This document shows positions 1-36,876 of a stretch of DNA of 36,876 nt, piece after piece. The DNA comes from a virus (taxonomy: Duplodnaviria; Caudoviricetes): positions 1 through 36,876 of the IMG/VR virus record IMGVR_UViG_3300017768_000024, one strand, 5' to 3'. A model generated the notes under the pieces. That model had not been told where the DNA came from, ran no database searches, and saw nothing but the letters and a program-made list of their open reading frames with translations. Both the position numbers and the translations under genes were made by a program. Each line of letters begins with the position of its first letter. The stretch's first letter is position 1.

Positions 1-1
1 A

Positions 2-484
2 GCTCTACATCACGACTTAGGTAAGGTTGGTGATATGGATAAAGATTATTATGTACCACAAGAATCAGAGTGGCATAGAAAGAATCGTGGTGAGATATTC
101 ACACACAATGGTGCTTTACAATACATGACTGTTACGGATAGAGCAGTATACATTCTTAATCAGTTTCAGATTCCAATGTCAGAGAATGAATACATAGGTT
201 TACGATTAGCAGATGGTATGTACGAGGATGCAAATAAGTCTTACTATATGTCTTATAATCCTGATTGGGCTTTGAAGTCAAACATCGCATATGTTTTACA
301 TCAAGCAGATATGATGGCTACTAAGATTGAGTATGACGAATTCAAACGTGGTGAGGTTGAAGAAGAAGTTAAGGTACAAGAAAAAGTTGAAAACATTAAG
401 AAAGCAGTAACGATGGAAGAAACGTCAGACCAATTATCTAAAAAATCAAAAGACCTTTTTGATGAATTGTTTGGAGAGAAATAA
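2..484 (+). CDS. HD-domain metal-dependent phosphohydrolase (5' partial)
   Basis: Frame is open from nt 2 (ALHHDLGKVGDM...), with HHDLGK and a later HQADMMA typical of HD domains. The true start lies upstream of the window, not at 35. Confidence 0.8.
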   Translation, partial: ALHHDLGKVGDMDKDYYVPQESEWHRKNRGEIFTHNGALQYMTVTDRAVYILNQFQIPMSENEYIGLRLADGMYEDANKSYYMSYNPDWALKSNIAYVLHQADMMATKIEYDEFKRGEVEEEVKVQEKVENIKKAVTMEETSDQLSKKSKDLFDELFGEK

Positions 485-747
485 TGATACTTGAAATAAT
501 AATGAGTTGTATAGCTGTAACATTTGCTTACACAACTTTTAACTTAACAAGAAAAGTTGAGACTTTAGAAACTTGGATAGTAAATATAGAAAACGAAATG
601 ACTCAGGTGCAGATAGAAATGAAAGAGATAGATGATAAAGGTTATTTTGAATCCGATGATGAAGTTGGTGAAAAATTTTCACAAATAAATAAAGTAATTC
701 AGAACATAGAAACCCTAAGAGGAGAAAATGCTAGCAATGCCAAGTAA
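484..747 (+). CDS. hypothetical protein, N-terminal TM helix + coiled coil
   Basis: GGAGAG RBS and TAATG coupling; hydrophobic N-terminus. Confidence 0.7.
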   Translation: MILEIIMSCIAVTFAYTTFNLTRKVETLETWIVNIENEMTQVQIEMKEIDDKGYFESDDEVGEKFSQINKVIQNIETLRGENASNAK

Positions 748-1507
748 ACAACAAGCAAAAATAAACGCAATGAAGAAACCTGTTAAAGTTGTTAAGAAGA
801 AGAGACGTAAAAAAAGTAAAGTATATTTTGGAACGCCAGTGCAAGAGGCAATCATTAGATACAATGAATCATCGAATCCTGCAGAAAAAAATAAAATTTA
901 TGCAGAAGAGGTTCACGCAGCATTTTGCAAGATGGCAGAAAACTTAATCCACACGTTTAAGTTTTATTATTTTGATTATCCTTTTGAAGAGGTAAAGAAT
1001 GAGGTTGTTTCATTTTTGGTTATGCAGATGCCAAAGTATGAACCAAGTAAAGGTAGAGCTTTTTCTTATTTTTCTGTTGTTGGGAAAAATTATCTGATTC
1101 TTAATAACAATAATAATTATAAGAAGATGAAGATACATGATGACATTGTAAAATTAGATTACAAACGGAATGTATTTTCAGAATCAGCAGATGTAGAAAA
1201 TAGTGAGTTCAATAGTGAATTCGTTGTACAGATGTTAGATTATTGGGATAACAATCTTACAAATATCTTTCATAGACAAAAAGATATTTTAGTTGCAGAT
1301 TCTGTATTAGAGTTGTTTAGGAAGAGAGCACATATTGAAAACTTTAATAAAAAAGCGTTATACATTATGATACGTGAGATGACTGGCAGTAACACTCAAC
1401 ATATAACTCGTGTCATTAATTCAATGAAAAAATTCTACGCTAATATGTTAGAGGAGTTTTCAAAAGATGGTGAGATTGATACATCGAATACAGGTAGTAT
1501 ATTCTAG
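728..1507 (+). CDS. phage late-transcription sigma factor (T4 gp55-like)
   Basis: GGAGA RBS; sigma region 2-like segment ...KMAENLIH...KYEPSKGRAFSYFSVVGKNYL resembles gp55-family (P/A)F(A/S)YF(T/S). Confidence 0.65.
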   Translation: MLAMPSKQQAKINAMKKPVKVVKKKRRKKSKVYFGTPVQEAIIRYNESSNPAEKNKIYAEEVHAAFCKMAENLIHTFKFYYFDYPFEEVKNEVVSFLVMQMPKYEPSKGRAFSYFSVVGKNYLILNNNNNYKKMKIHDDIVKLDYKRNVFSESADVENSEFNSEFVVQMLDYWDNNLTNIFHRQKDILVADSVLELFRKRAHIENFNKKALYIMIREMTGSNTQHITRVINSMKKFYANMLEEFSKDGEIDTSNTGSIF

Positions 1508-1764
1508 TGGGTTGGTTTTATTTCCATTGTGTTTTAGCGTTAGTTATACTCGTAAAAAATTACAATGGCACATTAGAAGATTCTTTAAATAATTTCGAAG
1601 AACGAATTGGTATTAGAACAGAGTTACCACCTAAAGAGACTGGCGATACTGTTCCATATTACATACCACCTGTAGAGGAAAAGGTAGATTCTACTTGGAT
1701 ACTACCTGAGAGGTTACAGATAAAAGAGGGGAAAGATAGTGGCAAAAAAAACAAGGGTTTATAA
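1507..1764 (+). CDS. hypothetical membrane-anchored protein
   Basis: GTG start overlapping the upstream TAG; hydrophobic N-terminus; fills the gap to phoH. Confidence 0.55.
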   Translation: MGWFYFHCVLALVILVKNYNGTLEDSLNNFEERIGIRTELPPKETGDTVPYYIPPVEEKVDSTWILPERLQIKEGKDSGKKNKGL

Positions 1765-2491
1765 GTCACCGATTGGGGCGATTCCCAAAATTGTGAACAA
1801 CATTAGTTTTAAGACACGGAATCAAAAAATATTTTATGACATAATAAGTGAAGACCAAACGCAATTAGTTTTATGTCATGGTATAGCTGGTACAGGTAAA
1901 ACCTACATCTCTGTTTATAAAGCGTTACAAGATGTGTTAAGACGTGGGACAGGCTATGATAAATTAATCATAATCAATCCTACTGTGGATGTTGGTAACG
2001 AGGATAAGTTAGGATACCTACCTGGTGAGTTAGATAAAAAGATTCAACAATATAACGAATCAACTTTCACCATATTAGATAAGATTGTTGGTAAGGATAA
2101 AGCTACAAAATTATTATCCGATGGTAAGGTTGAGATTAGTGTATTGAATTTTTTACGTGGAGTAAATTTAGAGAATTGTTATGTCATACTCGATGAGGCA
2201 CAAAATGTTTCACCGATGCAGATAAAGACCTTGATGACTCGTATATCAGAAAAGTGTAAGATGATTATACAAGGTGATATGAGTCAATGTGATAAGTACA
2301 AGACCAATGGTGTGACGAACTACGAGAAGAGTGGATTCTATGATGCGTGGTTCAGACTCAAGGGTACAAAAGGTGTAAATCACATGGAGTTTGATAGAGA
2401 AGACTCTGTAAGACATGAATTAGTTAAAAGGATTTTAAAAACATATGAGGATGAACATCTAATAGATTTAGAAAAAAATATGGCGACGTAA
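1739..2491 (+). CDS. phoH: PhoH-family ATPase
   Basis: GIAGTGKT Walker A, LGYLPG, FLRG, ILDEAQN, MTRI, GDxxQxD and VRH motifs. Confidence 0.95.
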   Translation: MAKKTRVYKSPIGAIPKIVNNISFKTRNQKIFYDIISEDQTQLVLCHGIAGTGKTYISVYKALQDVLRRGTGYDKLIIINPTVDVGNEDKLGYLPGELDKKIQQYNESTFTILDKIVGKDKATKLLSDGKVEISVLNFLRGVNLENCYVILDEAQNVSPMQIKTLMTRISEKCKMIIQGDMSQCDKYKTNGVTNYEKSGFYDAWFRLKGTKGVNHMEFDREDSVRHELVKRILKTYEDEHLIDLEKNMAT

Positions 2492-2504
2492 GGTTAGCCG
2501 CTAT

Positions 2505-2577
2505 GGGGCTGTAGCTCAGTTGGGAGAGCGCCGCACTTGCACTGCGGAGGTCGCAGGTTCGATTCCTGTCAGCTCCA
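2505..2577 (+). tRNA. tRNA-Ala(UGC)
   Basis: Cloverleaf GGGGCTG/CAGCTCC with G3:U70; anticodon arm CCGCA-CT TGC AC-TGCGG; TTCGATT T-loop; no encoded CCA. Confidence 0.97.
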
Positions 2578-2587
2578 CAAGATTGTT

Positions 2588-3262
2588 ATGATAGAAATAA
2601 ATAAATATAAAAATTACGATGAGATGTCTAAGTGGGTAGTAGAACAAATCAGAGATGCTATCAACTTTAATTCTGTAACAAAACATTTTACATTAGGATT
2701 AGCAACTGGTTCTACACCACTTGGTATATATAAATACATGCGTGATGAGACTTGGGATTCTAAAAAGGTATATACATTTAATCTTGATGAGTATGCCGAC
2801 TTACCATACAACCATCCACAATCATATGAACACTTCATGGAAGAAAACTTATTTGCATATAAACAATTTAGATATAGTTATTTCCCTGAGAATGAAAGGT
2901 ATGATGACATCATTAAGAACAATGGTGGTATAGATATACAAATACTTGGTATTGGTACTAACGGACATATAGCATTTAATGAACCAGGCTCACCAAGAGA
3001 TTCTCTTACAAGGAAAGTGGAGTTAACAGAAAATACACGTAAGGATAACAGTAGGTTCTTTGATATTATTGATGATGTCCCAACTCATGCTTGGACTATG
3101 GGGATAGAAAGTATTATGAGAGCTAAACAAATTTATCTGTTAGCTAATGGTAAACACAAGAAAGATATTTTAGAGAAAGCATGTTATGGTGATATCACTT
3201 CAGACATACCGGCTTCCTATTTACAAGAACACAATAATATAGAGGTATTGTACTGTGATTGA
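2588..3262 (+). CDS. nagB: glucosamine-6-phosphate deaminase
   Basis: GLATGSTP, FNLDEY, DIQILGIGTNGHIAFNEPG, TMGI and PASYLQEH motifs. Start moved to ATG 2588 because 2537 lies inside the tRNA. Confidence 0.95.
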   Translation: MIEINKYKNYDEMSKWVVEQIRDAINFNSVTKHFTLGLATGSTPLGIYKYMRDETWDSKKVYTFNLDEYADLPYNHPQSYEHFMEENLFAYKQFRYSYFPENERYDDIIKNNGGIDIQILGIGTNGHIAFNEPGSPRDSLTRKVELTENTRKDNSRFFDIIDDVPTHAWTMGIESIMRAKQIYLLANGKHKKDILEKACYGDITSDIPASYLQEHNNIEVLYCD

Positions 3263-3752
3263 CAAAATAATGATTGTTGCTCATCCTGATGATGAGGCGT
3301 TATTTGGTGGGGCTGAATTACTATCCCATCCAGATGAATATAAAGTTGTAGTATTAGATGAGTATCAGAATGATATAAGAAGAAGAGAGTTCTTAGATAG
3401 TATGAGGTTTATCGGTATTCACGAATACGAACATTGGACTGGCTTCAAAGGTGCTGAGGATTATTATAGGGAAAAACTTATATATGAACTACTGAGAGTT
3501 TTAAGGGAAAGAAAATATACCAAGATAGTAACACACAATACCGATGGAGAATATGGACACCCGCGACATAGAGCTTGTCACGATGTATTGTCACACCTTA
3601 GACCTGAGAAACTATGGGTGTTTGGTAGGGGTGAAAAATTAGATGACGATATGATAAAAAGAAAAAGTGATTTATTAAAGGTATATAAATCACAAGTAGA
3701 AGTTTTAGATTGGTTTAATTGGGAATATGAAACGATAAGAAAATTTCAATAA
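3255..3752 (+). CDS. PIG-L/LmbE-family N-acetylglucosaminyl deacetylase
   Basis: VAHPDDE and THN..GEYGHPRH zinc motifs; GTG start with GAGG RBS, overlapping the nagB end. Confidence 0.88.
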   Translation: MIDKIMIVAHPDDEALFGGAELLSHPDEYKVVVLDEYQNDIRRREFLDSMRFIGIHEYEHWTGFKGAEDYYREKLIYELLRVLRERKYTKIVTHNTDGEYGHPRHRACHDVLSHLRPEKLWVFGRGEKLDDDMIKRKSDLLKVYKSQVEVLDWFNWEYETIRKFQ

Positions 3753-3757
3753 TAAAT

Positions 3758-3829
3758 GGCCCGTTCGTCTAGTGGTTAGGACTCAGGATTTTCATTCCTG
3801 CAACAGGGGTTCGATTCCCCTACGGGCTA
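3758..3829 (+). tRNA. tRNA-Glu(UUC)
   Basis: GGCCCGT/ACGGGCT acceptor stem; CAGGA-TT TTC AT-TCCTG anticodon arm; AGGGG-TTCGATT-CCCCT T arm. Confidence 0.96.
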
Positions 3830-3833
3830 CATC

Positions 3834-3906
3834 GCCATCTTAGCTCAGTTGGTAGAGCAGTTCATTAGTAATGAACAGGTCGTCAGTTCGAATCTGACAG
3901 ATGGCT
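3834..3906 (+). tRNA. tRNA-Thr(AGU)
   Basis: GCCATCT/AGATGGC acceptor stem; GTTCA-TT AGT AA-TGAAC anticodon arm (anticodon 3867-3869); GTCAG-TTCGAAT-CTGAC T arm. Confidence 0.93.
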
Positions 3907-3914
3907 CAGAAAAC

Positions 3915-3944
3915 AAAAAAGGGAAGCTTTCACTTCCCTTTTTT
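3915..3944. terminator. bidirectional intrinsic terminator
   Basis: AAAAAAGGGAAG-CTTTCA-CTTCCCTTTTTT between the tRNA cluster and a convergent minus-strand gene. Confidence 0.9.
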
Positions 3945-3985
3945 ATTGCCCTACATTGATTGTAGGAATGTAGAGCTATTCCGTC

Positions 3986-4207
3986 CTACTTGCGAAATAA
4001 ACCCACCAACACCAATAAGGCGACAAGCCCAGCGAAGCCTGACTCGCCGAACTTATTAATGATGGATGTGAGGTTACCTATAACGTTGACGCCAAAGATA
4101 CCAGACCCAAATATTACTTCAGATACAGCACCTATAGCCACAAAAGACATTAATAGATGAGCTAAGTCATCTACATATCCTTTGACCATTGTTACGACTT
4201 CCTTCAT
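3986..4207 (-). CDS. small hydrophobic membrane protein (73 aa)
   Basis: GGGAGA RBS; two hydrophobic segments and a basic C-terminus; occupies an otherwise non-coding interval. Confidence 0.85.
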   Translation of the reverse strand: MKEVVTMVKGYVDDLAHLLMSFVAIGAVSEVIFGSGIFGVNVIGNLTSIINKFGESGFAGLVALLVLVGLFRK

Positions 4208-4228
4208 GGTTTTCTCCCGTTAGTTAAC

Positions 4229-4269
4229 AAAAAAAAAGGTCACACGATTTTTTAAGAACCGAGTAACCT
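4229..4269 (-). promoter_or_regulatory. leader hairpin followed by U9 tract (attenuator/terminator-like)
   Basis: Minus strand reads AGGTTAC-T-CGGTT-(7 nt)-AATCG-T-GTGACC then T9, upstream of the RBS of 3986..4207. Confidence 0.5.
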
Positions 4270-4342
4270 CTATAATAACTATATGGTTGATAAATAAAAA
4301 TTCACGATATATATTTATATATTAGTATTTTTTTTGATTTAT

Positions 4343-4356
4343 ATATTTATAATTGA
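4343..4356 (+). promoter_or_regulatory. putative late promoter motif ATATTTATAATTGA
   Basis: Identical 14-mer at 16644..16657; ATATTTAT core also at 4311, 19512 and 36166, all in spacers upstream of operons. Confidence 0.55.
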
Positions 4357-4373
4357 CAACACATAGGTAAATC

Positions 4374-4778
4374 ATGGCTATAGATTACGAAATCTTTGAT
4401 GGAAAATCTCTTTCCTCACTATTCAAAGATATATACGATAATACAGAATTTAACAGAAAACAGTTAGAAGTTCTAACTAAAGAGCTCGTGCAATTTATTA
4501 AAGATGGTGACACGGCTGTTCAGATAGTTCCTATGATAAAGGAGTATCTTGAAATTAATGTTAAGAATGATGACCAACTTGTTAAGATGGCTGGAATCGT
4601 TCAGAGGTTAATTTCTACTGAACAAAAGGCTGGTAGTGAGGATGAGTTTGGTTTATCTGAAGAAGAAAAGAAACAACTCTTATCAAACATAGAGGACACT
4701 GTTTTAGATATTCAACAAGAATCAGATAAAATTCACACGAGGATTGATGATATGAAAGCACCAGATGGCATATCATAA
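4374..4778 (+). CDS. phage hypothetical protein (helical)
   Basis: AGGT RBS; first gene of the baseplate operon; no recognisable catalytic motif. Confidence 0.8.
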   Translation: MAIDYEIFDGKSLSSLFKDIYDNTEFNRKQLEVLTKELVQFIKDGDTAVQIVPMIKEYLEINVKNDDQLVKMAGIVQRLISTEQKAGSEDEFGLSEEEKKQLLSNIEDTVLDIQQESDKIHTRIDDMKAPDGIS

Positions 4779-5916
4779 GCAATTATTTCCAGATAAGAGA
4801 ACAAAGCGTGATGGTAATTTAGCGAAATATAACGCTGATTTAGATAAATATGTAAGTGATAGAATACAATCTGCACAAACAGAGTTTCATGAAATTGAAG
4901 CATTTGAAGTAACCGAAATATCAAAGGAAGTTTATGGTGGTGTCAAGGGTGTCTTTATTGATGAGGATTCACAGACTGTCAAAGGATTTGGTCAAAATGA
5001 AGATATCGTTTTATGTCTAAAACCTAATTTTACACAAATACCTTTAGTAGGTGAACACGTTGCTGTTATTGAGTTCAACAATAAACACTATTACACAGAT
5101 ATAATAAATAGACAAAATTCACCGAATGAAAACGCTCTAGCTGGCACGTCGGGTTATGACGAATTAAAAAAATATGGTGATACATTTCAACGTGATAAAA
5201 GCATAAAGCATATTGATATAAATGAGGGTGATATAGTTTTTAACAGTAGATTTAATGGTGGAATTGTTTTAGGTTCAGATGATAATAAAGCAGTAACAAA
5301 AATTGTTGTAGGTCATAAAAAAGTTAAGAATAATCTATATTCTCAAAATATTGATTTCGATGATAGTTCAATATATCTGATGTCTGAAGGAACCGCCACA
5401 AACTTAAATGGTCAACGAGTTGAGGGAAAAAAAGTCTTAATTAAAAGTGATGACATATTTATTACTGGAAGAAATAATATATTTTTAGAGGCAGATGAAG
5501 TTTTTATAAATGCTAAAAAAGTTGGAACTATAAAAATGGGTGACCCAAGAGCACCAATGGTTCCAACCATAAGAGGTGATGTGATGTTAAAATTTCAAAG
5601 TGATATTTTGACACTATTTTCTGACATTCAACAAGTATTAGTCTTATTAATTGCAAATCCAGCGGTGTTTGTAGCGAAAGCTAAAGCACTAGTTGATAAA
5701 ATAGTAAGACTGACTGAGGTAATTACGAAACAAACTTTTCTTAATAAACAAGTGATGACGGCTAATCCAGATTTTAAATTACCTAAATTAGAAATACCAG
5801 ATTTAGATTTACCAGATGTACCAAATATAAAAGTACCAAATTTAGATTTACCAGATTTAGATTTACCAGATGTAGATTTAGGGATATCAAAAGAAGACTT
5901 GGAAGACATTACATAG
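4765..5916 (+). CDS. baseplate hub/central spike protein (gp5/gpV-like)
   Basis: QIPLVGEHVAVI (OB-fold-type motif), NEGDIVFNSRF, short beta-strand repeats; lies upstream of gp25/gp6-like genes. Confidence 0.55.
   Translation: MAYHKQLFPDKRTKRDGNLAKYNADLDKYVSDRIQSAQTEFHEIEAFEVTEISKEVYGGVKGVFIDEDSQTVKGFGQNEDIVLCLKPNFTQIPLVGEHVAVIEFNNKHYYTDIINRQNSPNENALAGTSGYDELKKYGDTFQRDKSIKHIDINEGDIVFNSRFNGGIVLGSDDNKAVTKIVVGHKKVKNNLYSQNIDFDDSSIYLMSEGTATNLNGQRVEGKKVLIKSDDIFITGRNNIFLEADEVFINAKKVGTIKMGDPRAPMVPTIRGDVMLKFQSDILTLFSDIQQVLVLLIANPAVFVAKAKALVDKIVRLTEVITKQTFLNKQVMTANPDFKLPKLEIPDLDLPDVPNIKVPNLDLPDLDLPDVDLGISKEDLEDIT
5767..5880 (+). repeat. 15-nt coding repeat (P-D-L-D-L pentapeptide)
   Basis: CCAGATTTAGATTTA and degenerate copies encode PDFKL PKLEI PDLDL PDV PNIKV PNLDL PDLDL PDVDL. 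Confidence 0.85.
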
Positions 5917-5925
5917 GAGAAAATC

Positions 5926-6420
5926 ATGGCAAAAAAATTAGATACTCGTGAGTATGAAGCAGAATTAATTAAAGTTGTTGATGGTGATACCATTGATTGT
6001 TATATAGATTTAGGTTTTGATATTAAAATTAAAAAAAGAGTTCGTTACATGGGTATCGATACTTGGGAATCTCGTACAAGAGATTTAAAAGAAAAAGAAA
6101 AAGGTTTAGCTGCAAAAGCAAGAAATAAAGAATTATTAGAAGCTGGTATTTTCAAATTAAAATCATTTGGTACAGGTAAGTTTGGTAGAGTTTTGGGTGA
6201 AATATTTGTATCACCAGACTACGTAGGTGAGCACATTACTGAATGTATAAATAGTGTTGAAAGTTCTATAGACTTATCAGTAGATGGTTGGGTTAGCGTT
6301 AACGATATTCTTATCGAAGAGGGACACGCTTACGATTATCATGGTGGTAAGAAAAAAGATTTTAAAAAAGAGATTACCGAAGAAAAACAAAAACAAGAAG
6401 AATCTATTAAAGAAGTCTAA
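5926..6420 (+). CDS. thermonuclease (SNase)-family nuclease
   Basis: VVDGDTID, VRYMGIDTWE, GKFGRVLG and VNDILIEEGHA motifs; AGGAG RBS. Confidence 0.88.
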   Translation: MAKKLDTREYEAELIKVVDGDTIDCYIDLGFDIKIKKRVRYMGIDTWESRTRDLKEKEKGLAAKARNKELLEAGIFKLKSFGTGKFGRVLGEIFVSPDYVGEHITECINSVESSIDLSVDGWVSVNDILIEEGHAYDYHGGKKKDFKKEITEEKQKQEESIKEV

Positions 6421-6442
6421 ATAAGAAAGAGGGCGTTTTAAA

Positions 6443-6874
6443 ATGACAAAAAAAGACCTGATAAAAATAATCAGAGAAGCAGTTCGTAAAGAAGTCAAAA
6501 AAGAAGTTCAAAAGATATTTATGAATGAAACAAAGACTAAAACTATCGAACAACCAAAACAAATTAAAACTTCACAAAAAAAATTCACAGATAACAAAGC
6601 ACTAAATGACGTGTTAAACGAAACTGTTGGATTGAGAACATCAGAAAAACAAACTGAAGAATATCCAACATTGGGTGGTGGAACATTTGATTCATCAAAA
6701 ATGGCTGAGTTAATGGGTTATGGAAAATCAGACGAAGTCAAAAGAGATATGGTTGCGATAGATACTTTGAAAAAAGCAGGTAAGTCTGTTGATGACGTAC
6801 CAGAAGCAGTGACTCAAGCATTAACTCGTGACTATAGTGATTTAATGAAAGCTATCAATAAGAAAGGTAAGTAA
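6443..6874 (+). CDS. hypothetical, probable virion-associated protein
   Basis: N-terminal KKDLIKIIREAVRKE motif; GAGG RBS. Confidence 0.75.
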   Translation: MTKKDLIKIIREAVRKEVKKEVQKIFMNETKTKTIEQPKQIKTSQKKFTDNKALNDVLNETVGLRTSEKQTEEYPTLGGGTFDSSKMAELMGYGKSDEVKRDMVAIDTLKKAGKSVDDVPEAVTQALTRDYSDLMKAINKKGK

Positions 6875-7272
6875 TGTCTGCAAGACAAAATGACCTTAAC
6901 GCAAATACATTTGTGGGATTATCATTTCCACTTAAAGGTGATTCATTCAATGACTTTGCTTTAACAAAAACTTCTATTGAACAATCAGTTCATAATTTAA
7001 GAAATTTATTGTTGACGCAAGTTGGTGAAAGAGTATCACAGCCTGAATTTGGTAGTCGAGTAAGAGAAATTTGTTTTGAACAGATTGATGATGAGTTACC
7101 TATAAAAATTGAAACTGAAATTAAAAGAGCAGTAGCACAATGGTTGTCTTATATAACAATTAACAGCGTTGAAACTTTAACAGAAGATGGTGATAGGAGT
7201 AAAGTATTTGTAAAAATAAAATTCGTACCTGCTCTTAGTTCAGAGGAACGAGAACTTTTACTAAACGTTTAA
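6874..7272 (+). CDS. baseplate wedge protein, GPW/gp25 family
   Basis: NLRNLLLTQVGERVSQPEFGS...FE motif. Confidence 0.9.
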   Translation: MSARQNDLNANTFVGLSFPLKGDSFNDFALTKTSIEQSVHNLRNLLLTQVGERVSQPEFGSRVREICFEQIDDELPIKIETEIKRAVAQWLSYITINSVETLTEDGDRSKVFVKIKFVPALSSEERELLLNV

Positions 7273-7283
7273 CGGATAATAGA

Positions 7284-9272
7284 ATGGCAAGAACAACAAC
7301 TAAAAAAAATAAAGTTAGAAGTATAAATTATCTAAACAAAGATTTTGATGATTTCAGAAATAGTTTAGTGGAATACGCTAAAACATACTTTCCAAACACC
7401 TATAATGATTTTAACGAAGCTTCTCCTGGTATGATGTTTATTGAGATGGCATCATATGTCGGTGATGTTTTATCTTACTATTTAGATAGTCAATTTAGAG
7501 AATCACTATTACCCTTTGCTGAAGAGAAAAGAAATGTTTACAATATAGCACAATCGTTAGGATATAAACCTCGTATAACTTCACCATCTAACGTGGTTCT
7601 TGATGTATTTCAAACCGTACCCGCCTTAAATGGTAAACCTGATTACAGATATGCCCTAACAATCAAAGCGGGAGCTAGGGTAAATTCATCAACTAATGGA
7701 ACAACGTTTAGAACCTTAGATGATGTTAATTTTAAATTTGATACCTTATCAGACCAAAGGATAACAACAATATTTGAAAATGATGGTGATACACCTACTA
7801 AGTTTTTATTAAAGAAAAGAGTTAAAGCAGAGAGTGGTGAGATTTCTAAAGAATTCTTTTCATTCGGTTCTGCACAAAAATACACACAAATTAAATTAGA
7901 AAATCCTGATGTGATACAAATATTATCATGCACAGATAGTGATGGTAATAAATGGTATGAGGTTGATTCATTAGCTCGTGATACTATATTTGAAGATATT
8001 GAAAATAATTCTACTAATGACCCAACATCGGTTCTTAATAGAGATACGTCACCACATATTTTAAAATTAAAAAAGACATCTCGTAGATTTACAACTTTTA
8101 TTAATGAAAATGATGAAACAATTTTAAGATTTGGTGCAGGGGTGTCTGATAATCCTGATGAAGAGATTATACCTAATCCTGATAGTGTTGGTTCTAATTT
8201 ACCTGGTAGTCCAAGTTTCTTAACACAAGCGTTTGACCCAAGTAATTTCTTAAAGACAAAGACTTTTGGTTTAGCACCAGCGAACACAACGCTAACTATT
8301 GAATACGCTTTCGGTGGTGGAGTTGATGATAACGTTAATAGTGGAGACATTACATTTAAAGGTGGTCAAACTTTTGAAATAGATAACCAAAATTTATCGT
8401 CAACTTTAGTTCAGGCATCTAAAGACTCTCTTGCATTTACTAATCCAAAACCAGCTACAGGTGGAGGTGGTGGTGAAACTGTTCGTGACGTTAGAGAAAA
8501 CGCATTAGCATATTATCAAGCACAACAAAGAGCGGTTACAAAAGAGGACTATATTGTTAGAGCATATTCTTTACCAGCCAAATTTGGTAACATAGCTAAA
8601 GTTCACTTAGTACAAGATGACCAATTAAACAAACCAACAGATGAGCTGGATAGAAAGGTAACTACTGACGATGTTAATAATGGGTTGACAATTAAACAAT
8701 TGACTGCAAGAGTTCCTAACCCATTAGCTATGAATATGTATACTCTTGGATATAATTCTAATAATAATTTAGTACCACTATCCACTACAGTTAAAGAAAA
8801 TTTAAAAACTTACTTGTCACAATATAGGTTAGTTACCGATGCAATCAATATAAAAGACGCTTACATAATTGATGTGGCTATAGATTTTGCAATATTGACA
8901 AAAGTCGGATTCAATAAAAATGATATTCTCTTAAGATGTATCGATAGAGTAAAAGATTACTTTGATGTCACGAAATGGCAGATAGGTCAACCTATAATAC
9001 TTTCAGATATAGTTTATGAATTATCTTTGGTTGATGGAGTTTCTAGTGTTGTTAATCCATTGGTTGATGGTCAACGAGGTAAACAACAAATAGTAATAAC
9101 AAATAAATTCAAACCATCCGATGGTTATTCTGGCAATGCTTTTGATGTTGAGTCAGCGACTATAAATGGTGTAATTTACACAGCGTTAGACCCAAGTATT
9201 TTTCAAGTTCGTTTTCCCGACACAGACATAAAAGGAACTGTAGTTGGAGACACATTAGGTATTACGGAGTAA
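7284..9272 (+). CDS. baseplate wedge subunit (T4 gp6 / baseplate J-like)
   Basis: DFDDFRNSL...DFNEASPG, AQSLGYKP, FGAGV, ATGGGGGET, QRAVTKEDY motifs; follows gp25. Confidence 0.9.
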   Translation: MARTTTKKNKVRSINYLNKDFDDFRNSLVEYAKTYFPNTYNDFNEASPGMMFIEMASYVGDVLSYYLDSQFRESLLPFAEEKRNVYNIAQSLGYKPRITSPSNVVLDVFQTVPALNGKPDYRYALTIKAGARVNSSTNGTTFRTLDDVNFKFDTLSDQRITTIFENDGDTPTKFLLKKRVKAESGEISKEFFSFGSAQKYTQIKLENPDVIQILSCTDSDGNKWYEVDSLARDTIFEDIENNSTNDPTSVLNRDTSPHILKLKKTSRRFTTFINENDETILRFGAGVSDNPDEEIIPNPDSVGSNLPGSPSFLTQAFDPSNFLKTKTFGLAPANTTLTIEYAFGGGVDDNVNSGDITFKGGQTFEIDNQNLSSTLVQASKDSLAFTNPKPATGGGGGETVRDVRENALAYYQAQQRAVTKEDYIVRAYSLPAKFGNIAKVHLVQDDQLNKPTDELDRKVTTDDVNNGLTIKQLTARVPNPLAMNMYTLGYNSNNNLVPLSTTVKENLKTYLSQYRLVTDAINIKDAYIIDVAIDFAILTKVGFNKNDILLRCIDRVKDYFDVTKWQIGQPIILSDIVYELSLVDGVSSVVNPLVDGQRGKQQIVITNKFKPSDGYSGNAFDVESATINGVIYTALDPSIFQVRFPDTDIKGTVVGDTLGITE

Positions 9273-9276
9273 CATA

Positions 9277-10395
9277 ATGCACTTTTTTATTTTTCCAACA
9301 AAAGACGCAACATTATATCAAGATAGTGGAAGTCAGAACACAGGTCTTGATGAAATTTTAGAGATAAGAAAAGATGTCAGTATAGCTGGCACAACAATAG
9401 ATGTATCTCGTGCTTTAGTAGAATTTGACATGACAAAGCCTGCCCGTCTGGCAGCACAAAACCCAACTAAAGTTTTTCGTTATTATTTAAATTTATTTGA
9501 TGCGAGACCATCAGCGTTATCTGTATCACAGAGTTTGTACGCTCATCCAATAAGTGGTTCTTGGGATATGGGACAAGGAAAACTCAACGACAATCCAACG
9601 ACTACTGAGGGTTGTAGTTTTAATTTTAGAGATGGTGCGACAGTCGGAACTAATTGGATTACAAACGTTAGTGGTTCTGGTGGAGCTTGGTTCGAAGGTA
9701 GTGGCTTTGAAGCTTCTCAATCACTCACCCATAAAACAGAAGATATCAGAATGGATGTAACTGATATCGTTAATAATTGGATAGATAACGTTATACCAAA
9801 CAATGGTTTTATTGTAAAACGAAGTGGAAGTTTAGGTACGATACAATCTACGGATGATGAGGGTAGCACAGATAGATTGGGTAATTTATCATTCTTCTCA
9901 TCTGATACTCATACAAAATATCCACCAACACTTGAAATAGAATATGATGATTCGGTTTGGAATACAGGCTCATTGTCACCATTGAGTAGCACAGAGATTG
10001 AGGACTTAGTAGTTTATATGAGAGGTTTAAGACCTGAGTACAAGGAGAAAACAAGAGCTAAGTTTAGAGTGATAGGTAGAGAAAGATTTCCTACAAAAAC
10101 ATTTGATTCAACACCAAGTAATTTATCCGTAAAGTATTTACCAAGTGGTAGTGCTAGTGGAGATGGAGCATTTTATTCAATCACAGATGCTGAGACAGAA
10201 GATGTAATTGTTCCCTTCGGTAGTGGTTCAAGAATTAGTTGTGACTCAACTGGTAACTTTTTTAATCTTGATTTAGATGGTTATCAACCAGAAAGATTTT
10301 ATAATCTGTTATTTCAGGTCGTGAGTGGTAGTGGAACTAATGACGAACAAAAATTAATACTTGATGAGGGATTTTCATTTAAGGTATCAATCTAA
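9277..10395 (+). CDS. virion structural protein with DNRLRE/CBM96-like domain
   Basis: KDATLY...SRALVEFD...DVTDIVNNW...NNGFIVK...FFSSD...PPTLEIEY pattern. Confidence 0.6.
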   Translation: MHFFIFPTKDATLYQDSGSQNTGLDEILEIRKDVSIAGTTIDVSRALVEFDMTKPARLAAQNPTKVFRYYLNLFDARPSALSVSQSLYAHPISGSWDMGQGKLNDNPTTTEGCSFNFRDGATVGTNWITNVSGSGGAWFEGSGFEASQSLTHKTEDIRMDVTDIVNNWIDNVIPNNGFIVKRSGSLGTIQSTDDEGSTDRLGNLSFFSSDTHTKYPPTLEIEYDDSVWNTGSLSPLSSTEIEDLVVYMRGLRPEYKEKTRAKFRVIGRERFPTKTFDSTPSNLSVKYLPSGSASGDGAFYSITDAETEDVIVPFGSGSRISCDSTGNFFNLDLDGYQPERFYNLLFQVVSGSGTNDEQKLILDEGFSFKVSI

Positions 10396-10955
10396 TGCCA
10401 TACACAAAAGACCAACTTGAAAAAGGTAAAAGTTTATTCTATAATAACTTTAGAGAAAAGATTAGAGCAGAATATTTGAATAGATTATCTGGCTCTGCAG
10501 AAAATGATTTTCGTACTACAGAAAATGTCTTGTTATCATATGAAAGAATTGGTGAACCATTAGAGGGTATTGAAACAATAAATTTTGATGAAGAACAAGC
10601 TGTATCAATATATGAAAACTTTTTACAATCTGAGCAATTAGAATTAAGCAAATCAAAACAAGATAATAATTTACCTATTTATTTTCGAGGTAACTTATTA
10701 AACAATATAATTAATAGGGACATAAGCGAACTACTAACTTTTGTTGTATCGACAGACTTGCCAGATGGTATAGAGGAAAGCGATGTCGTTACTAATGATG
10801 ACCCATTTGATAAAACAAGATTTTTAATAGAGGATGGACTAAAAAGAAAATTTAGAAATTTAGGTGAGTTTTATGGTAGAGGATTTAAATTATCAGATTT
10901 AAAAACAATTACAAAACCAGAGTTAAATTCTATAGTAGATGGTGAGGACTTATAA
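10395..10955 (+). CDS. hypothetical protein in baseplate operon
   Basis: TAATG-coupled at both ends; 186 aa. Confidence 0.75.
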   Translation: MPYTKDQLEKGKSLFYNNFREKIRAEYLNRLSGSAENDFRTTENVLLSYERIGEPLEGIETINFDEEQAVSIYENFLQSEQLELSKSKQDNNLPIYFRGNLLNNIINRDISELLTFVVSTDLPDGIEESDVVTNDDPFDKTRFLIEDGLKRKFRNLGEFYGRGFKLSDLKTITKPELNSIVDGEDL

Positions 10956-12340
10956 TGGAACAGCGTTTAGAAGAAAAAGATTTTGATATATTATATTCGG
11001 GTAAAACTGTTGACACGGATGATATTGATTATAAATATATTTCAAGCTTTGCTATAGATAGCGAGGATGATTATGTGGAAGCTCTTATCCATGATTCAGA
11101 ACAAAATTTTATACAGAGTGTGATAGTTGATAAAAATGATTATACTTACAATGAAGTTTTAGGAAAGCCAGATGTAAAATTAAATACAGGCACAATACTA
11201 CGTAAGTTAGGTTATGATAGAGGTAGATATGTTGTTAAGTATAATTTTCTAAGAAAAAAGGCTGGTTCATATGAAAACATATTAGTCGATGAAAATAGTG
11301 AAAGATATGTTGGTGACTTTCATGTCATGCCTGATGGAATTATTATGGATGGCGCATCACATGAAGAAACAACTGGTAAGGTTTTACAAGTTAAAGAATT
11401 AAAATATTTTATACAAGAAATATCACCAAGTCGAAATGAGATAAGAATAGTACCACAAAAAATAAAAGATACTAAATACATAAACTCATTTGTTAATTTA
11501 CAACAAAGAAATAACCAATATACTTTCAAGGAGAGTGTAAGTTTACATGAACCCCCTCAATCATCAATAGCTGGCGATTCAAAAAAAGTATATATTTCAG
11601 ATAAAGAAGCTCTAAGAACATATATGGAGGGTGGTACTTTTTTTATAAACAATTCTTTCATAGAACAAGTAATCCCACCAACACCTCCAACTGGTGAGGG
11701 TAACTTGTTTGAAGAGTCTGATACAGCTGGTACAGACCCAATCGTCGTAACATCACGCTTCGTGGTATTAGAAGAGACAACTACATTTTATGCAAGTGGG
11801 GATAAATCTTTAGATTTTATCTACAAACAAATTACTAACAATGGTACAAATAAAAATGTGACTGTAGATGATATTTTACCAGTTGAAGATAATTTTAATT
11901 TTCAAAATGACAAAATAATTAAAAATGTTATTGGTGCAAAAACAGATGGTGATAATATTTTTGATAAGATTACTAAGTTTAGAAGACCAATAGAAGGTCA
12001 GCCTATTATACTAACATTGGGTAGTATTTCAAATAAACCACAAAATGTAGCTTTCGAATATGAGTGGACTATATTTGGGTATGATAGAAATAGATATGGT
12101 AAGGGTAAAGATGAACAACATAGATATGACCCAATATCAGGTAGAAATGGTGGTGTAGGTACTGTGATTATACAAGGTGAGACACCAGGTTCGTTAACAG
12201 CGATAGGTACTGATAAAAAGCAGATTACCATAGAGATTTATGGTGGTGATGTAAGATTGGGTGTAGCGTTGAGAATCAGTAGACCAGCTGCAGATTTAGA
12301 GAGTAGTGTGGCTATACCTCATGCTATATTTGTGGAGTAG
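10955..12340 (+). CDS. putative baseplate structural protein
   Basis: 461 aa, GAGG RBS, IQEISPSRNEIRI motif; operon context. Confidence 0.65.
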   Translation: MEQRLEEKDFDILYSGKTVDTDDIDYKYISSFAIDSEDDYVEALIHDSEQNFIQSVIVDKNDYTYNEVLGKPDVKLNTGTILRKLGYDRGRYVVKYNFLRKKAGSYENILVDENSERYVGDFHVMPDGIIMDGASHEETTGKVLQVKELKYFIQEISPSRNEIRIVPQKIKDTKYINSFVNLQQRNNQYTFKESVSLHEPPQSSIAGDSKKVYISDKEALRTYMEGGTFFINNSFIEQVIPPTPPTGEGNLFEESDTAGTDPIVVTSRFVVLEETTTFYASGDKSLDFIYKQITNNGTNKNVTVDDILPVEDNFNFQNDKIIKNVIGAKTDGDNIFDKITKFRRPIEGQPIILTLGSISNKPQNVAFEYEWTIFGYDRNRYGKGKDEQHRYDPISGRNGGVGTVIIQGETPGSLTAIGTDKKQITIEIYGGDVRLGVALRISRPAADLESSVAIPHAIFVE

Positions 12341-12344
12341 TTAG

Positions 12345-15300
12345 ATGGCTAATAAACAATTTAAAGTAAAAGGTTTAGAGGGTATTGACAATCAGGTCAC
12401 ACCTACCACTAATATCACAATTGAGATAAGCCCAAGTGTATATGGATTTTTTACTACCAATACAGAGGTAATTTTTGAAATTAATGGTGTTCGCACAGAT
12501 TGGCCGATGGAAGATGTACTGCCCGCAGAAACATATAGTTTTACCCCTCAAGAATTAGGATTAGCTGTAAGTAATCAACCTTATGAGTTAGAGTTATCGT
12601 ACGAGGAGCAAAGCAAAGATGAACAAGGTGGTGATACTTTAGGTAGTGTAATTATTAAAGTGGTTGGTATTATTACACCAGTAGATGACCCAAACACTTA
12701 CATACTAGCCCCCTTTGTCAGTAAAATAAATAAGATAAATTTACAAAAGGGTGAAATACAATTAGAAAGTAGTTGGAATGATTTCCAAGAAGATGTAGCG
12801 CTTGAACCTGCAGTTGGTACAGCACCTGCGAATATTTTTAGAAATGCTAAAATATCTTTTAAGGCTAATGAAGTCAGAGACCTTAATACCTATGTTAATT
12901 TTGGAGATGACAATAAAACACTAATCACTAATCTAAAAGCTGATAAGGAATTATTTCCTGATTCTCCATACTCTATAGTCTTAAAACTTTATAAGCCTCT
13001 TCCAGATGAAATAGAAGAAAAAGATAGTTTATTTGTAGTAACGGAAGTCTTACCTCAACTTACAGAAACCGTTGAATTAGTACCTTACGAGCAAGAAGAC
13101 GAAAATGTAAATGTTTTATTTACACCTGACCAAGTAAATGTACAATCACCAATATCAAAAAGACAAATAATTTCTAAAAACAAAGAAGACTTGATTGGTG
13201 CTGATAAAAAATTACAACAAGAAATATTAGATAAGTTTTTATCGGGTAGTGATAAGCCAGTTAGTATGAATGTTGATTATTCAAACTATGAAGAGTTTGT
13301 TAATTTTAGTTCAATTGAAAAAAGACTTGGTAATTTTAAATACAAGTTAGAACAAATACAATCCAATACCGCTCTTAGTGCATCTAGTGTATCTTTATCG
13401 GGTGGACAATCTGATGCGATTACTTATGAAAATAATATTAGAGAAATTAAAAGAAACTTTGATGGTTATGAAAGTTATCTTTATAATATAAGTTCATCAT
13501 TTGTAACCAGCTCTGCAGAAAGTAGATTAGATACCTCCGTACCAAAGACTGGTGCAGGAACGTTTGCTGACCCTTATCTACCAGTAAACACGACCTCATC
13601 GCTATTTACAAATTGGTATGGTTCTAGCGCTTCACGGACAGGTCAAATATATTCTGCATCTCTATATGATAAGGAAAACCCAAATCGTTTAGTAAACTTA
13701 TTACCTGAACACATATCAGCTGATTTTGATAATAAACAATTTTTAGATTTTATGGACATGGTTGGTCAACACTTTGACGAATTATGGTTGTACATAAAAT
13801 CCGTAACAGATATAACTGATAGACAATATGATATATCAGATGGTATATCCACAGACCTAATTTTTGCTGTCGCTAAATCATTAGGTTGGGATACACAAGA
13901 TGGAAAAGATTTATTAGAGCTAAGTAGATTTGGATTTGGACAAAAATTAACTGGTGATTCATATGAATTATATACATCAGGTTCATTAGACTCTCCAGCT
14001 GAAGGTGACATATCCAAAGAGATTACTAAGAGATTGATATCAAGTATGCCTTATATTCTAAAATCAAAAGGTACTTTGGGTTCACTTCGAGCAATCATGA
14101 ATTGTTATGGTATACCAAGTTCTATTCTTAGAGTTAGAGAGTATGGTGGATTACAATTAGATAATCAAAAAGCAACCTTTGATATTGGTAGGAGGTTTAC
14201 ACGAGCATTAGGTTTTAGGGGTGCACAATATGTAGAGACATCTTGGGATGATACTAGCAAAGGAATTAAGCCTGAGACTATTGAATTTAGATTTAGGTCT
14301 GTATCTGGCTCCGACCAAATACTTGTACAAAAAGATGACCAATTTGCTATAAAATTAAAAGATAATGGTTCAGCTGATAACAATGGTACAGTATCATTTA
14401 TGTTATCTGGCTCTGATGGTTACAAGGAAATAAGCTCTTCATTGTTGCCAGTATTTGATGGTGAGTATCATTCTGTTATGTTGAGAAAATCAAGAATTGA
14501 GGCTGAGTTATTTCCTCATCCATCTTTCGAAGTAGGTACAAATGAGGGACTTTTTAACCCACCATTTATAACTGGTAGTAATAGTGCAGAGTTTGGTAGA
14601 ATAGAAATAGTCAGTAGTTCTAATTTTGCAAGAACAGGCACAAAAAGTTTATTACACGAAAACACTTCCGATACAAATACATCTTATACATTCTTTTATA
14701 GAAATCCAGATGCGAACCGCTTTCCTGGTAACTCAGCGAGTATAACAAATGTAAGTGAGGGTCAGACATATCTATTCTCTGCCTATTGTAAAGCATCGGC
14801 TAGTTTAGTTGACTCAGTTGCCTCATTAACATTATTTGAATTAGACAGTAATGAAGAGGTTGTGAGTTGGACTCAAGAATTTGAAAACACGAACTTTGAT
14901 GGTGGTATCAAAGGTTCACAACGAGTTGGTGTAAATGAAAATGAATGGAAACAAATACAAGTTAGAAAAACAATCAAGTTTCCAAATACTACAAAATTAG
15001 GTATAAGATTTGAAAACAATAAACCATCTTCTTCAATCTATTGGGATGATGTATCAGTTCGTAGAGTAACTGCGAATAGTGATAGTATAGATGATACCTT
15101 TAATTATGACTTATTTGTCAAAAAATATGATAGTGGATTAGATAGAATAAGATTGGCATCTAAATCTAATATGATTATATCATCTTCGGTATCAGAATCA
15201 TATAACGCGGCTTGGACTGGTAGTGGTGATTTGTTTATAGGTGGTAATACAACTACACCATTTAGTGCTAATAAATTATCAGGTTCATTGATGGAGTTTA

Positions 15301-16616
15301 GACTATGGAGTGAGACGTTAGAAGAAGAAAGATTTGATGTTCACGTTGCTACACCTAAATCATATATAGGAAATACCCCATCTTCATCATATGAAAATAT
15401 TGCTAGAAGATTCTCTTTTGATGACAATACAACATTAGCAGCTGGTGGTTTTATTAGAGATGTAAAACCTGACCAGACAAATACACAATCAGGTAGTGCT
15501 CAAGGTTTTGGTGGAGTGAATACATTTGAAACGGTAATCGATAAAACTAAAACATTAGTTCCGAATCATGGGCCAAATAGAAGGATGTCTGATAAGATAC
15601 GTATAGAAGATAATTATCTGAGTGGTAGTGGTGCTAATCTATCCGTCTCCCAAAGATATGATTATAGTTCTAATGATACATCTCCGTTGGATAGTAATAA
15701 GCTAGGAATATACTTTTCACCAACCGATGTTATTAATGATGACATTGTATCTTCATTTGCTAATTTAGATTTTAACGAATTAATTGGTGACCCAAGAGAT
15801 GTATTCTCTGAGGAGTATAGTGAGTTAAGCAGAGAATCGGATAAATACTTTAAGAAATACACAGGTAACAATAACTTTTTTGAGTACATGAGTCTTATTA
15901 AAAAATACGACCAAAATATTTTCAAACAACTTAGAAAGGTTATACCTGCGAGAGCTAAAGCAAATCTTGGAACATTAATTGAAAGTAATATTTTTGAAAG
16001 ACCAAAGTCACCTGTACAACAAAGTAATCCAACAGTAGAACAATTAGATTTACGAGATACAATTAACGTATCAGTCTTAGAGCAAGAAAGTGAGACAAGT
16101 GCATCAATTGTTTCAATAGAATCGGAGTTTCCTAATTTTGAAAGTACAATAACAGCAGGTAATGATTATGTTGCTAAACCAGCATTGTATAAATTTGCAA
16201 CTAACTTTAATCTTGAAGACCCTACACTTTATGTGAATGGTTCAACAAGCTATGGTGGTTCGGATAGTGTCTTTCAAGAGATTTCTGGTTCAATAATACT
16301 TGACAATAGAAAATCATTAATCAATCGTGAGTTTAGATATTTCTATACAAGTGCGGCTGATTTTGATAATAGTAACATTTACTCATCTGATAATTTAGAA
16401 AATTTATATTCGTCAAGGTCATTGGTTGAAACTGACTTAGACACCAATTACAGAGATAACACTGCTTTTAATAATTTATTCTACGCTGGTGTTAAAAATA
16501 CACGAGACACAACAATTGATGGGGATTCACCTGTGATAGTTAGAAGAACCGCACCAACTGTAGCAATACCAGTTGATGGTGTAACATCTGACTTACAGGT
16601 TTTAGACGATAAGTAG
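12345..16616 (+). CDS. large baseplate wedge protein (gp7/P2 gpI-like core) with LamG and CBM-like domains
   Basis: LLPEHI...FMDMVGQHFD and LKSKGTLGSLRAIMNCYG motifs; LamG-like TIEFRFR...LFIGG...GSLMEFRLW; ends its core with VIPAR. Confidence 0.65.
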   Translation: MANKQFKVKGLEGIDNQVTPTTNITIEISPSVYGFFTTNTEVIFEINGVRTDWPMEDVLPAETYSFTPQELGLAVSNQPYELELSYEEQSKDEQGGDTLGSVIIKVVGIITPVDDPNTYILAPFVSKINKINLQKGEIQLESSWNDFQEDVALEPAVGTAPANIFRNAKISFKANEVRDLNTYVNFGDDNKTLITNLKADKELFPDSPYSIVLKLYKPLPDEIEEKDSLFVVTEVLPQLTETVELVPYEQEDENVNVLFTPDQVNVQSPISKRQIISKNKEDLIGADKKLQQEILDKFLSGSDKPVSMNVDYSNYEEFVNFSSIEKRLGNFKYKLEQIQSNTALSASSVSLSGGQSDAITYENNIREIKRNFDGYESYLYNISSSFVTSSAESRLDTSVPKTGAGTFADPYLPVNTTSSLFTNWYGSSASRTGQIYSASLYDKENPNRLVNLLPEHISADFDNKQFLDFMDMVGQHFDELWLYIKSVTDITDRQYDISDGISTDLIFAVAKSLGWDTQDGKDLLELSRFGFGQKLTGDSYELYTSGSLDSPAEGDISKEITKRLISSMPYILKSKGTLGSLRAIMNCYGIPSSILRVREYGGLQLDNQKATFDIGRRFTRALGFRGAQYVETSWDDTSKGIKPETIEFRFRSVSGSDQILVQKDDQFAIKLKDNGSADNNGTVSFMLSGSDGYKEISSSLLPVFDGEYHSVMLRKSRIEAELFPHPSFEVGTNEGLFNPPFITGSNSAEFGRIEIVSSSNFARTGTKSLLHENTSDTNTSYTFFYRNPDANRFPGNSASITNVSEGQTYLFSAYCKASASLVDSVASLTLFELDSNEEVVSWTQEFENTNFDGGIKGSQRVGVNENEWKQIQVRKTIKFPNTTKLGIRFENNKPSSSIYWDDVSVRRVTANSDSIDDTFNYDLFVKKYDSGLDRIRLASKSNMIISSSVSESYNAAWTGSGDLFIGGNTTTPFSANKLSGSLMEFRLWSETLEEERFDVHVATPKSYIGNTPSSSYENIARRFSFDDNTTLAAGGFIRDVKPDQTNTQSGSAQGFGGVNTFETVIDKTKTLVPNHGPNRRMSDKIRIEDNYLSGSGANLSVSQRYDYSSNDTSPLDSNKLGIYFSPTDVINDDIVSSFANLDFNELIGDPRDVFSEEYSELSRESDKYFKKYTGNNNFFEYMSLIKKYDQNIFKQLRKVIPARAKANLGTLIESNIFERPKSPVQQSNPTVEQLDLRDTINVSVLEQESETSASIVSIESEFPNFESTITAGNDYVAKPALYKFATNFNLEDPTLYVNGSTSYGGSDSVFQEISGSIILDNRKSLINREFRYFYTSAADFDNSNIYSSDNLENLYSSRSLVETDLDTNYRDNTAFNNLFYAGVKNTRDTTIDGDSPVIVRRTAPTVAIPVDGVTSDLQVLDDK

Positions 16617-16643
16617 AATTAAAACAAAAAAAATTAATTAGAG

Positions 16644-16665
16644 ATATTTATAATTGAATAGTTAT
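16644..16665 (+). promoter_or_regulatory. putative late promoter motifs ATATTTAT / ATAGTTAT
   Basis: Same 14-mer as at 4343, followed by ATAGTTAT, upstream of a GGAGA RBS. Confidence 0.55.
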
Positions 16666-16690
16666 AATACATTAAATCTTGGAGATAAAA

Positions 16691-17311
16691 ATGGGATTTT
16701 TAGACAACTCAACAACGACCGTAGACGCAATACTCACTACGAGAGGTAGAGAGTTATTATCATCTGGTGAGGGATTAAATATTACAAAATTCGCTCTTAG
16801 CGATGAAGAGGTGGATTACACACTTTTTGACGTTACCCACCCTAATGGTACAGATTCTTACGGCTCAGTAATCGAAAACATGAATTTATTAGAGGCTATA
16901 CCAAATCGTAGAACTTTCAATAGTTTCTTAGTGGATGTCCCATTAACGGGTGCCGGTATAGTTGTTTCTAATTTAACAAACTCTAACGTAGCAGGTGGTG
17001 CGGTAGTACCATTGTCACCTACATCAGATGGTGATGAACAATTTGTATTCACTATATCGAATACTAATGTAGTTCGTTTCCAAGGTGATGCTTTATCTAG
17101 AAGTGTACGTAGGCCAAATGTTACGCTATTAGCACAAAAAATAACAGAGAGTGCAACAGCAACAGTTTCTATATTAGGTGTCAATACAGGCTTAACTTCA
17201 ATTGTAAGTGTACAAGTCAATAAGACTGAGGGTGCGTCGATAAATCCAGACTCACCAGAAAAAGATAACCTTGACCCCGCTACCGGCGTTGGTACTGGAT
17301 ATGGAGGTTAA
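16691..17311 (+). CDS. virion structural protein (tail-fibre-base-like N-terminus)
   Basis: Start moved to ATG 16691 (GGAGA RBS); AILTTRGRELL...ITKFALSD resembles the N-terminus of tail-collar/fibre base domains. Confidence 0.65.
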   Translation: MGFLDNSTTTVDAILTTRGRELLSSGEGLNITKFALSDEEVDYTLFDVTHPNGTDSYGSVIENMNLLEAIPNRRTFNSFLVDVPLTGAGIVVSNLTNSNVAGGAVVPLSPTSDGDEQFVFTISNTNVVRFQGDALSRSVRRPNVTLLAQKITESATATVSILGVNTGLTSIVSVQVNKTEGASINPDSPEKDNLDPATGVGTGYGG

Positions 17312-17314
17312 TAA

Positions 17315-18358
17315 ATGGCAACTTTTAAAATTTTAGATAATCAAGAAGATATCGTAAACAATAGCTCGATTGTAACATCAGGTGTTTTCCAAGATGGTGT
17401 TTCAAGTATAACTACTTTTTCTACATCAAGTGTACAAAGCGGTAGCACAGGTGACTATAGTTTAGATGTTTATAAGTTCAATCCACAATCCAACGCATCA
17501 GCATCAATTCAGTTTGGTGTAGCATACGGACACTTTCAAGGTAGTGGTTCAGTCGGAGGTGTTGGGGTCGCTGGTGAAAGACCATCAGCAGCTGTATATG
17601 GACAATTTAATCAATTAATTAATCCTCCACAAACACAAAAGTTTACTTTTGGTACACATGAGGCAGACGACATATTAGTGTTAACTTTCAATCGTGCAAG
17701 AATTAGAGAAACCTTGCAAAGAGGTGGTTGGGAATTACACTTAAGTGGTAGTGGTGTGCCTGGAGTGATAAAACTAATTGATGATTCTTCAACAAACAAA
17801 GGTGGTAATACAAGTAGAAGAAATTTCTCACCAGAGTATAACATCGTTAGTGGTAGTTTAACTGGCGGAACAACGATAAGAGATGAAGCTTCTGATGATA
17901 GCACATATGGTACTTATGGTTTATTTTATCCTGAAATTGGTACATTGATTTTAAATTCAAATCGTATTGAATCACAAATAGTAAAAGTTGGTACTAAAAC
18001 ATCATTAATCGGAAGTGGTTCTAATTCTGATGGTGGGAATAATGACGCTTTCTATGAGACAATTAAAGGTGGTGCGTTCTTCCAAGCTAAACGAGAAGAA
18101 ACAATCTCATCACGACACTTCTTCATTAGAGCTACCTCAAATCGTTTCAACGCAACAACAAATGAGTCTTACTATACCGAATCAATAGCCGGTGTTAAGA
18201 GAATTATACCTGGCTTACAAAACGACCCTAAAACTTTTATAACGACTGTGGGTTTATATAACGACGCTGATGAGTTATTGGCGGTTGCTAAATTAAGTAA
18301 ACCAATTATTAAATCTCGTTCAAGGGAAGCATTGATTAAAGTAAAACTTGATTTTTAA
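17315..18358 (+). CDS. virion structural protein (baseplate periphery)
   Basis: GGAGG RBS; C-terminal FITTVGLYNDADELLAVAKLSKPI...VKLDF. Confidence 0.7.
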   Translation: MATFKILDNQEDIVNNSSIVTSGVFQDGVSSITTFSTSSVQSGSTGDYSLDVYKFNPQSNASASIQFGVAYGHFQGSGSVGGVGVAGERPSAAVYGQFNQLINPPQTQKFTFGTHEADDILVLTFNRARIRETLQRGGWELHLSGSGVPGVIKLIDDSSTNKGGNTSRRNFSPEYNIVSGSLTGGTTIRDEASDDSTYGTYGLFYPEIGTLILNSNRIESQIVKVGTKTSLIGSGSNSDGGNNDAFYETIKGGAFFQAKREETISSRHFFIRATSNRFNATTNESYYTESIAGVKRIIPGLQNDPKTFITTVGLYNDADELLAVAKLSKPIIKSRSREALIKVKLDF

Positions 18359-18368
18359 GGGTTAGGTC

Positions 18369-19478
18369 ATGTCGTTCAAGAAAAGTCTTGAAGAATCAGA
18401 TAAGTCCAAATCATCCTTTCAGGTTCATAAGAAGTTTAAGTTTACTGAAGCCGATAGCGGCAGTGGTGTATTCGCAATCCCTATAGTTCAAGGGACTGAT
18501 TCTAATCTATATAATTTTTCAACCGATACTGCAGATTCAAAGACTGTTTCTGATAGTGTGTTTTATAAGACACCTAACTACGGGATGATTAATAACTTAT
18601 ATTATAAAGATATAAGGAACATGGGCGGTTATATAGATTTAATTCGTGGAGTACCTACATCATCACAAGCTTTAGTTGAATATGATTCAGAAAGTGTTTT
18701 GGACAACACAAAAAAAGTTCTACGTAGACCTCACACACGACAACTCGGAACAACAGCTACTGTAATATCTTTACCACAAAAATTTTACGGAGAAGGTATA
18801 AAACCTTTCTCTGTATTAGTGACGGATAATAGCACAGACTCTACCTTATTATTAAGAGACGATGGCAGAGGTAATCTATATGATGTAGCTTTCTCTGCGA
18901 GTTATGCTAGTAGGTCACCTATCGCAGCGGGCAGTGGTAGTTTAGTAGGTAACGTATTTTATACCGATGGCTTTGTTGTTATAACTGAAACAAGTGAACC
19001 ATATAACACAATTGGAACACTTGAGGGGAGTGATGGTTTTTCAGTAGAATTTAAATCTACAAAAACTATTTATGAAAGAGAATATCTATGTTCGATAGAT
19101 GAAAATGAATTTCAGTTTACAAACAATAAAAGTGCTAGAGTAGGTCGTAGTGGTAGTATCGAGATAGCTTATGACACATTAGCTGGCCTGAACACTTCAA
19201 TAGCATATACTGCATCAACCTCATCCATCTCAACAGAATATCCTCGTGTAGACTATGCAACATTAGGATATTCCACAAGCTCCTACGATAAAGATGGATA
19301 CAATATTGGAAAAGAATTTATTGGTGAAACCACACACAGTGAATTTTCTCCTTATGTCACAACAATCGGTCTATACAACGATGAAGACGAGTTAGTGGCA
19401 ATCGGTAAACCTGCCAGTCCGATAAAGAATGAAAAGGATTTATCACTCACATTTGTTGTGAGATTTGACACAAATTAA
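18369..19478 (+). CDS. virion structural protein, paralogous to 17315..18358
   Basis: C-terminal YVTTIGLYNDEDELVAIGKPASPI...VRFD; shared L.DD and G..FY..G motifs. Confidence 0.7.
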   Translation: MSFKKSLEESDKSKSSFQVHKKFKFTEADSGSGVFAIPIVQGTDSNLYNFSTDTADSKTVSDSVFYKTPNYGMINNLYYKDIRNMGGYIDLIRGVPTSSQALVEYDSESVLDNTKKVLRRPHTRQLGTTATVISLPQKFYGEGIKPFSVLVTDNSTDSTLLLRDDGRGNLYDVAFSASYASRSPIAAGSGSLVGNVFYTDGFVVITETSEPYNTIGTLEGSDGFSVEFKSTKTIYEREYLCSIDENEFQFTNNKSARVGRSGSIEIAYDTLAGLNTSIAYTASTSSISTEYPRVDYATLGYSTSSYDKDGYNIGKEFIGETTHSEFSPYVTTIGLYNDEDELVAIGKPASPIKNEKDLSLTFVVRFDTN

Positions 19479-19511
19479 TCCCCCAAGCCATATTTTTTCA
19501 AGATATATATA

Positions 19512-19519
19512 ATATTTAT
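19512..19519 (+). promoter_or_regulatory. putative late promoter motif ATATTTAT
   Basis: In the 112-nt spacer upstream of the exported-protein operon. Confidence 0.45.
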
Positions 19520-19590
19520 ATAGTGAAATAAAGTCTATACTTTTTAGTCTAAAAGGTTACTAATTTTTTTGAAATATTAGGAGATTTACA

Positions 19591-22503
19591 TTGCGTAAAT
19601 TTTTATTGACTCTGTTAATGGTTATGGGTTTTGCATACTCTCAGACACCAATTATCAGACTCATGCAATCGAGAACATATAAGACACCAAAGTTTTGGTG
19701 GAGAGACCAAGTGACTCAAGACTTGAGAACATACTTGGCTGACGATACCTCAACCCCTGCCTATAAGAATAATAACTTTGACGCTTGGAGAGATTCTGTA
19801 ATGACAGTAGCCGTCACACTTGATGACAATGGTGCTAGTGTCACGGCCTTTCGTTTAGATTTAGTGTTCGATAATGATTTATTTACTTGGGACAATACAA
19901 CAACTACAGGACACGACTCGACGCGGGTTGAAAAGGGAGCTTATATCGCTGGTTGGACTGAGGGTGATAATGGAGAGAATGGTCATCATTATTCATATGA
20001 GGTAACTTGGTATAACAACGTTGGTTATACAGATGGTATAGCTAGTGCTGGTAGTGAGAAATCAGCTAGTGATAGTAGATATGATTGGTTGAGAATAACT
20101 ATGGTATCACACAACGGAAGTACACATACTTTCGGTAATGGTGATGGTAATCAAACAGAATTATTAAAATTACATTTTAAAGTGAATGACGTAGCTGATA
20201 ATTTTAATGCTAGAAGTTTTAGGGTAGCTACCGAGTATGAGAATAATACTGGGTATTATACTTACGTTACTAATGGTAATTACGCATCAGCGTATAAGGT
20301 TTATATTGATGGTAACTATGGAACTGAATCAACTAACCTTGATGGGGCTAGAGGTGATATAACACTACACCCAAAATTATTGGATGTTGAAGGGTACTTT
20401 AGATATGCTGGTGGTCATGGCAGAGCGGCTGGTGAATCGTGGAACACACAAGCGGAAAATACATATCCGTATTGGAAGATTAAGTTTGAGTTAGATAGAA
20501 ATGAAGCTAACTTTAACCCAAGAATAACAAATTGGTATAACTTAGAAGATATTGCTAATGATGCTAATACAGCTGACGAGGATGGAAGTGACGATGTTAT
20601 CGGTGACCACGCCTCCACATTTAGATTTAACAAAAAAGCTCTCAATGGAAACACCGCATCAACTGGTGATGCTACTTTACCTGGTGAGGGATTCTTAGGT
20701 ATATCATATTATGATTCTACTTACACCGATGATAAGGGATATTATAATATTCAGTTACCAAGAAACAATAGATATCGTATGTCATTCTGGCCACCAGATG
20801 GGTCTGACGGAATACCTGGTCATACGATTCTTGAGTTGGATAGGGATGACATTACAACTGTAGCTGATGCTATAAAATCGTTTAACTTTCAATCAAGTAA
20901 ACATAAAAATTATAATGCAGGTGGCACACGTATAGATACCTTGACTGCTATAGAATACTTGATAGGTGATGTCGATGGTGATGATAAGTTTTTCTTAAAT
21001 GACACATACATATTGTGGTCATACGTTTCAGGTATTATGAGTAACTATACGCACCACAACGGAAACTCTTATGAGGATTGGTCTACAATAGATAACTTTA
21101 ATGGTAACAATACAAGTTACACATACTATCAAACTGTTAATGGTCAGTCAAGACCACAGAAATATGAGTTCACGGTTTATTGGGATGAGACCACGATAGC
21201 AGAAAAGTCGAGACTTGACAGAACAAATGAGAATCCAGCTTACTTTGTAAACAATAGTGCTGGTTGGGTGGATAGTTTGAAAGCTCCAATGACTGTAACA
21301 AAGGCTCTTGTAGATGCTCAAAAAGCATTAGATGTATCCGGTAACTTTGTTGGTCAAATAGAAATATTAAACCCTCTAATGAATGATGCACAAACTGGTT
21401 TAGATACATTACATTTAGTATTGGGTGCTGGATATTCTGAATGGCACAAGGATAGATTATATGAACGAAATAATCAGAAGGGTAATCCTGACTATCTGAT
21501 GCCTGATATTGGATATTACTTTACTGGTGATGTAAATACTACAGGTACAAAAGTTACAGAGAGTGGTGGTGACGGATATCAAAATGATATAGCTTCTAAT
21601 ATAATGTATCATAGATGGAAAGGTGTTAGTGCACCAGGTCATCATGTGAATAAGTTTAATCCTACCGCTGGTTCTTTGAACAAAACAAAAATAGACTCAA
21701 GTGTTCAACCTGATGTTTATCTATCGTTACCTGCAGACTCTACTGTTAGGGTACAATCTGGTAATCAAATCGAAGTACCATTAACAATCATACCAAATGA
21801 TAATGTTATTGTTGCTGGTTTTGAGTTTGAGGTAGAGTTTGATACTAGAGCGTTGAAGTTTATTGATATGAAAACCGACGTATTACCTGGCCCTTGGATG
21901 ACCTATGTAAACGTACATGACCCAATAGCTGGATGGCAAAAGGTTTCATTTGGTGGTATCGATTACTCACCTAACAATGCACCAGAGACGTATCATATAA
22001 CAGCAGAAATGATAGGTCTTAAATTATTATTTGAGGCAGAGTTTCCTGAAGCAGAAGAATTATACACAGCACCTATTAAGTTTGTTGGTAAGAGTGCGGC
22101 GTCGACACCAAATGGTGAGGACTTGATTGTACACAAGAGTGATGGGTATGTCGAGGTATGGAATAAGTATTGGGCATTTGGAGGTTCAAAGCCAGATAGT
22201 GAAAGTATAACATACAATTATCCGAATCCATTTAAAGAAAATACAGTATTTCAATTTTACTTAAGTGAATCACAGAACGTAAAGTTGTACATTTTAAACT
22301 CAATGGGTCAGAGAATCGGAACGTTATTAAACGAGTATGTATTTGAAGGATTACATACCTTTGACTTTACAAATGAACCAAGCATTTGGATACCTGAGAT
22401 GAGTATTTATGAAAAACATCAAAAGTTAGAACCTGGTGTTTATATTTTTGTATTACAAACGGAAAAGAGATTGAAAGCTAATAAATTTACGGTGGTAAAA
22501 TAA
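19591..22503 (+). CDS. secreted protein with cohesin-like and dockerin-like domains and T9SS-type (Por) C-terminal sorting domain
   Basis: TTG start with AGGAGA RBS; signal peptide; two cohesin-like regions (VTAFRLDLVFD...LLKLHFKV; IEVPL...VAGFEFEVEFD); GDVDGDDKFFLND loop; NYPNPF...VKLYILNSMGQ...PGVYIFVL...KFTVVK tail. Confidence 0.8.
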   Translation: MRKFLLTLLMVMGFAYSQTPIIRLMQSRTYKTPKFWWRDQVTQDLRTYLADDTSTPAYKNNNFDAWRDSVMTVAVTLDDNGASVTAFRLDLVFDNDLFTWDNTTTTGHDSTRVEKGAYIAGWTEGDNGENGHHYSYEVTWYNNVGYTDGIASAGSEKSASDSRYDWLRITMVSHNGSTHTFGNGDGNQTELLKLHFKVNDVADNFNARSFRVATEYENNTGYYTYVTNGNYASAYKVYIDGNYGTESTNLDGARGDITLHPKLLDVEGYFRYAGGHGRAAGESWNTQAENTYPYWKIKFELDRNEANFNPRITNWYNLEDIANDANTADEDGSDDVIGDHASTFRFNKKALNGNTASTGDATLPGEGFLGISYYDSTYTDDKGYYNIQLPRNNRYRMSFWPPDGSDGIPGHTILELDRDDITTVADAIKSFNFQSSKHKNYNAGGTRIDTLTAIEYLIGDVDGDDKFFLNDTYILWSYVSGIMSNYTHHNGNSYEDWSTIDNFNGNNTSYTYYQTVNGQSRPQKYEFTVYWDETTIAEKSRLDRTNENPAYFVNNSAGWVDSLKAPMTVTKALVDAQKALDVSGNFVGQIEILNPLMNDAQTGLDTLHLVLGAGYSEWHKDRLYERNNQKGNPDYLMPDIGYYFTGDVNTTGTKVTESGGDGYQNDIASNIMYHRWKGVSAPGHHVNKFNPTAGSLNKTKIDSSVQPDVYLSLPADSTVRVQSGNQIEVPLTIIPNDNVIVAGFEFEVEFDTRALKFIDMKTDVLPGPWMTYVNVHDPIAGWQKVSFGGIDYSPNNAPETYHITAEMIGLKLLFEAEFPEAEELYTAPIKFVGKSAASTPNGEDLIVHKSDGYVEVWNKYWAFGGSKPDSESITYNYPNPFKENTVFQFYLSESQNVKLYILNSMGQRIGTLLNEYVFEGLHTFDFTNEPSIWIPEMSIYEKHQKLEPGVYIFVLQTEKRLKANKFTVVK

Positions 22504-22610
22504 TGGATGAATGGCAATTCTTTTTAGCATTAGCTATAATGTTACCAGCATTATATTGGACATTGAAGTTCATCGTGTGGTTTGCTGAAAAGGTAGAGAG
22601 AAAAAAATGA
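22503..22610 (+). CDS. 35-aa single-TM protein (below ORF-track cutoff)
   Basis: MDEWQFFLALAIMLPALYWTLKFIVWFAEKVERKK; TAATG and ATGA overlaps with both neighbours. Confidence 0.7.
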   Translation: MDEWQFFLALAIMLPALYWTLKFIVWFAEKVERKK

Positions 22611-23455
22611 AAAAAATATTCTTAACATTACTTCTTTTTAGTAATCTATTTGCACAAGCAAATAATTTACTTACGATATCTCCGTCTGCGCACACGAGTT
22701 CGATTGGAAACGTAACGTTACCAATGATGAGTCCTGCTAGAAATCATATTGATAATGATAAATTTACTTTTACGAGGGTCAATTGGTTGGGTAATATTGT
22801 CGATGATATGAACTATATGCACTTTAATTTGGCTAGAGGTTCATTCGATGTATATGCATTAATATTCAACTACGGACAACAATTAGAAACAGACATAAGT
22901 GGTGTGGTTACAGGTAGGTTTTCACCTATGAGTTCAGTATGGGGTGTCAGCTGGGGAACTGTGATAAAAGGATATAACGTCGGTGTAACTGGTAAAGTTT
23001 TATCACATGATTTATATACACAAAAAACACACGGAACCGCATTTGATGTAGCAACATACCTACCAAAAGTTTATAAAGATTTAGATGTAGATGTGGCTAT
23101 AAAAAACTTTGGATTTGCTCCAACATTCGGTACGTATAAAACAAAATTACCAACCAGCTTGAATGTAGCCATGACATATCCATACAAACAATGGATGTTC
23201 TATGAACAACATAATATTTATAATGGACACGTAACATCTGGTATGGGTGCTTCATATAAATACGAGGTAAAAAACCAGGCAACAATTTTAGCTAAAGCTG
23301 GATATTATTCAGATAAGTCGCATGAGTTATCATATCCTACATTTGGTGTGGATTTAAAGTATGACAAATACTTTATAGGTATGAGTTATATTTATGGAGA
23401 CCAGACGTTACCAGTAAGTAACACATTTAGATTAACAATAAACTTGGAGTTGTAA
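22607..23455 (+). CDS. PorV/PorQ-family outer-membrane beta-barrel
   Basis: Signal peptide; LLTISPSAHTSSIG, NWL, G.AFDV, IKNFG, KLPTSLNV, AGY and L.NTFRLTI motifs match the PorV layout; alternating beta-strands. Confidence 0.7.
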   Translation: MKKIFLTLLLFSNLFAQANNLLTISPSAHTSSIGNVTLPMMSPARNHIDNDKFTFTRVNWLGNIVDDMNYMHFNLARGSFDVYALIFNYGQQLETDISGVVTGRFSPMSSVWGVSWGTVIKGYNVGVTGKVLSHDLYTQKTHGTAFDVATYLPKVYKDLDVDVAIKNFGFAPTFGTYKTKLPTSLNVAMTYPYKQWMFYEQHNIYNGHVTSGMGASYKYEVKNQATILAKAGYYSDKSHELSYPTFGVDLKYDKYFIGMSYIYGDQTLPVSNTFRLTINLEL

Positions 23456-23456
23456 A

Positions 23457-23846
23457 ATGCCTAAAAACGTAGTAGATGCAGAAGCTGCAGTCGAAGAAAT
23501 AAAAAATAAAAAGTTTGGATTATCAATCCAAAATATCATAGCGCTTGTAACGGTTTTATCCACAGGTATCGCAGGTTGGTATTCATTTACTGGTCGTATC
23601 GATGGATTAGAAGAAATCGTTGAAGGCTTTGCTGAAGCGAGTGATATAGAATTAGTGACAACTAAACTTGATAAGTATGATGAGGATTTCAAATATCTTC
23701 GTGAAAAAGTTGATGGTATGAAAACACCTAAAGTTAAGTCTTATGATAAAGATGTAGCTAACTTAAACAATGAAATCAAAAATCTAAAAAGAGAAATCAA
23801 GAAGTTAGAAAAACTACTTAAAGACCCTTTATCAGATTTTAGATAG
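23457..23846 (+). CDS. membrane-anchored coiled-coil protein
   Basis: GGAG RBS; one TM segment then heptad repeats. Confidence 0.75.
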   Translation: MPKNVVDAEAAVEEIKNKKFGLSIQNIIALVTVLSTGIAGWYSFTGRIDGLEEIVEGFAEASDIELVTTKLDKYDEDFKYLREKVDGMKTPKVKSYDKDVANLNNEIKNLKREIKKLEKLLKDPLSDFR

Positions 23847-23853
23847 GAGATAT

Positions 23854-24234
23854 ATGGGAATATTAGAACTCATAGCTGGTTTAATTATCGGCATTTCGAT
23901 TGGTAGTTTCGACAGAGAACCTGTCTTACCAAGCGATAGTACAAAAGTTTCTCAAGCGTATTACAACGTATATTATGATGTACATTTTAGAAACTCATAT
24001 TCAGACCTCTATTGGAACAAAAACTATAGGGATTATTACTATGGTGTAAATTATTATGTAGACACACCTAAATATGTTTACATCAAACCAAAGAAAAAAA
24101 GAAGTGGTGAATACAGAAGACGTACTAACAATGGTGGAAGTAAAGGTGGATACCGAGGTGGTGGAAGTAAAGGTGGTAACCGAGGTGGCGGTGGAAAAAG
24201 TAATGGTGGTAGAAGAACCACAAGGAGAGAATAA
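23854..24234 (+). CDS. hypothetical exported protein, Tyr-rich with Gly/Arg-rich tail
   Basis: AGGAG RBS; hydrophobic N-terminus. Confidence 0.7.
   Translation: MGILELIAGLIIGISIGSFDREPVLPSDSTKVSQAYYNVYYDVHFRNSYSDLYWNKNYRDYYYGVNYYVDTPKYVYIKPKKKRSGEYRRRTNNGGSKGGYRGGGSKGGNRGGGGKSNGGRRTTRRE
24133..24186 (+). repeat. 27-nt tandem coding repeat x2 (GGSKGGxRG)
   Basis: GGTGGAAGTAAAGGTGGATACCGAGGT / GGTGGAAGTAAAGGTGGTAACCGAGGT. Confidence 0.85.
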
Positions 24235-24605
24235 TGAAAGATAATAAAAAGTTTTGGATATTATTTGCTATAATAATAGCATTATCTGTAGGTACACAAT
24301 TAGTTGGACAAGAAGTCGAAGAAACTGCAGGTGAAAAAGTAGTAAAAACAATTCAAGATTGGGATTTCAAAAAATATGAATCCGCTCATAAAAGAGCACA
24401 TATGAAAATGAATCAGAAACAAGGTGCTCAAAAGAAACAAATGGTGGTGAGACAAGCTCGTAAGAAGATGAGAACACGTCGTATGATTCAGACATTAGTT
24501 GTTGCGGGTGTTTCATATTACATCGGATATAAAGTCGGTGAAGATTCTTGGATGGATAAGAAAAAAGATGGTGGTAAAAAACCAATTATATGGAGAGACA
24601 AATGA
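24234..24605 (+). CDS. hypothetical membrane/exported protein
   Basis: AGGAG RBS; signal peptide-like N-terminus and a second hydrophobic segment. Confidence 0.7.
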   Translation: MKDNKKFWILFAIIIALSVGTQLVGQEVEETAGEKVVKTIQDWDFKKYESAHKRAHMKMNQKQGAQKKQMVVRQARKKMRTRRMIQTLVVAGVSYYIGYKVGEDSWMDKKKDGGKKPIIWRDK

Positions 24606-25237
24606 TAAAAATATTACCATTAGTATTAGTATTCTTTGGTTGTGCGGCTTCTGTATCAACCGAGCAATATGTCGGTGAGTATGAAAAACAAAAATCATTA
24701 GATGAAGTTGAAGTCACAAAAGTTGATGGTTTAAAACTATATGATTTAAAGTTTAATAAGGAGTTAGAAGAAAGATATCCTGAACTCGCTGAGAAGAGAG
24801 TTTCTATGGGTTTGGTTCAAGAACTTCAAAACGTGATATCTTATATCGGTAGATTTAATCTGATAGAAGCCGAAAGAGATATGCAACTTTTAATTATGAA
24901 TGATTTGAAAGCTAACAAAGCCAAGATTACAAAAGCTAAATATTCAGCTAGTGTTAGTATTTATGATTTCGGTGTTAACTTAAAAGAAGAGATAAAAGCT
25001 GGTAAGGTTGAAACAATCAACGAGACTTTTGTCGGTATTCAAGTAAAGTTGATTAATAACGAGAACACACAATATGTTGTCGGTAGTGGTAGAGGAACCG
25101 CATCGACTATAGGTAAGGGGTTTCTTATGAATCCAAATATGGATTGGAACCAAAGTTCTCTCAGTTCCGCATCAAATAAAGCTATGGAGACAGCCGTAGT
25201 CAATGTTATAAAAGCTATTGACAGACGAGGTTGGTAA
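24602..25237 (+). CDS. CsgG-like lipoprotein
   Basis: Start 24602 (GGAGAG RBS); MIKILPLVLVFFG-C lipobox; GRFNLIE, SIYDF, VGIQVKLIN and KAMETAV pattern of CsgG/FlgO-type folds. Confidence 0.6.
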   Translation: MIKILPLVLVFFGCAASVSTEQYVGEYEKQKSLDEVEVTKVDGLKLYDLKFNKELEERYPELAEKRVSMGLVQELQNVISYIGRFNLIEAERDMQLLIMNDLKANKAKITKAKYSASVSIYDFGVNLKEEIKAGKVETINETFVGIQVKLINNENTQYVVGSGRGTASTIGKGFLMNPNMDWNQSSLSSASNKAMETAVVNVIKAIDRRGW

Positions 25238-25242
25238 TATGA

Positions 25243-26223
25243 ATGGGGCAGAGGTTATTTAGTTTTTTATTTTTGTTGAGTAGTATCTCTGCCCAATCAT
25301 TCTTTTATAGTTATATAGACCCTTGTGAACAAACAACAGTTAGGACATCCACAAGTTTACAAAACGGCACAGAGGGGTTTCAAGTCACGTACTACAATCG
25401 TACAAAATTTTTCACATTAGAACAAGTCATAAGTGGTGAGTTAGAACAATGGACTCAAAATGTGTATAAAGATTTTGAGAAGTTATTTCCTTGTGCAGTC
25501 AGAGTGGCTGAGGAGGTGCTATCATCTGTTATAGCGGATAACGTTTCTGAACAATTTACTAAAAGTGATATTAGTAATGACCCAACACAGGTCAACTATG
25601 CGATTCGTTCTACAAGAGGTGAAGAAAGGTGGATAACACAATTTAATAGTGTGTACACGGCTACATCATTCGATGGTAATAGTAGACACGATGGTAACTT
25701 TAATTTTACTGATGATTTTAAAAAAACATCTCTTACATATGGTAGAGGTTTTAGATTTAAAGCAAAAAAACAAAATGTACAATTATCTGCTAGTGGATTG
25801 ACCTATCAGACTTTTGAGGGGTGGGATTGGTTATTATCGACATCTGCAGCTAAATCATTACAAAAGAAAAATTCACAAGCTGCAGTATTAACTGGTAGTT
25901 ATGGAAGTGTGAGTGGAGTTGGATTTGGTAATATAACAGCTTTGTATGCTATGAGGTATCCTGCAAAATTCACGTTTGGTGAGGTGACGTTCTCAAACTA
26001 CATAGCTTATACACTATTGAGGTATTATGAGGGGAATATTGATGGTGGTAGATATTTATTATTGAGAAGTCCCATTATCTTTTTTCCAACCATCTCGTTT
26101 GATTGGAAGATTGGAACGGCATTCACATTCAATGTGGGTGTATCAATGGGATATAATACCGTGGTAAATGATTATGGTAAAAGAAATCAAACCTTTTCAG
26201 TATTACTTGGAACTTATTTTTAG
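25243..26223 (+). CDS. putative outer-membrane beta-barrel protein
   Basis: Signal peptide; amphipathic aromatic-rich strands; C-terminal beta-signal FSVLLGTYF. Confidence 0.65.
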   Translation: MGQRLFSFLFLLSSISAQSFFYSYIDPCEQTTVRTSTSLQNGTEGFQVTYYNRTKFFTLEQVISGELEQWTQNVYKDFEKLFPCAVRVAEEVLSSVIADNVSEQFTKSDISNDPTQVNYAIRSTRGEERWITQFNSVYTATSFDGNSRHDGNFNFTDDFKKTSLTYGRGFRFKAKKQNVQLSASGLTYQTFEGWDWLLSTSAAKSLQKKNSQAAVLTGSYGSVSGVGFGNITALYAMRYPAKFTFGEVTFSNYIAYTLLRYYEGNIDGGRYLLLRSPIIFFPTISFDWKIGTAFTFNVGVSMGYNTVVNDYGKRNQTFSVLLGTYF

Positions 26224-26232
26224 GAGACAAAA

Positions 26233-26838
26233 ATGAAACGTAGATTTTTAATTTACTTTTTACTTGGGTTTGCTATGATGGAAATAGCATCAGGTCAAGG
26301 TGAAATTATGCGTTCAAGATTAGAACGTGAAAATGAACGTGATAAACAAAGAAAAGAACAAAAAGAATCTGCATTACCACAACCTGCTATTTTAGGTGAG
26401 GATTTAAGAATACCAACACTAAAGATTAGTGAGTTTGTTAAGGTATCTGAAAATACAGGTATCACAGATAATAGGACTACTATGGGTGTTCGTCAGTTAT
26501 TGGAGGAGGCTTTCTCTGATAGTAGGTATCAGTTAGTAGCTGATGACAACGCAGATTTTATAGCGTCAGCTGAGATTGTTTGGGTTGGAAGACCAGACGA
26601 AGCATTCAGTATCATCGGTTTGTTCAGTCGTAGAAAGTCTGAGACTGAAGTTCGTATGAATATTTTGGTTAGAGAGGTAGCTACGGATAAGGTGGTATCA
26701 AGTAGAGGTGTTGGAACAATCCAAACAGATATATCTGCTACAGGATTACAGATTGAAGAAGACCTACCTTTTAACCAAAGTGAGTTTGGTGGAGCTATTA
26801 GAAAAGCTATAGACGAGGCGATGAAGCAATACAAATGA
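26233..26838 (+). CDS. exported CsgG-like protein
   Basis: AGGAG RBS; signal peptide; MGVRQLLEEA...RYQLV...VRMNILVRE...GVGT...AIRKAID parallels 24602..25237. Confidence 0.5.
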   Translation: MKRRFLIYFLLGFAMMEIASGQGEIMRSRLERENERDKQRKEQKESALPQPAILGEDLRIPTLKISEFVKVSENTGITDNRTTMGVRQLLEEAFSDSRYQLVADDNADFIASAEIVWVGRPDEAFSIIGLFSRRKSETEVRMNILVREVATDKVVSSRGVGTIQTDISATGLQIEEDLPFNQSEFGGAIRKAIDEAMKQYK

Positions 26839-27773
26839 TTAAACTTAAAGATTTATTAATGGAATCCACTTATGCACCATCTAAACAAGCTGGGCCTAGT
26901 TGGATAGATAATAAGTGGTATCCCGCTCACACAAAATCCGTATTGAATTGGGTTCGTCAAAGAGATGTGATTCCTCTAACACCATCGGTTGTGGAGAAAG
27001 CTCTTGGTAAAAAAATACCTGTAAAATCATTTCACATTACAGGACCAGATGGAATACGACAACTTAAATATGTTCTCAATAGAAAAAAAACTATATCTAC
27101 ATTTACAGCAACTCACGAAGATGAATCATTAGCTAAAGGTCGTGGTGTTCAAACAGGTATGGGTGGTATTATTTGTTATGTAGAGGGACATTTATTAGCA
27201 AAAAGGTCTATGGATTTTGATACAACACCTGATAAACAAGGTCGTAGATGGGTAAAGGCTTGGCATGTGTTTGATAAGGATAGTATGATATGGACAAATG
27301 CTTTAAAATCTTCTAAACTTGATTATGATAGTATTAGTGATAAAATGACCGATATAGAGAGAGAATATCACGACAGATGGATGTTACCAAGTGATGACCC
27401 TAATAGGATTAGTTATGATGACTATAAAGAGCAAGTTAAAAAAGCACAAGGGCCAGTCATTAACAAATATGTAAAAGATTATATTGATGTAGCAAACAAA
27501 ACTTTACTTAAAAATAAAAAACTATTCAAGAAGAGTTTGATTAATTCTAAACATAATAAAAGAACTGCTTGGTGGAATGAACTTCTTGTTTATGATACAA
27601 AGATAATAGATATATTTGTAATGCAAAGAGTATTGGATAATAGTGTATTGGCTAAAGTTGAAATAGAAAAATTATTATCAACAGCAAGTGGTAACAAACC
27701 AATTACTATCGGTTCACCTGCTCAGTTTAGAAAATGGTTCAAAGAACGAAAAGGTAAAATTCACAAGGGTTAA
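26835..27773 (+). CDS. hypothetical protein, probable internal head protein
   Basis: MIKLKDLLME N-terminus; ATGA overlap; 312 aa. Confidence 0.7.
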   Translation: MIKLKDLLMESTYAPSKQAGPSWIDNKWYPAHTKSVLNWVRQRDVIPLTPSVVEKALGKKIPVKSFHITGPDGIRQLKYVLNRKKTISTFTATHEDESLAKGRGVQTGMGGIICYVEGHLLAKRSMDFDTTPDKQGRRWVKAWHVFDKDSMIWTNALKSSKLDYDSISDKMTDIEREYHDRWMLPSDDPNRISYDDYKEQVKKAQGPVINKYVKDYIDVANKTLLKNKKLFKKSLINSKHNKRTAWWNELLVYDTKIIDIFVMQRVLDNSVLAKVEIEKLLSTASGNKPITIGSPAQFRKWFKERKGKIHKG

Positions 27774-27775
27774 TA

Positions 27776-27916
27776 ATGATGAAACATTTAAAAGAAAATA
27801 ATATAGGATATTGGAAACATTGGTGGAGAGCCATGAAGATGAGTGGAGCTTTATTCATACACGCTTGGTTACCAGATGTTTTATCTGATTATGCAAGTAA
27901 GGAGTTATCTAAATGA
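27776..27916 (+). CDS. 46-aa hypothetical protein (resembles DUF6356, from memory)
   Basis: MMKHLKENNIGYWKHWWRAMKMSGALFIHAWLPDVLSDYASKELSK; fills the gap; ATGA overlap downstream. Confidence 0.7.
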   Translation: MMKHLKENNIGYWKHWWRAMKMSGALFIHAWLPDVLSDYASKELSK

Positions 27917-28632
27917 AAAAAGAATTTGTTATAGGTGTATTGTTAAACATAGCAACTGTTCTTGCAGTTGTTGGTGTCCGTTATTATTATGCTAAACAAG
28001 AAATGGATTTTTTAAAAGAAGATTCAGTTAGACAAGAACAACTTATCCAAGAAAATGAATACACTATAGATACTCTTAAAACTGAAGTGGTGAAATTAAA
28101 CAACCACGGAGCAAAACTTGTAAATGAAATACAAGATATAAAAACAAAACATTACGAAAGAGTTCGTTGGGAAAAAGAATACGAACAAAGAATTGATAAC
28201 CTAAGAGAATCTCTTGATTCAGTAAAATTTGAGATATCTTTAGGTGAGAGTGGTTTAATACCATTTGAAAAAGAATTTGGTGTACAAGATAATTATTTAA
28301 GAATCTTCGGTCGTACAGGCGTGAAGATAAAAGATAATAAAATCTTAGACTCTGAAACTGATTTATCTTTTGATGGTGAAATAAATATAGGAGCACCTGA
28401 AATAGAACAGATAGGTAAACATGAGTTCAAGGCTGTACTACCAAGTAAATCCTTTGATGGATTGAGACTTACGGGTGGAGAAAGTAAACCTATAAGTCTA
28501 AAACCACCAAGAAACCAAATATCTTTTGGGCCAATGGTTGGAGTTACTTATAACGCGGTTACAGGATTGACAGAACCTATATGGGGTTTTGGAATAACTT
28601 ACAACTTAGTAAAACTTTGGGATTGGAAATAA
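27913..28632 (+). CDS. membrane-anchored coiled-coil protein, possible spanin
   Basis: AAGGAG RBS; N-terminal TM, coiled coil, C-terminal amphipathic beta-hairpin FGPMVGVTY...WGFGITYNL. Confidence 0.5.
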   Translation: MKKEFVIGVLLNIATVLAVVGVRYYYAKQEMDFLKEDSVRQEQLIQENEYTIDTLKTEVVKLNNHGAKLVNEIQDIKTKHYERVRWEKEYEQRIDNLRESLDSVKFEISLGESGLIPFEKEFGVQDNYLRIFGRTGVKIKDNKILDSETDLSFDGEINIGAPEIEQIGKHEFKAVLPSKSFDGLRLTGGESKPISLKPPRNQISFGPMVGVTYNAVTGLTEPIWGFGITYNLVKLWDWK

Positions 28633-28633
28633 A

Positions 28634-28876
28634 ATGGCTTTTAAAGATATATTTAAAGATGAAAATGAGTTTAATGAAAAAACAATCATTGGATTTTTAT
28701 CATTCACTATCATGGGAATGTATAGTGCAGTGGATTTAATAACAGGTTATATGGGTTTAGATTTACCTATTAATGACTTTGTTTATAATAGTTTTCTATA
28801 TATTACTTTAGGGTGTTTTGGTATCGCTGGTGTTGAAAAAGTAATGGGTGGAAATAAAGAAAATGGTAAAAGTTGA
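28634..28876 (+). CDS. two-TM small membrane protein, possible holin
   Basis: 80 aa, two hydrophobic segments, charged termini. Confidence 0.5.
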   Translation: MAFKDIFKDENEFNEKTIIGFLSFTIMGMYSAVDLITGYMGLDLPINDFVYNSFLYITLGCFGIAGVEKVMGGNKENGKS

Positions 28877-28894
28877 TAATTATAGGTAGAGAAT

Positions 28895-29047
28895 ATGCCG
28901 AACAGAAATGCGAAAGATAGAAAAAGAAAAAGAATTTTGACTAACAAAAAATTGGCTAGAGAAGGTAGAACAGCTAAACAATATAAAAAATGGTTAGAAA
29001 AAAATGAATCAAAAAACAAAACAGGTATTGGAACTTATAGAAGATAA
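28895..29047 (+). CDS. 50-aa highly basic protein
   Basis: MPNRNAKDRKRKRILTNKKLAREGRTAKQYKKWLEKNESKNKTGIGTYRR; AGGT RBS. Confidence 0.65.
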   Translation: MPNRNAKDRKRKRILTNKKLAREGRTAKQYKKWLEKNESKNKTGIGTYRR

Positions 29048-29366
29048 TAAGTGTATCTTCTGTGGAACTTACACAAATGAAGACCTACGAAAGTGGTTTG
29101 GTAAAGGTGGTGCAGGTGGTTCTGGCGGTGGAGGTTGGGATAGGTATTCCTCTACTGGTAAAAAACTAGGAAAATGTGGTGATGGTGAAGAGGGTGGAGC
29201 GTATGCAGCCTGTCTATCAAAGTCAAAGGCTAGAAAACTTGGTAAAAAGGGAATCGCAGCATTTGTCAATAGAAAAAGAAAAGCACAGAAAAAAGGTGGT
29301 GACCCCAAAAAAGGTGGTGAAAGAAGTAAAGGGCAAAAGACCATCAAGGTAAAAACAGGTGCATAG
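29004..29366 (+). CDS. small basic Gly/Cys-containing protein
   Basis: NEDLRKWFG...W...GKCG...YAACL...RKRKA. Confidence 0.75.
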   Translation: MNQKTKQVLELIEDNKCIFCGTYTNEDLRKWFGKGGAGGSGGGGWDRYSSTGKKLGKCGDGEEGGAYAACLSKSKARKLGKKGIAAFVNRKRKAQKKGGDPKKGGERSKGQKTIKVKTGA

Positions 29367-29523
29367 ATATCTCGTAGAAAAATTTGATTGTGGCTGTCTT
29401 CACTTATATGAAGTTGTTAAAGAAAAAAAGTGGAGTCAAAAATATAAGAAAAGTATTGATTGTAACAACCCAAAAGGTTTTAGTCAAAAAGCACATTGTG
29501 CAGGAAGAAAAAAACGAAAATAG
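29359..29523 (+). CDS. 54-aa basic Cys-containing protein
   Basis: GTG start with AAGGT RBS; ...KEKKWSQKYKKSIDCNNPKGFSQKAHCAGRKKRK, a module I recall from T4-like aquatic phages. Confidence 0.7.
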   Translation: MHRYLVEKFDCGCLHLYEVVKEKKWSQKYKKSIDCNNPKGFSQKAHCAGRKKRK

Positions 29524-29531
29524 GTAATAAT

Positions 29532-29984
29532 ATGGATACTTATAATAAATCAGTTCAACATCAATGATTCCACCACGCGACTTGGGGGTCTCCTAAGCGA
29601 AAAAATGAGGGTGTCGGTAAAGTAACTTGGCACTCATTAAGTGAAGATGGTAAAGTTGAAATTGTAGATATACAATTCGGTAATAAACTTTACAAAAATG
29701 TAAGTGTAAGTAGACTTAATCCAACTGATGAGTCGTCACACTCACATCCAAGAAAAAAGAGAAAAAAAATGAAAGTTGATGAACTAAAACAAATAGTAAA
29801 AGAGGCTTTTATAGAGGAAAAGTTTGAGATGTTCTTTGAAAAGAATGTTCCAACAAATCCATCAAAATGGTCTTACTATAAATCTCAAGCTAAAAAGAAG
29901 TTTGATGTATATCCATCAGCTTACGCAAACGCTTGGGCAGCTAAACAATACAAAGCCGCTGGTGGTGGTTGGAAAAAAGGTTAA
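29532..29984 (+). CDS. candidate selenoprotein (150 aa, in-frame UGA at codon 12); includes track ORF 29769..29984 as its C-terminal domain
   Basis: AGGT RBS + ATG; MDTYNKSVQHQ*FHHATWGSPKRKNEGVGKVTWHSLSEDGKVEIVDIQFG...SHSHPRKKRKK-MKVDELKQ...YPSAYANAWAAKQYKAAGGGWKKG; single TGA at 29565-29567. Confidence 0.65.
29578..29599 (+). promoter_or_regulatory. putative bacterial-type SECIS hairpin
   Basis: CG-A-CTTGGG-GGTCT-CCTAAG-CG, beginning at +11 after the UGA, with apical GGUCU at +20..+24. Confidence 0.6.
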
Positions 29985-29986
29985 GC

Positions 29987-30412
29987 ATGAACGAAAAACG
30001 AGGAACTTGTTGGGTTGGATATCAACAGATAGGCATGAAAGAAAAGAATGGTAAGATGGTGCCTAATTGTGTTAAAGAAGTTTACGATATCTATTGGGAA
30101 AATCAAAATGAAAGTTGTGGATACACTTTCGAGTTTGAAAAACAACCAATGGAAGAGGCTGAATACCAAGGTCGTAAAGTTAAGCTCAATAAAATAATGC
30201 AAGGTGATGCTAAGAAATTTAAAGTTTACGTTAAAAACGATAAAGGTAATGTCGTGAAAGTAAACTTTGGACAAGGTGGTGATGCCAAGGGTGGTACGAT
30301 GAGAATACGTAAATCAAATCCAAAAGCTCGTAAATCGTTCAGAGCAAGACACAATTGTGATAATCCAGGCCCAAAGTATAAGGCGAGATATTGGGCTTGT
30401 AGAACTTGGTAA
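29987..30412 (+). CDS. basic multi-module Cys-containing protein
   Basis: Start ATG 29987; modules CWVGY...VPNCVKE and EAEYQGRKV...ARKSFRARHNCD...ARYWACRTW. Confidence 0.8.
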   Translation: MNEKRGTCWVGYQQIGMKEKNGKMVPNCVKEVYDIYWENQNESCGYTFEFEKQPMEEAEYQGRKVKLNKIMQGDAKKFKVYVKNDKGNVVKVNFGQGGDAKGGTMRIRKSNPKARKSFRARHNCDNPGPKYKARYWACRTW

Positions 30413-30413
30413 A

Positions 30414-30635
30414 ATGATAAAAGTTAGATTCACTAGCAGTGGTCAACAAATATCAAAAGTTTGTAACACTTGTAAATGTCACATTGAAGATTTAACAATA
30501 GAAGATATTATTGTTAAACCTAAATGGGCTAACTCAAGTAATATGACTTTCAAATATAGTAACGGAGAAGACATCACAAGGACAGAGTTACCTAGTGATT
30601 TAAGTACCTGTACTTGTGAGCATTGTAATGATTAA
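30414..30635 (+). CDS. small Cys-rich putative metal-binding protein
   Basis: Start ATG 30414; CNTCKCH and CTCEHC clusters. Confidence 0.7.
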   Translation: MIKVRFTSSGQQISKVCNTCKCHIEDLTIEDIIVKPKWANSSNMTFKYSNGEDITRTELPSDLSTCTCEHCND

Positions 30636-31500
30636 ATTAGCACAAATAAACGAACAAAAAGATTCCAAACACGCAGCAGGTATTGCCTACGTTGTGAATG
30701 ACGAGTTATTGTGTGTTCAAAGTACGAGTGGTAGATGGGGTATCCCAAAGGGTCATCGACATATTGATGAAACACCTGAAGAAGGAGCTCATAGAGAGTT
30801 TACTGAAGAAACCCAAATTATACTAAATCGTGATATTGAATTATCCCATGTTGCTAAGAAGAACAATGGTGGAGACTTTCACGTTTTTATATGCAAGGGT
30901 GATAAAAAAATAAATGCACATATAAATCATGAACATATGGCTTGGGGTTATTATAACACAATGAATCTTCCACAACCATTTGACGATAGAGTATTAGGAA
31001 TATTAGATAATTTATATGAAGCCTCTACAACTGCAAATATAAAAGGACTAAAGGGTGCAACAGGTTTTATCAAACCAGAAGAGTGGCCATCTAAACTAAA
31101 ATCGCTTAAAAAATCAATCACAGACACTACAGGTTATTTACTATTAGAAAGAATAGACTACTTGGATACAGCAGAAAGATTAGTTAAAAAATATGGACTC
31201 AAATCTAAAATAAAATTTGCACGTGGTAAAGACATGGCGGATTATAATTGGGTTACCGATACGATAAATTTAAGACCATCATATCCTACAGTCAAACAAT
31301 TTTTAATTACAGTATTACATGAAATCAAACATGCTCTTGATAGAAAAAAGATGGGTGCAAAAAAATACGAAAAAGCATACTCCATGGCAGGTGAGATTGC
31401 CGTCCAAAAAGGTGGTGATTTTCACGATGATAACAAGTTTGAGGAGATTGCCGAAAAGTGGGGTAGACGTGAGTATGCTAAGTTGAAAAATAAATTGTAA
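30628..31500 (+). CDS. NUDIX hydrolase - HExxH metallopeptidase-like fusion
   Basis: Nudix box PKGHRHIDETPEEGAHREFTEETQI; C-terminal TVLHEIKHALD...FEEIAE. Confidence 0.8.
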   Translation: MIKLAQINEQKDSKHAAGIAYVVNDELLCVQSTSGRWGIPKGHRHIDETPEEGAHREFTEETQIILNRDIELSHVAKKNNGGDFHVFICKGDKKINAHINHEHMAWGYYNTMNLPQPFDDRVLGILDNLYEASTTANIKGLKGATGFIKPEEWPSKLKSLKKSITDTTGYLLLERIDYLDTAERLVKKYGLKSKIKFARGKDMADYNWVTDTINLRPSYPTVKQFLITVLHEIKHALDRKKMGAKKYEKAYSMAGEIAVQKGGDFHDDNKFEEIAEKWGRREYAKLKNKL

Positions 31501-31567
31501 TTTGAGCTTTTTATTTGATATTTAAATAAGGTTACTTTAAAAACCAAAGAAAGAAAATAATATCCCG

Positions 31568-31903
31568 ATGAAATCACGTTCAGCTAAGAACAAGGGTAAA
31601 AGGTTACAGAATCAGGTCAGAGACCTTATCCTCGAAAAATTCCAACAACTAGAAGAAGATGATGTTCGCTCAACTACAATGGGTGACAGTGGTGAAGATA
31701 TACTTTTATCTCCCGCCGCTAGAAAGTTATTTCCTTTTAGCGTAGAGTGTAAAAATCAAGAAAAACTAAATATATGGTCTTCTTTAGAACAAGCGGAAAA
31801 TAATAGTGGTTCTCACGCTCCTTTGTTGATATTTAAAAGAAACAGAACTAAAACATATGCTGTTTTAGAATTGGAAAGGTTACTAGAACTATTAGATGAA
31901 TAA
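31568..31903 (+). CDS. PD-(D/E)xK Holliday junction resolvase-like nuclease
   Basis: SAKNKGKRLQ...GEDI...SVECKNQE...PLLIFKRN. Confidence 0.8.
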   Translation: MKSRSAKNKGKRLQNQVRDLILEKFQQLEEDDVRSTTMGDSGEDILLSPAARKLFPFSVECKNQEKLNIWSSLEQAENNSGSHAPLLIFKRNRTKTYAVLELERLLELLDE

Positions 31904-32816
31904 AGTTGTTAATCTAATAAATAGAGTATTAGGAAACAATGGTATTAAGCTCAAAAAGACGGATGAGTTTATGTATTGGTCTCCTTTCATATCTCATCAT
32001 AAAAGAAAACTACAGGTAAACATACACACTCAGAAGTGGCATTGTTGGGTTTCTAATGTAGGTGGTAGAAATTTATTTCAGCTATTTAAAAAAGTTGGTG
32101 CCTCAAGAGAACAATTTTCTGAGCTTGTAGAGTTAGTTGGTGAACCTAAGTTTTATAAAAAGAATAATCAAGATAAAAAGACAGAGTTAGTAAAATTACC
32201 TAAAGAATTCAAACCTCTTTGGAATGGTGGTGATGGCATAGTAAAAAGACACGCCTTAACCTATCTTTATAAAAGAGGTATAAACGATAATGATATAATG
32301 AAACATAATATAGGTTATTGTGATGAGGGTAAATATTCAAACAGAATAATAATCCCATCTTATGATTCTAACGGTCAGCTGAATTTTTTCGTGGGTAGAG
32401 ATTTCTATAATAGTAAGTTAAAATATCTAAATTCATTTACTTCAAAAGACGTTATTGGGTTTGACTTATTCATAAATTGGGATGAACCAATTATATTATG
32501 TGAGGGTGTATTTGACGCTATGGCATTTAAAAGAAATGCTATTCCACTATTTGGTAAAACAGTATCCAAAACCCTACAGAAAAAAATAATTGAATTTGGA
32601 GTAAAAACTTTATATTTAGCTTTAGATGATGATGCAATGTCAGATACTATAAAAATAACAGATATGTTTTTAGGTGAAGGTATAGATGTTAGGATAATGG
32701 TTTTAAAAGATAAAGACCCTAGCGATATTGGTTTTAAAAAATTAATAAAAAATATACAAATGACGCCAACAACTAAATTTTCTGATTTAATGAAATACAA
32801 ACTAAAAGGTTTTTAA
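31896..32816 (+). CDS. DNA primase (phage DnaG/gp61-like, TOPRIM)
   Basis: YLYKRGI, RIIIP, FFVGR, KYLN, LCEGVFDAM, ALDDDA and KDPSD motifs. Confidence 0.9.
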   Translation: MNKVVNLINRVLGNNGIKLKKTDEFMYWSPFISHHKRKLQVNIHTQKWHCWVSNVGGRNLFQLFKKVGASREQFSELVELVGEPKFYKKNNQDKKTELVKLPKEFKPLWNGGDGIVKRHALTYLYKRGINDNDIMKHNIGYCDEGKYSNRIIIPSYDSNGQLNFFVGRDFYNSKLKYLNSFTSKDVIGFDLFINWDEPIILCEGVFDAMAFKRNAIPLFGKTVSKTLQKKIIEFGVKTLYLALDDDAMSDTIKITDMFLGEGIDVRIMVLKDKDPSDIGFKKLIKNIQMTPTTKFSDLMKYKLKGF

Positions 32817-32817
32817 T

Positions 32818-35800
32818 TTGCAAAAACTTAACGTCCCCTTTAATAAATTAAAATACATACACCACATTTCAGATATACAGATTCGTAATCTCAAAAGACA
32901 CAAAGAATACGAAGAGGTCTTTGAAAGAACCTATAAAGAAATAGAAAAAAACAAAGATAATGCAGTGGTCTATATCGGTGGTGATATAGCTCACTCTAAA
33001 ACAGATATGTCACCAGAATTGGTTGACCAATTATCAAGGTTGTTTAAGAATCTATCCGACATATGTCCAACCATAATAATTGCTGGTAATCATGATTGTA
33101 ATCTAAACAATCTATCTCGATTAGATGTCTTAACTCCGATAGTCGATAATTTAAATCACCCTAATCTACATTATCTAAAAGATAGTGGCGTTTATAAGTG
33201 TGGAGATGTTTCATTTGTGGTATGGGATTGTTGGACAAAAGAAAAAGACTTTATTCTAGCGGATGATGTTGAGGGTGATACAAAAGTCGTACTATTTCAT
33301 GGAACTGTAGATAGAGCACAAACTGATTTAGGTTTTCATCTCCCATCTGATGTGCATATTGACAAATTTAAGGGTTATGATTTAGCCTTACTTGGTGATA
33401 TACATAAAAGACAATTTCTGAATGATGAGGAGACAATAGCTTATTGTGGCTCACTCGTTCAACAGAATCATGGTGAGGGATTATCACATGGTTATCTATT
33501 ATGGGATGTTCCTACACGTAAATCAAAATACATTGAAGTACCAAATGATTATGGTTACATAACACTTGATATAGATAATGGTGAATTGCCTGTCATAGAT
33601 AAAATGCCTAAAAAGGCTAGAGTAAGAATCAGAGCATCTAATACCCAACCATCAGAACTTAAAAAATGTTTAGCCATATTACATAAAAAGTATGGTATAA
33701 AAGAGATGGTTGTTACACGAACTGACGCTTTGTATAGTAATGATAGAGTTAGAAATGATACAATTACAGTTGGTGATATCAGCGAATCTGATGTACAATT
33801 TAATTTGATTCAAGAGTATCTAAATAATAATCATCACGTGACTGACGAGGTTTTATTAAAAATTAAAAACATTAATGAATCTTTAAATCAGTCTATACCT
33901 GAAGAAGAGGTTTATAGAAATGTAAATTGGAAAATTAAGACTTTTGAATTTGAGAATATGTTTAGCTATGGTGAAGACAATAAAGTAGACTTTAGTAAAC
34001 TAAATGGTGTTGTGGGGATATTTGCTCCGAACGCATCTGGTAAATCATCTCTCTTAGATGCCCTTTCATTTTGTTTGTTTGATACCTGTACACGAGCATT
34101 TAGAGCAGAGAACGTTCTAAACAACAAGAAGAAAGATTTTTATTGTAAGTTAAATTTTGAGGTCGATGGTCAAGATTACTTTATAGAAAAAACAGCTAAA
34201 AAACAAAGAAAGGGTAACGTTAAGGTAGATATAGATTTTTATACAATAGGTGATGATGGTGAACGTGTATCCATGAATGGTGACCAACGTAGAACAACAC
34301 AAGTAAATATAAGAAAAGTAATTGGTACATATGATGACTTTATATTGACGGCACTTTCTTCCCAAACCAACAATTCTGTTTTTATAGAAAAAACACAAAA
34401 AGAGAAAAAAACTTTATTAGCTCAATTTATGGGATTAGAGATATTTGATAAATTATGGTCATCTGCTAATGAAGAAATAAGAGAAGTAGCTGCAATACTA
34501 AAAAACTTTAAAAGAAACGATTGGGAACGTGAGCTATCAGATATCAAAAAAGAAAAAGAGGACTTTGAGAAAAAACATGAAAAGTTATTAGAAGCTCAAG
34601 GTGTAATAGAAGAAACAAAAAACTTAGAAGAAGACACGGTTAGAGACCTCACTCGAAAGTTAAAATCTATAGACAAATCAATATCAAATATAGATGAGCT
34701 TGAAGATGAAAGAGATACTCTTAACGAATCAATTAGTTTTGTAAAAAGTCAATATGAACAGGCTAATGAAAAGTATGAAAAAAGAATAGATGATAAAGAA
34801 AAATTAAATGACAAGATATCAGGTCATGAAAATAATGACACTAATAGTAAGTATGAAGAGGCAGTTGATAAAATGGATTATGGTGCAAAACTTACGTCTG
34901 ATTTGGATAGGGTCAAACAAAATGTAAGTGTCAAATTAGAAAAAGTAAAAAAGCTAGGTGATTTAGAGTACGATGAGGATTGTGACTATTGTATGAAGAA
35001 TCCGTTTACACTTGATGCGATAGAAACAAAAAAAATAATTGATAAAGACAAAAATAAAGTTAAGGATTTATTACTAAAAATTGATGTATATAATGATTGG
35101 TTTCATAACAATTGGAAAAAGATAGAAAACGCACACATAGATTATCAAGAAACAAAACTAGCTTTTGATAAGATATCATCGTTAATTAATGAGTCAAAGC
35201 AATCTACACAATTGTTGGATGAAAAAGAAAAAAATTACATCAATCAATTAAAATTCAACGAAGAAAAAATACAAAAGTATTATGAGCAAGAACAAGACAT
35301 AGTATACAACTCTAATATTGAAAAAGAGATACAAACGACAGAGGATAATTTAAGTGATACAAACTATAAATTAGACAAAGTCAACAAAGAGATAAATTCT
35401 GTTTTTGCCGAAATAAAAGTTTTAGATACAAAGAGAAAAAATATATTAGATAACATAGATAAGGTGGCTGACCTTGAGAAAAAATATGAGGCTTACGAAT
35501 ACTATCTTGATGCAGTGAAACGTGATGGTGTTCCATACGAACTCATAACAAAAGCATTACCAACAATCGAGGGTGAGGTTAATAACATATTATCTCAATT
35601 GGTTGATTTCCAAATGGTGTTTGAAATGGATGGAAAAAATATCAATAATTACATAGTCTATGATAATGATAATATATGGCCTTTAGAACTTTCAAGTGGA
35701 ATGGAAAGATTTATATCTTCTCTAGCAATTAGGGTTGGTCTAATAAATGTATCTAACCTACCACGTAGTAATTTCTTAGCTATCGATGAGGGTTGGGGAA

Positions 35801-35967
35801 CAATGGATTCAGATAACCTAAATTCAGTATACAATCTATTTCAGTATCTAAAATCACAATTTCAATTCACATTGATTGTATCACATATAGATTCTATGAG
35901 AGATGCGGTAGACACACTCTTAGAGGTTAAAAAAGAAAAAGACTTCAGTAATATTATTTTTGATTAG
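32818..35967 (+). CDS. fused Mre11/SbcD (gp47) nuclease - Rad50/SbcC (gp46) ATPase
   Basis: SDIQ, GGDIAH, AGNHD, FHG, LGDIH phosphoesterase motifs; APNASGKSS Walker A, CDYC hook, SSGME signature, AIDEG Walker B, VSH; TTG start with AAGGT RBS. Confidence 0.92.
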   Translation: MQKLNVPFNKLKYIHHISDIQIRNLKRHKEYEEVFERTYKEIEKNKDNAVVYIGGDIAHSKTDMSPELVDQLSRLFKNLSDICPTIIIAGNHDCNLNNLSRLDVLTPIVDNLNHPNLHYLKDSGVYKCGDVSFVVWDCWTKEKDFILADDVEGDTKVVLFHGTVDRAQTDLGFHLPSDVHIDKFKGYDLALLGDIHKRQFLNDEETIAYCGSLVQQNHGEGLSHGYLLWDVPTRKSKYIEVPNDYGYITLDIDNGELPVIDKMPKKARVRIRASNTQPSELKKCLAILHKKYGIKEMVVTRTDALYSNDRVRNDTITVGDISESDVQFNLIQEYLNNNHHVTDEVLLKIKNINESLNQSIPEEEVYRNVNWKIKTFEFENMFSYGEDNKVDFSKLNGVVGIFAPNASGKSSLLDALSFCLFDTCTRAFRAENVLNNKKKDFYCKLNFEVDGQDYFIEKTAKKQRKGNVKVDIDFYTIGDDGERVSMNGDQRRTTQVNIRKVIGTYDDFILTALSSQTNNSVFIEKTQKEKKTLLAQFMGLEIFDKLWSSANEEIREVAAILKNFKRNDWERELSDIKKEKEDFEKKHEKLLEAQGVIEETKNLEEDTVRDLTRKLKSIDKSISNIDELEDERDTLNESISFVKSQYEQANEKYEKRIDDKEKLNDKISGHENNDTNSKYEEAVDKMDYGAKLTSDLDRVKQNVSVKLEKVKKLGDLEYDEDCDYCMKNPFTLDAIETKKIIDKDKNKVKDLLLKIDVYNDWFHNNWKKIENAHIDYQETKLAFDKISSLINESKQSTQLLDEKEKNYINQLKFNEEKIQKYYEQEQDIVYNSNIEKEIQTTEDNLSDTNYKLDKVNKEINSVFAEIKVLDTKRKNILDNIDKVADLEKKYEAYEYYLDAVKRDGVPYELITKALPTIEGEVNNILSQLVDFQMVFEMDGKNINNYIVYDNDNIWPLELSSGMERFISSLAIRVGLINVSNLPRSNFLAIDEGWGTMDSDNLNSVYNLFQYLKSQFQFTLIVSHIDSMRDAVDTLLEVKKEKDFSNIIFD

Positions 35968-36106
35968 AATATAATATTGTTCTAGTGCATTTTTCTTTTA
36001 TCAATTGCTCTAAGAGGGCATACATCTTGATGCCATGCTTTTTACAATGTTCCTTAAGCAGGTCTCTGAATTCTTTTCTTATTTTAATTGTTACAAAGTC
36101 TTCCAT
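35954..36106 (-). CDS. 50-aa ribbon-helix-helix-like DNA-binding protein
   Basis: MEDFVTIKIRKEFRDLLKEHCKKHGIKMYALLEQLIKEKCTRTILYSNQK; beta-alpha-G-alpha pattern; not in the ORF track. Confidence 0.7.
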   Translation of the reverse strand: MEDFVTIKIRKEFRDLLKEHCKKHGIKMYALLEQLIKEKCTRTILYSNQK

Positions 36107-36191
36107 ATAAATAACTATATTTTAACTACTTTTTTACTATATTTTTTCAATAATATTTTTAGTGGATATTTATTTAAAATAGGAGTTTTTA

Positions 36192-36876
36192 ATGGGTGTT
36201 CTCCCCCGCCGTTTAATAAAACAAAATCTTAACGAAGTAGAGGTTTTCTTACAAGACGATAATAATGAATTTATCGTGGTGCAAGACATACCTGATACTT
36301 TCGGACAAGGTCGTGCATCATTTAAGGTATTCGGCTCAGATTTATTAAAACAAGGTGTAAAGCTTAAAGCTGAAATTTTAGATGCTAATGGAACACCAGT
36401 ATTCATCACACCTGTAAGATATAGGTATAATAATTCACTTCCTACTTTACCTTTTACCTATTTTACTGTGGAGGTATATTCACCACCAGTCAACGTAGGT
36501 GGTAAAGCCGAATTAATTATTTTAGGTGAATTAGATAATGAAAAAATCAATGTCCCATCTGAGTTTGTTGGTAGATATAATGTAAGGTATCGTAAAACAA
36601 TTAATCTTGATGTCTCAAAAACCACTAATACTTCACCAATTTTATTTTACAAAAAACCATCCGTCACAACTAATGAGACTCTTAAGAAAAGATTAATACC
36701 AATTGGTAGTAATTCAATAACCACAACAACAATATCAGGTAGTGGTATATCAGGTTTCTCACTTAATGCTGGAGATAGATATTTTCCAGACCCAACAAGC
36801 ACGGCTGGTGGAGCACCAGCTGGAACAGACACCACTAACACTCAAGAAGAAACATCAACAATAAAAAATGCACCAG
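36192..36876 (+). CDS. probable virion structural protein (3' partial)
   Basis: AGGAG RBS; MGVLPRRLIKQNL...AEILDANGTPVF... open to the window end; ATATTTAT at 36166. Confidence 0.8.
   Translation, partial: MGVLPRRLIKQNLNEVEVFLQDDNNEFIVVQDIPDTFGQGRASFKVFGSDLLKQGVKLKAEILDANGTPVFITPVRYRYNNSLPTLPFTYFTVEVYSPPVNVGGKAELIILGELDNEKINVPSEFVGRYNVRYRKTINLDVSKTTNTSPILFYKKPSVTTNETLKKRLIPIGSNSITTTTISGSGISGFSLNAGDRYFPDPTSTAGGAPAGTDTTNTQEETSTIKNAP

Follow-up and report, generated by a model that had tools for sequence, protein, structure and literature searches.

A predicted selenoprotein gene with an in-frame UGA and a SECIS-like hairpin in a marine phage

The locus and its read-through frame

The window, by which we mean the whole stretch of 36,876 nucleotides that was analysed, is a 36.9-kb piece of a large marine myovirus-like phage, with genes that include baseplate wedge genes, a primase, an SbcC-like nuclease, PhoH and three tRNAs. 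A near-identical record is 44.9 kb long and estimated to be 28% complete, and the runs that best contained near-window sequence were seawater and viral metagenomes. The best cultured matches of the baseplate protein at 7284-9272 were from Microcystis phage Mel-JY01 (47%) and Flavobacterium phage immuto (41.5%). Adjoining PhoH, and beside a PIG-L deacetylase, is a phage-borne NagB glucosamine-6-phosphate deaminase (window 2537-3752), relatives of which are abundant in metagenomes. A tRNA-Thr at 3834-3907 carries the anticodon AGT, and threonine tRNAs with A34 are unusual in bacteria.

On the plus strand we found a read-through gene of 150 codons (29532..29984), predicted to encode a selenoprotein, that starts at ATG 29532 and ends with the TAA at 29982-29984. 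As a preliminary description of this DNA had proposed, it forms a single frame broken solely by a TGA at codon 12 (29565..29567; H-Q-*-F-H-H) and open from there to the TAA; this codon is aligned to the invariant Cys of homologues and is predicted to specify selenocysteine (Sec). The ribosome-binding site expected before the ATG is present as a Shine-Dalgarno-like AGGT at 29522..29525, 6 nt 5' of the ATG and overlapping the TAG stop of the upstream ORF. Between the TGA and 29769 no ORF starts in frame with ATG, GTG or TTG, as originally described, and the ATG at 29769 itself is without a Shine-Dalgarno-like motif, while codon 1 was ATG in 62 of 64 close alleles. The frame comprises a conserved domain of about 68 residues, predicted to be an SH3/KOW-like beta barrel (29547..29753), then an internal leader-like segment (29769..29840) and a swappable small basic C-terminal module (29841..29981). 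Two ORFs of small basic modules lie upstream (29004..29523) and another lies downstream (29987..30412; PHROG 7595 and others, of unknown function), all on the same strand.

Contigs from all four of the runs checked for sequencing support span codon 12 and show no other letter there, which excluded an assembly error. Two RNA libraries contain short contigs across codon 12, which is not a demonstration of transcription.

Selection on the frame was evaluated in the 64 close alleles, which were gathered without a motif filter and for which raw pN/pS values are given. Purifying selection was evident both before and after the TGA, with pN/pS of 0.16 in codons 2-11, 0.005 in codons 13-15 directly after the TGA, 0.21 in the hairpin region and 0.30 in codons 23-72. 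Codons 13-72 were free of further in-frame stops, His10 before the TGA and His14/His15 after it were invariant, and the stretch from the TGA to His34 was free of start codons in 47 of the 64 alleles. Other lineages have the TGA deep within long frames, for example at codon 166 of 244. The conserved stop, the selection downstream of it, the few internal starts and the deep position of the TGA in other lineages together indicated that translation must cross the TGA.

TGA, cysteine and the hairpin at codon 12

A private nonsense mutation would leave relatives with a sense codon at this site, and this was not what we observed. All 32 viral loci retrieved with the downstream 69 residues as query (61-100% identity) had TGA, as had all of the best 80 of 172 metagenome matches. 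An alignment search added four loci, two close and two at 32% identity, all with TGA. A DNA-pattern scan that used the central part of the domain and ignored codon 12, with codons counted by eye, returned 28 TGA, 90 Cys and 1 truncated copy among 119 of about 280 viral loci. Over all loci together, and counting duplicates, H-x-Cys or H-x-TGA was read in 312 of the 313 anchored copies. The 180 distinct DNA alleles divided into 87 with TGA and 93 with Cys (80 TGT, 13 TGC), so that the Cys/TGA alternation anticipated for codon 12 proved strict, and none had TGG, the Trp codon that would have spoken against it. Each of the 64 close alleles kept TGA, as did lineages at 26-36% identity. With the site masked, a tree of 74 representatives needed 2 changes between TGA and Cys, and 1 was also compatible; the five TGA lineages thus point to long retention rather than five independent gains. 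Members of the family occur in marine viral data from many studies.

The Cys form was reached through weak tblastn matches, which led to T4-like cyanophage proteins, and the H-x-C...H...H pattern that the preliminary description had given for such phages turned out to be real, as in SShM2_183 of phage S-ShM2 and PHM1_163 of P-HM1. Homology of the TGA and Cys forms was supported by hhalign (95.5%, E 1.3e-8) and by a profile search of the fetched loci, and Cys-form domains are 25-43% identical to the window domain. Foldseek gave 10 BFVD matches at E ≤0.001 (1e-4 to 1e-3) with TM 0.72-0.78, mostly to cyanophage proteins. A profile search of 1.84 billion representatives returned 1185 clusters at E ≤0.001, and in the 166 domain rows from the best 150 of these clusters the site was Cys in 140, Trp in 9 and a gap in 17; for 13 of the 17 gap rows the record begins at a Met after the site.

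Among database homologues, 43 of 49 had Trp at the site. Three of these proteins (P0010, P0021 and P0033) are exact code-4 translations of TGA loci, two of them running through the true terminal TGA, and the Trp entries are best explained as code-4 gene calls, with a basis in DNA for these three. Judged from these comparisons, databases appear to hold the family as code-4 Trp read-throughs or as fragments beginning after the TGA, which is a systematic annotation error. One two-member database cluster (P0019, P0365) has Arg at the Sec position, possibly as a point variant.

Directly after the TGA lies a SECIS-like hairpin at 29578..29599, with a core stem of 29581-29586 paired to 29592-29597 and the loop GGTCT at 29587-29591 (+20..+24), which folds as initially described. 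Its conspicuousness stood in part: position and conservation exceed chance, but stability is ordinary and the outer bulged C-G pairs are unconserved. The 66-nt hairpin region folds at -13.6 kcal/mol (z = 0.07), and 103 of 200 shuffles were equally good. As the window hairpin alone is unremarkable, the case for a SECIS rests on comparison. Eight of 1572 window TGA triplets passed the hairpin geometry test, and the codon-12 TGA was the only one of these preceded by a Met and followed by 25 or more open codons.

The hairpin was restricted to TGA alleles. A fixed-position test (loop +18 to +22, G at +20/+21, at least 4 pairs), whose settings were chosen after the TGA alleles had been seen, was passed by 39 of 40 TGA contexts and by none of 74 Cys contexts of the same GC content. 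Synonymous shuffling gave p ≤0.05 for 35 of 39 alleles and >0.05 for the other 4, with p of about 0.04-0.05 for the window-type allele. In a position-free test at -3 kcal/mol, a hairpin was found in 64/64 TGA and 23/74 Cys contexts, the latter at scattered positions, and at -5 kcal/mol in 53/64 and 7/74, respectively. The best loop started at +19, +20 or +21 in all 64 TGA contexts, although starts from +16 to +37 were allowed; bacterial SECIS elements have 16-37 nt from the UGA to the apical loop according to the available part of PMC10778597. In the close alleles Gly19 was GGG in 64/64 and Thr17 was ACT in 63/64; GGG makes up 38 of 774 (5%) window Gly codons, and Gly27, Gly29 and Gly40 are mostly GGT. 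Twelve distinct genes contain an internal TGA and also end in TGA; in these the hairpin followed 12/12 internal and 0/12 terminal codons, and the same test on E. coli K-12 was passed by fdhF, fdnG and fdoG, with loops at +19, +20 and +20.

Covariation analysis, which had been proposed as a check, showed that the hairpin co-varies across five sequence lineages. Four lineages (25 sequences) share one pairing axis and have two-sided changes at 5/7 pairs, and the fifth (15 sequences) has them at 3/7 pairs, with its axis 1.5 nt upstream, as in fdhF. The covariation score was matched by 0/500 shuffles in both sets, in a control that ignores relatedness; related sequences inflate the hairpin counts and the shuffle control alike. 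Slid registers were at most 57% paired, compared with 89-93% in the true register.

An Rfam scan of the window returned tRNAs only, with no SECIS match at E up to 5. This null result was expected, because the same models missed 113 genomes of a Sec-using genus according to the available text of the Actinomarina preprint (10.64898/2026.04.03.716425).

The predicted barrel domain and its modular context

His10, Sec12, Gly29, His34, Leu36 and Gly40 did not vary among the 74 representatives, at least 90% of which also kept His70 and His72. An AlphaFold2 model from 74 sequences, with Cys replacing Sec, gave a five-strand all-beta fold (pLDDT 76.9, pTM 0.57), for which the best solved-structure match was a NusG KOW domain (Z 5.5, rmsd 3.3, 54 aligned), tied with SH3 and Tudor domains. 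Foldseek against the PDB yielded nothing at E ≤0.001 (none <0.1), a PDB sequence search nothing below E 0.4, and Pfam and NCBIfam no family matching the domain.

From the model we infer that His-x-Sec in the first strand would lie beside His-x-His in the last strand of such a barrel. The window protein has no other Cys, which makes a metal site likelier than a CxxU redox pair, and the domain may well be a small SH3-like barrel with a Se/His metal site, a reading we favour modestly. Such a site would be formed by His10-x-Sec12, His70-x-His72 and His34. A thioredoxin-like redox selenoprotein of the CxxU/UxxC type was considered and set aside, given the lack of a resolving Cys, the all-beta model and the absence of a Pfam match. 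A scan of GTDB genomes with the TGA-lineage alignment and narrow patterns returned a single locus, where 11 residues matched within a stop-rich frame; this was taken as a chance match and not as a cellular relative.

In close alleles the domain carrying codon 12 is followed by differing small basic modules, and some Cys proteins carry the domain twice. The C-terminal module of the window protein, which has a weak match to DUF5872 (E 0.006, below cut-off), is carried by 17 of 56 complete close alleles, and in 5 close alleles the first module of the upstream ORFs sits fused behind the domain. Segments like this leader stand at the head of many small, unrelated ORFs in related phages. The pattern occurs once in the window, at residue 80 of the predicted selenoprotein, and in other lineages the domain follows a leader that also begins many unrelated ORFs. 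Clusters of unrelated ORFs sharing the leader were seen in contigs G028 (L375-L379, about 20 ORFs), G012, G027 and G029. No family was found in a PHROG scan of 14 leader-bearing ORFs, and none of the window's genes was identified as a head protease.

Internal head proteins of T4 have a capsid-targeting leader and are processed by the head protease. The window family resembles them in its small basic modules, in a leader ending in Glu that occurs on unrelated ORFs and in the swapping of modules at joints. By this analogy, the window protein could be a leader-bearing modular cargo that enters the phage head and is cleaved into its modules, a proposal we consider evenly balanced. The available text of a paper on cyanophage virion proteomes (PMC10665884) does not identify the domain.

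Decoding, host and known systems

We consider it very probable, on comparison of alleles and hairpins, that this phage gene encodes a selenoprotein decoded by host SelB and tRNA-Sec. Host SelB with Sec-tRNA would, with the same high confidence, bind the G-containing loop and insert Sec at codon 12; failing this insertion, only 11 residues would be made before release factor 2 ended translation, with loss of the whole 150-residue protein.

Hairpin-dependent read-through could instead insert Cys or Trp at the UGA, by way of a near-cognate tRNA or a specialised Cys tRNA/elongation-factor pair. The host may belong to a group in which Sec is rare, as the T9SS-type genes of the window and the Flavobacterium phage among its best baseplate matches could suggest, and Cys would be tolerated since homologues have it. 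Such a weak stop should, however, often revert to TGT or TGC, and the close alleles keep TGA without exception; the base after the TGA varies (T 64, A 17, C 3, G 3), which gives no shared leaky context; the loop register agrees with that of Sec genes in E. coli; and neither the window nor the 10 loci examined for it showed a tRNA with a UCA anticodon. We regard this alternative as improbable.

It is quite improbable that the UGA is the true stop of a leader peptide, with a hairpin that regulates or terminates before a separate downstream gene. The upstream part does have just 11 codons in the window lineage, and gene callers start several relatives at a Met after the TGA. Against this, the TGA lies far inside long frames elsewhere in the family (codon 166 of 244, as above), the histidines flanking it are invariant with pN/pS falling to its lowest value just behind it, and most close alleles offer no start before His34; the hairpin also has no U-tract, and 28600-30700 contains no terminator-like site.

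More improbable still is a genome-wide reading of UGA as Trp or Gly (code 4 or 25) in the phage or its host. The Trp found in most database homologues and in 9 of the 166 library rows would fit such a code, but three of these Trp proteins are code-4 translations of TGA loci, TGG is absent from the 180 alleles and the aligned residue is Cys. In the window, 40 code-11 ORFs, including frames of 1423 and 1049 codons, cover 93% of the sequence and there are 120 TGG codons; reading through four TGA stops adds 0-26 codons, and related contigs are similar. The use of TGA as a normal stop at 3262, 22610, 24605, 26838, 27916 and 28876 also held, and the hairpin follows 0 of these 6 triplets. A pseudogene or sequencing error, which an in-frame stop in a single contig would normally suggest, has a negligible likelihood given 87 distinct TGA alleles, no extra stops, purifying selection and four agreeing runs.

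For Sec decoding, the machinery would have to come from phage or host. Searches of phage fragments at most 68% complete found tRNA-Sec in 0/50, selD in 0/23 and the SelB wing in 0/5, which suggests that the host likely supplies the Sec machinery. Sub-threshold tRNA-Sec matches in 10 loci turned out to be Leu, Arg and Cys tRNAs. A search for a second Sec gene, covering the window and nine related contigs, three of them over part of their length, gave no convincing candidate; contigs G028 and G029 had a few weak ones.

At 19591-23455 the window encodes a protein of 970 aa that combines a cohesin domain with a T9SS sorting domain (TIGR04183, scoring above cut-off); it adjoins a PorQ/PorV-like barrel, and the two suggest a host in the FCB group. 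To our knowledge, Flavobacteria do not use Shine-Dalgarno motifs, and a host among them is opposed by the Shine-Dalgarno-like motif at 21/35 window genes (3/35 at control positions). Such a host would also argue against the Sec reading, because Sec is rare there: both Sec columns are positive in 0 of 27 Flavobacterium rows, and in 5 of about 219 rows in the Bacteroidetes/Chlorobi part, of Table S1 of Peng et al. (PMC5029168). For SAR406, both Sec columns are positive in 5 of 16 listed partial genomes, and SAR406/Marinisomatota is our guess for a candidate host. Two listed rows for Prochlorococcus marinus have no Sec trait, which fits the Cys form in its phages. Cyanophages, with hosts listed as lacking the Sec trait, have Cys at this site of the domain.

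The arrangement resembles that of E. coli fdhF, fdnG and fdoG, in which an in-frame UGA is followed immediately by a short stem with a G-containing loop. The position given earlier for GGTCT in fdhF, +19..+23, was confirmed in NC_000913.3 and compares with +20..+24 in the window; loops start at +19/+20 in E. coli and at +19 to +21 here, so that the register is within one base of fdhF/fdnG. Unlike the E. coli genes, the present gene is viral, would encode a non-enzyme-like barrel of about 68 residues with no cellular relative found, and conserves only the upper stem. The Cys form of T4-like cyanophages (SShM2_183 in T4-GC 1138 and PHM1_163 in T4-GC 534; PHROG 11470, 22379 and 764) shares the H-x-C...H...H-x-H pattern, the predicted fold and the placement of the module inside longer basic proteins, but has a Cys codon, no in-register hairpin (none in the 74 Cys contexts) and usually a second Cys before H-[ST]-L. 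The label 'cytidyltransferase' on some Cys-form records looks inherited from a neighbouring or fused gene.

Poxviruses also have viral genes decoded by host Sec machinery, the glutathione peroxidases of molluscum contagiosum and fowlpox viruses, with the fowlpox SECIS in the coding sequence (available part of PMC8310308). These differ in being captured host enzymes of eukaryotic viruses with eukaryotic SECIS elements, whereas the window family was found only in phage-like sequence. Basilisk-like Bacillus phages are likewise tied to Sec biology through a putative tRNA-Sec, a tRNAscan prediction of unknown significance, and the available part of PMC6145125 describes no selenoprotein; the window family, by contrast, has a protein gene with a SECIS-like element and no tRNA-Sec in the 50 fragments searched. 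In the open-access literature that was searched we found no phage selenoprotein, and the available portions of 10.1101/2022.07.06.499078, PMC13449736, PMC8318568 and PMC10665884 contain nothing on phage Sec proteins. Marine selenoprotein families include few or no viral sequences in the available text of PMC9402790. The published viral selenoproteins that we found are host enzymes captured by poxviruses, none being from a bacterial virus. What is new here is most likely the use of a known mechanism, Sec decoding, in a phage gene whose family has no cellular member that we found.

Taken jointly, a phage-born Sec family, a Se/His metal barrel in marine phage heads and a choice of Sec or Cys according to host ability form a picture that we put forward tentatively. 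If true, there would be a selenium-containing virion protein, phage particles would be a selenium sink and the codon would mark infected hosts. Which codon stands at position 12 also narrows the assignment of hosts. A natural experiment is offered by this small domain, which has Cys in cyanophages that can be cultured and predicted Sec plus SECIS in uncultured phages. It makes testable the advantage of Sec over Cys in a non-redox, likely metal-binding site, the dependence of phage yield on host selenium and the SECIS shapes read by marine SelB. One allele (L210:554-589, minus strand) has its loop G at +19 and not at +20/+21; it fails the fixed-position test, keeps a strong stem and is a natural variant bearing on SelB specificity.
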